A stretch of 64,000 nt of DNA from Verrucomicrobiota bacterium (lineage in GTDB: Bacteria > Verrucomicrobiota > Verrucomicrobiia > Limisphaerales > AAA164-E04): positions 3,392,001 through 3,456,000 of the forward strand of contig CP170459.1 of the NCBI GenBank assembly GCA_047947115.1, written 5' to 3'. Under the pieces are notes generated by a model, which ran no database searches, had not been told where the DNA came from, and worked only from the letters and a program-made list of their open reading frames with translations. Positions 1-64,000 of this stretch are shown piece by piece. Made by a program: the position numbers and the translations under genes. Numbering within the stretch: the stretch's first letter is position 1; every line of letters begins with the position of its first letter.

Positions 1-75
1 TGAAATCGCCGTTCCGTGAATGCCGGTATCACCAGACTTTCGCAGCGCTCGAAGGATGTGCTGCAGGGTGCTCAT
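1..75 (-). CDS. birA: N-terminus of a probable bifunctional biotin--[acetyl-CoA carboxylase] ligase/repressor (runs off the window)
   Basis: ATG at 75-73 overlaps the nadC stop (ATGA). Reads MSTLQHILRALRKSGDTGIHGTAIS, resembling the BirA N-terminal wHTH start. Only 25 codons are visible. Confidence 0.5.
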   Translation of the reverse strand, partial: MSTLQHILRALRKSGDTGIHGTAIS

Positions 76-935
76 TCAAATGGGGGAAGCTGAAAATCCA
101 AGGCGATGTCCACGGCGGGCGCCGAATGTGTGACGGCTCCCACCGATATGAAATCCACTCCACTTTCTGCGACCATTTGGATGGTTTCCAAATGAATGCC
201 ACCACTGGCTTCGAGCTGACATCTGCCTTTGTTTGCCTCAACCGCCTGCTTCAGCTTGTCCGGCGACATGTTGTCCAGCAGGATGATGTCTGCTCCTGCA
301 TCCATCGCGATAAACGCCTGCTCCAGTGTGTCGGCTTCCACCTCCACTTTGAGTTTTGGATACATGGTCTTTGCGCGCCGGATGGCTTCAGGAATGCTTT
401 TGGTCGGATCAGAACCAAGTGTTGCCAGGTGATTGTCCTTGATCATGATCATGTCATACAGCCCAACCCGGTGATTGGTCGCGCCTCCGCAAGCGACGCC
501 GTACTTTTCGAAGTGCCTCCATCCCGGGGTGGTTTTGCGGGTGTCCAGCAATTTGACTTTTGTTCCTACAATGCGGTCAAGATAACGGCGTGTGAGTGTG
601 GCAACGCCGGACAAACGTTGGATGAAATTCAATGCAGTGCGTTCCGCGGTTAAAATGGCGGCTGCGCTGCCTTCTATCTGGGCCAGGCAATCGCCCGCTT
701 CGAGCACATCTCCATCCTTGCGAAGCAAACGGATCGAGAGATGTTCATCCACCTGTTCAAACGTTATCCGGACAAAATCCATGCCACATAAGACAAGTTC
801 TTCTCTGGCGCGCATTTCGGCTATGGCCATTGCTCCGTCCGGGATGACCGCCAAGGTGGTGGCATCTCCCGTTCCGACATCTTCCTCCAGAGCCTTTTGG
901 ACGGCCAACTGTATTTCCTGTTCAACTAACTGCAC
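72..935 (-). CDS. nadC: Nicotinate-nucleotide diphosphorylase (carboxylating), quinolinate phosphoribosyltransferase
   Basis: Motifs ALEEDVGTGDAT, ERTALNF, DTRKTTPG, HRVGLYD, IKDNH, EVE, ILLDN, EASGGI. Confidence 0.97.
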   Translation of the reverse strand: MQLVEQEIQLAVQKALEEDVGTGDATTLAVIPDGAMAIAEMRAREELVLCGMDFVRITFEQVDEHLSIRLLRKDGDVLEAGDCLAQIEGSAAAILTAERTALNFIQRLSGVATLTRRYLDRIVGTKVKLLDTRKTTPGWRHFEKYGVACGGATNHRVGLYDMIMIKDNHLATLGSDPTKSIPEAIRRAKTMYPKLKVEVEADTLEQAFIAMDAGADIILLDNMSPDKLKQAVEANKGRCQLEASGGIHLETIQMVAESGVDFISVGAVTHSAPAVDIALDFQLPPFE

Positions 936-991
936 GGGCTTGGACAGTAAGGAAGGGATTGAATTTTGAATAGTGATTTTTGAAACGTGAG

Positions 992-2488
992 TTACAAACC
1001 GTGTTCAGGTTTGGGGAGGGATTCGATAGGTGATCCGTCCGCGCGGCCTTGAGTCCAGGCTTTCAGGTTTTGCAATCGCTGAAGTCCGTTGACATAATAG
1101 TGGTCGGGCAGGGAATCAAGGTGATCCTGAAAACGGTGCTTGATCCTATCTGATAGATCTCCAGTTGCTTCCTTGTTTAACCACAGGTTTTGGATTACCC
1201 TGGCGAGTTCTATCCCGATACTTTGATGACCCTTAATGGTGGGATGCACATGATCCACCAGGAATTCACTGCTGGTGATCCCTGTGGGAGTGCTTAGCCG
1301 GGCAGTATGCTGCAAGTCATGAAACGGGACATGATGAAGTTCTGCAAGAGTCATCAGTGTCGTGCGCATGTCGGACCGGATCCGCAATGGGCATATGTCT
1401 TCCTCAAGCGCTTTTTCGAAACACAGCTTGGCTTCTTGAAATTTGCCGGTTTGATAAAGAAGATGACCGGTTTTATACCAGACCATGGCATGCCGGAAAT
1501 CCAATTGAAGAGCTGCTTTCAGGAGATTCAAAGCCTCCGTCATATTCCCATTTTCGATTTCAGTTGAAGCTGCGGTCAGTTTGTTTTCCCAGTCAATGAG
1601 TTTTGAGGAGTCAAAGTTTGTCTGATGTTGCGATTTGAATGGCGGGGAATCTTTGAGATTCACACAGGGACTGAGAAGCAGCATGGGGATGTTGGCTTTT
1701 TGGCAAGTTCGAATCATGCTTTGGACGTTCACCTGAAAATGTGCTTCCACGGACTGCCACCAGGTTTCATTTCGATGGTAGCGTTCAATGCCTCGTTCAT
1801 AATCCAACATGGCATCTACCTCGGGGCCCAGCATTCCCCTGGGTGTTTTGAAATGTGCCCACTTTGTTCCAAGGGTCAGGGCGGAGCGAACGACTGCGGA
1901 TTTGGAGAGAATCTGCAAGGCGGGCTCCAAGACAGGTAAAGATTTTTTCGTGTAAGTGTAGCTGCGATCTTCGAGAAACTCGTTGTTTCCAGTGCAGAGA
2001 AGTATCAGGTCGGGATCGTATTGCAGGCATTCTTTCAGTATGGGAACCAGTCGATAACTGGCATAGGACACCCCGCCACAATTGATGACCTCCACGTTGA
2101 GATCCGGGTGCGTTGTTTCTAGGGAGAGACGCATCCAGGTTGTGAACGAAGTTTCGATGGAATAGGGACGCCCTTGAACGGTGGATCCGCCCAAACAAAA
2201 AATGCGATAAGTGTTGGGTTGTTTGCTGGCAGTAAATCCGTTTTGAACGAAAGCGCGCAACCTGTCTTTCCGAATCTGGTAGTGGTCTGTTTGTTGGTTG
2301 AGTTCAAAAAGTGACTTTATTTCGCTGAACCCAACCAGCGGGTCTTCCTCCAGTCTGGCCCAGGATGGGTCAATGAGACTCAGCATGATTTCACCCACCA
2401 GCAAAGGGAGGCAAACCAGTCCCATGGCCGCAAAACGAAAGGGCCACTGTCCGCGCTTGGAGCGGTGCTTTAACGGTACCTGTTCCAC
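992..2488 (-). CDS. SGNH/GDSL hydrolase-like protein with inserted TPR repeats, N-terminal membrane anchor
   Basis: CLGGSTVQG (block I), [14 protein letters not shown] and DHVHP (block V). TPR-like segment [13 protein letters not shown]...[25 protein letters not shown]. Confidence 0.8.
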
Positions 2489-3330
2489 ACTTCAGGGACG
2501 GCCACCCACATTTCCGGACGTTTTGGATTGGCGTCCCAGTTTTCCTGAATCCAGACTTTTTCCTTGCGAATCTTTTCGGCGTGGCCGTCGTAGAATCCGA
2601 TGTTGGCTCCTTCATTGTGGCGGTAGAGCGTCGGGCCTCCGTTGCCGGCGTTTTTATAATCCTGCACGCTGCCGGTTTGGCCGAGTTTGTCCCATCCGGT
2701 GACATAATTGGCCCCTTTCCAGTGGGACCACCAGTCGTCGCCGTCATGGAAAATCAACTTTTCCGAAGGACTTTGCACGGCAGTCATCTTGTGGCCGGCA
2801 TGATCGCTGCTGGCCAGAGCCCAACCGCGACCGTCCGAGGGATACCAATCTTCGAAATTGTAACTGTAGCTGGTCAATGTGCCCCGATTCTCAGTGTTGG
2901 ATGCGTTGGGGTTGTTGTTGAAAGCAAACTGCGAGGGGTTGCGGATTTGCTTGTCTGCCGGGCATCGGTAGTCGATGGGGGTTTGGACGATCGAATTCTC
3001 GTTCCTGGAATACCCGATGATTTCGCGAAAGCTTTGATTGGCCATCCAGATTTGCGTGTTGCCCGTTCCCCGATTGAGAGCAATCAGGGGAACCGCCTGG
3101 TCGTCGTGGTCTGTTGAATACACCATGTTGGCAATGGAGAACTGCCGTATGTTGTTCAGACAACCGGTGGCATGCGCCGCTCCTTTGGCTTTGGAAAGTG
3201 CTGGCAACAGCATGCCTGCAAGGATGGCGATGATCGCAATGACCACCAGCAACTCGATCAAGGTAAAGCCTTGTCTGTGGACGTGGGTGGGGCGCTGCCC
3301 GCGCCTCGAGTGGCAGTTACAAGTTCTCAT
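2470..3330 (-). CDS. Prepilin-type N-terminal cleavage/methylation protein with C-terminal H-X9-DG motif (DUF1559-like)
   Basis: [46 protein letters not shown]. Confidence 0.92.
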
Positions 3331-3389
3331 GGCAAAAATGGGTGATGAACTTCATCATAATGCAATTTGGTTGTTGGGGAAGTTGTTTT

Positions 3390-4775
3390 TCAAAATCTGT
3401 AACACGCGATGCTGTCATCGTTTCGGACGCAGATGACGTCTTGTGTCAGGGCGGGGTGCGACCAAACGATGGGGCGGATACGGAGGTCTTTCCCGTTGGG
3501 TTTGATGAGCTGCATGCGACCGAGTTCGTTGTAACCCTCTGGTGTTAATTCGCAGTCTATCAGGTATCCGGATTCGTTGAAGAGTAGGAATCGGTTGGCG
3601 GGACCATTTTTGATGAGGAAAACGTTGGCCCAACGCTCTTGCTTGTCGGGGTTGCCGGTGGTGACGTCCATTGTCTCCCACAGACGTTTTCCGGATGCGA
3701 TCTCGAGGCAGCGGAATTGACCATAGCTGCATACGCCGTAGATATGCCCCTGATGAAGGAAGGGCGTGCTCATGATGCTGTTGAGGTGGGTTGTGTCTTT
3801 CTCACTTGATTTCCTGGTTTGCCACAGAATGGTCGGAGGATCCTGTTTGAGATCCAGCATTGTCGAGCCGTCGTAGAAGCATGTGAAGTAAAGTTGATCC
3901 TTGTATTGCCTGGGCGTCGGAATCGACAGGGCGAATCTCAAGGGCCAGCGAATGTCCCAATGTGAGGTTCCATGACGGGGATCGATCGAGAAAATACCGT
4001 CGCCGCTCCATATGATGAGTTCCTTCCTGCCTTTGCGTTCGATCAGCGTGGGGGGAGCATATCCCATTTCTTTAAAATTCAACGCACGCCATTGTTCCTT
4101 GCCGCTTGCCACATCGAAGGCCACCACGCCTGCATTGTTTTCGCCTCCGACAAGGCATATGACGGTATTTCCTATCAGCAATGGATGCCCCGCAAATCCC
4201 CACAAAGGAGTTTTCGATTGATAGGTTTCCTTGAAATCCTTTTCCCAGACAATTGTTCCATTCTCGCGGTTCAGAACACTCAATCGCCCCTCGGCACCCA
4301 GTGCGATGACGCGGGTGTCCGTAAGTATGGGGGTTGTACGTGGGCCGGCTGGATAGCTGATGGTGTAAGTTTCCGGGTATCGGTGCTGCCAATTGATTTC
4401 TCCGGTTGCAAGGTCGAAACAAACGATTCCTTCGGATCCGGGAAGTGTCCCTCTGGCAAAAACATCGGTTGGCCCCTTTTCACCTCTGTTCAAATGCCAA
4501 TCCATCACCACGACCACATTGCCATCAATGGACGGGCCGCTGTAGCCGCTGCCAAGTTCGTGTTTCCAGGCAGGCTGGAGAGGTTTGTTGTTCAGGTCCA
4601 ATGAACGTTCTTCGTCTGCCCACACTGAATCCGCGCCGTCTCCCAACCAGGCTTTCCAGGATAAGTTTTCCCCTGCACTCAGTGAACTCACCGCATGGAT
4701 GCTCAGAAGGAATATGGCGAATGCGATTTGCATGGGATATTGGTTGGAACTTGGATTGAATGGATTTGTTTTCAT
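3390..4775 (-). CDS. PQQ-like beta-propeller repeat protein (BamB-like family), secreted
   Basis: Repeated DxxTGExxW motifs, GSGYSGPSI, GPRTTP, C-terminal WSHPAL...VRND. Start uncertain (4775 or 4733). Confidence 0.85.
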   Translation of the reverse strand: MKTNPFNPSSNQYPMQIAFAIFLLSIHAVSSLSAGENLSWKAWLGDGADSVWADEERSLDLNNKPLQPAWKHELGSGYSGPSIDGNVVVVMDWHLNRGEKGPTDVFARGTLPGSEGIVCFDLATGEINWQHRYPETYTISYPAGPRTTPILTDTRVIALGAEGRLSVLNRENGTIVWEKDFKETYQSKTPLWGFAGHPLLIGNTVICLVGGENNAGVVAFDVASGKEQWRALNFKEMGYAPPTLIERKGRKELIIWSGDGIFSIDPRHGTSHWDIRWPLRFALSIPTPRQYKDQLYFTCFYDGSTMLDLKQDPPTILWQTRKSSEKDTTHLNSIMSTPFLHQGHIYGVCSYGQFRCLEIASGKRLWETMDVTTGNPDKQERWANVFLIKNGPANRFLLFNESGYLIDCELTPEGYNELGRMQLIKPNGKDLRIRPIVWSHPALTQDVICVRNDDSIACYRF

Positions 4776-4887
4776 GTTGGGTCGGTTTGGTTCTTCACTT
4801 GTTTGTGTGCTTTTGAACATCAAATGATCGGACACCTGTTTGTTTGGCGATGGGGCCGTCATTCAACCTCAGAAATCACTGATCATT

Positions 4888-6228
4888 TCATGGCTGCTTT
4901 AAGAGATGGGCGGGGCGTGTTTTGTCAAAGTCCGTGATGACTTTCTGCAGCATGGAAAAGATGGATCGATCTGCTTCCGAGGCAGCGTCTGAGGGGAGGG
5001 GTTTCAGATCATATGGTACACGACTGTCGAGAAATTCAAAAGGTGCATTTGATCCCTTGCGCCGAACAAGATGGGTCCTTGTGCGGGCGATGACCTGCGC
5101 TTTTTCCGTATTACCGTCGCGCGCATACCAGAAATAGGCCCATGGCTTGTTGCGACTGGAATGCCCTTGCAGGGTTGGCCATAAACTGACTCCGTGATGT
5201 GGGTGGTTGGTCGGGAGTTTGGCTCCGGTCACGTCGCAGATGGTCGGCAGGATATCGGTGAAATCAACGAGTTCATCGCTGACTGTTCCGGGGCTCACAT
5301 GTCCGGGGTAACTGATCATCAAAGGAACACGCGTGCCGTTGTCGTTCATCTGTCCCTTGCCGCCGGGGATTTTCCGGCTCATCCAGTCGCTGACCACCGG
5401 TTCGTCTGTGCCGTTGTCGCCGGTGAAGAGGATGATGGTGTTTTTTCTGAGATTCAGTTCGTCAAGTTTTGAGGTGATACGGCCGACGATGTTGTCCATG
5501 TGATGATCCATGTCCGCGAAATACCTGGCATCTCCCTTGTAGGTTTCGCTGCCGGGGGAGGTAGGATCCCAGTCGGGTGTTCCCGGGGTGGGGATGAAAG
5601 GGCAGTGTGTGAGGATCATCGGGTAATAGAGGAAAAAAGGTTCATCCTTGTTTTCCTCGATGAAATTCAATGCAAAATCCGCAGCGATATCGGGGCCGAA
5701 TTCTCCGTTGTTGAAGTCTTTGAATTCCCCGTTGATTTCCATGCGGGGATTGCTGAACCGCGTATCATGAGGTGAACCCTTACGTGTTCTGCCTCGCAAA
5801 TGTTGCCACAGGCAGGATTGTTCAAAACCAAAATGCTGCGGACTGTCCAGTTCCTTGCCCAGTTGCCATTTTCCAACAATGCAGGTGCGGTACCCGGCGT
5901 CCTTCATGATGTGTCCGAAAGTGGTTTGATTCCGGTCCAGAAAACCGAATCGTATGTAGTTGCGCACGTTATATATGCCGGTCATCAGTTTTACCCTACT
6001 GGGGGTGCAGAGCGGATTGGCAAATGCGTTGGTGAATCGCATGCCTGTGGCGGCCAGTTGATCCAGGTTGGGTGTTTGATACTTGTCCGCACCGTTGACT
6101 CCCAGGCATTCATAGCCCAGATCGTCGGCCATGATCAGCACGACATTGGGTTTTTCTCCCTGAGAGGAGAGGTGCAATAATAGGAAACTGAAGGCAACAA
6201 GCAGCCAAATGCGTGTGTTGGTGGACAT
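4888..6228 (-). CDS. Arylsulfatase family (Cys-type, formylglycine-dependent) sulfatase
   Basis: KPNVVLIMADDLG, CTPSR signature, GKWQLG, GDNG. Signal peptide follows the ATG at 6228. Confidence 0.93.
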   Translation of the reverse strand: MSTNTRIWLLVAFSFLLLHLSSQGEKPNVVLIMADDLGYECLGVNGADKYQTPNLDQLAATGMRFTNAFANPLCTPSRVKLMTGIYNVRNYIRFGFLDRNQTTFGHIMKDAGYRTCIVGKWQLGKELDSPQHFGFEQSCLWQHLRGRTRKGSPHDTRFSNPRMEINGEFKDFNNGEFGPDIAADFALNFIEENKDEPFFLYYPMILTHCPFIPTPGTPDWDPTSPGSETYKGDARYFADMDHHMDNIVGRITSKLDELNLRKNTIILFTGDNGTDEPVVSDWMSRKIPGGKGQMNDNGTRVPLMISYPGHVSPGTVSDELVDFTDILPTICDVTGAKLPTNHPHHGVSLWPTLQGHSSRNKPWAYFWYARDGNTEKAQVIARTRTHLVRRKGSNAPFEFLDSRVPYDLKPLPSDAASEADRSIFSMLQKVITDFDKTRPAHLLKQP

Positions 6229-6369
6229 GCGCCTTTTATATCGACTTAGCTTGTCCTGGGTCAATCTTACATGGAATCCCAAACAGGAATGTGTATTCGC
6301 CGTCAACTCGAATCTGAACGTGGTTTTGGCGTGCAATATCAGGCCCTTGCCCTATCATTAAAGCATCCC

Positions 6370-6849
6370 ATGAAAGAAAAGATTGAATTCACATTAAACG
6401 GGAACCGGCGGTCGATTGTAGCGGAGACGCAGCGCACCTTGCTGGAGGTGCTGCGCGAGGATCTGCATTTGACCGGAACCAAGTATGGTTGCGGGGAAGG
6501 GCAGTGCCGGGCTTGCACGGTCCTGGTGGACGGTCGTCCCGTTCAATCCTGTCTGACGCCGGTTTTAATGGTGCAGGGAAAGGGTGTTTTGACCATTGAA
6601 GGATTGGCGGATGGCGACAGGCTCCATCCGGTGCAGGAGGCATTTCTTCAGGCGGATGCCATGCAGTGTGGTTATTGTGTGCCAGGCATGATCCTTAGTG
6701 CGACGGCATTGTTGGAGAAAAACCCATCGCCAAGTCGGGAGGAGATAGTTGAAGGAATGAATGGCAATTTGTGCCGCTGCTGTGGCTACGTGAATTTGAT
6801 CAGTGCCGTTGAGTTGGCGGCTCAGAGGAAAGGGAAGGTGGAAGCATGA
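6370..6849 (+). CDS. 2Fe-2S small subunit of a xanthine/isoquinoline/aldehyde oxidoreductase-family molybdoenzyme
   Basis: GTKYGCGEGQCRACTV, QCGYCVPG, GNLCRC. Likely start is the ATG at 6370. Confidence 0.95.
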   Translation: MKEKIEFTLNGNRRSIVAETQRTLLEVLREDLHLTGTKYGCGEGQCRACTVLVDGRPVQSCLTPVLMVQGKGVLTIEGLADGDRLHPVQEAFLQADAMQCGYCVPGMILSATALLEKNPSPSREEIVEGMNGNLCRCCGYVNLISAVELAAQRKGKVEA

Positions 6850-9008
6850 GTCACTCTCAGGACGTCACCCGTTTATTATTTTCGGAACCGGAACGTTACG
6901 AACTGGACGAACCGGTCTACTATCAATTTCGTATGAATCGAAGGCAGTTCGGGCACGTTTTGGGGGCCGGGTTAATGCTTTCCTTCATGATTCCGAATGG
7001 ATTCGCCCAACGCAGCCGCCGTGGCTCCGTTCCAGGCCCTTCCGAACGCCTGCACATCGGGGAAGATGGTGTCATCACCGTGTTGACCAGCAAGGTGGAG
7101 GTAGGGCAGGGGGCCAGAACACAGATCACTCAGGCTGCCGCCGAGGAACTGGGTGTGTCCATAGCCCAGATTCGCGTTGTAATGGCTGATAGCTCGGTGG
7201 TGCCGGACGATGGGGGGACGGCAGGCAGTCGGACAACCCCTACGACCATTCCGTCCGTTCGTCAAGGTTGTGCGGCTGCCAGGAACCTGTTGCTGGATGC
7301 GGCTGCAAAATGGTTGAATGTGCCAAAAAATCATCTGGGGATTCAGCGGGGAGTGGTCAGTCTGATTCCAGGAAGACCTGGTCCTGCTTCCAGGACGTTT
7401 TCATACGCCGACCTTGTGAAAGGGGCGCCAGATAATGCTTTGACAACCCAGGTGCCGGCCAATGTGCGCTTGGTACCGGTTCAGGCATGGGCCGTGATGG
7501 GAGTGCCTGTTGGTAAAATCGGGGGACGGGCGATCGTGACAGGTCAGCATCAGTATCCCTCGGATATCATACGCCCGGGCATGTTGCATGGGGTGGTGTT
7601 GCGTCCGCCGGCCTTTGGTGCTGTTTTGAACAACATCTCGATGGAGTCAGTAGCCGGCATCAAGGATGTGGTGGCTGTGAAGGATGGAAACTTCATCGGT
7701 TTTGCCGCCGCCAACCGATGGGAAGCAAATCAAGCCCGAGCCAAGGTTGCTGCAACCGCTGATTGGAGCGATGTGCGTTCGCCGTCCAGCGAACAGTTGG
7801 CGGAAGGATTGAGGGATAAATCAAGGAACGGGCGCGCCAACATTCGAGGGAAGGGGACGGCTGGATTGGAGCATGCTTCAAAACAGTTGAAAGCCACTTA
7901 CTACATTCCTTACGTCCAGCATGCCCCCATGGAACCGCGCGCAGCAGTGGCCGAATGGGCTGGGAATACGCTGACGGTCTGGACCGGTACTCAGCAGCCA
8001 TCACGTGTTCAAGGTCAGTTGGCTGAAGCATTTGGGTTGAGGACGACTGACGTGCGAGTGATTGTTCCCGATACGGGAGGTGGTTTCGGTGGAAAACATA
8101 CAGGAGAAACAGCGGTTGAAGCTGCGCGGTTGGCGAAGGAAGCCGGGCGTCCGGTGTCGGTTCGCTGGTCGAGGGAGGAGGAGTTCACCTGGGCTTATTT
8201 TCGTCCCGCCGGGGTCATGGATTTGAATGGAGGATTGAATGATAAAGGAGAACTCACCGATTGGTCACATGTCAATATCAACTCAGGTGGATCGGCACTT
8301 GATACACCTTATGACATTCCCAATGTGTCCACCGAATATCGATCCAGCGATCAGCCTTTGCGCAGCGGGTCCTATCGAGCCCTGGCTTCGGTGGCCAATG
8401 TGTTTGCCCGGGAATGTTTCATGGACGAACTTGCTTTGGCGGCTGATCCGGAAATGGATCCCTTCGAATTCAGGATGCGATACCTGCCAGAAGGGCGTTT
8501 AAAGGATGTGCTCAAAGCCGTTGCGGATCGATTTCAGTGGGGTTCGCGGCGGCGTGCTGTTGCCGGGATGAACAACCGTGGTGTGGGGATTGCCTGCGGT
8601 ACCGAGAAGGCATCTTATTTGGCGACTTGTGCCGAGGTGAGGGTGGATCTGGATCGTAAACGTTATCAGGTGACAAAGATTTTTGTCGCATTCGAATGCG
8701 GTGCCGTGCAGAACCCCCGGAACCTGCACGCACAAATCAGCGGATGTGTTCTTCAGGGCCTTGGGCCGGTGATGGCCGAGGAAATGGAGTTCGAAAACGG
8801 AAGGATCCGGAACCCCAAATTTTCGCAGTATCCGGTGCCGCGCTTCAGAGACGTGCCTGAACTGGATGTCGTGGTGCTCAATCGCAAAGAATTTGACTCC
8901 GTAGGTGCAGGGGAAACGCCGATTATTGGGATCGCTCCCGCAGTGGCCAATGCCATTCACAATGCGTGTGGTCAACGATTGCGGTCCTTGCCTTTGAAAT
9001 TGGGGTGA
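6846..9008 (+). CDS. Molybdopterin-binding large subunit (isoquinoline 1-oxidoreductase beta-like)
   Basis: EVGQGART, HAPMEP, GGGFGGK, GAGETP...PAVANAI. NRRQF twin-arginine-like N-terminus. ATGA overlap with the small subunit. Confidence 0.92.
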   Translation: MSHSQDVTRLLFSEPERYELDEPVYYQFRMNRRQFGHVLGAGLMLSFMIPNGFAQRSRRGSVPGPSERLHIGEDGVITVLTSKVEVGQGARTQITQAAAEELGVSIAQIRVVMADSSVVPDDGGTAGSRTTPTTIPSVRQGCAAARNLLLDAAAKWLNVPKNHLGIQRGVVSLIPGRPGPASRTFSYADLVKGAPDNALTTQVPANVRLVPVQAWAVMGVPVGKIGGRAIVTGQHQYPSDIIRPGMLHGVVLRPPAFGAVLNNISMESVAGIKDVVAVKDGNFIGFAAANRWEANQARAKVAATADWSDVRSPSSEQLAEGLRDKSRNGRANIRGKGTAGLEHASKQLKATYYIPYVQHAPMEPRAAVAEWAGNTLTVWTGTQQPSRVQGQLAEAFGLRTTDVRVIVPDTGGGFGGKHTGETAVEAARLAKEAGRPVSVRWSREEEFTWAYFRPAGVMDLNGGLNDKGELTDWSHVNINSGGSALDTPYDIPNVSTEYRSSDQPLRSGSYRALASVANVFARECFMDELALAADPEMDPFEFRMRYLPEGRLKDVLKAVADRFQWGSRRRAVAGMNNRGVGIACGTEKASYLATCAEVRVDLDRKRYQVTKIFVAFECGAVQNPRNLHAQISGCVLQGLGPVMAEEMEFENGRIRNPKFSQYPVPRFRDVPELDVVVLNRKEFDSVGAGETPIIGIAPAVANAIHNACGQRLRSLPLKLG

Positions 9009-9017
9009 ATGCTCGCT

Positions 9018-9058
9018 AAAAAAAATCCCGACCGGTATGTTTCCGGTCGGGATTTTTT
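9018..9058. terminator. Bidirectional intrinsic terminator between convergent genes
   Basis: AAAAAAAATCCCGACCGG-tatgttt-CCGGTCGGGATTTTTT: a perfect stem flanked by A and T tracts. Confidence 0.92.
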
Positions 9059-9069
9059 GTCGAATGAGA

Positions 9070-10527
9070 TTAAACGTTCCGGACTGAAGGAACCTGAAAC
9101 TCCGGATTGTTGGGATCCTTGAGCAATCGATTGGCCTCATCGGCGTGCTCTCCGACGTGCTTTTCGGTGAGCGGATCGAAGGTCAGCCAGGGACCAACAA
9201 TGTATTCGTTGCCGTCCTCAGGGAGTCCGACACCGTTTTTCATGATGTCGTGTAACTTCAAGAAATGTTCGGTGGCGTCCTTGTTGCCTTGAAATTGACC
9301 GGCTTTCTCATTGAAAGCCATCCGCTGGCCGAGTCGGTAAGAGTTGTTCATGAGATGTCCCATCACACAGGCGTAGTGAGCATCCACCGCATTACCGTTT
9401 GCCATGTCCGGATCACCGGATCGACAGGCAGCGATGAAGGATCCCCAGTTGCCGCCGGGTGTCACGTCTCCATCGGGAATATCGAGCGCCTGGCCTTCAT
9501 TACTGCCGGGCGCATAGTATTTGCCGCGAATGATCTTACCACCATCTTCAAAGTAGTATTCATTTTCGACCTGACGTTGGTAACCGTCATAGTTGACGTT
9601 GCGGACATTGAAGAAGACCTGTTGTCCGTTGGGATATTCCGCAATACCGAACATGGTATTGGGGGTTTCGCCTTGATCCCCCCACTTGAAACGTCCGCCC
9701 AAGGCCATCGCGCGAATCGGATGGGTCTGATCCTTGTCGATCGCCCAACGAGCCACGTCGAGTTGGTGGGTGCCCTGGTTGTTCATGTCACCGTTTCCGG
9801 TCGCCCAGAACCAGTGCCAGTCATAGTGAACGTAGTTGTCGTGATATTGATGGATCACGGCCGGACCACGCCACATGTTCCAATCCACATTGGATGGGGC
9901 AGGGGCAGCATATTCGAATCCGATGGTATCACGTGGTTTGCAGCAATACCCGTAGGAAATCTTGAGTTTGCCATACTTGCCAGCCTGGATTTGCTCATGG
10001 AGTCCCGCGATTTTGGGATCACTTCGGCGTTGGGTGCCGTGCTGGATGACAACACCGTAACGCTTTTGTGCTTCGACTGCCACACGGCCTTCCTCCACGT
10101 CGTGGCTCATGGGCTTCTCCACGTAAACGTGTTTGCCGGCTTGAGCACCCCAGATGGTCATCAGAGAATGCCAGTGATTGGGCGTTGCAATGGAGATAGC
10201 GTCGACCGTCGGGTCGTCCAGGGCACGTCGGATATCTTTGATGCCTTGGCATTTATAAGCTCCCTGCACCTTGTTGTTGACGGAGGCGACGGTTGTTTCT
10301 CGCACGCGCTCATCCACATCCGCCAAGTAGGCGATTTCCACATTTTCCTGTCCCAACCAGCCACTGATGTGACTTTTGCCGCGACCGTTCAAACCGGCTA
10401 CGGCGATGCGCAGACGGTTGTTGGCACCAATGGCCCGCCCGGATGCCTTGGTTCCGCTCAGGAACACTGTGGCACCCGCAGCCAGCGTGGTGTTTTTCAA
10501 AAACTGACGTCGATTGAATCCACTCAT
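9070..10527 (-). CDS. Gfo/Idh/MocA family NAD-dependent oxidoreductase, Tat-exported
   Basis: NRRQFLK Tat motif, IAVAGLNGRG, ATPNHWH, VYVEKP, NQGTHQLD. Start is the ATG at 10527. Confidence 0.93.
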   Translation of the reverse strand: MSGFNRRQFLKNTTLAAGATVFLSGTKASGRAIGANNRLRIAVAGLNGRGKSHISGWLGQENVEIAYLADVDERVRETTVASVNNKVQGAYKCQGIKDIRRALDDPTVDAISIATPNHWHSLMTIWGAQAGKHVYVEKPMSHDVEEGRVAVEAQKRYGVVIQHGTQRRSDPKIAGLHEQIQAGKYGKLKISYGYCCKPRDTIGFEYAAPAPSNVDWNMWRGPAVIHQYHDNYVHYDWHWFWATGNGDMNNQGTHQLDVARWAIDKDQTHPIRAMALGGRFKWGDQGETPNTMFGIAEYPNGQQVFFNVRNVNYDGYQRQVENEYYFEDGGKIIRGKYYAPGSNEGQALDIPDGDVTPGGNWGSFIAACRSGDPDMANGNAVDAHYACVMGHLMNNSYRLGQRMAFNEKAGQFQGNKDATEHFLKLHDIMKNGVGLPEDGNEYIVGPWLTFDPLTEKHVGEHADEANRLLKDPNNPEFQVPSVRNV

Positions 10528-10809
10528 GATGTTTTCTTTGTTACAATAAATCAGGGCACCGTTAACGCATGCCCTTCTTGGTTTACTGGAATGAACCGAC
10601 CCTACGCCGAACAATCCGCAATGTAAAACCTAAAACCGCTTTTGAGTTTGGAATCATGATATGGATTGGTGGCAGTTACTGTGGTCATGCCCGGTTCATT
10701 CTTGCTTCCTCATCACTTCAAGTGGCAATACCCTGGCAAACTCAAACCCGCGCTGTCATTCGCCATTCTAAATTCCATTCCTTTGTTGTATTTCGGTGGG
10801 TGAGTCTTT

Positions 10810-12075
10810 ATGGTCGGCCGCGTATCCATGATGAATACATTCAAAGCAATGATATGCCGTTCTTTCACGGGCTGTTCGCTTGGTGTGGGGATTATTTTGG
10901 GGGTGTTGCTGAGTGCGTCGCAGGCGTGCGGCGCATCTCGCAAAATAGAGATGGGCGTGATTCCCGGCGGTTTGAAATACAACATCACCGAGTTTCAGGT
11001 GAGTGCCGGTGAATCGGTTGAGTTTGTTTTCAATAACAACGGTTTGATCCCGCATAACTGGTTGCTGACTCGCCCGGGTAAGCTGGATGACGTCATCGCG
11101 GAAGCAATGGCTCTTGGTGTCGATGGTTTGGCCAAGGATTTCATTCCGGATTCATCGGACATCCTACATTCCGTAGCCCTGGTTCAGCCCGGCAAATCCG
11201 TCATACTTCAGTTCACTGCTCCGGACGCCGTGGGGGATTATCCATATGTTTGCACTTTTCCGGGACACTTTAATCTGATGCGCGGTGTCATGAAGGTTGT
11301 GGGCAAGGAAACCGAAGTGTTGGCGCCTTCCATCACGGAAGGGGTGAGCCACCAGATTTTCAATGCCCTCGGCCGATCCGGTGTTGATCCGTTTCCAAAA
11401 GGAACAAAGGAAAAACCATATGTGATCCGGACCTTCATGCCTGAACCAAATCTGGATCCTGCCATTTTTACTCGACATCAACGCGGCTACGCTGCAGCCA
11501 ATTATAGTCCCGCAACCGGGACCGATGTGCCAGGGATCGCCCGCACGGACCAAGGATTGCCCGCGGCTATGGGTGTGAACTTTGGTGATGAACTTTCGTA
11601 TTGCTGGGACACGGTGGAATGCCGCTTGATGTATGTGTGGACGGGTGATTTTCTCGACATGAGCGTTTACTGGGGAGGTGGAGCAGGGGGAGGTCGCAAG
11701 GGATTTGATTATGTTCCCCGTATCATGGGAAACCTTCGTTTTAAAACTCAGGGTGAGCATCCCATCAATGCCAAATTTAATCCGGCTCAACCCGTTCCAT
11801 CACCTCGTTTTCGCGGGTATCGCGTGGTCGATGGGTATCCTGAGTTTCATTATACTGTCGATGGTTTATCGGTTCGTGAACGGATTTCGCCCGGGGATCG
11901 GCGCTCGTTTCGAGTCGATCTTTCCATCTCTTCCGACAATGCTTCGTCCATTCGACTGGCTTTTGATACAGCCATTCGACCCAGTTTGCAGGCTTCCCAT
12001 GGTATTTGGGAAGGTGACGAACTCGTATTGACTCCGGACGAAGCGGTTCAATTCAATCTGGTTCAACGGTTTTAA
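10810..12075 (+). CDS. Secreted azurin/auracyanin-type blue-copper domain fused to an uncharacterised C-terminal domain
   Basis: Type-1 Cu ligands PHNW...YVCTFPGHFNLM, followed by ~250 aa of beta-rich sequence. Start uncertain. Confidence 0.85.
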   Translation: MVGRVSMMNTFKAMICRSFTGCSLGVGIILGVLLSASQACGASRKIEMGVIPGGLKYNITEFQVSAGESVEFVFNNNGLIPHNWLLTRPGKLDDVIAEAMALGVDGLAKDFIPDSSDILHSVALVQPGKSVILQFTAPDAVGDYPYVCTFPGHFNLMRGVMKVVGKETEVLAPSITEGVSHQIFNALGRSGVDPFPKGTKEKPYVIRTFMPEPNLDPAIFTRHQRGYAAANYSPATGTDVPGIARTDQGLPAAMGVNFGDELSYCWDTVECRLMYVWTGDFLDMSVYWGGGAGGGRKGFDYVPRIMGNLRFKTQGEHPINAKFNPAQPVPSPRFRGYRVVDGYPEFHYTVDGLSVRERISPGDRRSFRVDLSISSDNASSIRLAFDTAIRPSLQASHGIWEGDELVLTPDEAVQFNLVQRF

Positions 12076-12086
12076 AAACTCGTGAA

Positions 12087-13628
12087 GTGCCCTGTTTCAA
12101 GACAATGAATATTTTCAATCAGAATAGAACTCGCTCGATTTTTCTGGCCTGTCTCTACCTTTTTGGCAGTTTCGGCCATTACCCGGGGCATGCTGTGGAA
12201 ATGCCTGGTGAGTATTATGAAGTGCAAGAAGTGCTGCTTCCTGTGGGAGTGTCTCCTGAAATAGGAGGACTGGCATTCAACTCCAGGGGGGAGCTGGTGG
12301 TGCTGACGCGACGTTCCGGCATTCTCATCGGGAAGCCTCATGTGGATCCTGCTCAATTCGAATGGCGCACTTTCAGCGAGCACAGTATGCACAACCCGAT
12401 GGGGCTGTTGTTAGAATCCGATCATCAATTGCTCATTCCTCAGATGGCAGAGCTAACGCGTGTCAGCGACTCTGATGGAGATGGAGAAGCGGATGAGTAT
12501 GAAGCGGTCAGTACGGCATGGGGGGTCAGTGGAAATTATCACGAAACCAACGCCGGTCCTGTGCCGGATGGTCGCGGGAATTGGTTTGTTGCCATCGGAA
12601 CGGCCTCACACAACGGTCCCACATTTGATTATGTCCGTGGTGAATTTTCCAGGATTGGACGTCGGGGTCGAAATTACTCGGCGGTCAGTTACAAGGGGTG
12701 GGTGGTGAAAATCACTCCGAATGGTGACCTTATCCCATGGGCAAGTGGATTTCGAGCGAACAATGGGATTGCCATGAGTCCCTCCGGAGATCTCTGGGTG
12801 ACCGACAACCAGGGAGATTGGCGAGGAACCTCGCCTCTATACCATGTTCAGAAAGGTCATTTCTACGGGCATCCTTCGAGTCTGGTGTGGGACGATACAT
12901 TTTTTCCAAATAACGGAGATCCTTTGGAATTCGGTGTGGATCGCTTGAATGCGATGCGCACACCTGCGGCAGTGCAGTTGCCTCACGGCCTGGTATGCAA
13001 TTCTCCCGCCGAACCCGTGTTCGATACCACGGGCGGCAAGTTCGGTCCGTTTGCCGGTCAAATGTTCCTCGGCGACATTGCCGGGCGTCGCATCGTGCGG
13101 GTCATGTTGGAGAAAGTGGATGGAGTTTATCAGGGAGCCTGTGTTTTCCTGGTGGAACAGAGTGGGCTGCGGGGGGGGAACAACAGGTTTGCCTTCAGTC
13201 CTTCCGGGGACACTCTTTACGTCGGCCAGACCTATCGAGGATGGGGCGCCCCGGAGGAAGGTCTGCAGCGTATCGTCTGGAAAGGCGTGGTGCCGATGGA
13301 AATTCAAAAAATGAGCCTCACCCAAAGCGGATTCGATCTCACGTTCACCAAACCCCTCAGTCCGCAGGCCGCGACGGATGCTTCCCGCTTTAACGTGCAG
13401 AGCTACCGTTATGGCTATGGACATCAATACGGAAGTCCCCAGTTGTACAAGAAAGAGGAGGTGGTACAGGCGTTGTCCCTTTCGAAGGACGGGCGCTCCG
13501 TGTCCTTGCAATTGGATGGTGTGCAATCCGGCAGGATTTACCAGGTAGATTTGGGGAACATGTTTTCATCGGATGGGTTGCCTGTGATCAATACCATGAT
13601 CTGTTACACCGTCAACCGGCTGCGATGA
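12087..13628 (+). CDS. Secreted beta-propeller protein (PVC 'large multifunctional secreted protein'/sugar dehydrogenase-like)
   Basis: DSDGDGEAD, GNYHE, SGFRANNG, TDNQGDW, GHFYGHP, FGPFAGQMFLGD. C-terminal Ig-like GFDLTFTKPL domain. Confidence 0.75.
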   Translation: MPCFKTMNIFNQNRTRSIFLACLYLFGSFGHYPGHAVEMPGEYYEVQEVLLPVGVSPEIGGLAFNSRGELVVLTRRSGILIGKPHVDPAQFEWRTFSEHSMHNPMGLLLESDHQLLIPQMAELTRVSDSDGDGEADEYEAVSTAWGVSGNYHETNAGPVPDGRGNWFVAIGTASHNGPTFDYVRGEFSRIGRRGRNYSAVSYKGWVVKITPNGDLIPWASGFRANNGIAMSPSGDLWVTDNQGDWRGTSPLYHVQKGHFYGHPSSLVWDDTFFPNNGDPLEFGVDRLNAMRTPAAVQLPHGLVCNSPAEPVFDTTGGKFGPFAGQMFLGDIAGRRIVRVMLEKVDGVYQGACVFLVEQSGLRGGNNRFAFSPSGDTLYVGQTYRGWGAPEEGLQRIVWKGVVPMEIQKMSLTQSGFDLTFTKPLSPQAATDASRFNVQSYRYGYGHQYGSPQLYKKEEVVQALSLSKDGRSVSLQLDGVQSGRIYQVDLGNMFSSDGLPVINTMICYTVNRLR

Positions 13629-13662
13629 ATGAAATTCAATTTCACGATTACCTCTTAACGCT

Positions 13663-15102
13663 ATGAGTCAAAACACCTATCAGGATCCTCCAAAAGATTG
13701 GAAGGGCATTGCCAAACAACTGGGCCCCGGTCTGATTATATCAGCCAATATCGTTGGATCCGGAGAATTGATCGTGACCACCAAAGTGGGAGCGGATGTG
13801 GGGTTCATTCTGCTGTGGTTCATTATCCTGGGGTGCATGATCAAGGTGTTTCTTCAGGTGGAGCTCGGGCGTTACACTATCACGCATGGTAAAACCACCT
13901 TGCAAGCCATGGACGCCGTGCCGGGGCCCCGCTTTGCATTTATCTGGCGGTTTTTGAATCTCAGAGCGGAGGGGTCCTGGTTGGTTTGGTGTTGGATTAT
14001 CATGTTCATCGCCACGTTTTTCCAGGTTTCGGGAATGGTTGGTGGCATCGCAGGAGTATTTGAGACGGGGGTGCCTTCTCTATCGAATCCGCCCGGATGG
14101 TACGCCGCCGGTAAATCGGGACTTACAGCCGCTGAACAAGCTTCCTCCTGGCAGGGGTTGCTGAATATGGGTTGGGCATTGGTCATTACGGGGTCTTGCG
14201 CGGTACTGCTGCTGTTGGGGCGATACAAATTCATTGAACGCTTTTCCACCACCATGGTGGCGGGATTTACCCTGTTTACCATTTTCGCCGTGTTTTCGCT
14301 GTATACCACTGAATACGGCATCACGGCCGGACAGATCGCCCAGGGATTACAGTTCAAGCTGCCTGAGAATTTCATGACTGCGTTTGCCGCGTTTGGAGTG
14401 ATTGGTGTTGGTGCGGCGGAACTGATCTATTACCCCTACTGGTGTCTCGAAAAAGGATATGCCAGACATGTTGGCCCCAAAGACGATTCCCCCGAATGGG
14501 AAACCCGTGCGCGGGGCTGGATGCGAGTTTTACGCTGGGATGCCTGGGTTTCCATGGTGATCTATACCGGGGCAACCGTCGCATTTTATCTGCTCGGGGC
14601 TGCCGTCCTGAATGGCAAAGGTCTTGAAGTGACCAATGATGCCCTCATTCCGACCTTGTCCAATCTTTACCGTGAATCCTTTGGTGTCATGGGTTTGTGG
14701 ATTTTCCTCATCGGTGCTTTGGTCGTCCTTTATTCCACTGTCTTTATCTCCACCGCGTCAAATGCCCGTCTGTCTGCAGATCTATGGATGTTGTTCACCC
14801 GTAAAGACAAAGCGGAAGGAGTTGATCGGGCTTCTCTAATTAAGAGGGCATGCGTCCTGATTCCGGGACTCTACTTTGTTTTTTACGTATCCGTTGGAAA
14901 ACCGCTGACCCTGGTCTTTATCGGAGCTTTGGCGCAGGCTTTGATGCTTCCGTTTCTCTGTTTTGCGGCTCTTTACTTCCACTACTTTCAGACACACCGT
15001 GCATTGCTTCCAGGTAAGCCATGGCTGATTTTATTGTGGGTTTCCAGTATTCTGATGACGTCAGTGGGCTTTTATCAGTTGTTCAGCCAGTTGACCAAAT
15101 AG
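13663..15102 (+). CDS. Nramp-like (APC-fold) transporter
   Basis: LGPGLIISANIVGSGEL start and about 11 hydrophobic segments. Lacks the canonical DPGN motif. Confidence 0.8.
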   Translation: MSQNTYQDPPKDWKGIAKQLGPGLIISANIVGSGELIVTTKVGADVGFILLWFIILGCMIKVFLQVELGRYTITHGKTTLQAMDAVPGPRFAFIWRFLNLRAEGSWLVWCWIIMFIATFFQVSGMVGGIAGVFETGVPSLSNPPGWYAAGKSGLTAAEQASSWQGLLNMGWALVITGSCAVLLLLGRYKFIERFSTTMVAGFTLFTIFAVFSLYTTEYGITAGQIAQGLQFKLPENFMTAFAAFGVIGVGAAELIYYPYWCLEKGYARHVGPKDDSPEWETRARGWMRVLRWDAWVSMVIYTGATVAFYLLGAAVLNGKGLEVTNDALIPTLSNLYRESFGVMGLWIFLIGALVVLYSTVFISTASNARLSADLWMLFTRKDKAEGVDRASLIKRACVLIPGLYFVFYVSVGKPLTLVFIGALAQALMLPFLCFAALYFHYFQTHRALLPGKPWLILLWVSSILMTSVGFYQLFSQLTK

Positions 15103-15134
15103 ACATATCTACGAAGGGGTGGGAGATTGCTCTG

Positions 15135-15884
15135 ATGGCCGCCAAAGTGACATCCCTGTTCGGTGACGATCTCGAAGACCATTTTTACACATGGTTGGTG
15201 GACAGCCGATACGAAGATCCCCGCAAGGTTTTTTCATTGCACGGTGGTGTGCTGAAAATTTCAGGAGATGGATTGGGGTATTTGGCCACCCACCAGGCCT
15301 ACGAAAATTATCACATCAGCCTTCAATTCAAGTGGGGTGAACGAAACTGGCATTGGGGTGACCGCATCGGTAAGGCACGGGATTCCGGATTATTCCTCCA
15401 TGCCACCGGGCCGGACGGGAACAGTCATGACGGAAACGGCGCTTTTATGTCAGCCATAGAATGCAACATCTTCGAAGGTGCCGTGGGGGATTTTCTCCTG
15501 ATAAGAGGAGATGATGCCGAGGGCAAGCTCATTGCCCCTCGCTTAGAAACGCAAATCACTGATCATCTTGATGAGGATGGGTGGCCGACATTTGACACGG
15601 GAGGCACATCGAAATCCCTTGAACGGTGGGGGCGGGTCAATCATCGGTTCAAATCAGCATCGTGGAAAGATGTTACCGGATTCAGCGGGCCTGGGGAGCT
15701 TGTGGTTCCAGGGGCGTGGAACCATTTGGAATGCCGTTGCATGGGGGATCAGATACTTGTTTTTGTCAATCGTACTCTGGTCAATAAGGCTCGAAACGTC
15801 TGGCCGAATCGAGGGCGGGTTCTTCTCCAGTGCGAAGGTTCAGAGATATTTTTTCGCAGAATGGAAATCCGCCAATTGTTGTGA
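15135..15884 (+). CDS. DUF1080 (3-keto-disaccharide hydrolase family) protein
   Basis: SLFGDDL, GYLATHQAYENY, RDSGLFLH, WNHLEC, LLQCEGSEIFFRRMEIRQL. Confidence 0.85.
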   Translation: MAAKVTSLFGDDLEDHFYTWLVDSRYEDPRKVFSLHGGVLKISGDGLGYLATHQAYENYHISLQFKWGERNWHWGDRIGKARDSGLFLHATGPDGNSHDGNGAFMSAIECNIFEGAVGDFLLIRGDDAEGKLIAPRLETQITDHLDEDGWPTFDTGGTSKSLERWGRVNHRFKSASWKDVTGFSGPGELVVPGAWNHLECRCMGDQILVFVNRTLVNKARNVWPNRGRVLLQCEGSEIFFRRMEIRQLL

Positions 15885-16110
15885 AAACCGGTCACCCTCC
15901 GATGTGCACTTCGTGTTCTGAAGGAATCTGATTCTCTTTCCGTATTTTTTCCAATGTTCCATGCAGGCGTTTGAATGTCCACGTGCCGTGGGGGTTGGGG
16001 CGGTAAGGAGGGTTGGGGGAGTTGGCCTGCTGTTTTGAGTGTGTGTTTATTATGCGGTATGTGAGGGGGTATAAAAAATTTCTTCTTAAAATGTGGAAAA
16101 AACGTCAAGG

Positions 16111-16179
16111 ATATCTAGTATGCGACAACTATATCTATAATACGACATAGAAATGACATTTAATAAAGATTTAGTAAAG
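16111..16179 (+). repeat. Two sets of imperfect tandem direct repeats in an AT-rich upstream region
   Basis: ATATCTAgtATgCGACA (16111) / ATATCTAtaATaCGACA (16131), 20 bp period. ATTTAaTAAAG (16158) / ATTTAgTAAAG (16169), 11 bp period. Confidence 0.6.
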
Positions 16180-16268
16180 ATGAATGAATAATGATGAGTC
16201 AAATCTATATTAAAATTGTTTTTTGTTTGAAACATTTCATGAGGTATGCTTGATTCTATGATGTTCTT

Positions 16269-16934
16269 ATGAGCAAAAAAGCTTCCTTATCAAGCTACAT
16301 TCCCTCCTCGCTTGATGGAACGACAGAAGTGATCGAACCGCTGCGTTCTGCTGAACAGAACAAGCTGGTGGACTGCGAACAGACCATCCGACGAGGCATC
16401 AAGGCATTCTTTGAAGTGGGGAAAGCGTTGGCAATTATCAAAACAGAAAGACTATATAGATGCGAATACCAGACTTTTGATCAGTATTGCGAAGAGAAAT
16501 GGGATTTCAGCCGGATACGGGCGTATCAGTTGATCAATGCAACGGCATGCATGGAAATGTTAACAAATGTTAACATCCCGCTTCCGCAGAACGAGGCGCA
16601 GGTAAGGCCTTTATTGAATATTCCTGAGAATGAAATCGCGGAGACCTGGCGGATGTTTGTTGAAGAAAAGGGGGAGCGTCCATTCACGGCGCGTGATGTT
16701 CGAGATTTTGTGGATCGAAAACTTGGAAAGGCAGTCGGGCCAGTTGCGTCTCGATCTTCTGGGAAAGTCAGTCAACGAAATGAATCTTTGAGCATGACTT
16801 TTGAATTGTCCACATTGGTAAAGGAAATTGCCCGAAAGACGGATCGCTATGGGAGTGATGATGAACTGCGGACCTTGGTGGTCAAACTAAAAGACTGTGT
16901 GGATAGGATACAGGACCGGTGTTTGCGGCAATAA
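16269..16934 (+). CDS. Hypothetical putative DNA-binding protein (DUF3102-like helical domain seen in phage/mobile-element proteins)
   Basis: CEQTIRRGIKAFFEVGKALAIIKTERLYR...TFDQYCEEKWDFSRIRAYQLI...PQNEAQVRPL pattern. Family assignment is from recollection only. Confidence 0.65.
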   Translation: MSKKASLSSYIPSSLDGTTEVIEPLRSAEQNKLVDCEQTIRRGIKAFFEVGKALAIIKTERLYRCEYQTFDQYCEEKWDFSRIRAYQLINATACMEMLTNVNIPLPQNEAQVRPLLNIPENEIAETWRMFVEEKGERPFTARDVRDFVDRKLGKAVGPVASRSSGKVSQRNESLSMTFELSTLVKEIARKTDRYGSDDELRTLVVKLKDCVDRIQDRCLRQ

Positions 16935-17099
16935 ACGTATCTCACTATAGATTCTTGTCGGTTTCATTTAGAAAAGTAACTATTCATTTGACATCTTTTT
17001 ACTTTGTTTTATACATATAGTATCGAATTAACGCATCTCGTGATGCGCCCTGCACCCAATTCGATATTTGTTTCAAAGATTAAAATATGAGAAAAGTGT

Positions 17100-17777
17100 A
17101 TGAAAGATTCTATGTTTCGGGTGCAGGTTTTGCTCAGGTTTGTTAAGAAAAATAACCCTTCTGTTGTTTTTATGTTCACTCTGGCCTTCGTTGGTGTCTT
17201 GTCGATGATGTCGGCTCACTCCATTCAGGCTTCGAGTTTTCCTTCCAACCCGTCCTCCGAGCAGGATTGTGACACGGTTCTCTCTGAAAACGCCGGAGCT
17301 CTTTATCATTGGTATACGTCTCGAGGAAATTGGATAGACCGAAAGTATGAATTTCTGACCGACGAGTGTTGGGAAGAGTATGAATATCAATCGGAAGATG
17401 CCAAATCGACGTATGACTCCGATTTGCAAGTTGCAACTGCTGGGCTCCTGGGTGCACTTGCTGGATGTGAACGTTTAGCGGCCGCTTGTTTTGCTGCTGC
17501 AGTGGTGGAGCCGGGCCCCGCCCTGGATGCCATGTGTGCCGGCAGGGTCGCCGCCTGCGTTTCCGTTGCCTGGGCAGCCTGGTATGTCGCCGCAGATATG
17601 GCTCTCGTCGAATTCAGAAATGCGATGGACACAGCCTATCGCACAAGGGATATCTGCACTGATAGAACAGATCTCTTGTTAAATTCAATGCGTGAAAGTC
17701 ATGATTCCGATTATTTCAACAGGTGGTCTCAATTACAGAATGAGTATCAGGCATGTGTTGCGAGAGTAATGGAATAA
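17100..17777 (+). CDS. Secreted Cys-rich hypothetical protein, predicted disulfide-stapled helical hairpin with hydrophobic tip
   Basis: Signal-like N-terminus ending ...AHSIQA. Cys at 57, 90, 123, 130, 146, 153, 186, 219. Ala-rich hydrophobic core at 111-170. Confidence 0.75.
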   Translation: MKDSMFRVQVLLRFVKKNNPSVVFMFTLAFVGVLSMMSAHSIQASSFPSNPSSEQDCDTVLSENAGALYHWYTSRGNWIDRKYEFLTDECWEEYEYQSEDAKSTYDSDLQVATAGLLGALAGCERLAAACFAAAVVEPGPALDAMCAGRVAACVSVAWAAWYVAADMALVEFRNAMDTAYRTRDICTDRTDLLLNSMRESHDSDYFNRWSQLQNEYQACVARVME

Positions 17778-17800
17778 TTTGAGGAGATACATCTATTATC

Positions 17801-18499
17801 ATGAAAAGGAAAACAGACATTAATTGGATGAACATCAGTTTAATTTTGATGTTATTCTCATATTTGTTCGTATCCCATAATCGATTGAGGAATTACGCAT
17901 TGAAGGCGGATGTCCTGAAGGAAGTCCATCAACTGATGATCAGTATGCGGGAAAACAACAGTAAAACCAGTGACCTGCTGCTGACATTACGCACAGATGT
18001 TGACTATTTGATCAAAGAGCATAGGGAAATCGTGACTCGTATCTCCAAGTTGGAGCAAAGTTCGGCCCCTACAGATGAAGATAAAGTCGCTGTATCGGAT
18101 CCCATACAATCAGGTTCCTCAAACGCGGTCACGGGCGAGGCTGATTCTGCCATTAGCTTGGAGGAGGTATTAGCTAACCCATTCGAGTTTTTGAACGATG
18201 AAGAAGTGGGGCTTATCATGGATCAAGCTGCTCAAGACGCCGGTGTGGATGTCGACTGGGATGAAATGCAGGATCGATTGCGTCGGTCTGATGAATTCGT
18301 TGCCCAAATAGACAGCGGGGAATTTGCCGATGTTGCCGGTATATTTTACCAGGCAAGGCAGCAATACTTGGGCATGTTGGATTCTATGTTGAATCAGGAT
18401 TCAACCTTTCAACAAATAATGCTTCCCGAGCTGGAGCATGCCCTTACGCAAGTAGCGGCTGTTCGAGTCATGGAGACAAACAAAAGGAACATGCCATGA
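17801..18499 (+). CDS. Hypothetical protein: N-terminal TM anchor, coiled coil, S/T/D linker, acidic helical C-terminal domain
   Basis: GAGGAG SD upstream; hydrophobic residues 10-25; heptad-like residues 30-85. Confidence 0.75.
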   Translation: MKRKTDINWMNISLILMLFSYLFVSHNRLRNYALKADVLKEVHQLMISMRENNSKTSDLLLTLRTDVDYLIKEHREIVTRISKLEQSSAPTDEDKVAVSDPIQSGSSNAVTGEADSAISLEEVLANPFEFLNDEEVGLIMDQAAQDAGVDVDWDEMQDRLRRSDEFVAQIDSGEFADVAGIFYQARQQYLGMLDSMLNQDSTFQQIMLPELEHALTQVAAVRVMETNKRNMP

Positions 18500-18834
18500 A
18501 ATATTTGCGAAGCATTTTGTTTTGTTGTTTGTGCCTTATGTTTGTCGCTTGCGGATCGAAGGATGATCCATTCGCTGCTCAGGATTCTGCCAAAGGTGCT
18601 CAATTACTGGCACAATATGAAAAAGGGAATCAGCGCGTCAAAGAGATGTCTGTTCCCGGTTACTGGCGTGACAAGGGGCCTCAGGTAGATCCGGTAGCCG
18701 AGATGACAAAAATTAATGATGAACTGAGTGCCACTTTGAAACAACTGACCCAATTGATTCAAAAACGTGAATTGTCCAAAAAGCAATTCGATACATTCAA
18801 GGAAATCACCGGAGTGAACGACATGACACAATAG
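18496..18834 (+). CDS. Small hypothetical lipoprotein
   Basis: MKYLRSILFCCLCLMFVA|CGSKDD lipobox; ATGA overlap with the upstream gene. Confidence 0.8.
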   Translation: MKYLRSILFCCLCLMFVACGSKDDPFAAQDSAKGAQLLAQYEKGNQRVKEMSVPGYWRDKGPQVDPVAEMTKINDELSATLKQLTQLIQKRELSKKQFDTFKEITGVNDMTQ

Positions 18835-19097
18835 TCAGTGATTCTCATCAGGTGATTGGACCCTGGCGCTTCCTTATACTCTTTTGGCAATCTTAGTGAT
18901 TGTCTCCAGATCTTCAGTGCTGAGGTGTTTTGAAGGTTTTGTCTGATTCCTTCAACACCGGATGTAATGAAGGACCTGATAACAGGGTCTGTCCGGCTTT
19001 GTCGGGCAGGCCCAAGTCAATGGAGTGACAGTAAATGGCAGTTTGATAATGCTCTTGTGTGCAAGTTGCCACGTCACCATTTTGGGAGCTTAGTAGA

Positions 19098-20168
19098 TCA
19101 CTGGTCTATGTTGTCAAAAATTGATTCTTGACGAACCGGTGCCAGCACGATTCGGAAGCCGATGAATGCCAGCCTTGATTCGGGGGGATGATGCACGCGC
19201 AGGGCTGAACGGCAAAATGAGGGGGAACTGTCCCAATATCCTCCTCGGACTACCCGATCATATCCATCCTCGGGTCCCCATGAATCGGCCAAGGTCCCAC
19301 CGGGTAAGTTGTCAAACCAATCCATGCACCATTCGAATACGTTTCCATGTACGTCATGCAATCCCCAAGGATTCGGTCGCTTTTCGCCCACTGGATGAGG
19401 TTGAAGCCGGCTGTTACCCTTATAACATGCATATTCATGGAGGGATTCATAAAACGGATCATCTCCATAGCTGAATCGGGTGGTCCTTCCGGCACGTGCG
19501 GCATAGGCCCATTCCGCTTCAGTGGGAAGACGATACTCAAAGTCCTCCGTGAGATTTCCCTCCTGACGTTCTTTTAATGTCAATTCATAACAATAATCCA
19601 AGGCACTGAACCAAGTGACGCTTTCCACTGGAAGTTGAGGATCGTTCAAGATCTTGAACCGACTTGGATTGAAATCCATCAATGTCTCGAATTCTCCCTG
19701 GGAGACTTCGTATTTGCTGATCCAATAAGCTCGGGTCAATGTGTTTTCTGTCAAAGGAGTTTCTTTGTCCAAATATCTTCCTTCTTCATCATCCGGGCTC
19801 CCCATCATGAATTTGCCGGGTTCGATGCGCACCATGTGGTCCAAGGGCTTTATAGAGACCCCTTCAATTCTATAAAAAGCGCGGGGTGCCGTATCCATCT
19901 GGATCAGAAATCGCACTGTGCTTTCACCCTTTTCGGGAGATGCACTTTGATCGATTTCCCAGGTAAATAAATCGACACTTTTCATGAGGTGATACAAACC
20001 GCCCGGTTCACCTTGTGTGATGATTTCCGCTTGTTGTGATGACGCGTTTCTTGTTTCGATTTGAAGCCTCAACAAGTCTTGAGCAAAAACCGGGTGTCCC
20101 GGGTTCATTCCCCAAAAAGTGATTGTGAACCAATAGATCCAGATAATTTGAAATTTTTGCATGATCAT
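19098..20168 (-). CDS. Secreted FGE-sulfatase (SUMF1/C-lectin-like fold) domain protein
   Basis: GKFMMGSP, YEVSQGEF, PVESVTW, YRLPTEAEWAYAARAG, NPWGLHDVHGNVFEW, RGGYW, GFRIV. Confidence 0.92.
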   Translation of the reverse strand: MIMQKFQIIWIYWFTITFWGMNPGHPVFAQDLLRLQIETRNASSQQAEIITQGEPGGLYHLMKSVDLFTWEIDQSASPEKGESTVRFLIQMDTAPRAFYRIEGVSIKPLDHMVRIEPGKFMMGSPDDEEGRYLDKETPLTENTLTRAYWISKYEVSQGEFETLMDFNPSRFKILNDPQLPVESVTWFSALDYCYELTLKERQEGNLTEDFEYRLPTEAEWAYAARAGRTTRFSYGDDPFYESLHEYACYKGNSRLQPHPVGEKRPNPWGLHDVHGNVFEWCMDWFDNLPGGTLADSWGPEDGYDRVVRGGYWDSSPSFCRSALRVHHPPESRLAFIGFRIVLAPVRQESIFDNIDQ

Positions 20169-20170
20169 AC

Positions 20171-20851
20171 TTACTGAAAGTAACCCCTGACAGTGTCATC
20201 ACCCAGTTCGGGATCAATGCCCAGCCCTTCCAACCGTTTCACATGGGCATTTTCCACATGCCCATCCAGAAAAAATCCATTCGCCCCCTGACCATGCCGA
20301 CAGTGAACCTGTTTTTCTTCAAAACTCCTGAAATAATGAAACTGTTCACCTTTGAATCCGTCCCTTCCACCGCTTGTCGTGTCGCTCAGGTGCAGGTAAT
20401 CGGAAGGTTGCCGGATGGTTCGTGTATCCAATATTTCCGCAAACACAACCGGACCGTTTGCTGCCGGAGGATCAATCCGCACCCCATATACTCGCAGTCA
20501 ATCCTTCCATTGTTTGGGGGCATAGGATGGGTAAAGGAATAGATTGGATGTCGTGATCGACTGGTGTTGGGCAAGGAGTGTGGCCCATGACTGGTTGGTT
20601 GCTCCCAGAAAATAGATCCGGATTTTGGAGTCGTTGTCATCCAGATAAAGCTGGGTGAATACGCCCAGTTGTTTCAGGTTGTTGACGCACTGGATCTGTT
20701 TGGCCTTGGCTTTGGCCCGACTCAATGCCGGTAAGAGCATGCCCGCCAGTATGGCAATGATAGCAATCACCACCAGCAGTTCGATCAGGGTAAACCCTGT
20801 TTTCCCGGGATGCTCATCCTGATGGACTACCTTTTGATGAGTCGAAACCAT
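20171..20851 (-). pseudogene. Prepilin-type H-X9-DG protein interrupted by an in-frame TGA
   Basis: [14 protein letters not shown]... and RHGQGANGFFLDGHV lie in the same frame, separated by TGA at 20500-20498 (KQWKD*LRVYGVRID). Confidence 0.85.
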
Positions 20852-23800
20852 GTGTTCTGATTGTTTATATTGGCTTGCCAGTTATTCAACCCTACCGTGC
20901 CGGGAACGTCCCGCCATTCCGAGAGAGGATCGGGTGATTTGGATTGCAGGATGATGCCCGGGCCTCCAAGCCAGGATAAAGCGAACGTATCGTTTTCAAG
21001 GACGGGTGGATCCAGCTTGATCTGATGTGTGATCCTGAATACAAGCAGCCCGTCTTCTCCAGCGGCCACATAGGCCAAATCACCCTCCACCACGAGTCCG
21101 TAGGTGTCAACATCTTCAAGATCACTCGAGCCCACTTTTACGAGCTGTGTCGGATCACCATAATCAAGAGCCTGTAATCCTTTTCCTGTGACAAGGGCAT
21201 AGGAGCCATCCATGAGCGCTACGCCCTCCGAAGCCTCCAAATCAATGCTGTCGGTTTGCCTGGGGTGGAGAGGGTCGCTCATATCCACGACTTCGATCCC
21301 GGGAAACAGTTCTCCGTGTGTTGCAAGGAGGGTCGATCCATTCCAGTCCAGTTGTTTGACGGAAGCACCTGGGTAAAATGCCGACAACCACGACGGTTCG
21401 GCAGGGTTTGTGATATCAAGGAATTGGATGCCTCCCCAGTTCTGACTGATAGCCGCTACTTGATTGGCAACTTCGATGTCACTGACCTGCCATTCTGAAA
21501 CGGGGGAGATGAGATTGGACTTCAAGATTGATGGTCCCCTCATTGGGTTTCTCAAATCCACGGACAAAAAGCCTATTGAAGTTCCGATGAATCCCCAGGA
21601 TTTCATAGGGAACAATGCAGAAGTGTCATACTTTGATTTGAGTATTTCCTCCGGAACGTACGGGGTTGCCAGGGAAAAAACTCTGAATGTATCCGACCCA
21701 AGAAACAGATGGTTGCCCTGGATGTTTAATTGATTTGCCCGAACAGGAACATGAGCCATTTTTTTTGGGCTTTCGGGGGATGCTATTTGAATGATTTGTA
21801 TGCCGTCAACGCCGTCTGCCAGGTAGATCAGATCGTTGGAAATGTCCAAGTCGTAGGCAAATCCTTGCCGAGACAATAGTCCGCTTGTGTCAGGCCAGCG
21901 ACCGATGAGTTCTATTTTTACAGGTGGAATGGGGTTGATGGTGACTGTATCGCTTGCAATCTCCTTGTTACCATTCATCACCTGCACCCAGTACTGCGCT
22001 GTTCGATCCACTGATGGCGTAGTGAATGAGGAACGATTGGCATCAGGGATGGGATGGGATTTGTCGGCGCTTGCGCCTTGATACCATTGGTAGCTTAATG
22101 AGCTTGAACCATTCGCTCCCACATTGAGCGTGACCATGTCTCCCTTTGCGATGTGGGTAGAAATCGGATGTTTTGCGATGTTCAATGATTCGGGAACTAG
22201 TTCGAAAATGTTCAAACCTTCAGAGTGTGTTAGCAAAAACGCGTGATCCTTTCCTAATTCAATATTAGTGATCGGTCCGTTGGATGGATGATTTGATATG
22301 ATGATTGGAGATGATGATTGGAGATGATGATTGGAGATGACGGATTGGATACATCGTAAACCGACAAGCCATTCCAGTCTTCAGCGACAAAAAGTTTATC
22401 CTGGCTCAACTCAAGGTCCACGACTTCGTCCGTGTTTGTCTGATGGTACAAGAGTTTCGGCAGGGATGGAACCCTGATATCTGTAATGGCAAATCCGTTT
22501 CTGCTTAAACCCGCATAAACGATTGTGCCGTCTACAGCCAATCCTCCGGTTATACGTCCCGTTTGAGTCCTGTCCCTTGATGGCAGTTGGTAGGAAAAGA
22601 TAAATTCAAACTCGGTTGGAGAAATCGAATCGATGAGAACCAGTTTGTCCAGGGAATCTGAAACAAAGACGTTTTGGATCAGCAGATTTCGATGGAGTTT
22701 CATGCCCTCTGCGACGGCACCACCTCTGGGGATTTCATCCAGCAAGGTGAGGTTGGAAGGATCACTGGTATCAAAGATCCTTGTGTAGTTGATGCGTGCA
22801 TTGTTGATGGGATGGGTCGTTTTATCGGAAACATAAAGTCTTGGTGGATCGTCGGTGGCGGTGAGCTCCACAAAATGAGAGGCGTGACCTTCCTTTGATA
22901 GAACCCACTCTGTGATCGACTGAGGTGATTTGGGATCTGTGACATCATAGACGACCACTTTCGCGATGTCTTCTTCAATGCGGCCGGCGAACAACCGGGT
23001 TTCGGTTGCGGTCAAAAAATCAACATAATGAGCTAATTCAATTTTGCCGAGTAAAGCGGGATGAGCAGGATTCGATAAATCGAGGCACTCAATATATCCA
23101 GGAATAAACCACCTGTAGGAGGGCCGGTTTGATTGGAAAGGTTCTTTGTTCTGGTTAAGGAGATACCCCCGTTGTTCTTCCAGGTGAAACTTGCTGGGTG
23201 TCAGTCCCGTGTCGAAATGTCCAATCAATTGCAGTTTGCCTGCTTCATTCAATTTCAGAATTTGCAACCCACCTTCAAAATCCGCGATGAAAATAACATC
23301 GTCCTGCACCTCGGCTTTTAAAGCTGTTCCGGGGGTGTCGAAGTGATCCATCACTTTCGGCTGAGTCTTGTCATGCACATCGATGACCTGGATTCCAAAC
23401 TGCTTCGAACACAAAATGGCGTGTCCATCCTTAATTTCCATTTCGGGGAAGTCATTCAGGGAAAAGTAAGAGTTTAAAGAATCTGTGGTACCGGTGAGGG
23501 AGGGGGAGTCAGCCTGATTCATGTTCCATATTTGCATGCTATTCACCTTATCTTTCATGTAACGTCCGCTGATGTAAAGATGACCATCCTGGATCTGCAC
23601 ATGATGCACTGGCCACAGACTGTTTTCATTGGGAACAAAAGTGGCAAGGGGTGCAAATTTTCCCGAATCTGATAATTGTGAGATCAACAAGGAACCATAG
23701 TTTGCCTGAACACCCGAAACATAGGCTCGATCCTGTTCGACCGCGACCATACCCGGGCTGCTAAATAAGTGATTGGCTCCGTTGTTGCGCAATGGAAAGA

Positions 23801-24388
23801 CATCGAGTGTCTTTAATTCACTGGCATCACTCACATCCAGCAATCTCAAGCTGGCTTCAGTATGCCCCATGCGTGGTTTCCTTCACCGATGAGCATTCGG
23901 TCTCCTTCGAAGTCAAAACTTTGAATCTCAGTAACCAATGTGTGAGAGCCCATCAAGGCTGGGTGGACGGGATTTCTCAAATCCAGAACAAGCAGTTGTC
24001 CCCGGTATCCTTCTTTCCCATACCGACTATCCCGATGAAACCTGGAAGCCACATAGAGGCGATCATTATGCACGCGCAGCAAACTGGCATATCCTACCCC
24101 GTCTACATTACCCAGGCGTTGAGGCATTGAGGGATCGGATACATCCAAAATCAAAAACCCTCCGTAACCAATGGCCACGTAAGCATATCGATCACGCAAT
24201 GCGACATCGAGCGCCGGACCCCGTGGATGGAGTGGCCATGAAGCAACCTTTTTCAAAACGGGGGATGCAAGTTCAGAATCATGATCGGCCTGTGCAACTC
24301 CGGTAATAGATCTCAACCCTATGGAGAAGAGCATTGCCATCAATACCCCAATCTTTGACAAGCGTTGGTCCGGAAATGGACTCCTCAT
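20827..24388 (-). pseudogene. LVIVD-repeat/Ig-domain secreted protein, paralogue A, split into three ORFs by two frameshifts
   Basis: ORFs 23846-24388, 22254-23870 and 20827-22236 are collinear with the intact 28068-31595 gene. Shifts near 23870 and at the 13 bp repeat 22298-22340. Confidence 0.85.
22298..22340. repeat. Perfect 13 bp tandem repeat (ATGATGATTGGAG) x3.3 inside LVIVD paralogue A
   Basis: Copies at 22298, 22311 and 22324, plus a partial ATGA at 22337. Confidence 0.95.
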
Positions 24389-24468
24389 GGTTCTTTCAGA
24401 ATGCATTGCGCTTTGCGTTTTTGAAGGTGAAATCGTGTCCGAACTTTTGCAGGAATCGTTCCAATTGG

Positions 24469-27400
24469 TCACTTTTTTCTTAATTGATACCAGGCGCTTT
24501 CCTCCTTTGGTGATATGATCCATTCAGATTGTCCATCTGTTTCTGAAATATCCTGCCAATTCGGTGTGACCAAGTTGAAAGTCTTCTGTAAGACAACACC
24601 AGGCGCTCCTGTCCATGAGATTTTAATCTGATCTCCCTGAATAGTGGGTGGGCCCATATAAAGTTCATGTGTGATCCGGTAAATGAACAATCCGTTCATA
24701 CCGGCGGCAACAAATGCCAACTGATCCTTTGTGTCCAGTCCGAAGGTATCCTGTGCTGATAGATTTGCGTTACCCACTTCAACCAACTGATTTCGATCTC
24801 CATAATCAAATACTTGCAATCCTTTTCCGGTCACGCACGCAAAGGATCCGTTCATGGCGGCAACTTGGTTGGCATGGGGGAGGTCGGTCGTGGCTAATCG
24901 AATTGGGTGCTCCGGATCAGTCATGTTGACGAGTTCCAACCCTGGATGGTTTTCTCCATGGGTTGCCAGAATCCAGGTATCCTTCCAGTCCAGGTCCTTG
25001 ATCGAAGTGTCGGGGTAATATGCGGATAGGAATCCTGGTTCACTGGGTTGTTGAATGTTTAAAACCTGAATGCCACCCCAACCTTGTGCGACGGCGGCGA
25101 GGTTCTCATGGCGAGTGATATCCGAAATGGCCCACTCAGGTGCCCTGGTCAATACGTCCGATTTGGATATTTGTGGTTCATTCGTTGTATTGTGGAAGTT
25201 AATCGATTGCCAGCCTCCGTGGCCTCCCAAAATGACCTGGTCTTCATTCATGGGAAGAATGATTTCATCGTCAATGGCTGCGGTCATTTTGTTTTCCGGA
25301 AGCAAGGGATGGGAGATATCCAATTGATGTATGGCGTGACCATTGACAAACAGGACCTTTCCATGAACGGATACCTGAAATGCCGTAGATGGAAAATGGT
25401 TGATTTGTTTGGGGTGGGTGGGATCCGTAATGTCCAGAACACTCACCCCGTCCAGACCATCTGCCAGGTAGGCGTACGAGCCTGAAACAGCCACATCAGT
25501 TGAAAATCCGTTCCTCTCTAATTGATTGGGCTCTGCTGGCCATGTTCCGATGAGTTCAACTTTTGTTTTGGGGATGGGAGAAATGACGACGGTGTCACTG
25601 TCGGTCGAAGTTTGTCCATCCGACACGCGAACCCAGAATTGTTCGGCTTGATGGATGACCGGAGTGGTGAATGCAGGTTGTCGAGCATCAACAATGGACC
25701 GGCTGGTGTCGCCGCTTTCCCCGTGATACCATTGGTAGGACAAATCGCGCCATGAAAAGGCTCCGACATGAAGCGTGGTTGATCGTCCGTTTTCCGCTCG
25801 AATCGTTCGAGGCTGCTTCGAGATCCGCACATCATTTGAAAGCGTTTTGAGAACGCTTAAACCACCGCCCTGTTCAAGCACGTAAACAGATTGGTCGGAT
25901 ATGTGAACACTGGTGGCTGGAGTTTTTGTTGGCAAGTGATGGATATGCGCGGGGGAGCTTGGATCGCTGACATCATAAACATTCAGGCCGTTGGTTCCTT
26001 CCGCTGTGAATAAAAAGTTTCCGTGTGCCTCTACATCGGATACTTTTCCCTTTGTTTTCAAACTCGCTTGAAACACAGGATCGGAAGGATCTGAAATGTC
26101 CACAATACTAAAACCGTGCCACCCTTGCCCCAGGTAAGCAAACCCCTCCGAAACATCCAAACCTCCTGTGGAAATCGCCTCGGTTGTCTGTTTGTCCGTC
26201 ATTTGAATCCATTCGCTTACCGGAGAGAGCACTGAACCATCCCCCACATCAAATATTTCCAATCGAGTGAACCCATCGCTTCCGAATGAATTCAGATATA
26301 GATAATTTCCATTGAGTAAAAAACCTCCATCGACGGATATGCCCTTGGTAAGGATGTTATGGACGGGTTTTGGTTGGGACAGGTCGGTCATGTCGAATGT
26401 TCTTATCTGACCATGGAACCGGCCTCTTTCGCGCTCTTGTGACGTTTCCGCGATATATGCAAAGCGCATTGAAGGATGCAATTGAATTTCGGTGGAATCA
26501 GACGGGAACACTTCTTTGGTGAGGTGGGTTTTTGAAACTTCCTGGACCGATTCTGGATCAGAAACATCCAAAATCACCCATTGAGCATTCTGACCTTCAT
26601 TCCATATGAGAAAAGCATGGTTGTTTAAGAATTGAAATGTTTTCAATGGGTAAGGCGATCGGTAAGTGCCTGAGTGTCCTGGCTTGGAGGGTGTCGTCAG
26701 CTCAATGAAATCCAGAGTGGGATGGTTGCCATACTCGTCCGAACTCATAATGATGCCCTTGTCCTTTGCAAACTGTGATGAAACTGGCAGCAACCCTGTT
26801 TCAAATTTGCCGATGATTTTCATCTGGTCCGGATCATTGATATCTATGATTTGGAGTCCTCCATGTGCATCAGCGACAAATGCAAGGTTGTCCTTGATCT
26901 GGATTTGCCTGGATATGCCTGGCGTGTCGATTTGGTTGAAAAGGACTGGTTCTTGCGGATTTCGAACATCGATCACTGAAATTCCGTGTCTTCAAAGACA
27001 TATGAAAGCGAAGCCGTTCTGTATGGCGATGCCGTTTTGTTCATTTGATACGCTGAATGGATTGTAAGGATCTTCACTGCGCGGAATAAGATTAAAATCA
27101 ATTGAAGCCAAAAGAGCGGTTTTCGACATATCCGTGGTGTCCCAAACATTGAATATGCTTTTTGAAATGGTGTTGTTCGGATCCGAATGATCCAAATCAC
27201 GACGCACTTCAAATGTAAGAGGATCCTTCACATGCCATGCCTGTAGCGATCCTGAACCTGTGAATCTTAGGCTTTGCACGAAATCCAATGGATCTGTTTC
27301 ACTCCAGTTGAGAATGTTCACCTTGCCAGCACCGGAGACAAATAAATAATCGTCGCTTTTGATCAGGGATTGGGGATCCAGCGGTAGGTTACTTCTGTTG

Positions 27401-28029
27401 TGACTGTTGATCTGCATCCTGTGAATCAGGGATGGGGATGATGGGGTGCTGACATCCATGATACGTATGCTTGCCTGTGCGTGTCCATGAGCGCCTCCCT
27501 CGCTGAGCAGGAGTCTGTGTTCATCAAAACTCAAACCGAGTATTTCGGAACCCAGAGTAAAGGAAGTTATTTCAATTGGATGGTATGGATCGTCCAGTTT
27601 CAGAACATGTAGATTGCCACGATAGAATCGCTCCTGCTCGAATTGACTTCCTCGATGATGACGCGTTACCACATAAAGATGATTTCTGTGAAAACGTACC
27701 TTGCTGACATGTTGAGAAGAAAAAATGCGATCGATCAAAGTGGGGTGTGTCGGATCACTGACATCTACCAGAAGTAGCCCTGAATCTCCCATGGCCAGAT
27801 AGGCTGTTTCTTGATGAAGGGCTACTTCGCGAACCGACGCTCGGATGTTTTCCGGCCACTGGCCGACTTGTTGGAGCAGGGGCGAACTCGCGCTTCGGCA
27901 GATGACGGACGCTAAAAACAGAAAGCACAACATGATACACCATTTGGGAATTTGTGCCCGCAGGAATTGGTCTGCGTGAAAATTCATCCGTTTTAACAGG
28001 TTCAATCCCTTCATCCCATACCTGGCCAT
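24469..28029 (-). pseudogene. LVIVD-repeat/Ig-domain secreted protein, paralogue B, interrupted by one in-frame TGA
   Basis: ORFs 26992-28029 and 24469-26976 are in frame: NGFAFICL*RHGISVIDVRNP versus NGYAYVCTGIQGLSVIDIRNP in the intact copy. Confidence 0.87.
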
Positions 28030-28067
28030 GGACTATTCTTTAAAATGTCTGGTTTTCCAATATTGAT

Positions 28068-31000
28068 CTATCGTTTGATGAGTTGATACCAGTGACTGGC
28101 CTGAGCAAAGGGAATGAGGATTTCACTTGCTCCCTCGGTATCCGGGACGTCGGTCCAGTTTGGAACAGGCATGGTGGCTGATTGTTGCAGCCATATTCCG
28201 GGAGCTCCCAACCAGGACAAGTGCACTCCATCGGTTTCAACCGAAGGAGGGTTCAATTTGAGTTCGGGAGTGATGCGATAAATCAAAAGCCCGTCCTTAC
28301 CTGCAGCAACGTAGGCGAGGTCACCGTGAATCTCCAAACCATAAGTGTCAAAATCAGAACCATCTGAACTTACTTTGATGAGCCTGGATGGATCCCCGTA
28401 ATCGAATACCGACAATCCTTTCCCGGTGACGGCAGCATAGGAACTCTCCATGAACGCGACTTTATGGGCGTGAGGCTCATTCATGCTTGCAGATGGTTTT
28501 GGATTGGCAGGATCACTCACGTCAATGAGTTCCAGGCCCGGGAACAAATCACCGTGTGCAGCGATGATCCATGAATTCTTCCAGGCAAGGTCCTGAACGG
28601 ATGCATTCGGATAGTAAGATGTAACCAGATTCGGCGAGGTGGGGGAGGTGATATCCAAAATTTGAACACCGCCCCAACCCTGGCTGGCTGCTGCGTAGCT
28701 TCCAGAAGCAGCGATCCCCTTGATGGACCATGTTTCATTTTGCGAGAGCACGTTTGATGGAAAAATTCCTCCAGCTCTCATCGGGTTCCCCTGATCCAGA
28801 GTATTCCATCCATTACCGCCTCCCATGAAAACAAAGTTACCGAACGGCAACATGACCTCCTCGCTCTCTGTGACCAGCACTTCCTGGATTGGTTGGGTCG
28901 GGTTGTCAATGTTGAGTGTTTCATAACCTCTGCCATTGACATGGAGTCGATTTCTTTCAATCGCCACTTGATGGATGTTCGAGGAGTAATGTCCAACCAT
29001 TCTTGGTGCTGTTAAATCACTTGCATTCAAGATGCGCAATCCATCAAAGCCGTCCGCCAGATAAATGTGGTGTCCCGATACGGCCACGTCTGTTGAAAAA
29101 CCCGAGCGGGCAAATGCGTTTGGATCCTCCGGCCAGCGACCGATCAACTCCACTTTCGTCGTCGGAATGGGCGTCAGCACGCAAGTGTCACTGTTGAAGG
29201 TAGACACTCCATCCGTCACGCGGACCCAATACCGTTGTTGTTCTGTGATGGGGTGGGTGGAGATGGTTGGGCGTGTTTCATTCGTGAGCGGCCGGCTTGT
29301 ATCGCCGCTTTCGCCAAGGTACCACATGTAGGAGAGGGGATTGGTGGCATAGGCTTTTACCTGAAGCGTGGTTTGATCACCTAAAGCCAGGCTTCGCGAT
29401 TCGGGTTGATGAATCATCACCACGCCTTTCTTTACGAAACTGTAAACGCCCAATCCAAAACCCTGTTCCAGAACGTAAACATGCGACCCGGACACATCCA
29501 CATTGGTGGCCGGTCCGTAAGTTGTGATGTGATCCAAATGAAAGGGGGCATCAGGGTTGCTGATGTCATATAAGTTCACGCCGTATTCTCCTTCGGCGGT
29601 CAAAAGGTAGTTGCCGTAGATTTCCAGATCCATCACTTCTCCTTGGGCAGCATGATCAGAACGAAAAACGGGATTCATTGGATCGTTCACATCAACCACC
29701 GAGAATCCGTGTTGCCCCTCTCCCACATACGCCATGCCCTTGGTCACATGCAATCCTCCCACTCGACGGGCCTTATTCTTCCAATCATTGTCCGGGAGAG
29801 TTGCTTTTCCAGAACTGGAGGCTTCCAGGGGGACTTCGATTGAAAAGCTCTCCAATTGGTCCTTGCCACCATACACAAAGGAGTTTTGGTAAAGGTGGCT
29901 ACCGTCGATCAACAATCCCTCGGTGACAGCTATTCCTTCAGTGATGAATTGTTCGATGATTTGTGGGTTGGCTGGATTGGAAAGGTTGATTTTGTTGAGA
30001 AAACCTCGGAATCGACTCGAATTTTGCTCAGCTACCATTCCGGTAACATATAGATGTTTCCTGTCTGAGTGGTAGATCATATTCGGAACCGGTGATGTCC
30101 TGAACTCCAGTGGAAGTGTGATTCTGGACAAGGATTGAATGGATGCCGGGCTGCTTGCATCCAGAGTTTCCAGTTTAAAAATGTTGTTGTCCTTGCCGAT
30201 GATGAAAAGCAGGTCATTTGAATACTCCAACGCATCAATCGAGTAAGAAGAACGGTATTCACCGATTTTTGTCGGACTGGCGGGAACAGTCAGATCGAGG
30301 AACTCAATCAATGTTCGGTGACGGCGTTCGTCGGCGCTGTACAAGATTCCAAGGTCACCATCCCTCAGGAATTGGCGGGGAGTTAATCCGGTTTCGAATT
30401 GGCCGACAATGCGCAATTGAGTCGGGTCACTGATGTCAATGATCTGGAGCCCGCCGTGGAAATCGGCCACATATGCCAGACCATTTTTGATTTCCAATTG
30501 GATGGCGTTTCCGGAAGTATCGATTTGACCGACCAAAACAGGCTGGACTGGATTGCGTATGTCGATAACAGATAATCCCTGGATTCCGGTGCAAACATAT
30601 GCGTATCCATTTTGAATCCTCAGCCCTTCGTACCCACCGTCGAGTCCAAAAACTCCATTGGAACTTCCGTCGACCGGCAGAGAGCTGAAATCCAGCGAGG
30701 CCACTCGGGATGGATCTGGAGAATCGCTGGTGTCGAAAACCAAGAACGTGTCGACGAGATTGATCTGCTGAAAGTCGACCCGGCTGAAGTTGCGTCTTGT
30801 TGTATAAACGTATTGTCCGCCTACCTGCCATCCTCTCATGACTCCTTGATCGTAAGCTCTTCCGACCACATTCAGGAATTGAGTGTTTTCCCAATCTGAC
30901 ATTAAGATGGAACTTCCTCCAGAAACAAAAAACTGATCCCCGACAGCTTTGACGGCACTGGGGACGGGTATTTCTTCTCTGCCAAACTTAAGCTGTATGA

Positions 31001-31595
31001 TGTCCATGAGTTTTGGATTCGACGGGTCGCTGACATCCAAACGACGTATGGCTGATTGTGATTCGAAATCACCTTCGCCTATGAGAAGGTGATCATTTTG
31101 AAAATCAAGGGAAGTGATTTCGGAACCTAAAGGATAGTTTGCCAGTTCTGAAGGCTCCTCTGGAGACTCCAGGTTTAAAATATGCAGTTGTCCGCGATGA
31201 TTACCTGTTTCTTGGAAATGACTGCCCCTGTGGCGGGACGTTGCCACATAGAGTTCATCGTCATAAACCCGGACTAATTTTACATGCTTCCCCTGGAAGA
31301 GATGTCCCACCCATTGAGGTGCGGTAGAGTCTTCGATATCGATTACTAGCAGTCCTCCATCACCGATTGCCAAATAGGCAAAATGTCCTTGAATGGCGAC
31401 TTCGAGGACCGGACTGTGCGGCTGATCCGGCCAATTTGCGACTCTACGAAAACGCGGGGACGGGGAATCCGGTTCCTCCGCAAACATCGGGGTGGTGTTG
31501 GCCATGCAAAACATGGAAGTGGTGATGATCGGTAATGCTTTTCCCAAATAGGAAAATAACCGAACTCCGGCATGATAACGGGATATGAGTTTCAT
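28068..31595 (-). CDS. LVIVD-repeat beta-propeller protein with Ig-like domain, paralogue C (intact, 1175 aa)
   Basis: Many AYVA..GGLQIIDISDP repeats; Ig-like QPESRS...LSYMWYLGESGD...YWVRV; short C-terminal beta domain. Confidence 0.9.
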   Translation of the reverse strand: MKLISRYHAGVRLFSYLGKALPIITTSMFCMANTTPMFAEEPDSPSPRFRRVANWPDQPHSPVLEVAIQGHFAYLAIGDGGLLVIDIEDSTAPQWVGHLFQGKHVKLVRVYDDELYVATSRHRGSHFQETGNHRGQLHILNLESPEEPSELANYPLGSEITSLDFQNDHLLIGEGDFESQSAIRRLDVSDPSNPKLMDIIQLKFGREEIPVPSAVKAVGDQFFVSGGSSILMSDWENTQFLNVVGRAYDQGVMRGWQVGGQYVYTTRRNFSRVDFQQINLVDTFLVFDTSDSPDPSRVASLDFSSLPVDGSSNGVFGLDGGYEGLRIQNGYAYVCTGIQGLSVIDIRNPVQPVLVGQIDTSGNAIQLEIKNGLAYVADFHGGLQIIDISDPTQLRIVGQFETGLTPRQFLRDGDLGILYSADERRHRTLIEFLDLTVPASPTKIGEYRSSYSIDALEYSNDLLFIIGKDNNIFKLETLDASSPASIQSLSRITLPLEFRTSPVPNMIYHSDRKHLYVTGMVAEQNSSRFRGFLNKINLSNPANPQIIEQFITEGIAVTEGLLIDGSHLYQNSFVYGGKDQLESFSIEVPLEASSSGKATLPDNDWKNKARRVGGLHVTKGMAYVGEGQHGFSVVDVNDPMNPVFRSDHAAQGEVMDLEIYGNYLLTAEGEYGVNLYDISNPDAPFHLDHITTYGPATNVDVSGSHVYVLEQGFGLGVYSFVKKGVVMIHQPESRSLALGDQTTLQVKAYATNPLSYMWYLGESGDTSRPLTNETRPTISTHPITEQQRYWVRVTDGVSTFNSDTCVLTPIPTTKVELIGRWPEDPNAFARSGFSTDVAVSGHHIYLADGFDGLRILNASDLTAPRMVGHYSSNIHQVAIERNRLHVNGRGYETLNIDNPTQPIQEVLVTESEEVMLPFGNFVFMGGGNGWNTLDQGNPMRAGGIFPSNVLSQNETWSIKGIAASGSYAAASQGWGGVQILDITSPTSPNLVTSYYPNASVQDLAWKNSWIIAAHGDLFPGLELIDVSDPANPKPSASMNEPHAHKVAFMESSYAAVTGKGLSVFDYGDPSRLIKVSSDGSDFDTYGLEIHGDLAYVAAGKDGLLIYRITPELKLNPPSVETDGVHLSWLGAPGIWLQQSATMPVPNWTDVPDTEGASEILIPFAQASHWYQLIKR

Positions 31596-31871
31596 ACGCT
31601 AATAATCAGTTTTATGGATGAACACCATTACCCCCTCTCGGTAATAATCGCTTAATAATACCAGTTGTTCGGTTTGTCGATTCAAATCCAAAGTAGTGGC
31701 AGTTCCAACTATTCGAGCACATAACGAAAAAGTGGCATCGAAGTATTCTATTGGTTTGATTGAAGATAAATCATCAATGCATTCGGAAAATGAAGCATGG
31801 AATATACGTGGTTTTCACATGAATGCTGCTGTTCATTGTCGCTTTGGAATGGAATCAACATCCGCATCAGT

Positions 31872-33221
31872 TCAGACCTTGATGGCATTCAATTCGCCTG
31901 TGCTGTCTGCAAAACGATCCATTTTTAATCCCATCGAGCGTGCCTGGGTCAACCAGAGGTTTGCCAGAGGGGTTCCTTCGGGCATGTTGACGTGCTGACC
32001 TGTTTTGAATTGTCCACCTCCGTTACCCGCCATGATGATTGGAAGATCATTGTATTGGTGGGTCGATCCGTCTCCCAGTCCGGACCCATAAGTCAGGATG
32101 GTGTTGTCGAGCAGCGTGCGGCCGTTTGCTTCCTGGATGGCGTTCATTTTTCGCATCAGATAGGCAAACTGTTCCATGTGAAAACGATCCACTTTGAGCA
32201 GGTCGTCAATCATTTGGGTCTGGTTGTGGGACATGCCATGGTGGCTGCGCGGTTTGTCGAACAATCCGTCAAACATGTATGGGGTGTCCCATCGCTCGGG
32301 GCCCACCATGAAGGTGGCAACGTTGGTCAATCCGGTCTGCATCGCCACCACCATGAGGTCCGCCATCAATCGAATGAATTCCCCGCGCGGCAGGTAAGCA
32401 TCCGATGGTTCTTCCAAGGTGACCTTGTCGAGTTCGGACTTCATGTTCTGCAGGCGATCCATCTGCACTTCGATGGTGCGAATTGAATCAAAATATTCAC
32501 CGAACTTTTGCTGGTCGTCGTAGCTCAACTGCGATTGCATGGATTTTGCATCTTCCAGAACCAGTGAGGTGACGTCTTTGAATCGACGGTTTTCCGAAGT
32601 TGAGAACAGTCGTCTGTATAGTTTTTTGGGGTGTCTGATGGACGGAGCCACGTGTCCGGTTCCATACCAGGAAATGTTGTCGAAATAGATCGATTCTTTG
32701 TTGTCCTTATGTGTGTTGCAACTGATCTCCAAAGTGGGAAAGGGGGTCTTGTTTTCCATCGCATCCGCAACGATATGGTCGAGCGTTCGATCCAGTGGCC
32801 AAGCCGAGCGCTTGATGGAGTAGGGAGCGGCGCTGCTGAGGTAGCAGCATGCGCATTGAGCGTGGACATCTGTTCCGTTCTGGAATGTTCGGTCCATCCC
32901 GGTGATAAGTGTGATCCTGCTTTTAAACTCTTCCAGAGGCTCCAGCGTGGGTGTCAGGTGTTCGAGAGGCTTGACCGAAAAAACCGGATCCTGTTTGCCG
33001 AGGGAAGTCATGAGGTTTCCAAGGTTTCCTTTGGGAATGACGTCATTTTGTTCGCCCGGAAAAAAACCTCTGCGCACGACTCCTATGGGGACATAAAAAT
33101 GTGCCATGCGGGTGGGGACTTTTCGAGAGGGTGTGACCTGTCCCTGGCTTTCCAGTAAAGGCAAGGCCAGAACAGCACCGCTCATACCTCGCAGAAATCT
33201 GCGTCTTGTTGTTTTCATCAA
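31872..33221 (-). CDS. DUF1552 family protein (Tat-exported)
   Basis: TRRRFLRG...LALPLLES, FYVPIG, DNISW, EYFDSIR, GRTLLDNT, LANLW. Confidence 0.9.
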   Translation of the reverse strand: MMKTTRRRFLRGMSGAVLALPLLESQGQVTPSRKVPTRMAHFYVPIGVVRRGFFPGEQNDVIPKGNLGNLMTSLGKQDPVFSVKPLEHLTPTLEPLEEFKSRITLITGMDRTFQNGTDVHAQCACCYLSSAAPYSIKRSAWPLDRTLDHIVADAMENKTPFPTLEISCNTHKDNKESIYFDNISWYGTGHVAPSIRHPKKLYRRLFSTSENRRFKDVTSLVLEDAKSMQSQLSYDDQQKFGEYFDSIRTIEVQMDRLQNMKSELDKVTLEEPSDAYLPRGEFIRLMADLMVVAMQTGLTNVATFMVGPERWDTPYMFDGLFDKPRSHHGMSHNQTQMIDDLLKVDRFHMEQFAYLMRKMNAIQEANGRTLLDNTILTYGSGLGDGSTHQYNDLPIIMAGNGGGQFKTGQHVNMPEGTPLANLWLTQARSMGLKMDRFADSTGELNAIKV

Positions 33222-33225
33222 TGCG

Positions 33226-35280
33226 TCAATGGGTTGATTGGGTTTCCGAATGTTTGAGGAACGGCTGGCTGAGTATGATTGATTTTATAAGTGTTTGAAT
33301 TCGGTATCCGTCCCTTTTGGTCGCGGCTACGATTTCATCTAGTGCCTCCTGATCCGACGGAGTCAGGGCTCTGGACAGGGCAAAACTCAGGAGATGCCCG
33401 GCCAAGCCTCGGGTGAACAGATCTTTCTCGGCGAGTAATGCATCTTTGAATTCAACCGGATTGGTGAAGGCGTGCTGCCTGAACAACTTGCCGGATACGT
33501 CCACTGCACGTCCGTTTTCATAATGGCTGCGCCAGTTCCCAATGGCATCGTAATTTTCCAAGGCGAATCCCAGTGGGTCGATTTTTTCATGACAACCTTT
33601 GCAGTCCGAACGCTCTCGATGTTGGGCCAATCGCTCTCGCAGCGTCATGTTTTCTTCACCTTGGCCCGGTTGCTCGGTCAAGGGGGGCACATCCGCAGGT
33701 GGTGGTTCGGGTGGTTTGTTGAACAGTAAGGTCGTCAACCACGCGCCTCGTGTGATCGGTTTGCTTCGGTCCGGACTGGACGTCATCGTCATCGTGGCGG
33801 CCGTGGTGATCACACCTCCCATCCTCCGGTCGGTGACTGGCAAACGGTGAAAGTTTAGAACAGTAACTTCGCTGGGGATGTTCTCGGGCAATTTTCCGAT
33901 GGCCAACGAACCGTAGGCCTCCTGCAACAGCAGAGAACGATACGTGAAATCGGAGTCGATCAACTGAGTGATGGGGAGGTTCTCGATCAAAATGGTTTCG
34001 AACAGGAGCAGGGGCTCCATCATCATGTGCATGCTGTCCCGGTATTTCAGGTAATAAAAGTCGGGGAATTTGTCCGGATTCGGTGCCGACGAGATGATGC
34101 GTTCCAACTGGAGCCATTGTGACGGGAAACTGTCGCAGAAGCGCTTGAGTCTTTGGTCGTGCATCATGCGCCTGAATTCAGCATCAAGTGTTGCCGGGTT
34201 GCTGAGTTTTCCTTCCGCAGCCAGTTTGATCAGGTGTTGATCAGGGATGCTGCCCCACAGGAAAAACGACAAACGTGCGGCAAGATCGTAATCGTTGCTT
34301 TTGGTTGCGATATTTATTTTGGGTGGTCTATCGAACAGGTAGAGAAACCGTGGCGAGGACAGGGCCATGGAAGCCACGGCTTTCATGGAATCTGTAAACG
34401 GGTAACCCTGATTCAAAAGGTCCAAAACATAACCGGTGTAACGTTCGAGTGTATGCGTTTCAGGGGGCTGGCGGAAGGCACGTGTCAGAAAGGAGCGCAG
34501 TCTGTCTTGAACCACCTCAGGCAGGTTGGCGTCGTCCTTGGGGGAAGCGAAAAATACATCCCAGATGCCCACGTTTTCCTGGTTGAAATCATCGCTTTCA
34601 ACGATGGACTGTGCCAGCCCCAAAAAGGATTCCAGGAGCAAGGGGGAGAGTGACAGATGATCGACACGGTTATCGAATCCATTCTCGGCGCGAAGATCCT
34701 GTGGAAATGGAGACACTCCTGCCAACCGTTTTTCGATCATTTGTGACTTGCCCAGCGGGCGGCTCCCCACGGTGACCTTGTCGGGCATCTTGCCGGTTTC
34801 AGGTTTGAAGTAGTTCTGGTGTTCTCTCATCATTTGCTCGGGCAGTGAGAACACCACGCATCGCAAATCAAACAAATCCACGACCGCGTTGTTATACTGG
34901 AAACGGTTTAATCTTCTCAGACTTGCCTCATGGACTGGATCAGGTGGATGCTCTGAAGTTTTGGTGAGCAGCAATTTGAAGTAATCAAGCAGCAGAAACC
35001 TCTCAGTCGATGTAAGCGGGGATTCGTCCTCAGGCGGCATTTCGTTGAATACGAGGACATCTTTCAACTGTTCCAGCACTTCAGGGTGTTCGATAAAGGC
35101 TTGTTCGCTTTTGAGAAGGGTTAAATCAAGATCCCCCTTTGTCTTTCCGTTCGTGCCATGGCATGTGAAGCAGCGTTGTTGCAACGTGTTCAGGGCCAGC
35201 TGGAAGCTGTCTGCGCTCAAGCAAGAGATTCCCCATGCCAAGACAATCCATGTGATCAAACGGTGGAACATTGAGTCCAC
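33226..35280 (-). CDS. DUF1592/DUF1588-type multidomain protein with c-type heme motifs
   Basis: CFTCH and CKGCH; LRRLNRFQYNN, LAARLSFFLWGSIPD, DPLGFALENYDAIG. Adjacent to DUF1552. Confidence 0.9.
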   Translation of the reverse strand: MDSMFHRLITWIVLAWGISCLSADSFQLALNTLQQRCFTCHGTNGKTKGDLDLTLLKSEQAFIEHPEVLEQLKDVLVFNEMPPEDESPLTSTERFLLLDYFKLLLTKTSEHPPDPVHEASLRRLNRFQYNNAVVDLFDLRCVVFSLPEQMMREHQNYFKPETGKMPDKVTVGSRPLGKSQMIEKRLAGVSPFPQDLRAENGFDNRVDHLSLSPLLLESFLGLAQSIVESDDFNQENVGIWDVFFASPKDDANLPEVVQDRLRSFLTRAFRQPPETHTLERYTGYVLDLLNQGYPFTDSMKAVASMALSSPRFLYLFDRPPKINIATKSNDYDLAARLSFFLWGSIPDQHLIKLAAEGKLSNPATLDAEFRRMMHDQRLKRFCDSFPSQWLQLERIISSAPNPDKFPDFYYLKYRDSMHMMMEPLLLFETILIENLPITQLIDSDFTYRSLLLQEAYGSLAIGKLPENIPSEVTVLNFHRLPVTDRRMGGVITTAATMTMTSSPDRSKPITRGAWLTTLLFNKPPEPPPADVPPLTEQPGQGEENMTLRERLAQHRERSDCKGCHEKIDPLGFALENYDAIGNWRSHYENGRAVDVSGKLFRQHAFTNPVEFKDALLAEKDLFTRGLAGHLLSFALSRALTPSDQEALDEIVAATKRDGYRIQTLIKSIILSQPFLKHSETQSTH

Positions 35281-35533
35281 CTTAAGCGGTCATCCCCGAG
35301 AAACCAATCCATTTTTGGGAAAGAAGGCCATGCTTGCATCGGGTCACTTGCATGGACGAAGACCGGCGTGTATCCCACCGCTGTAGCTATTTCTTGACGA
35401 AACCTGTTTCCCTCCTTAATGCTACCGTTCCGTATCCCCAGTACGCAGTGTTCTCGTGGCATGTTCAGTGGAGATCCGTACCCTGCTGATGTGTACACGT
35501 GATGTCAGTGGTAACTTAAACACAAACAGACAA

Positions 35534-38500
35534 ATGAAACGAAGACAATATACGTTAAAGCCCTCGGCAAAATGGGTTGGCGGGTTGCTGGTTGCAGCTT
35601 GTTCGACATCTTTGATGGCTCAGGTATCGTTCAATGCTCCTGAGGGAGGATGGAACTACATCTACGAAGGAGACCAGGCAAATTATGCTGCCCCGGGTGA
35701 GGGGTTTGGTTCGCTGGACGGAACTTGGAGTCATGACAACGGCTCTGATGAATGGGATGGTTCAGGCATTGGTGGTGATTTCGGAGATGGAAATAGACCC
35801 GGCGGCGCCATGGTGATCACCGAAGGGAACACAACCTTCCTGCGCATTCAAGACACCGGGGATCCCCGGGACTATGATTTCAGTGACCCCGGATCGAACC
35901 GCAAAGTTTATCTGGGACACAGCCTGACAGAGGATGGCGCTGCCGACTCGATCATGGACGACGGTGTGACCTTGATGTTCCGTGCGCGTGTCCCCTCCAG
36001 CGGTCCATTGGATCCACTTCATCGTGATGGACAGCAAAGCAACGGGACGCAGCCTTATCCCGACAGTGGAGACGGTTATGTTACTTCCGATGGTGGTAAA
36101 GGGAACTTTGTGATCAAGCAGAATTCCGGTGGAGCCATTGCCTTCTCATTGACAACCGCTCAGGATACCCCCGGGGGAAATCCAAGCGACCGTGTCACCA
36201 ACTTCAGCGGCTTGAGCTTTAATGAGTTCAACGGAAACGCTGTTTCAGGTGAAGTCAACTTTGGGCAAGGCAAGGGGGCGAATGTCATTCCCTTTGATCC
36301 GACCGTTTGGCATGAGTTCTGGGTGACGATCGAGAAAGATGCCTCCAACAACGGAACCCATGTGGGCACTGTCTGGATTGATGGAAGCACCGCTTCACAG
36401 ACCTTTTCCATCACCGCCGGTACCGGGGATGATTTCAGCGGTATCAGCTACCTCGCCATGGGAGCCACGGCGACGCCTCAAAACGCTGCATTGGATATCG
36501 ATCACTTCGGTGTGAAGTTCGAAGCAGTGGCACCTTCACCTCGTTCCTATCAACTGCCCAATGGGGTGGAATGGGCCTATGGCTATGAGGGTGACAAGGT
36601 GGACTACGCTCCGGATGGCGAAGGGTTTGCCTCATTGGATGGCACCTGGAGCCATGACAACGGATCAGATGAATGGGACGGATCCGGTATTGGCGGAGAA
36701 TTTGGCGATGGCAACCGACCTGGTGGCGCCATGGTGATCGAAGAGCCTGGAGTAACCTATCTTCGCATACAAGACACCGGAGATCCTCGCGATTATGGAT
36801 TCAGTGATCCGGGCTCCAACCGAAAAGTTTACGTCGGGCATGATCTTTCGCAAGATGGAGCAACCGACACAGTGATGGATGACGGTGTGACTCTTTACTT
36901 CCGTGCACGTGTACCGATTGATGGACCGTTGGATCCATTGCACCGTGACGGACAACAAGCCGACGGCACGCAGCCATACCCTGATAACGGGGATGGTTAT
37001 GTGACCTCTGACGGTGGCAAAGGGAACTTTGTCATCAAACAGGCAGGCGGCGGAGCGATCGCGTTCTCACTGACCACATCAACCGATACTCCGGGAGGCA
37101 ATCCGACCGATCGTGTCACCAACTTCAGTGGTCTGAGCTTCAATGAATTCAACGGCAACGCGATTTCAGGTGAAGTGAACTTTGGGCAGGGCAAGGGAGC
37201 CAATGTGATTCCATTCGACCCAACCCAATGGCACGACATCTGGATCACCATTGAGAAAGATGAGTCAGGCAATGGAACTCATGTGGCCAATATCTGGGTG
37301 GATGGAAGTGCGGCTTCCCAGACCTTTTCCGTGACAGCCGGCACTGGCAGTGATTTCGGCGGCAGTTATCTCGCCATGGGATCAACAGCCACACCACAAA
37401 ATTCTGCTCTGGACGTCGATTTCTATCGTGTGGCACTCGGAGTGCACGCTCCAAGTGGTATCGAAGTGGTGGCTCCGGTTCTCATTACCGACCTTCAACC
37501 CAGTCTGGGGGCCAGCAATGTCGACCCGAACCAAGGAATTTCATTCAAGGTTTCTTCGGCTGATCCGGTTCCTCAGGAAAATATCAGCGTTGTTTTGAAT
37601 GGAGTGGACTACTCCGGCGACCTTCAGATTCAAGGTAATCAAAATGCCTGGAATGTTGCTTTGACTGGATTGCAGTCCAATTTCATATACAGCGGCAAAG
37701 TGATCGTCGCCAAAGGTGATGGTGGTGCCAATGAATTGTTGGTTGCTTTCGATACTTTTGCGGATGACAACTTCACCTTCGAAGCCGAGGACTGGAACTT
37801 CGAAGGCGGCGATTTCATCAATGACCCTGCTATCGGTTTTGGTGGCAGCGGATACTTTGACAAAGGCACCAGTGATGACACGGAAGGGGTCGATTTCCAC
37901 GAACTTTCCGCTGACTTCGATTTCGCCAATGAAGATGCCTGGCGTATTCCTTTGGCCGGCAATATGCCCAATACGGATCCAAACGGCAACGAAGCCGGAC
38001 GTTCCAAGTTCGAGAGCGATCCCGATGCTGATTTCAGCGTTGTTGGGACCGAAGCCGGTGAATGGTTGAACTACACGCGCAACTTTTCGATTGGTGATGC
38101 CAATATCTGGCTGCGTGGTGATTTGGGCAGCACGGAAGAAGTGCAATTGGACCTCGTCGAAGGCGCAACAGGTGCCAGCCAGACCACCACGAAACTGGGA
38201 TCCTTCAAGGGTGCCGGGGGTGGTTATGACTGGGTTGCTTTGACCAACGATTCGGGAACCATCCAAAAGGTCGCCCTGAACGGTGAAGTGACTCTCAGAG
38301 CCACGATTGTTTCCGGTAGTCCAGAATTGAACTTCTTCATGGTTACCGAAGCTGTCGAGCTTCCCGTGAGCGTGGTGGCTCAATCCTCCGCTGCATTGAG
38401 TGCCCCCACCGTGGTGGACTTCGGCGCTGTGGGTGCGGATGCATCCTATGAGTTTCACTTCTTTGCAAAGATGGATGGCGCTTCGACCGCGATTGCGGGT

Positions 38501-39058
38501 AACGATGCCTTCGCCATCAAATTGGACCAGTGGAACAATCAAGGAGTTTTCGGAACCACACAGTTCGGCGTGGCGGACAATTTGTTCGAAGCCGTGGCTG
38601 GTAAGAGCGTGGCGTCTGTGTTTGATCGCCCTGTTCATGTTGTCATTGTGAGCGATAGTGGTGCCGGTGAATCCAGACTTTATGTGGATGGTGATCACGT
38701 AGGAACCTGGGGCGGCAATTTTGAATTGCCCGGATCCACCAAGGTCATGGGCGCTCGCTTGGAACAGGCGACCGACCACATGGGAGCCGGAAGCGTGATG
38801 TATTCCTGGGCCACTTATTCCGGTATTCTGACTGACAGTGAAATTGCCGCCCAGTTCGCGGCTCTTCCGGACGTCGAAGTACCAGTGGCTGGCGGTATCA
38901 ATTCCATTGGCCTGGCTGATGGAAATGTGGTCATCGAGTACGATGGCACGTTGATGAGTGCAGACAGCGTCAGCGGTCCTTATAACGCCGTTGCCGGTGC
39001 CACCTCACCGTATTCGGTGGCGCCTGACCAGGCTGCTCAGTTCTTCATTGCTCAGTAA
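35534..39058 (+). CDS. Large secreted acidic protein: two tandem ~307 aa repeats, Ig-like, CBM6-like and LamG-like domains
   Basis: Signal peptide; duplicated DGTWSHDNGSDEWDGSG...LRIQDTGDPRDY domain; EAEDWNF...GEWLNYT; HVVIV...LYVDG. Confidence 0.85.
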   Translation: MKRRQYTLKPSAKWVGGLLVAACSTSLMAQVSFNAPEGGWNYIYEGDQANYAAPGEGFGSLDGTWSHDNGSDEWDGSGIGGDFGDGNRPGGAMVITEGNTTFLRIQDTGDPRDYDFSDPGSNRKVYLGHSLTEDGAADSIMDDGVTLMFRARVPSSGPLDPLHRDGQQSNGTQPYPDSGDGYVTSDGGKGNFVIKQNSGGAIAFSLTTAQDTPGGNPSDRVTNFSGLSFNEFNGNAVSGEVNFGQGKGANVIPFDPTVWHEFWVTIEKDASNNGTHVGTVWIDGSTASQTFSITAGTGDDFSGISYLAMGATATPQNAALDIDHFGVKFEAVAPSPRSYQLPNGVEWAYGYEGDKVDYAPDGEGFASLDGTWSHDNGSDEWDGSGIGGEFGDGNRPGGAMVIEEPGVTYLRIQDTGDPRDYGFSDPGSNRKVYVGHDLSQDGATDTVMDDGVTLYFRARVPIDGPLDPLHRDGQQADGTQPYPDNGDGYVTSDGGKGNFVIKQAGGGAIAFSLTTSTDTPGGNPTDRVTNFSGLSFNEFNGNAISGEVNFGQGKGANVIPFDPTQWHDIWITIEKDESGNGTHVANIWVDGSAASQTFSVTAGTGSDFGGSYLAMGSTATPQNSALDVDFYRVALGVHAPSGIEVVAPVLITDLQPSLGASNVDPNQGISFKVSSADPVPQENISVVLNGVDYSGDLQIQGNQNAWNVALTGLQSNFIYSGKVIVAKGDGGANELLVAFDTFADDNFTFEAEDWNFEGGDFINDPAIGFGGSGYFDKGTSDDTEGVDFHELSADFDFANEDAWRIPLAGNMPNTDPNGNEAGRSKFESDPDADFSVVGTEAGEWLNYTRNFSIGDANIWLRGDLGSTEEVQLDLVEGATGASQTTTKLGSFKGAGGGYDWVALTNDSGTIQKVALNGEVTLRATIVSGSPELNFFMVTEAVELPVSVVAQSSAALSAPTVVDFGAVGADASYEFHFFAKMDGASTAIAGNDAFAIKLDQWNNQGVFGTTQFGVADNLFEAVAGKSVASVFDRPVHVVIVSDSGAGESRLYVDGDHVGTWGGNFELPGSTKVMGARLEQATDHMGAGSVMYSWATYSGILTDSEIAAQFAALPDVEVPVAGGINSIGLADGNVVIEYDGTLMSADSVSGPYNAVAGATSPYSVAPDQAAQFFIAQ
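35651..37440 (+). repeat. Intragenic tandem duplication, period about 921 bp
   Basis: Repeat 1 Trp codon at 35651, repeat 2 at 36572. Long identical peptide stretches with many synonymous differences. Confidence 0.9.
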
Positions 39059-39096
39059 GAGTTCTGAAGTTTCTCTACTAATTCTAATAATAATCA

Positions 39097-39128
39097 GCCG
39101 GATTCCCGACAGGGGATCCGGCCTTTTT
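39097..39128 (+). terminator. Intrinsic terminator
   Basis: GCCGGATTCC-cgacag-GGGATCCGGC followed by CTTTTT, downstream of the stop at 39058. Confidence 0.85.
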
Positions 39129-39168
39129 ATGGTCAAGGTTGAAGGGTGTTATCAGTTGCTCTCCTGGA

Positions 39169-40630
<1,462 letters not shown>

Positions 40631-40638
<8 letters not shown>

Positions 40639-43600
40639 GGGTCATTGCTTCGTCCAGATTGAAAATCATGTTGGCCATCCACATCAACGAGGCGTGTTGA
40701 ACCACATCAAGCGATGGGTGGGGCGTCTGTTGACCGATCGTCAGCAAGGCTCGGGCTTCTTCGGGGTTCGAACGGTAGTGAGCGTGCGTGTCCTGCCACT
40801 TTTTTTGAATGATGTCCCATTCCGCCCAAGAAAACGAACGGCTCAGAATGCGGTGCCCCATCGTTCGAAGTGCTTCCTGAGGCGTGGGTGATGTCCGGAG
40901 ACAATCCGCGGCGAGTGATTGGGATGCTTCAAGAACTGTTTCATCATTCAGCAGAGTCAATGCATGCAAGGGAGTATTGGTGCGGCGAACGCCCACTTCG
41001 CAAACCCGTCGTTGCGCCTGATCGAACAAAAAGGCGGGGGCGCTCGACCGTCGCCAGAAGGCATACACCATCCGTCGATATCGGGCGGTTCCGGGGCTGG
41101 GCACATAGGTGAATCTACCCATGAAAATGTCCTGCCAGATGCCGCTTGGTTGATAGGGTTTGACGGGTGGCCCGCCTTGAATTGGGTTCAATAAACCACC
41201 TGTTTTCAACACGGCGTCATGGAGCATCCAACTGGGCAGGCGGTGTCTGGGTGAGCGGCCCAGCAGTTTGTTGTAGGGATCCTTGTCCAGCCATTCCTGA
41301 TCCACATGGCTGCTTTGCTGATATGCTCGGCTGGTGACCATGAGGCGCAGCATGTGTTTGATGTCCCATCCGCTATCCACCAGCTCGACCGCAAGCCAAT
41401 CCAGAAGATCGGGGTGGGTGGGGTGTTCGCCTTGGAGACCGAAATCATCGGGTGTGCGTACAAGTCCCGCGCCGAACATGAGTTGCCAGAGGTGATTGAC
41501 GATTACCCGCGCGGTGAGTGGATGTTTTCCGGAAACCAACCATTTCGCCAGATCCAGACGTGTTGTTGGATTCGGGTTGGCAGCACCGCCCAGGGCGACG
41601 GGCAGACCGGGGCGGACGGTCTTTCCCTTTTGATCCCATACACCGCGCACCAGTATATGTGTTTCGCGTGGTTCCTCGCGGTCATCGAGCACCATGACTT
41701 TTTGTGGTTTGGCCGCGTTTTTGATCTCGTCGTAATAGGATCGGACCTGGTCATACCGTGGTTTCTCCTGTTGATAAGGCAGGTGATCGATGAGAAATTG
41801 TTGTTTGAGTCTTGCGCGCAGATCTTCTCCAATTGTCTTTGGTTCCTGAAGCTGAGCCTTGGCCAGAGCTTCCAAGGGCATGGGATCGAGCGACCGCACT
41901 GCCTGCCCGGGTTGGTTGGAAACGGATACCCTGAACTTCCCGGTATTGGCATCTCCTAATGTGGATCGATGCATCATCACGAAGATGATTTCTTCGTCGG
42001 CTTCCATGACCAATGGTTCTTTAAGGGCAAAAACAGCGATGTGTTTCGGGGGGAGATCGTCTCCGTGAGTGGTCCATCCATTGCGCGGGTCGTCGTCCAG
42101 GGTGTCCTTGATTTTGCCATACCGTTCTCCACCTTCGGGTTTGGCCTCAAAATCCGCGATGGCATTGTCCAGGGCAATTTCATGCATCAAACTGGCCCCG
42201 GTTTTCCGAACGAAGAGTTTGATGTTTGTGAGGATGAATTCACCGGATTGTCCGCGGCCGTAACGACCGTTTGAGGCATTTGAATCCGAAAACACTTCCA
42301 GGCGGATGCCTGTGATCCTTTCCAGATCAGGTTTGGCAACGATCTGGTAATCGTCCTGACGAGGATTGGGGCCCTGAGCGACGAGGATGCTTTCACGTTG
42401 GATACTGAACGCGGTTCCTTCGGCACTTTGGATGGACGATGGTTGAAGTGCATGCCAGGCTTTGAATCCGGTTGAAACTTCCTGCTTGCGGCTTTCTAGC
42501 CAGGTATTGAATGTGGGGGCAGCTCTTAGAATGACCTGATCAAGGCGCAGTTGTGCCTGCTTGAGCTGACGTTCGGCCGCATCGAGATGTGGGGTGATGT
42601 TGGGGGACTGATAATCCAGATAGGGCTTGGCGGCGGAACCCGCGCGTCCGTCTTCGTCGATATTGTTAAAAAAGGCGTTGAGTTGATAATACTCTTCCTG
42701 GGATAGCGGATCGAACTTGTGAGAGTGGCATTGGCTGCAATTCACCGTCATGCCCATCCAGAGCGTGCCGACTGTATTAACGCGGTCGATAACGTAATCA
42801 ATGCGTGACTCTTCCGGATCTCGGCCACCTTCGCCGTTGGTCATGTGATGGCGGTGGAAACTGGTTGCAAGGATTTGTTCCGGCGTCGCGTTGGGGAGCA
42901 GATCCCCCGCGAATTGCTCGATGGTGAATTGATCGAACGGCATGTTTGTGTTGAAAGCCTCGATCACCCAGTCCCGCCATGGCCAGTTGGAGCGGGTGGC
43001 GTCCTGCTGGTATCCATCTGTGTCGGCATATCGGGCCGCGTCCAACCACCACATGGCCATGCGCTCTCCATAATGGGGTGAATTCAAGAGGCGATCGATC
43101 TGGTCTTCTATCGCATTTGGCGAAGAATCTTGTTCGAAGGTTTCGACTTCCATGAGTGAAGGCGGCAGTCCTGTGAGATCAAATGAGAGACGTCTCAGAA
43201 GCGTATGTCGCGGAGTGGGGGATGCGAGTGTGCGTCCTTCGTCTTGCAGTCTGTGTTCGATAAATGCATCGATCGGATGTTCTGCCTTCGAAGGGAGTGA
43301 TGGACGGACGGGAGGTTCAAAGGCCCAATGCCTGCCCCAATCGGCTCCGGATGCAATCCATTCTTCAAGTGTTTTTATTTCCTGCTTCGTCAATGCCTTG
43401 TTGGAATCCGGCGGAGGCATCAGGTCATCAGGATCCAGAGTGCGAATGCGGCGGATCAACAGGCTTTCCTCCGGATTTCCTGGAAGAATGGCTGCTTGAC
43501 CTTCTTTGATGGCGAAAGCCTCTTCCTTTCGATCCAACCTCAAATCGGCTTCGCGGTGGCTGGGGTCCGGGCCGTGGCAGTAGAAGCATTTGTCGGACAA

Positions 43601-43729
43601 AATGGGGAGCACATCGCGAGCGAAGGAAATTTCGGCCGCCTCAGACACCATGATGCTGGTAGGGGAAAAGGCGCACCAGATCAGTGTAATGAGGGTCGTT
43701 TTCAGCTGTTGTTTCTTGTTCCAATCCAT
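40631..43729 (-). CDS. PSD1/planctomycete cytochrome c domain protein (DUF1549 + DUF1553)
   Basis: CFYCH, CSQCHSHKFDP, YGERMAMWWLDAARYADT, HPLTARVIVN, PTHPDLLDWLA. Confidence 0.93.
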
Positions 43730-43837
43730 GGGGCGTGGCCATCATATAGGACCTTCTCCGAAATGGAACCCGTAAATTCCTGCAAACTTACGTGTAAGCT
43801 GCTTGTCAGGACTCTTTCTTTCTCGTAGGTTCGAGTC

Positions 43838-45208
43838 ATGTTTGAGTCGTTATCCGGCAAGTTACAGGGTGTTTTTAAGGATTTAAGGGGATTGGGCAAG
43901 ATCAGCGAGTCCAATGTCTCGGAATCCCTTCGTGAGGTGCGTCTGGCGTTGTTGGATGCCGATGTCAATTTCAAGGTTGCCAAGCAGTTCATTGCTAACG
44001 TCAGGGAAAAGGCCATTGGCGAGAAGGTGATTCAAAGCATCCACCCTGGGCAGCAAATCATCAAGATCATCAACGACGAACTGGTGGAACTCCTTGGTTC
44101 ACAGAATGCCGAGCTGAAACTCGACGCCAAGCCTTCCAGCATGATGATGGTGGGGCTTCACGGGGCTGGTAAAACGACCTCCAGCGGCAAACTGGCCAAG
44201 TGGCTGATGAAACAGGGGCGAAAACCCCTCCTGGTGGCGGCCGACGTGTATCGTCCCGCCGCGATGGACCAGTTGGAGGCCTTGGGCAAGCAGATGAACA
44301 TTCCCACCGTGGTTCGGCGCGGCGAAAAGGATGTGCTCGTCATCGCCAGGGAGGCAAAAAGGGAGGCTGCCGAGCGCGAGTGTGACGTGTTGATTTTCGA
44401 TACAGCGGGGCGTCTTCAAATCGACGAGGTGCTGGTGCAGGAACTGGTAAGATTGCGTGACGATATCAAGCCTCAGGAAATCCTGCTGGTGCTCGATGCG
44501 GCAACTGGTCAGGAAGCGGTCAATGTGGCCACGCATTTCGATGAGGCGCTCGATATTTCCGGAGCCATTTTGACCAAACTCGACGGTGACGCACGCGGTG
44601 GAGCAGCCTTGAGTTTGAAATCCGTCACCGGAAAACCCATCAAATTTGCGGGTGCCGGTGAAAAGCTTGAGGATTTCGAACCGTTCCATCCTGAACGTAT
44701 GGCGACCCGCATTCTGGGGATGGGCGATGTGGTCAGTCTGGTGGAAAAAGCAGCGGAGAACGTCGATATGGACGAGGCCCGCAAGTTGGAAGAGAAAATG
44801 CGCAAGGGCGTGTTTACTCTGGACGATTTTCTCGATCAATTGCGCCAGATGAAACGCCTGGGACCGCTGGAATCCATCGTCAAAATGCTGCCCGGAGGGG
44901 CCGACATGGTCGGTGGTGCGGACTTGAGCAAGCATGAAAAGGAATTTCGACGCATGGAGGCAATGATCTGCGCGATGACTCCGGAAGAGCGCAACCGCCC
45001 TCAGATCCTGAATGCCAAACGCCGTCAACGTATTGCAAAGGGCAGCGGGGTGCGTGTGGCTGAGTTGAACAATCTGATGAATCGATTCGGTCAGATGCAG
45101 AAAATGATGCGCAAGATGGGTAAAATGCAGAAAATGATGGGCAAAATGGGTGGCAAAATGGCATCAAAAATGGCCGGTCGCATGGGGGCCGGTTTTCGCA
45201 TGCGTTAA
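43838..45208 (+). CDS. ffh: Signal recognition particle protein Ffh
   Basis: ALLDADVNF, GLHGAGKTT, DTAGR, TKLDGDARGG, Met-rich M domain with RIAKGSG. Confidence 0.98.
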   Translation: MFESLSGKLQGVFKDLRGLGKISESNVSESLREVRLALLDADVNFKVAKQFIANVREKAIGEKVIQSIHPGQQIIKIINDELVELLGSQNAELKLDAKPSSMMMVGLHGAGKTTSSGKLAKWLMKQGRKPLLVAADVYRPAAMDQLEALGKQMNIPTVVRRGEKDVLVIAREAKREAAERECDVLIFDTAGRLQIDEVLVQELVRLRDDIKPQEILLVLDAATGQEAVNVATHFDEALDISGAILTKLDGDARGGAALSLKSVTGKPIKFAGAGEKLEDFEPFHPERMATRILGMGDVVSLVEKAAENVDMDEARKLEEKMRKGVFTLDDFLDQLRQMKRLGPLESIVKMLPGGADMVGGADLSKHEKEFRRMEAMICAMTPEERNRPQILNAKRRQRIAKGSGVRVAELNNLMNRFGQMQKMMRKMGKMQKMMGKMGGKMASKMAGRMGAGFRMR

Positions 45209-45250
45209 GGCTTCGACTTGTGCCGGGAGGATTTTGATATAGGTTGAGGC

Positions 45251-45508
45251 ATGACTCTCGAAACCGTATTCTCAAGTTTTAGTTCCGCCGAAGCTCAGAT
45301 GATTGCCGCTCGTCTGGAGACCGCCGGTTTTCATCCGACAGTCACCGATGAAATTGCTTCGATGAGCATGGATGGGTATTCCATGGCCACAGGCGGGATT
45401 CGCATCAAGGTTCCGCACAAAGAAAAAAAAGGCGCCCGTGGTTTGGTGGAGAGTCTGCTCTCGGAGGAATCCACCGAAACGGATCAGGTCCCTTTATCGA
45501 AGGAATGA
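45251..45508 (+). CDS. DUF2007-like small protein
   Basis: EAQMIAARLETAG...GGIRIKVP...ARGLV pattern. Confidence 0.7.
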   Translation: MTLETVFSSFSSAEAQMIAARLETAGFHPTVTDEIASMSMDGYSMATGGIRIKVPHKEKKGARGLVESLLSEESTETDQVPLSKE

Positions 45509-46893
45509 GTCACCCAAATTTTCAATCCCTTCAAAAAGAACTCAAACGCGGCGAGCTGTACATGGACGCGGCGACGCTGGAAGCTTATTCCGGCGACAAA
45601 TGGTTTGCCGTGGCCCAGCCCGAGGCGGTGGCGTTTCCTCGAAGCACCGAGTCGGTTTCAAAAATCCTGAAATGGGCGAACAAGCACCAGATTCCCGCCA
45701 CGGCGCGGGGGGCGGGGCATGGTTATGTGGGGGGCTGTGTTCCTGTGCGTCGTGGTATCGTGATCTCGCTGGAAAAAATGAATCGCATCCGGGAGATTCA
45801 TGAAACCGATTTTGTGGCGGTGGTGCAGGCAGGCGTGATCACCGCCGATCTTCAGTCCAAGGCCGAGGAAAAGCGTTTGTGCTACCCGCCTGATCCGGCA
45901 AGCCGTGCCCATTGCAGTATCGGTGGCAACATCGCCACCAATGCCGGTGGACCACGTTGCCTGAAATACGGAGTGACCCGCGACTATCTGCTGGGTGCTG
46001 AAGTGGTGCTTGCGGATGGAACCGTTGTTCATACCGGCGGACGTACTCACAAAAACAAAACCGGATTTGATTTACATCGCTTGTTTGTCGGTTCGGAGGG
46101 TTTGCTTGGTATTGTGACCGAGGCCACCTTGAAACTCATTCCATTACCTCCTTATCGCGCCGCTTTGTCGATTGGTGTGGAAAGCACCGCAATGGCGGCG
46201 CGTATCCTTGGTAAGGTGTTTCAGGCGGGGTTTCTGCCCAGTGCTTTGGAGATCGCCGATCATTTCACCCTTCAAGCCGCCATGAAACGGACTGGGAGTT
46301 ACATGTTCGAAGGGTGTGAAGCCCACCTCATTATCGAGCTGGACGGACAGGAATCGTCCGTTCGATCCGAGCTGCGAACCCTGACCCAACTCATCCAGGA
46401 GGAAAACCCCAACTTCATCAAAAAGGGGCTTGGCAATGAAGGGTGCGAACAGATCTGGCAGATTCGGCGTGAGTTTTCTTACGCCCTGCGCGATACCGGG
46501 CTTACGAAATTGAACGAAGACATCGTGGTCCCTCGTAGCCGATTGGAGGAGTTGTTCAAGTTTGCAGAGCGCTTGCAGAGAAAGTTTGGCATTCCTGTGG
46601 CATGTTTCGGGCATGCCGGAGACGGGAATATTCACGTCAATGTCATGATTGATCAATCAGATCCACAACAGGAGGAACAGGGCCGAAAGGTGTTGGATGC
46701 GTTGTTTGCTCAGGTTCTGAAATGGAAGGGGGCGATCACCGGTGAGCATGGTGTGGGATTGGCTAAAATGCCCTGGCTGGATCTGGCTTTATCGCCTGAG
46801 AATCTGAAGCTGCACCAGACCTTGAAAGCGGCTTTGGATCCCAATGGTATTCTGAATCCTGGCAAGTTCGTGCCTGAGCCCGGAGGAAGGTAA
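45505..46893 (+). CDS. FAD-linked oxidase, GlcD/D-2-hydroxyacid dehydrogenase-like
   Basis: RGAGHG, PPDPAS, IGGNIATNAGG, GSEGLLG, FGHAGDGNIH, TGEHGVG, LDPNGILNPGK. Confidence 0.92.
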   Translation: MSHPNFQSLQKELKRGELYMDAATLEAYSGDKWFAVAQPEAVAFPRSTESVSKILKWANKHQIPATARGAGHGYVGGCVPVRRGIVISLEKMNRIREIHETDFVAVVQAGVITADLQSKAEEKRLCYPPDPASRAHCSIGGNIATNAGGPRCLKYGVTRDYLLGAEVVLADGTVVHTGGRTHKNKTGFDLHRLFVGSEGLLGIVTEATLKLIPLPPYRAALSIGVESTAMAARILGKVFQAGFLPSALEIADHFTLQAAMKRTGSYMFEGCEAHLIIELDGQESSVRSELRTLTQLIQEENPNFIKKGLGNEGCEQIWQIRREFSYALRDTGLTKLNEDIVVPRSRLEELFKFAERLQRKFGIPVACFGHAGDGNIHVNVMIDQSDPQQEEQGRKVLDALFAQVLKWKGAITGEHGVGLAKMPWLDLALSPENLKLHQTLKAALDPNGILNPGKFVPEPGGR

Positions 46894-47148
46894 CGATTTG
46901 TTTTACACGCGCAGACACGGAGTTGCCGGGTGGGGGAAGAATGCAATGTCACAGACTTGCCACTTGGACGGCTGTTCTACGTTGGGAAGCCACGAGGAGC
47001 TTCGATTCTTCCTTGTTGTTCCAACGACTGATTTCCTTTGCCTCAGTGGCTGCATGAGGCTAGCATGGTTGCATCAATCACCCGAAGACACACCCACAAC
47101 ATGGTGAGTCCGCTTGTGGTGATGGGATTGAAAGTCCAATTGTTCAAG

Positions 47149-50130
47149 ATGATGCAACATATCAGTGATTTTCCCATTCAAAGAAAGGCACGCCTGAGCT
47201 GGTTGACCGGACGGCTTGGTGTGGCCTTTTGCCTGACGCTTTCTGCCGATGATGTTCCAGCGTTTTCCGATCAGGATATTCAATTCTTTGAACGTCGCAT
47301 CCGCCCCGTTTTGGCCGAGTCCTGCTACAGATGCCACAGTCATCAATCGGAAAAGCTGAAGGGTGGGCTTTTACTCGATTCTCGCCAAGGCTTTCTCCAT
47401 GGAGGTGATTCAGGTAGCTCCATCGATTTGGGGCAGCCTGAACGCAGCAGCCTGCTGGAAGCGATTCGGTATCAGAACGTCGATCTGCAGATGCCCCCCA
47501 AAACCAAGCTGAAAGATGAACAGATTCGTGATTTTGAAACCTGGGTCGCGAAAGGATTGCCTTGGCCGGACGAACCTGAACCCACCAAGTCTTCCAGTGA
47601 AAAGGACGAATTTGATCTGGAAGAGCGCAAGGCGCAACATTGGGTCTGGAACCCTCCGGTGCGGCATGCCTTGCCGGATGTGAAAGCCGAGACTTGGGTC
47701 AAACAACCCATTGATCGTTTTCTGCTCAACCGGATGGAACGTGAAGGCATTGAACCGGCTTTCCCTGCGGATCAACGCACGCTTCTTCGTCGAACGTATC
47801 TGATTCTTACAGGATTGCTGCCGTCTCCTGACCAAGTGGACGCATTTCTAGCCGACCAGGATGAAAATGCTTATGACAAAGTGGTCGATCGCCTGTTGGA
47901 TTCGGTTGCGTTTGGTGAACGTTGGGCACGTCATTGGCTGGATCTGGTCCGGTATGCGGAGACGATGGGACATGAATTCGATTATGAAATTCCCAACGCA
48001 TGGCGTTATCGGGACTATGTGATCCGGGCGTTCAATGAAGATGTGCCTTTCAATCAGTTCGCAATGGAACATATCGCTGGAGATTTATTGGAAAAACCAA
48101 GACGAAGGACCGATACGGGCGAAAATGAATCGGTGATTGGAACCGGCTTTTATTGGCTGGGGCAGCAGGTGCATTCTCCGGTGGACATTCGCATGAATCA
48201 ACTGGATGTCCTGGACAACCAGATCGATGTGTTGAGCAAAACCTTTCAGGCTCTGACGGTGACCTGTGCCAGGTGCCACGACCACAAATTCGATGCCATC
48301 ACCACCCAGGATTTTTACGGATTGTTTGGAGTATTGAAGAGTTCCCGTTATCAGCAAACGACATTATCCCCATCAGATCGCATCGAGCCACATCTGGATA
48401 CGCTTCATACCTTGCAATCCGAAGCCCGCGGCCTGCTTCAAAACGCCGGGTTGCTTTCGGTTGATACTGGTTTGGAAACTGGCGGTTTTGATTCGGATAT
48501 TCAGGTGTTGGGCGATATGCGCCTGGGACGGTTTGCGGATTGGCTGTTTGATGACGAAGCGCTTAAGAACGATCCATTCGTAAAGCCGGGTGACCTGGTC
48601 AGTCGCCCCGGAGAACATGCGGTCAAAGTGGCGACTCGTGAGTCGATTGATTCCGCCAAATGGTCGACTCAATTGCAAGGGTCTCTGCGGTCCCCGACCT
48701 TTGACATCAAGCACCGCTACCTGCATGTGCTTGCTGCCGGGCATCAATCGCGTGTGAATGTGGTCATCGATAATTTCAACCTCATACGCGCGCCGATTTA
48801 CGGCGGGCTGAAAAAGAATCTCGATAAAGAGGAAGCTGAATGGAAAACGTTCGATCTCGATATGTGGGGGGGGCACGAAGCCTATGTGGAACTTAAGGAT
48901 ACGGTTCATGCTGACCTGTCCGGAGGCGGCGCGCATGGCGCTGATGCATGGTTTTCTGTTGAATCGGTCGTGGCATCCGCTGATTCGAAACCTCCGGGCA
49001 GGGTTCAGGCAGACTTCAAACTGGAGGCATCCAATCAGCCCGATACACTCGCTGCTCTCATGGAGAAATACGGTCAGGTGGCTCGTGAAATATCCATTGC
49101 CCCGGTAGCGGTCTCCATGACCGATGGCAATGGGGTGGATGAGTCTGTCTTTATCAGAGGGAACCCCAAGCGACTTGGTGATCCCGTCAGGCGAGGTTTT
49201 ATTTCTGCATTGAAGGATGTTGATCATGCACCGCAGGGGTCCGGCCGCCTCGATCTTGCCAGGCATATCACTTCACCCGACAACCCCCTTACCGCTCGTG
49301 TTTACGTCAATCGGGTATGGCACCATCTTTTTGGTCAGGGCATTGTTCCGACGGTGGATGATTTCGGTGTGTTGGGGCAACGGCCAAGTCATCCGGAATT
49401 GTTGGATTGGTTGGCTGTCTGGTTCATGAATGAAGGGCGATGGTCGACCAAGAAACTGGTCCGAATGCTGGTTCTTTCGAGTGCGTTTCAAATGGATTCC
49501 GTTGCTGGGAATCCCGAAATGGATCAAAAGGACGCCGGCAATGTGCTGCTGCACAAAATGCGCGTGCGAAGGTTGGAAGGCGAATCGATCCGTGATGCCA
49601 TCCTGAAAGTTTCGGGTCGATTGGATCCAACTCCATTCGGACCTTCCGAGAAGATTCACCTGACCTCTTTCATGACGGGGCGAGGACGTCCGGGTAAAAG
49701 TGGCGAGTTGGATGGCGGACGCCGGCGCAGCATTTATGTGGAAGTGCGGCGTAATTTCCTTTCTCCTTTTCTGACCACATTTGACACCCCGATTCCATTC
49801 ACAACCTTTGGGCGTCGCGCCCAATCCAATGTTCCGGCCCAGTCTTTGATTTTGATGAATGATCCGTTTGTGCTGCAACAATCTGAAGCCTGGGCAGAGC
49901 GAGTCATCGCCATGGAAGGCTCCTTTGCTTCGAAATTGACTTACATGTATGAAACGGCCTTGGGAAGGCTGCCGACTTCCAGAGAGATGGAAGCCGCCCG
50001 AGAATTTGTGGTGGGGCAGCAATCCGACATGGCCACTGGTAAACAGGATGCCGGTGAGGTCGAGAAGCGTTTGTGGACGGATCTTTGTCACGTAATTTTC
50101 AATATCAAAGAGTTCATTTATATTCATTAA
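47149..50130 (+). CDS. PSD1/planctomycete cytochrome c domain protein (DUF1549 + DUF1553)
   Basis: FFERRIRPVL, CYRCH, CARCHDHKFD, FGERWARHWLD, PSHPELLDWLA. Start uncertain. Confidence 0.92.
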   Translation: MMQHISDFPIQRKARLSWLTGRLGVAFCLTLSADDVPAFSDQDIQFFERRIRPVLAESCYRCHSHQSEKLKGGLLLDSRQGFLHGGDSGSSIDLGQPERSSLLEAIRYQNVDLQMPPKTKLKDEQIRDFETWVAKGLPWPDEPEPTKSSSEKDEFDLEERKAQHWVWNPPVRHALPDVKAETWVKQPIDRFLLNRMEREGIEPAFPADQRTLLRRTYLILTGLLPSPDQVDAFLADQDENAYDKVVDRLLDSVAFGERWARHWLDLVRYAETMGHEFDYEIPNAWRYRDYVIRAFNEDVPFNQFAMEHIAGDLLEKPRRRTDTGENESVIGTGFYWLGQQVHSPVDIRMNQLDVLDNQIDVLSKTFQALTVTCARCHDHKFDAITTQDFYGLFGVLKSSRYQQTTLSPSDRIEPHLDTLHTLQSEARGLLQNAGLLSVDTGLETGGFDSDIQVLGDMRLGRFADWLFDDEALKNDPFVKPGDLVSRPGEHAVKVATRESIDSAKWSTQLQGSLRSPTFDIKHRYLHVLAAGHQSRVNVVIDNFNLIRAPIYGGLKKNLDKEEAEWKTFDLDMWGGHEAYVELKDTVHADLSGGGAHGADAWFSVESVVASADSKPPGRVQADFKLEASNQPDTLAALMEKYGQVAREISIAPVAVSMTDGNGVDESVFIRGNPKRLGDPVRRGFISALKDVDHAPQGSGRLDLARHITSPDNPLTARVYVNRVWHHLFGQGIVPTVDDFGVLGQRPSHPELLDWLAVWFMNEGRWSTKKLVRMLVLSSAFQMDSVAGNPEMDQKDAGNVLLHKMRVRRLEGESIRDAILKVSGRLDPTPFGPSEKIHLTSFMTGRGRPGKSGELDGGRRRSIYVEVRRNFLSPFLTTFDTPIPFTTFGRRAQSNVPAQSLILMNDPFVLQQSEAWAERVIAMEGSFASKLTYMYETALGRLPTSREMEAAREFVVGQQSDMATGKQDAGEVEKRLWTDLCHVIFNIKEFIYIH

Positions 50131-50135
50131 TCATC

Positions 50136-51584
50136 ATGTATCCCTGCGGAAAATTTTCTCGAAAACACATGACGCGACGTGATGCTTTGAGTCGGGTGGC
50201 ACATGGATTCGGTGCTGTTGCTCTCACATCCTTGCTTCAAAACAAGTCTCTCGCGTCATCGGGCTTTTCTGCCGCGGTGGTTGATCCATTGCGCCCGTTG
50301 ACGGTGAAACGTCCGCATTTCCCCCCCAAAGCGAAGCGGGTTATCATGCTTTACATGGACGGAGGCCCATCCCAGATGGACACATTCGATCCCAAACCCA
50401 GGTTGACCGCGGATCATGGCAAGCCTTTTGCCATGAAAATGGAGCCCACCCAGTTCAACAACAACGGCAATACCTTTGGCTCGCCCTGGACCTTCAAACA
50501 GTATGGTCAAAGCGGCATGCCGGTCAGTGAATTGTTTCCACACGTTTCCGGTTGTGTGGATGACATGTGCTTCGTGCGGTCCATGGTTTCCGAATTTTCC
50601 GAGCACACCAATGCCAACTACTTTCTTCACACCGGACTGGGGCTGAGTGGACGTCCCAGCGCGGGCGCGTGGGTGACTTATGGATTGGGGAGCGAAAATG
50701 AGAATCTGCCTGGTTTTGTTGTGCTCAACGGCGGGTTAACCCCTCCGGGTGGTTTGGATAATTTTTCCAGCGGTTTTCTTCCTTCGGCTTATCAAGGGTC
50801 TGTGTTTCGGCCCGAGAACCCACCTGTTGCGAATATCAATCCGACCGAAGCGAAGGCCTCTTTACAACAGCGCAAACTTGGTTTGCTGGAGCAACTCGAT
50901 CAGGTTTCTTTGGAACAGCTGGGACATGCCGAACCGGTGGAATCCGCGATTGCCAACTATGAACTCGCCTTTCGGATGCAATCCGCCGTCCCGGAACTCA
51001 TGGACATCAGCGGCGAAACCGAAACAACACGCCGGATGTATGGTTTGGAATCCGAATACAAACCCACACAAATTTTTGGGACCGAGTGTCTGTTGGCGCG
51101 TCGTTTGGTGGAACGCGGCGTGCGCTTTATCGAATTGACCTGTCCGCAAGTCGGCGGAGATCGCTGGGATCAACACGGCGGTTTGAAATCCGGACACACC
51201 AACAACGCGCGAGCGGTCGATCAACCCATTGCAGCCTTGTTAAAAGATCTGAAGGGCAGGGGATTGCTGGACGAAACCCTGGTCATCTGGGCGGGTGAAT
51301 TTGGTCGTACGCCGTTTTCACAAGGTTCCGATGGACGTGATCATAACCCGTTTGGATTCACCATCTGGATGGCAGGGGGCGGCGTCAAAGGCGGAGTTGC
51401 CTATGGTGCTACGGATGAATTTGGCTATAAAGCAGTGGAAAACCGAGTGGAGATCTACGATCTGCATGCCACGATGTTACACCTGCTGGGCATGAACCAT
51501 GAACATTTGACCTTCCGGTTTGGGGGGCGCGACATGCGTCTCACCGATGTGCATGGGCAGGTGCTGCATGAGGTATTGGTCTAG
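50136..51584 (+). CDS. DUF1501 family protein
   Basis: TRRDAL, KAKRVIMLYMDGGPSQMDTFDPKP, LLARRLVERGVRF, GEFGRTP, GRDHNP. Confidence 0.93.
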   Translation: MYPCGKFSRKHMTRRDALSRVAHGFGAVALTSLLQNKSLASSGFSAAVVDPLRPLTVKRPHFPPKAKRVIMLYMDGGPSQMDTFDPKPRLTADHGKPFAMKMEPTQFNNNGNTFGSPWTFKQYGQSGMPVSELFPHVSGCVDDMCFVRSMVSEFSEHTNANYFLHTGLGLSGRPSAGAWVTYGLGSENENLPGFVVLNGGLTPPGGLDNFSSGFLPSAYQGSVFRPENPPVANINPTEAKASLQQRKLGLLEQLDQVSLEQLGHAEPVESAIANYELAFRMQSAVPELMDISGETETTRRMYGLESEYKPTQIFGTECLLARRLVERGVRFIELTCPQVGGDRWDQHGGLKSGHTNNARAVDQPIAALLKDLKGRGLLDETLVIWAGEFGRTPFSQGSDGRDHNPFGFTIWMAGGGVKGGVAYGATDEFGYKAVENRVEIYDLHATMLHLLGMNHEHLTFRFGGRDMRLTDVHGQVLHEVLV

Positions 51585-51585
51585 G

Positions 51586-52020
51586 CTAATCAACAGGATT
51601 CCACACTGACCGGAAACCTAGTTGTTCGAAGTCCTTCACATTGGCCGTTACAAATTCATCGACCCCGTGGTATTGGAGCGTCAATGCTAGTCTTACATCG
51701 AAAATCCTCCTTTGGGCAAACTGGGTGCCTGAAGCATATTCCCAAACCTTATCCATGACAGGGGCATATTCGATACGGGATACATTTTGGAATTGCCAGT
51801 AAGATTTTACAATTTCGGTTGCCTTTCTAGGGGTAAGGGGATGTCTCATGACCACTTGGTTTCGGAGATTGTTATATAATTCCACTAGCACGTAGTCGGC
51901 TATGGCGATGCGCCGAGTGCGGTCTCCAAGGCATTGATTCAAAAATTGGACAGCTGGGACATGAAATTTGGAGGATGGGTTCAGGGAGTAGAGCAAAATG
52001 TTTGTGTCGATGCCGATCAT
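51586..52020 (-). CDS. vapC: PIN-domain (VapC-type) toxin
   Basis: IDTNILLY, VLVE, IFD, TANVKDF acidic PIN residues; 144 aa. Confidence 0.88.
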   Translation of the reverse strand: MIGIDTNILLYSLNPSSKFHVPAVQFLNQCLGDRTRRIAIADYVLVELYNNLRNQVVMRHPLTPRKATEIVKSYWQFQNVSRIEYAPVMDKVWEYASGTQFAQRRIFDVRLALTLQYHGVDEFVTANVKDFEQLGFRSVWNPVD

Positions 52021-52026
52021 ACTGAG

Positions 52027-52275
52027 TTAATGGATGGGCTTGATCTCATCTTGAAATGCCAAGTCCTTGAAATCCAAGGTGTCAAAATTTTTAGCAAAAT
52101 GATCTGCTCGTATCAGCGGAAGTTTCACACTCTTGTTTGGAATTGGGGGATGTGTGCGACTCATATACTCCAGTCCCCTTCGCATGACTTCCGCAAATGA
52201 AATCTCTCGTTCCTTGGCAATTCGTTTGGCCTGAGCGTAGAGATCTTCGGGAATTTGTACCTGTGTTTTAACCAT
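52027..52275 (-). CDS. vapB: Ribbon-helix-helix antitoxin (VapB-type)
   Basis: MVKTQVQIPEDLYAQAKRIAKEREISFAEVMRRGL; lies directly upstream of the PIN gene. Confidence 0.82.
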   Translation of the reverse strand: MVKTQVQIPEDLYAQAKRIAKEREISFAEVMRRGLEYMSRTHPPIPNKSVKLPLIRADHFAKNFDTLDFKDLAFQDEIKPIH

Positions 52276-52310
52276 GATGGCAAATTGCCATTATGGTGAT
52301 AGGTTGTCAA
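52271..52310 (-). promoter_or_regulatory. Putative vapBC promoter/operator
   Basis: Inverted repeat ACCATGATGGCAA-a-TTGCCATTATGGT (12/13 match, 52271-52297) covers the start codon. TTGACA on the minus strand at 52310-52305. Confidence 0.7.
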
Positions 52311-52346
52311 TAATTGGTTTGGGTATCGGTTATTAGATTGACTTAT

Positions 52347-53249
52347 TTAGCCGGATGGACTGGATTTCCGAGCAATCAAGATCCCTGTGAGAATAATGAT
52401 GCCTCCAACCATTTGGTTAATACTCATGGATTCCTTCAGTAAAATCCAGGCTGCCATCGCCGCTACCAATGGTTGGAAGAGTAAACTGACAGCTGAAAAG
52501 GATGCCGGAAGGTGTGCGAATCCGTAGGCGATGAATCCTTGTCCCAGCACTTGTCCGGTGACCGCCAATGCCAGCAACACCCACCAACCTTTTGCTGTTT
52601 GCGGGATCATGGGTTCTCCCATGATCAGTGTGAACAGGCATAGGGCCACAGCACTGAAGATGGCGGTTCGCGCCATGAGAGGAGCGGTGGCAACGGATTG
52701 ACGGAGGTGTTTGAGGGAAATCATGTATCCCGCATAGAAAACGGCCGCCACGATGGCGATCAGGTCCCCATACAGATTGGATTTTGAAGTGCTCAGGCTG
52801 GCGCCAGTCAGGAGGACGGCGCCGGACATGGTCAAAAGCATGCCTCCCACAAAGCCTTTGCTGATATGTTCATTGAAAAGAAATCGAGCCGCAATGGTCA
52901 CGAAGATGGGAGCGGCATTCGCCAACAGGGTGGCATTGGCCACGGTGGTATGATGGATGGATTCATGCCAGAAAGCCATGTCCAGGGCAAACATCAATCC
53001 GGCCAGCGCAAACCATTTGAGAGCCGGCATGGGTTTGTTCAGGATTTGCTTTTTTTTGTCCTGCTTGATATCCCAGGTTTGCCAGATCCAGAGCAGCGGC
53101 AACGCCAACAGTAAACGGTGGAATGCTGTGGAAACAGGCCCCAGTTCGCTCAATCGCACCCAGATCGGGGCCAGCCCAATGCATCCAGCGCCTGCCAGAA
53201 CCGACAGGAATCCAAGGTGCTCAGGCTTGAGGCGTTGTTTGGTGTTCAT
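52347..53249 (-). CDS. DMT/EamA family transporter
   Basis: About 10 TM segments; TTVANATLLAN, LFNEHI, LLFQPLVAA, LKESM. Confidence 0.9.
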   Translation of the reverse strand: MNTKQRLKPEHLGFLSVLAGAGCIGLAPIWVRLSELGPVSTAFHRLLLALPLLWIWQTWDIKQDKKKQILNKPMPALKWFALAGLMFALDMAFWHESIHHTTVANATLLANAAPIFVTIAARFLFNEHISKGFVGGMLLTMSGAVLLTGASLSTSKSNLYGDLIAIVAAVFYAGYMISLKHLRQSVATAPLMARTAIFSAVALCLFTLIMGEPMIPQTAKGWWVLLALAVTGQVLGQGFIAYGFAHLPASFSAVSLLFQPLVAAMAAWILLKESMSINQMVGGIIILTGILIARKSSPSG

Positions 53250-53273
53250 TGATTCAGCATAACTCGCGGCGCA

Positions 53274-55034
53274 TCACTTGCGTTGTTGTCTTTTTTTGGA
53301 AAGCTCGTTCATCAATTCCTCGTAGGGCAGGGTGTTGATGATATCTTCGCGACGTAACCAGCCTTTGCGTGCGTGCTCAGCACCAAGTCGGAGGAAACTT
53401 GCATGATCAAGATGATGCGCATCGCAGTTGATAACGCATTTGACACCCTTGTCCCGAGCGGCCTTCCACCATCGCCAGTCCATGTCGAGTCGGTATGGAC
53501 TGGCATTCAGTTCGATCCATGTGCCTGTCCGGGCGCAGGCATCCATGACCGCCGTGTGATCGATGGGGTAGGCTTCTCGTTCCAGAAGCAGTCGGCCGGT
53601 GATGTGCCCCAGCATATGGACATAAGGGTTTTCGGCGGCCTTGATCAAACGATCGGTGAGTTGTTCTTTGGATTGGCTAAAGCCCTGATGAATGCTGGCG
53701 ACCACCACATCCAGCTTGGACAGCGTTTCATTGTCAAAATCGAGTTTACCATCACTCAGGATGTCAACCTCACTGCCGGTCAACAATCGGAAAGCGGTGT
53801 TTTCTTCGGACAAACGTTGGTTAATGGCCTGAACAGTTTTGATCTGCTTCTCCAGTCGGTCCGCCTTTAATCCATTCGCCTGGAAGGAAGATTTGGAATG
53901 ATCCGTGACCGCCCAGTAACTGAAGCCGAGTTCAAGGCAATCCTCAACGATTTGATCAAGAGATTGCCTGCCATCACTCCAGTCGGAGTGGTTGTGGAGG
54001 GAACCTTTCATTTCAATCCAGTCAACCAGACGTGGAACCTGATTGGAGGATGCGGCATCGAACTCTCCTTGATCCTCGCGGATTTCGGGCGGGATGTATG
54101 TCAGGTCCAGGTGCCTGAAGATGTCTTCTTCGCTCTGGCATTCCAGGCACAGTTCCGGATCTTTGGTTTCCTCTTTTGATCGAAACAGGCCATATTCATT
54201 CAATCGCAAACCTCGTTCTATCGCGCGGCGACGCATGATGATGTTGTGCTCTTTGCTACCGGTGAAATAAGCCAGAGCAAACGGAAAGGAACGATCCTCC
54301 ACCACTCGCAGGTCAGCCTGCAATCCGCCATTGAGAATGACCGATGCCTTGGTGTCTCCATTGGCCAGGATGTGGGTGACATAAGGGAGAGAAGTGAAGA
54401 AACTGATGACCTGATTGGGTGACCTGGACGAGACCAGGAAATCAATGTCATGCAGGATCTCCTTTCGGCGACGCAAACTACCCGCTTCACTGCAACGAAT
54501 GACATCGGGATGTTCGCGCAAGATATCCAAAATCGGTTGAGCTGTTGCAAGGCAGATATCGAGGCGGAAGTGGGAAGCGTATTTTTGCCGAAACTCGATG
54601 CCTTCAAGTATCTTGGTCTGAGTCTTTGCTCCAAATCCTTTGATGCCTGAAATCCGGTCGTTCTTGCAGGCTTCTTCCAATGCCTCCAGCGTTTCGATTT
54701 CAAGCGTATCGTGCAGTAGTTTGACCTTCTTGGGGCCCAGACCGGGGATGTCGAGCATCTCTATCAGGCCGGGCGGGATGGATTTTCTCAGGTCTTCGTA
54801 GTATTTCAATCGGCCGGTGGTGACCAGTTCCGTGACCTTTTGCTGGAGAGCGTCTCCGAATCCCTTGAGTTCCCCCAGACGCTCCTCATCCACCAGCTGT
54901 GCGATGGGGGTGGCCAGTGTTTCGATGGTGCGGGCGCCATTGACGTATGCCCTGGTTTTGAAGGGGTTTTCTCCCTTTAACTCCAGGAATACGGCAATTT
55001 CCTCAAGGATATCCACGACGTCGGCGTTGTCCAT
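53274..55034 (-). CDS. polX: DNA polymerase X / PHP 3'-5' exonuclease
   Basis: GENPFK, HhH IPGLGPKK, AGSLRR, DID + DLR, FTGSKEHN. PHP motifs HNHSDWSDG, TDHS, DAH. Confidence 0.95.
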   Translation of the reverse strand: MDNADVVDILEEIAVFLELKGENPFKTRAYVNGARTIETLATPIAQLVDEERLGELKGFGDALQQKVTELVTTGRLKYYEDLRKSIPPGLIEMLDIPGLGPKKVKLLHDTLEIETLEALEEACKNDRISGIKGFGAKTQTKILEGIEFRQKYASHFRLDICLATAQPILDILREHPDVIRCSEAGSLRRRKEILHDIDFLVSSRSPNQVISFFTSLPYVTHILANGDTKASVILNGGLQADLRVVEDRSFPFALAYFTGSKEHNIIMRRRAIERGLRLNEYGLFRSKEETKDPELCLECQSEEDIFRHLDLTYIPPEIREDQGEFDAASSNQVPRLVDWIEMKGSLHNHSDWSDGRQSLDQIVEDCLELGFSYWAVTDHSKSSFQANGLKADRLEKQIKTVQAINQRLSEENTAFRLLTGSEVDILSDGKLDFDNETLSKLDVVVASIHQGFSQSKEQLTDRLIKAAENPYVHMLGHITGRLLLEREAYPIDHTAVMDACARTGTWIELNASPYRLDMDWRWWKAARDKGVKCVINCDAHHLDHASFLRLGAEHARKGWLRREDIINTLPYEELMNELSKKRQQRK

Positions 55035-55119
55035 GCCACGACTATGCTCAGGCTGCGCCAAACTGCAAGTGACAAAGAGAAAACTGGACCTGACAGGCTG
55101 CTCAGGTCATATTCAGCGC

Positions 55120-55818
55120 ATGAAACATTTCCCGGTTACGATGACGAATGGCTTGTTGCGGTTGATGATGATTGCCTTGTTGTGGATCACTGGTTTTCAA
55201 GTTCAATGTGAAGATGAGAAGGAGCCGGTCGCCCCAGATTTGGAAGCCAAGGATTGGAAACCGCTCTTCGACGGTAAAACGATGGAAGGGTGGAAAGAGA
55301 CCAACTTTGCCGGCAAAGGCGAAGCCCGTGTCAAAGATGGTGCCATCGAAATCGACATGGGACTGGCCCTGAGCGGCGTGAACTACACCAATCAGCCGCC
55401 CAAGATCAATTATGAGATTACCTTGGAAGCCATGAAGCGGGATGGGGGGGATTTTTTCTGCGGATTGACCGTTCCTTATAAGGATGAGCATTTCACTTTT
55501 GTTTGCGGGGGATGGGGCGGGGGCGTGATCGGGGTTTCCAGCATCAATGGCATGGACGCCTCAGAAAACGAAACCACCGAATATAAGAAATTCGAAAAGA
55601 ACCAATGGTACCGCATCACCGTGCGAGTTCTGGATGATCGTATTCAGGCCTGGATTGATGGTAAATTGTTCGTTGATGTGAGCACCGTGGATGTCTCTAT
55701 CAGTATGCGTATCGGAGAGATCGAAGAGTCCATTCCTCTTGGTGTCGCCACTTATATGACATCGGCCGCTATTCGTGACATTCGCTTGCGGAAATTACCT
55801 GAGAAAACCAAGGAATAG
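55120..55818 (+). CDS. DUF1080 family secreted protein
   Basis: WKPLFDGKTMEGW, DFFCGLT, GGWGG, IRDIRLRKL. Likely start 55120 or slightly later. Confidence 0.85.
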   Translation: MKHFPVTMTNGLLRLMMIALLWITGFQVQCEDEKEPVAPDLEAKDWKPLFDGKTMEGWKETNFAGKGEARVKDGAIEIDMGLALSGVNYTNQPPKINYEITLEAMKRDGGDFFCGLTVPYKDEHFTFVCGGWGGGVIGVSSINGMDASENETTEYKKFEKNQWYRITVRVLDDRIQAWIDGKLFVDVSTVDVSISMRIGEIEESIPLGVATYMTSAAIRDIRLRKLPEKTKE

Positions 55819-55837
55819 GTTCATTCAAAGGAGTAAC

Positions 55838-57241
55838 ATGAAAGCAGTTGCCAAGAGAGCTTGGTTGGTGTTTGGGCTGGCGCTCCATGGTTGCCTGGTG
55901 AGCGAAACAAATGCCGATCCCCTACGTATCGGTGCCGCACAGGTCAGCATCACTCCGCCCATCGGTATCCCCATGGCGGGTTATTATCATGAGCGCGGAG
56001 CATCCTCTATTCACGATCAACTGTATGCGCGGACGATTGTCCTGGAAAAAGACGGGCTCAAAGCCGCCATCGTCAGTCTGGATGTCATTACGACCAGACG
56101 ATCCTTCGTGCAGGATGCGCGTCGTTTGATTGAAGCTTCAACCGATATCCCCGGAGATCATGTCATGATCAGCGCTACTCACGCGCATACCGGCCCGGTG
56201 TTGGCCAGTGAATCGACTCTCGACGAAGCGAGAGGAGGAAAGGATGAGCTGGTGCTTCAATACTCCAGAACCTTGGCAGCTTTCATAGCTGATTCCGTGG
56301 TCAAAGCCAACGCACAGCTTCAGGAAGCCCAGGCTCAGGGTGCGATTGGATTAGAAGACAGCATTGCGTTCAATCGACGATTCCATATGAAAGACGGTAC
56401 GGTTGGATGGAACCCCGGCAAACAGAATGCCGACATTATCAAGGCAGCCGGCCCCATTGATCCAGAAGTGCCGTTTGTGTTTTTTTCCAACACCGAAGGA
56501 GCGGCCTTGGCAACTTATGTTAACTACGCTGTGCATCTCGATAACGTAGGAGGATTGGAAATCTCCGCGGACTTGCCTTTTGCACTGAGCGAAACCTTGC
56601 AGCGTTATCACGGCGAAGAGATGGTGACGGTTTATACCACCGGCGCTTGCGGCGACGTGAATCATGTTAATGTGGCTTGGGGCGCTCCGCAAAAGGGGCA
56701 TGACAACGCCACACGTATGGGAGTGATTCTGGCGGGAGAAGTGTTATCGCAGTGGCCGGTCTTGAAAGCCGTGGATGGTGCGCTAAAAGTACGCAGTGAA
56801 ATCGTAGAACTTTCATTGCCTGACGTAACGTCGGAAGATATCGATTCCTCCAAAGATGTGATCCAAACCGCGGACGATCGGACACGCGCCAGCTTTATGA
56901 AATTGGTGCAAGCGCATAAAGTCTTGGATGTGGCTGCCCGTAACGGCAAGCCTTGGGAAGTGGAAGTGCAGGTCATCACATTGGGAGATCAATTAGCCTG
57001 GGTGGCTTTGCCTGGAGAGATATTTGTCCAACTTGGCCTGGATCTGAAGCTCGATTCACCCTACCCGCAAACCATGATTGCCGAACTGGCCAACGGATCG
57101 ATCGGATACATCCCCAATATGCGCGCCTATCCCCAGGGCAACTACGAAGTCGTGAGTGCCCGATGTGCTGCCGGTTCCGGTGAAAAACTCATCGCAACAG
57201 CAATCCGATTGCTGAAAGACAGCCATCGCAAAAGTCCGTGA
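55838..57241 (+). CDS. Neutral/alkaline ceramidase N-terminal-domain family hydrolase, secreted
   Basis: GAAQVSITPP...MAGY, HDQLYAR, SATHAHTGP, NYAVH, GACGDVN, PGEIF, GYIP. Confidence 0.85.
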   Translation: MKAVAKRAWLVFGLALHGCLVSETNADPLRIGAAQVSITPPIGIPMAGYYHERGASSIHDQLYARTIVLEKDGLKAAIVSLDVITTRRSFVQDARRLIEASTDIPGDHVMISATHAHTGPVLASESTLDEARGGKDELVLQYSRTLAAFIADSVVKANAQLQEAQAQGAIGLEDSIAFNRRFHMKDGTVGWNPGKQNADIIKAAGPIDPEVPFVFFSNTEGAALATYVNYAVHLDNVGGLEISADLPFALSETLQRYHGEEMVTVYTTGACGDVNHVNVAWGAPQKGHDNATRMGVILAGEVLSQWPVLKAVDGALKVRSEIVELSLPDVTSEDIDSSKDVIQTADDRTRASFMKLVQAHKVLDVAARNGKPWEVEVQVITLGDQLAWVALPGEIFVQLGLDLKLDSPYPQTMIAELANGSIGYIPNMRAYPQGNYEVVSARCAAGSGEKLIATAIRLLKDSHRKSP

Positions 57242-57417
57242 GCATTCCCAAGAGACATATTCTTCACGGAGGCAAAAGATCCGACACCCCATGGGCTTTC
57301 TGGAGTGCTGTGACGACCCACAGCACTCAAAAGTGCTCTCCGTGTGTTAGGGAATGTTTTTCTTTATCCGCGTACAATCAGGCGATGTATAATCTACTGA
57401 ATTAATATTTTCTCCGC

Positions 57418-58785
57418 ATGCTACTCTCCGCAGTCATTGGATATGCCCTCGTTATTCTTCTGATTTCCTTTTTTGCCCAGAGAAGGATTCATAACGAAGA
57501 GGATTTTATTGTGGCAGGTCGACGAATGTCGGTCTGGATGAACACCGGCACCCTTTTGGCGACTTGGTTTGGGGCCGGGACACTGTTGACCTCGACGGAT
57601 GAAATCGCCTTGGAAGGAGTGCGGATCGTTGCGTTGGAACCGGTCGGGGCCGGGCTGTGCCTGGTGGTGACCGGGTTGTTTTTTGCACGCCCGCTTTGGG
57701 AAATGAAGATTTGCACACTGGCCGATTTTTTCAAAGCACGCTTCGGAACCAAAGCCGAAGTGTTGCAAGTGTTGACCTCTGTTCCAACATTCATTGGCTG
57801 GATTGCTGTTCAATTGGTGGCCTTGTCAGGTGTGTTCAATGTGTTGTTTGACTGGCCCGTGACTCAAACAATCATAGGGCTCGGTCTGTTTGCCATGGTT
57901 TACACCATAGTGGGGGGGATGTGGTCCGTGAGCCTGACTGATGCTCTGCAAGCAGTGGTGATGATCGCCGGGTTAGCGCTGCTTGGATGGTATGTTCTGG
58001 AGGATCTTTCCAGTGCCGGCGGATTGCAAGCCATGTGGGCTCAAAGTGAAGCACCTCGAAAGATCTGGATTCCGACCGACCGCGCCCAGGAATTCATGGA
58101 ATGGTTTGGTTGGTTGACGATTGCCATGTTGGGCAATCTGCCGAGTCAGGACCTGATGCAGCGTGTCTTTGCCGCACGGTCAGCCAAAGTGGCCCAAACG
58201 GCCTGCCTTCTTGCCGGATGTCTGTATATTGTGCTTGGAGCCATTCCTGTTCTTGCCGGTATGGCCTTTCCGGCTTTGTTTCCCGACAAAGACCCCCAGG
58301 CGGTCGTTATTCAGATGGCGCAACATTATTTCACTGATGGCATGATGGTCTTGTTCCTGTTGGCCGTCTTGTCGATGGTTCTCTCATCCATGGACAGCGG
58401 TATTTTGGCTCCAGCCACCATTCTCGGACGAAACGTCTTCCGTAAATGGACGCCCGATTCCGTCAGTTCTCTGACACTTTGCAGGCTGTCGGTTGTTCTG
58501 GTGTCCGTGGCATGTGTGGCGGTGGCCTTGATGGGGTCGCGTGCGTTTGAACTCTTGGAAAGCTGTTACTCTATCGGATTGGCCGGACTGCTGATCCCCC
58601 TGGTCATGGGGCTCTTCTGGAAAGCTGGGAATCAAACGTCGGCCTTGTTGGCCATGATTGTTGGCATCACGGCATGGATCATTGAATGGGTCTTTGGGAT
58701 TGAATGGCCGTTGGCACCCCTGGGTGCCATCGCCGGGTTGATGGTTTACATCATTCACGCCAAAGTCTGCCTCAAATTACCTTAA
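57418..58785 (+). CDS. Sodium:solute symporter (SSS) family protein
   Basis: DFIVAGR, ATWFGAG, YTIVGGMWSVSLTD, QDLMQRVFAARS, SSMDSG; about 13 TM segments. Confidence 0.92.
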   Translation: MLLSAVIGYALVILLISFFAQRRIHNEEDFIVAGRRMSVWMNTGTLLATWFGAGTLLTSTDEIALEGVRIVALEPVGAGLCLVVTGLFFARPLWEMKICTLADFFKARFGTKAEVLQVLTSVPTFIGWIAVQLVALSGVFNVLFDWPVTQTIIGLGLFAMVYTIVGGMWSVSLTDALQAVVMIAGLALLGWYVLEDLSSAGGLQAMWAQSEAPRKIWIPTDRAQEFMEWFGWLTIAMLGNLPSQDLMQRVFAARSAKVAQTACLLAGCLYIVLGAIPVLAGMAFPALFPDKDPQAVVIQMAQHYFTDGMMVLFLLAVLSMVLSSMDSGILAPATILGRNVFRKWTPDSVSSLTLCRLSVVLVSVACVAVALMGSRAFELLESCYSIGLAGLLIPLVMGLFWKAGNQTSALLAMIVGITAWIIEWVFGIEWPLAPLGAIAGLMVYIIHAKVCLKLP

Positions 58786-59115
58786 ATCTGACGTCTGCGA
58801 CCTTGCTCTGTTTACGGCTTTTCGAACCAAATATAAGAATGGTCTCCTTCAGTATGCAATCCAAGGTCTTATACTGCTTACATTTTTGGGAAGACGTCAT
58901 GGCGCTTTGAAATCGCAATTTCAAACGCAAATGGCAGTGTTCGTGTTCACATGTTATAACATTTGCCAAAAGTAATTTCAGAAATAACACTGCGTCACTG
59001 CGTCTCTAGCGCAGCGGGCGTGAGAATAAGAAGCATCAGCGAGCCCTTATGCGCAAATACTTTTGGCAATCAGTATGGATTCCCAAATGCGCCAAGAAAC
59101 GCAAGGTGCGCAAAG

Positions 59116-59817
59116 TTACTTTTTGGTTATTAGTTCATATGTTTGAGCGAACACTTCAGGTGGGGTCATGGCTTGCGGTTTTGGTTCGGTAGTGTCCGCT
59201 GGGGGTTTTTCAATGGCGATGGCTTTTACGGCCTCCAGCTTGAGTGTGTCCGACCAGTCGGTGCGGATGGAAGGGTTGTAAATGTAAACAGGTGGATGGT
59301 CTGATGTCAGGAGGGGGCTGATAGTGTCCGTTTGTTCAGGGAATCCAACCCAGGATACGAATGCCAGAGCGTTCGGGTGGTCTGACAGGATTGTGACAAA
59401 GTCTTCCGCATCCATGCGGCCTGCATTCATGTCGGCTGCGCTGATATCCATTGCGACTTCCTTGAGTTGGATGGTGCGGAATCGGGCCATGACGCGGGCA
59501 TAGCCTTCGTAGAAAGAGTCCAATGCCGCGGTGGGGGCTTCTTTGTTTGGTGGAAAGATCAGAATGATTTCTCCGGTCCGGGCGGATTTGTCGGATAGGT
59601 ACTGATGCGCCAGGGTGTATGCAACGGCTGCCTGACCACGATGGGTGCGCTGGATTCCGGACGTTCCAAGCGTGTCAATGGAACGCCAGACTGTCAGAAC
59701 GATGCATCCGGCCACGCTCAATCCCATACATACCTGACCTATCTTTTGAGACTTGCCGCGAATACCGTAGCCGATGGCGCCTAAAACCAGGCTGAGGATA
59801 AGGAATGGTGAGTACAC
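59116..59817 (-). CDS. Hypothetical membrane protein (two N-terminal TM segments, alpha/beta soluble domain)
   Basis: ORF abuts the stop of the upstream prepilin-type gene; hydrophobic N-terminus. Confidence 0.7.
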   Translation of the reverse strand: MYSPFLILSLVLGAIGYGIRGKSQKIGQVCMGLSVAGCIVLTVWRSIDTLGTSGIQRTHRGQAAVAYTLAHQYLSDKSARTGEIILIFPPNKEAPTAALDSFYEGYARVMARFRTIQLKEVAMDISAADMNAGRMDAEDFVTILSDHPNALAFVSWVGFPEQTDTISPLLTSDHPPVYIYNPSIRTDWSDTLKLEAVKAIAIEKPPADTTEPKPQAMTPPEVFAQTYELITKK

Positions 59818-60522
59818 TTAACGTTCCGGGGTGGTTTGGGGTTCTTCCCGTTCAAGTGTGAACATTTCGCGGGGGGCTTCGTCGATGAGTTCGATGTGGC
59901 CATCCAGAAAAGAGGCGTTTGCTTTGCCAAAGACCACCTCACGTGATGCACGAGCGGTCAGTCGGGCGGTGCCGGAACTCCATTCGGATCCTCCGCTGTG
60001 TCGGTAGAGCACGTTGGCGGTTCCGTCTTCATCGGCGTAGAGGCATGCGTCCCAACCATCGGTGTCCGCATAGAGAACCGTTCCGACCGGGTCCTGAACA
60101 TTGCGCATGCCGATGTCTGCTCGTCCCAGATTGACGCGGCTGTTTTGGGCGTAGGCCAGAAATCCCCAGAATCCACCCGGGCGCATGGCCCCATTTTCAT
60201 CTTTCTGCAAACTGGATGGGCAAACAAAGACGCCTTGACCGGAGACGTTCGTGCCGCGCCCAACGTAGGTTTGGAGTTGGCGATACCAGATGTTGTGGGG
60301 CGGATTCCATCCGATGGGGAGGCGTTCCGTATCTTCGTCGTACATGATGGCGGCAAGGATCAGTTGACGGAGGTTGCTGTTGCAGACGATGGTTTTTCCT
60401 TTGTCTTTGGCTTTGCCGAGGGCAGGTAACAACATGCCCGCCAAGATGGCGATGATGGCCACGACGACGAGGAGTTCTATGAGTGTGAACGCGCCTGTTT
60501 TTACTTGTTTGTTCATAACCAT
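59818..60522 (-). CDS. Prepilin-type N-terminal cleavage/methylation protein with H-X9-DG-like motif
   Basis: [36 protein letters not shown]...ANASFLDGHI. Confidence 0.9.
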   Translation of the reverse strand: MVMNKQVKTGAFTLIELLVVVAIIAILAGMLLPALGKAKDKGKTIVCNSNLRQLILAAIMYDEDTERLPIGWNPPHNIWYRQLQTYVGRGTNVSGQGVFVCPSSLQKDENGAMRPGGFWGFLAYAQNSRVNLGRADIGMRNVQDPVGTVLYADTDGWDACLYADEDGTANVLYRHSGGSEWSSGTARLTARASREVVFGKANASFLDGHIELIDEAPREMFTLEREEPQTTPER

Positions 60523-60573
60523 GTTTCCGGTTTGTCTGGGGTTGATGTGATCGTGGGAAAATCTTGAATCAAT

Positions 60574-61137
60574 TCAGGCCTGATCTTGATTGTTCAGGTG
60601 ATGTTCTATGCTTTTCAGTGAGTCCCGGATCTCTCTCAGCAACTGGATTTGATCTTCATCCTTTTGAGTTGTGTTCGTCGGTTTGAGTTTCTTTCCGGGT
60701 TCCGAAGCCGCATCTCTCTGGGCCAGGACCGTTTCACGGAATTCGATGGCGTTCTTGATGCCGGTCAATGAAACCAACGCACCGGGGCCTGATTGTCCTG
60801 CGGTTTCAACCGTGAGGCAGTGGAGATCGTAATGCCTCATGATCGGACCTTGAACCATTCCCATGTCAGTGATTTTTTCCAGAGGGATGGTTTTTTCAAT
60901 ACGAACAAAGATGCCTTTCTTCACTTTGAGCGCCTTGGGAGTCAGGATGCATTCCATGCTGGCAAGGTAGCGGCGCGTGAGGAGTTGCCCCAAGGGTATC
61001 CAAAGCAACAGCAGGGGAATGCCGATGATGCTGACCGAAAAGGCAATGGTTCCCGAAAGCAGCCAGTAGGAGCAGACTTTTGTGTTGAATTCAGCCTTTC
61101 GAATGATGCCGGAGGCTTTGTCTGATTGAGTTGTCAT
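60574..61137 (-). CDS. Bacterial PH (bPH_2) domain membrane protein
   Basis: KKGIFVRIEKTIPLEKITD...QGPIMR...LTVETAG. The start at 61137 avoids overlap with the divergent gene. Confidence 0.85.
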   Translation of the reverse strand: MTTQSDKASGIIRKAEFNTKVCSYWLLSGTIAFSVSIIGIPLLLLWIPLGQLLTRRYLASMECILTPKALKVKKGIFVRIEKTIPLEKITDMGMVQGPIMRHYDLHCLTVETAGQSGPGALVSLTGIKNAIEFRETVLAQRDAASEPGKKLKPTNTTQKDEDQIQLLREIRDSLKSIEHHLNNQDQA

Positions 61138-61226
61138 GGCGACTGATTGTTCCAGACGGGATTCCGTCTGTGACTGATAAGTTCTTAGCTTGTGATTCCG
61201 GAATGGACAAGTGATAAAAGGGGGAG

Positions 61227-62108
61227 ATGATTCCGGAAGCGTTTCATACATTTTATCAAAATCAGCATGCCGGCCGATGGACTGGTCTTTGTGATGCGTT
61301 GATGCAGCCGTCCGTGCGGTGCGCGCGTTGGAATGCTTTTGCGGGTCAACTTCCTGGGGAGAGATCGAATGATTCAACTCTGATGGATGGCCTGCCTGGT
61401 TGCCATCGTTTGGACGAAGAAGCATCTTATGAGGAACGTCAGGAAGGTCTTCAGTGTTATTACCGCATGGATCCGGCGTCGTTGTTACCCGCGCAGGCCC
61501 TGGAAGTTCAATCAGGGGATCGAGTGTTGGATATGTGTGCTGCTCCTGGGGGTAAGAGCTTGATTCTGGCAGAGGCATTGTCAGAACAAGGTCACCTGAC
61601 AGCGAACGAATGGAGTCGCGCCCGCAAGGAGAAACTGCGTTCGGTATTGAATGCCTATTTGCCGGATGAAATGATGTCGCGCATTCGAATCAGCGGGCAC
61701 GATGCTTCCAAATGGGGGCTTTACGAGCCGGATACCTATGATCGAATTTTGCTGGATGCACCTTGTTCGTCGGAACGTCATGTTCTCCATCAACCAGCCG
61801 AACTTGAAAAGTGGAAACCCAGTCGGTCCAAGCTGCTCGCACAGCGTCAATATGCTCTGCTGTGTTCTGCGTTGCTCGCATGCAAACCAGGTGGCCGCGT
61901 TGTCTATTCAACCTGCAGTGTTTCCTCTCTGGAGAATGATGAAAACATCCGGAAACTGATCAAGAAAAAGGGTGACACTTTTCAGTGCCTGACAGATTTC
62001 GCGCGAGCCATAGGGGAAAAGACAGAATTCGGTTGGCAAATTCTTCCGGATAAATATCCAGGCTGGGGCCCCATGTATTGGGTCGCGTTGGAAAAACGCA
62101 ATGCTTAG
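61227..62108 (+). CDS. RsmB/NOP (NOL1/NOP2/Sun) family RNA cytosine-C5 methyltransferase, short form
   Basis: VLDMCAAPGGKS, ILLDAPCS, VVYSTCS (both catalytic Cys), ENDE. Confidence 0.92.
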   Translation: MIPEAFHTFYQNQHAGRWTGLCDALMQPSVRCARWNAFAGQLPGERSNDSTLMDGLPGCHRLDEEASYEERQEGLQCYYRMDPASLLPAQALEVQSGDRVLDMCAAPGGKSLILAEALSEQGHLTANEWSRARKEKLRSVLNAYLPDEMMSRIRISGHDASKWGLYEPDTYDRILLDAPCSSERHVLHQPAELEKWKPSRSKLLAQRQYALLCSALLACKPGGRVVYSTCSVSSLENDENIRKLIKKKGDTFQCLTDFARAIGEKTEFGWQILPDKYPGWGPMYWVALEKRNA

Positions 62109-63061
62109 TCCTGGGAGAGTAACCACCATTTCATTGTCCTTGAGACCACAGCTGATGCGTCTTGCTGAACGAAATGTCCTGCTTTTGGAACGGTCACAAG
62201 GGTGAGATTCCCATCAACCCAATCCCATGTTTGATTCAATCCATTTGAATTGAGAGCTGTATCCTTCAGTCCGTGGATGACCAGCACGGGACATTTGATG
62301 CGTATGTCTATATGAGGGACCGGTGAGGATGGGGCGGGTAGGTCGGGGTAGTTGCGTTTGTAGAACTCGAGCATGCCTTTGAAATTGGATCGTGTAAACG
62401 CCTCCACATATCGTTTGCGGGCCGATTCATCCGTGACCCATCCTGCCAGTGCGTCGGGTGTCATAGGCCGGCCGAAGAAAATGGTGGGATCGGTATGTGA
62501 ACCGTTTTTGAATGCCTGGGCGTAAGCGCTGTTTTTTCGTTGTTCTTCATTTTGAATCAACTCGCGCATGAAACCGTTTGGGTGGGGGAGGTTGAGGATG
62601 ATGAGTTTTTCAGTCATTTCCGGATGGGCAAATGCGAATTGCCATGCGACCGCGCCTCCCCAGTCATGACCCACCACAATGGCTTGTTTTGCCTGATTGG
62701 CCTGAATGACAGCTGCAATGTCGGAGACCAGGTGGACCATGTCATAGGATGCCGGAGCCTCGGGCTGGTCGCTTTGATTGTAGCCACGTTGATCCATGGC
62801 AACGACTTTGTAGTGATCCTTCAATACCTCCATTTGGTCACGCCAGGTGTACCAAAAATCAGGAAATCCATGCACCATCACCACCAGAGAACCCTCGCCG
62901 ATCGATGCGAAATGAATCTTGGTGCCTTGATTGTCAGCGTAACCATGTTGAACATCATCCCAAAGTTCAGCTTGAGAGGAAGTGATTATTAATCCGCTGG
63001 TAACCAGCATAAGGATCTGTTTAAAACAACTGTAAAAAAGGTGCACATTGGAAATCTTCAT
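62105..63061 (-). CDS. Alpha/beta hydrolase, epoxide hydrolase-like
   Basis: HGFPDFWYTW, DQRGY, GHDWGG (Asp nucleophile), GHFVQQD. Confidence 0.92.
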   Translation of the reverse strand: MKISNVHLFYSCFKQILMLVTSGLIITSSQAELWDDVQHGYADNQGTKIHFASIGEGSLVVMVHGFPDFWYTWRDQMEVLKDHYKVVAMDQRGYNQSDQPEAPASYDMVHLVSDIAAVIQANQAKQAIVVGHDWGGAVAWQFAFAHPEMTEKLIILNLPHPNGFMRELIQNEEQRKNSAYAQAFKNGSHTDPTIFFGRPMTPDALAGWVTDESARKRYVEAFTRSNFKGMLEFYKRNYPDLPAPSSPVPHIDIRIKCPVLVIHGLKDTALNSNGLNQTWDWVDGNLTLVTVPKAGHFVQQDASAVVSRTMKWWLLSQD

Positions 63062-63100
63062 GATCTGAGTTCTTTTCGAAAAGTGGTTAAAGTTGGGGCA

Positions 63101-63898
63101 TCATGCATGCATGACCTGACCTCCGTCGATGTTCAATACTTGTCCGGTGATGTGTTGTGCATGTTCTGAAGCCAGGAAGGTGGCCATGGAACCGAAAGAA
63201 GCCGGGTTCTGCCATTTCCCCAGGGGGGAAACATGTTTGATTTTTGCTTCCGCCCAGTCCTCATAACTTTGGCGTTTTTCTTCCGGAAGCAGTTCCTGTC
63301 CCGCTTGCCACACCGATCGGTTTAGATCTGATTGCACCATGCCGGGAGAAAGTGCGTTGGCTCGCACTTGGTATGGGGCGAGGTCTTTGGCGACGCATTG
63401 CATGAAGTTAATGAGGGCTGCTTTGGCGGCGCTGTAGGGTGGATCGGTCTGGGATCCGATCTGCCCGGCCACTGAAGTTAGAAAGGTGATGGTGCCGGAA
63501 TTGTTTTGGATGGCATGTCGTGCAAATGCATGAGCCACATGGACCGCTCCCATCATGTTGATGTCCCAGACACGTGGCCAGTCCGATGGTTCAAGATTCC
63601 AGAATGGGAAGCCGAATTTACCAGAACCGACTCCTGCGGTGTAAATGACGTGATCGATTCGATTCCAGGTTTCCAGGCATTGATCAAAACCCTGTTTTAC
63701 AGCTTCGTAATGGGTGACGTCACCTCGAATCCCCATGGCGGTGGATGGTAATGAATCAGCCAAAGCCACCGTCGATGGGTGGTTGTCAAACAAACACACC
63801 TGACATCCTTCCCCGGCAAAACTGTTTGCGATCGCGTGGCCAATCGTGCCAGCGCCTCCAACCACCATTGCTACCTGATTTTTTAGATGTAGATCCAT
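63101..63898 (-). CDS. Short-chain dehydrogenase/reductase
   Basis: GGAGTIG, YSAAK, NALSPG, ITGQVLNIDGG. Confidence 0.93.
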   Translation of the reverse strand: MDLHLKNQVAMVVGGAGTIGHAIANSFAGEGCQVCLFDNHPSTVALADSLPSTAMGIRGDVTHYEAVKQGFDQCLETWNRIDHVIYTAGVGSGKFGFPFWNLEPSDWPRVWDINMMGAVHVAHAFARHAIQNNSGTITFLTSVAGQIGSQTDPPYSAAKAALINFMQCVAKDLAPYQVRANALSPGMVQSDLNRSVWQAGQELLPEEKRQSYEDWAEAKIKHVSPLGKWQNPASFGSMATFLASEHAQHITGQVLNIDGGQVMHA

Positions 63899-64000
63899 GT
63901 GATTTTTTGTCGGAGACCGATCGGTCGATTGCGTTGGCTCAGGCCATTGTTCACGCGAGCGATGTCACGGAAGCTGGCGGCCATTCAAGTTGAGGTGTGT

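Follow-up and report, generated by a model that had tools for sequence, protein, structure and literature searches.

Within a 64,000-nucleotide stretch of a Verrucomicrobiota genome (hereafter the window), we describe a gene for a putatively secreted protein of 225 amino acids, P0001, that is predicted to fold into a long helical hairpin with its cysteines placed in mirror symmetry about the turn. The best reading of this gene, on which we hold belief and doubt to be about evenly balanced, is that it encodes a secreted, membrane-attacking antimicrobial toxin accompanied by a downstream gene for a membrane-anchored protector. This reading draws on the fusion of a homologous domain to the C-terminus of an Rhs protein, P0067, and on the conserved pairing of hairpin and partner genes. 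The genome that contains the window (G000) is a single contig of 6.08 Mb with a GC content of 51%; P, L and G numbers denote the proteins, loci and genomes compared. The features of the locus are as follows.

17100..17777 (+): hairpin gene P0001, 225 aa; open reading frame with 6 close homologues at 71-99% identity
17100..17231 (+): putative signal peptide, aa 1-44, hydrophobic core 21-39; from hydropathy, low identity and pLDDT <50
17268..17489 (+): N-terminal arm, Cys57-Cys130 (73 residues), including Cys90 and Cys123; AF2 helix 54-136, period 3.68
17430..17594 (+): tip, aa 111-165, Ala-rich and hydrophobic; contains the E-P-G-P turn plus inner rungs 123-153 and 130-146; from conservation
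17535..17756 (+): C-terminal arm, Cys146-Cys219 (73 residues), including Cys153 and Cys186; AF2 helix 140-224
17801..18499 (+): d1, 232 aa, with an N-terminal membrane anchor, a coiled coil and an acidic helical C-terminal domain; candidate protector or anchor
18496..18834 (+): d2, 112-aa predicted lipoprotein overlapping the d1 stop; lipobox-like F-V-A-C

Cysteine ladder and predicted structure

The eight cysteines of P0001 lie at residues 57, 90, 123, 130, 146, 153, 186 and 219, and the recomputed gaps (33-33-7-16-7-33-33, or CX32CX32CX6C per arm) agree with the initial annotation, as do the sums of all four nested pairs (276) and the centre at Pro138 in V-E-P-G-P. For 8 cysteines placed at random in 185 positions, the exact probability of the mirror pattern is 7e-6, a value that applies to a pattern picked post hoc. 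Of 8,937 six-frame ORFs in the genome, 3 passed a mirror filter, P0001 alone with every cysteine paired; the other two are regular repeats. The 11-residue spacing of Tyr 72/83/94/105 and 205/216 is likewise as claimed, with Tyr 69, 96, 162 and 180 falling outside the series. The hendecad periodicity deduced from it stands for the family, in which the hydrophobic period over 24 homologues peaks at 3.64-3.68 with hardly any power at 3.5, whereas in P0001 taken alone it is confined to the N-terminal arm (peak 3.68), the C-terminal arm peaking at 3.3, the edge of the scan. Both arms, described before as acidic or polar, are acidic (net charge -9 and -3). The tip is indeed Ala-rich, but its hydrophobicity is borderline (best 19-residue Kyte-Doolittle values 1.55 and 1.59), and it includes the charged residues E124, R125, E137, D143 and R149. 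The signal-like N-terminus was also recovered, with a hydropathy of 2.03 at residues 21-39 that suggests a signal peptide; mean identity among close homologues is 51% in this region versus 80-87% in the mature part.

The antiparallel two-helix hairpin proposed earlier is what AF2 returned: the best model, built from a 6-row alignment (mean pLDDT 81), consists of helices 54-136 and 140-224 only, joined at 137-139, and its turn coincides with the centre set by the cysteines. Two of the five models are confident (pLDDT 81, 78, 57, 52 and 49). The hairpin model is well supported, and the predicted rod, about 11-12 nm long when calculated at 1.5 Å per residue, is probably locked by four cross-arm disulfides. 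The likeness to alpha-pore-forming toxins, also suggested at the outset, has no significant fold match behind it. A Foldseek search with the P0001 model gave nothing at E 0.001, the matches to SmhB and AhlB being non-significant (E 0.02-0.07, TM 0.2-0.3); this result, along with the confidence of only two models, counts against the toxin reading. The VIA fold search returned generic coiled coils, with a best Z of 11.4 (rmsd 5.0 over 208 residues) that falls below 13, the level that the tool notes for long helices. The ESM Atlas held no usable match for P0001 or P0011, and the best PDB sequence match of P0001 had an E-value of 0.12.

Going by sequence comparison, no library that was searched has a name for the family. 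P0001 is without a match in Pfam, NCBIfam and PHROGs, in line with the earlier view that it belongs to no named family; none of 26 homologues examined has a Pfam match at E 0.01 or better, and Rfam gave 0 matches across the 64,000 nucleotides. No description of the hairpin family was found in the literature covered, which lies mostly outside subscription journals, and an equivalent without a name could be present among the domain lists of the additional file to PMC3482391.

Conservation and distribution of the family

Initial searches with P0001 retrieved 6 close relatives, and all 8 cysteines are invariant across the 6 aligned rows of these close homologues. That homologues would keep the symmetric spacing was borne out more widely: over 24 rows, 127 of 148 domain cysteines are mirror-paired within 1 residue, against 76±4 under the null (maximum 90 in 2,000 shuffles), a descriptive comparison given that the relatives are non-independent. 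The mirror ladder persists at about 20% identity, C130 and C146 are invariant in 20 rows, and of the optional rungs, at offsets 7, 11, 18, 40 and 66, 10 are present on both arms and 4 on a single arm. The accompanying expectation that the arms vary in 11-residue steps mostly failed, as 13 of 18 full-length rows have a distance of exactly 73 residues between outer rung and tip rung in both arms, with 4 having it in a single arm and 1 in neither; arm lengths of 66 and 62 are rare, and a distant branch, type B, has a 40-residue C-terminal arm. Given the nearly constant 73-residue arm, the family appears from its sequences to be a fixed-length rod and not an adjustable one.

This strictness is not required of a toxin and suits a strut equally, which counts against the toxin reading. 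The hairpin might instead be a strut of fixed length, or a channel subunit, in the envelope of the producer itself, working with inner-membrane d1 and lipoprotein d2 and anchoring its tip in a membrane, akin to periplasmic adaptor hairpins or to spanins bridging membranes. We consider this unlikely. An arm fixed at 73 residues despite about 17% arm identity speaks for such a strut, and the hairpins of EmrA and MacA are among the generic VIA matches (Z 9.1-9.3), but these scores lie within the background of long helices.

The tip is the most conserved region of the domain (0.87 among close and 0.24 among distant relatives, compared with 0.80-0.84 and 0.16-0.17 for the arms) and keeps its Ala-rich, Pro/Gly-turn character throughout the family, which favours the toxin reading; its borderline hydrophobicity counts the other way, with a 19-residue hydropathy of 0.5-2.2 over 24 rows and values of 0.5-0.9 on one side in several homologues. 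The conserved residues of the domain are the cysteines and the turn proline, none of them catalytic in the alignments, and membrane action would thus be the simplest toxic mechanism.

A 13-row profile retrieved 63 representatives (50% clustering) among 1.84 billion proteins, including P0068, a repeat protein that was dropped as false. In the large genome searches, in which 6-11 candidates were scored per genome, the family was present in 6 of 401 order-level genomes, all within the window's Verrucomicrobiota family; with a wider profile the count was 8 of 401, including one false match, and in the phylum samples (401 and 241 genomes) G000 alone matched. Within the genus, the close profile found the family in 2 of 8 genomes, several of which are incomplete, and the wider profile added G006. 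Copies are often multiple, with up to 7 matches per genome among the matches listed, and 14 of the 21 type-A places are broken: in-frame stops interrupt 11 of them, and the other 3 are split across frames, which could reflect sequencing errors. Patchy presence, multiple copies and breakage are compatible with conflict genes and favour the toxin reading; the many broken copies and the absence from 6 of the 8 genus genomes by the close profile argue against an envelope strut.

Several copies in genus g2 adjoin ORFs that we take to be transposase-like, and gene expansion and decay near transposases is a pattern of host-associated bacteria. This would fit a surface-bound or released effector directed at eukaryotic cells, of grazers or a host, in the form of an adhesin tip or a membrane-perturbing, fusogen-like rod, with a partner that serves as a private membrane-anchored chaperone and not as immunity. 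Disulfide stabilisation, which suits extracellular proteins, is compatible with such a role, and the partner layout of anchor, linker and helical domain is that of lipase foldases. We nevertheless judge it improbable, as the window's lineage occurs in estuary and seawater metatranscriptomes and searches of Pfam, NCBIfam, PHROGs and PDB matched P0001 to neither a fusogen nor an adhesin.

More distant relatives were reached through a broken copy in G116, which matches the N-terminal arm of P0001 (E 1.2e-6) and, when its C-terminal arm is aligned, keeps C146 and C186 and lacks C153. Near it lies type B, another kind of secreted cysteine hairpin, which is followed by a membrane gene; G000 has two type-B loci, both outside the window. 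The type-B profile weakly matches a G317 protein (E 0.025) with a cysteine spacing of 73-17-73, comparable to 73-16-73 for C57, C130, C146 and C219 of P0001. A profile of six genus-g2 hairpins, from which P0001 and its close relatives were excluded, ranks P0001 first among 8,937 ORFs in a nearly ungapped alignment (E 5.4e-7). Types A and B were linked by profile comparison at a probability of 92% (E 5.7e-7), a link that deeper alignments alone provided, the type-B-only profiles failing to recover P0001 and the comparison of alignments A5 and A7 being negative.

Among the other matches, L005, L006, L009, L010, L061 and L071 were dropped as false positives, L072 was likewise set aside, and G365/L108 was removed as an FtsK-like coiled coil. 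Eleven places in G000 (e.g. C1:1148332-1149585) each carry a 417-aa ORF with the same profile score, and these ORFs are probably copies of a single insertion-sequence gene. In P0020, P0073 and P0076 the hairpin stands behind N-terminal domains of 180-200 residues without a Pfam match, which are possible further carrier domains. More divergent helical proteins, secreted, with cysteines that are mirror-placed or terminal and with a downstream membrane gene, are encoded at L121:865-1713 (+), with the outer cysteine pair only and a polar tip, and at L124:1369-2280, oriented (-).

Rhs fusion, partner genes and known toxins

One of the 63 family matches, P0067, found at E 1.7e-6 among the 1.84 billion proteins and encoded on a 1,373-bp contig, carries an Rhs core (TIGR03696, 51.3 bits, cutoff 32.5) followed by the hairpin domain at its C-terminus, directly after D-P-S-G at residue 85. 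D-P-S-G marks the place where Rhs toxin domains begin. With P0067 left out of the profile, its tail scores 47.4 bits, and none of 200 shuffles exceeds 3.7. This fusion argues against an envelope strut; that it is a single case, and that a regex scan of G000 for the Rhs-core motif was negative, count against the toxin reading. According to the part of PMC3482391 used here, toxin domains can sit at the C-terminus of Rhs proteins or form standalone cassettes next to immunity genes. In the hairpin family, the C-terminal position was found in P0067; standalone forms with signal peptides and arrays, alternating in G317 and with three partner paralogues in G000, were also found.

A partner-family gene for a single-pass membrane protein lies directly downstream of the hairpin at 17 of 21 distinct type-A places; of these 17, 8 trained the profile and 4 are near-duplicates of training loci, and the four misses include G000 and G007. 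For type B, independent searches with hairpin and partner landed on adjacent genes at 4 new non-orthologous loci, plus the G007 orthologue. At the P0001 locus this position is taken by d1, which resembles the partners in layout, starts 23 nt downstream of the hairpin gene and follows it also in G007, L014 and L016, and which, going by gene order, is a probable protector of the hairpin. It has no significant family match in Pfam, NCBIfam or PHROGs, and partner profiles fail to recover it; the best pairwise hhalign with partner families gave E 0.0011 at a probability of 20%, and the protein that it matches best elsewhere is the partner of another type-A hairpin, a query for which d1 ranks first (E 0.65). 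Its AF2 model (pLDDT 36) is too low for use. The lack of a significant relation between d1 and the partner families, and the weak link between type-A and type-B partners (probability 13%), count against the toxin reading. A Pfam scan of 19 hairpin, partner and third-gene proteins gave sub-threshold matches only and no known immunity domain.

Downstream of d1, d2 is kept in G007 and L016. A three-gene layout of hairpin, anchor and lipoprotein is present in G000, G007 and G006, the third-place lipoprotein of G006 aligning weakly with d2 (E 1.1, ORF background), and this layout favours an envelope strut. So does a faint Rz-like spanin match of d2 (PHROG E 0.083); the d1/d2 layout would fit a two-component spanin (Rz/Rz1), a system in which an inner-membrane coiled coil and a lipoprotein belong to a phage lysis cassette. 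The neighbours resemble housekeeping genes, with 6 window proteins scanned.

The type-B loci of G000 illustrate the pairing with membrane genes. L024 (C1:5290310-5291499, +) is a hairpin-membrane partner pair whose hairpin of 215 aa has nested cysteines and a Y-x-G-C end motif. L025 (C1:5539172-5541797, -), also found in G007, has a type-B hairpin of 178 aa and, behind it, a tandem of three paralogous membrane partners, which in their arrangement resemble an immunity array. In G317, cysteine-hairpin-like and partner genes alternate at L056:8325-12832 (-), beside an insertion-sequence-like ORF pair. In genus g2 the hairpin and partner are often followed by a third small gene encoding a coiled coil, a G-N-G-K/G-x-N-G motif and a C-terminal membrane helix (L032:351-683 (-), L075, L069, L070 and L077); the 2 scanned are without a significant Pfam match.

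Nested cysteines on antiparallel helices recall the small Tims and CHCH proteins, mitochondrial helical hairpins with twin CX3C or CX9C motifs that are clamped by nested disulfides in two rungs. P0001, for which the disulfides are predicted, is about four times longer, bacterial, of 11-residue periodicity and with up to four rungs, and its spacing is not that of twin CX3C or CX9C. ClyA-family toxins (SmhB, AhlB, MakA and XaxA), the top rows of the Foldseek search (E 0.02 or worse, TM at most 0.3), share long helices with a hydrophobic helical hairpin but are multi-helix bundles of 300-plus residues with a head domain, whereas mature P0001 has 180 aa and two helices; P0001 was without a match to a ClyA-family profile in NCBIfam, and the homologue P0070 has a faint XaxA match (16.9 bits, cutoff 125). 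Among polymorphic toxins, the part of PMC3482391 used here lists a pore-former, Tox-WTIP, that has two membrane-spanning helices and occurs with Rhs repeats and signal-peptide export, is given there for proteobacteria and is listed there without a Cys ladder. By eye, its motifs RxxR and Wx[ST]IP are not conserved in the hairpin alignments A11 and A13.

A precedent is Tse5-CT of Pseudomonas aeruginosa, the tail of an Rhs protein, which depolarises cells and against which the membrane protein Tsi5 protects (PMC9637101, in the part used here). Tse5-CT is, by that part of the account, a small Rhs C-terminal payload with predicted membrane helices and no catalytic motif, beside a membrane-bound immunity gene, and it also depolarises cells with an added signal peptide. 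The hairpin shares the C-terminal place in an Rhs protein and the lack of a catalytic motif, and its tip helices and d1 would be the counterparts of the membrane helices and of the immunity gene. The pairs Tse5-CT/Tsi5 and hairpin/d1 are likened by description, no library match linking them: as far as that account goes, Tsi5 has two predicted membrane regions where d1 has a single anchor plus a large soluble domain, and, unlike Tse5-CT, most hairpin members are standalone and signal-peptide-bearing, with a long disulfide-laddered stalk. By these analogies the hairpin would be classed as a probable membrane-acting polymorphic toxin with a partner, an assignment that we would as readily accept as question, and as distinct from Tox-WTIP, ClyA-type toxins and twin-CX hairpins.

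Were the toxin reading correct, Sec export and periplasmic oxidation would lock the helix register, and the 11-residue repeat, a periodicity observed in the family, is predicted to give a nearly untwisted rod that spans about 11 nm between the outer rung and the tip rung. Soluble acidic arms would then carry the conserved Ala-rich tip, whose two helices of 20-25 residues would enter the cytoplasmic membrane of the target in hairpin form, several rods could assemble into an ion-leaking pore, and the single-pass d1, by its gene order, would hold or neutralise the rod in the producer periplasm. More tentatively, with doubt outweighing belief, the family may constitute a new class of pore-forming antimicrobial toxin, a minimal needle built from one disulfide-laddered hairpin of 11-residue repeats, in which the 73-residue stalk is a fixed ruler that brings the hydrophobic tip across a set distance of the target envelope, delivered as an Rhs payload or freestanding and accompanied by a new membrane-anchored immunity family in marine Verrucomicrobiota. 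If so, a structurally distinct toxin and protector family would join the short list of pore-forming polymorphic toxins and offer a handle on antagonism within an uncultured marine Verrucomicrobiota family. Whatever its function, a natural, straight helical rod of fixed length, with a register readable from paired cysteines, would be useful for coiled-coil biology.

Surroundings of the locus and RNA cover

The hairpin locus is present in part in 20 of 22 listed RNA runs, and 11 of these 20, from 11 studies and of estuary, seawater or aquatic origin throughout, contain at least 0.2 of the locus words; the nine runs with a smaller share were set aside. RNA contigs from 4 of 4 runs examined cover parts of the hairpin gene, one of them bridging the hairpin 3' end, d1 and d2; these contigs, which are strandless and level-less and could include DNA carry-over, favour an envelope strut. 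The interval 15,480-16,250 has no RNA cover in 4 runs, which is not proof of silence.

Upstream lies a gene for a 221-aa protein (16269-16934, +) with a weak PHROG match (phrog_15609, E 0.0036), which is syntenic in G007; L014 and L015 carry another upstream gene. Over three 500-base windows at 15750-17250, the GC content drops to 38-40% (genome, 51%). A module that excludes phages or mobile elements, the membrane action of which harms or shields the producer, would accord with this local composition, with the weak phage-family match of the upstream gene and with the patchy distribution, but the Rhs fusion points outward and the hairpin itself is without a PHROG match, and we regard such a module as very improbable.

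Strains differ at the right edge of the locus: RNA contigs from two runs diverge at 18985, and the similarity to G007 ends at 19034. Further on, 20171-26976 (-) holds a prepilin-like gene and several long beta-repeat ORFs, presumably LVIVD-like, apparently split across frames.
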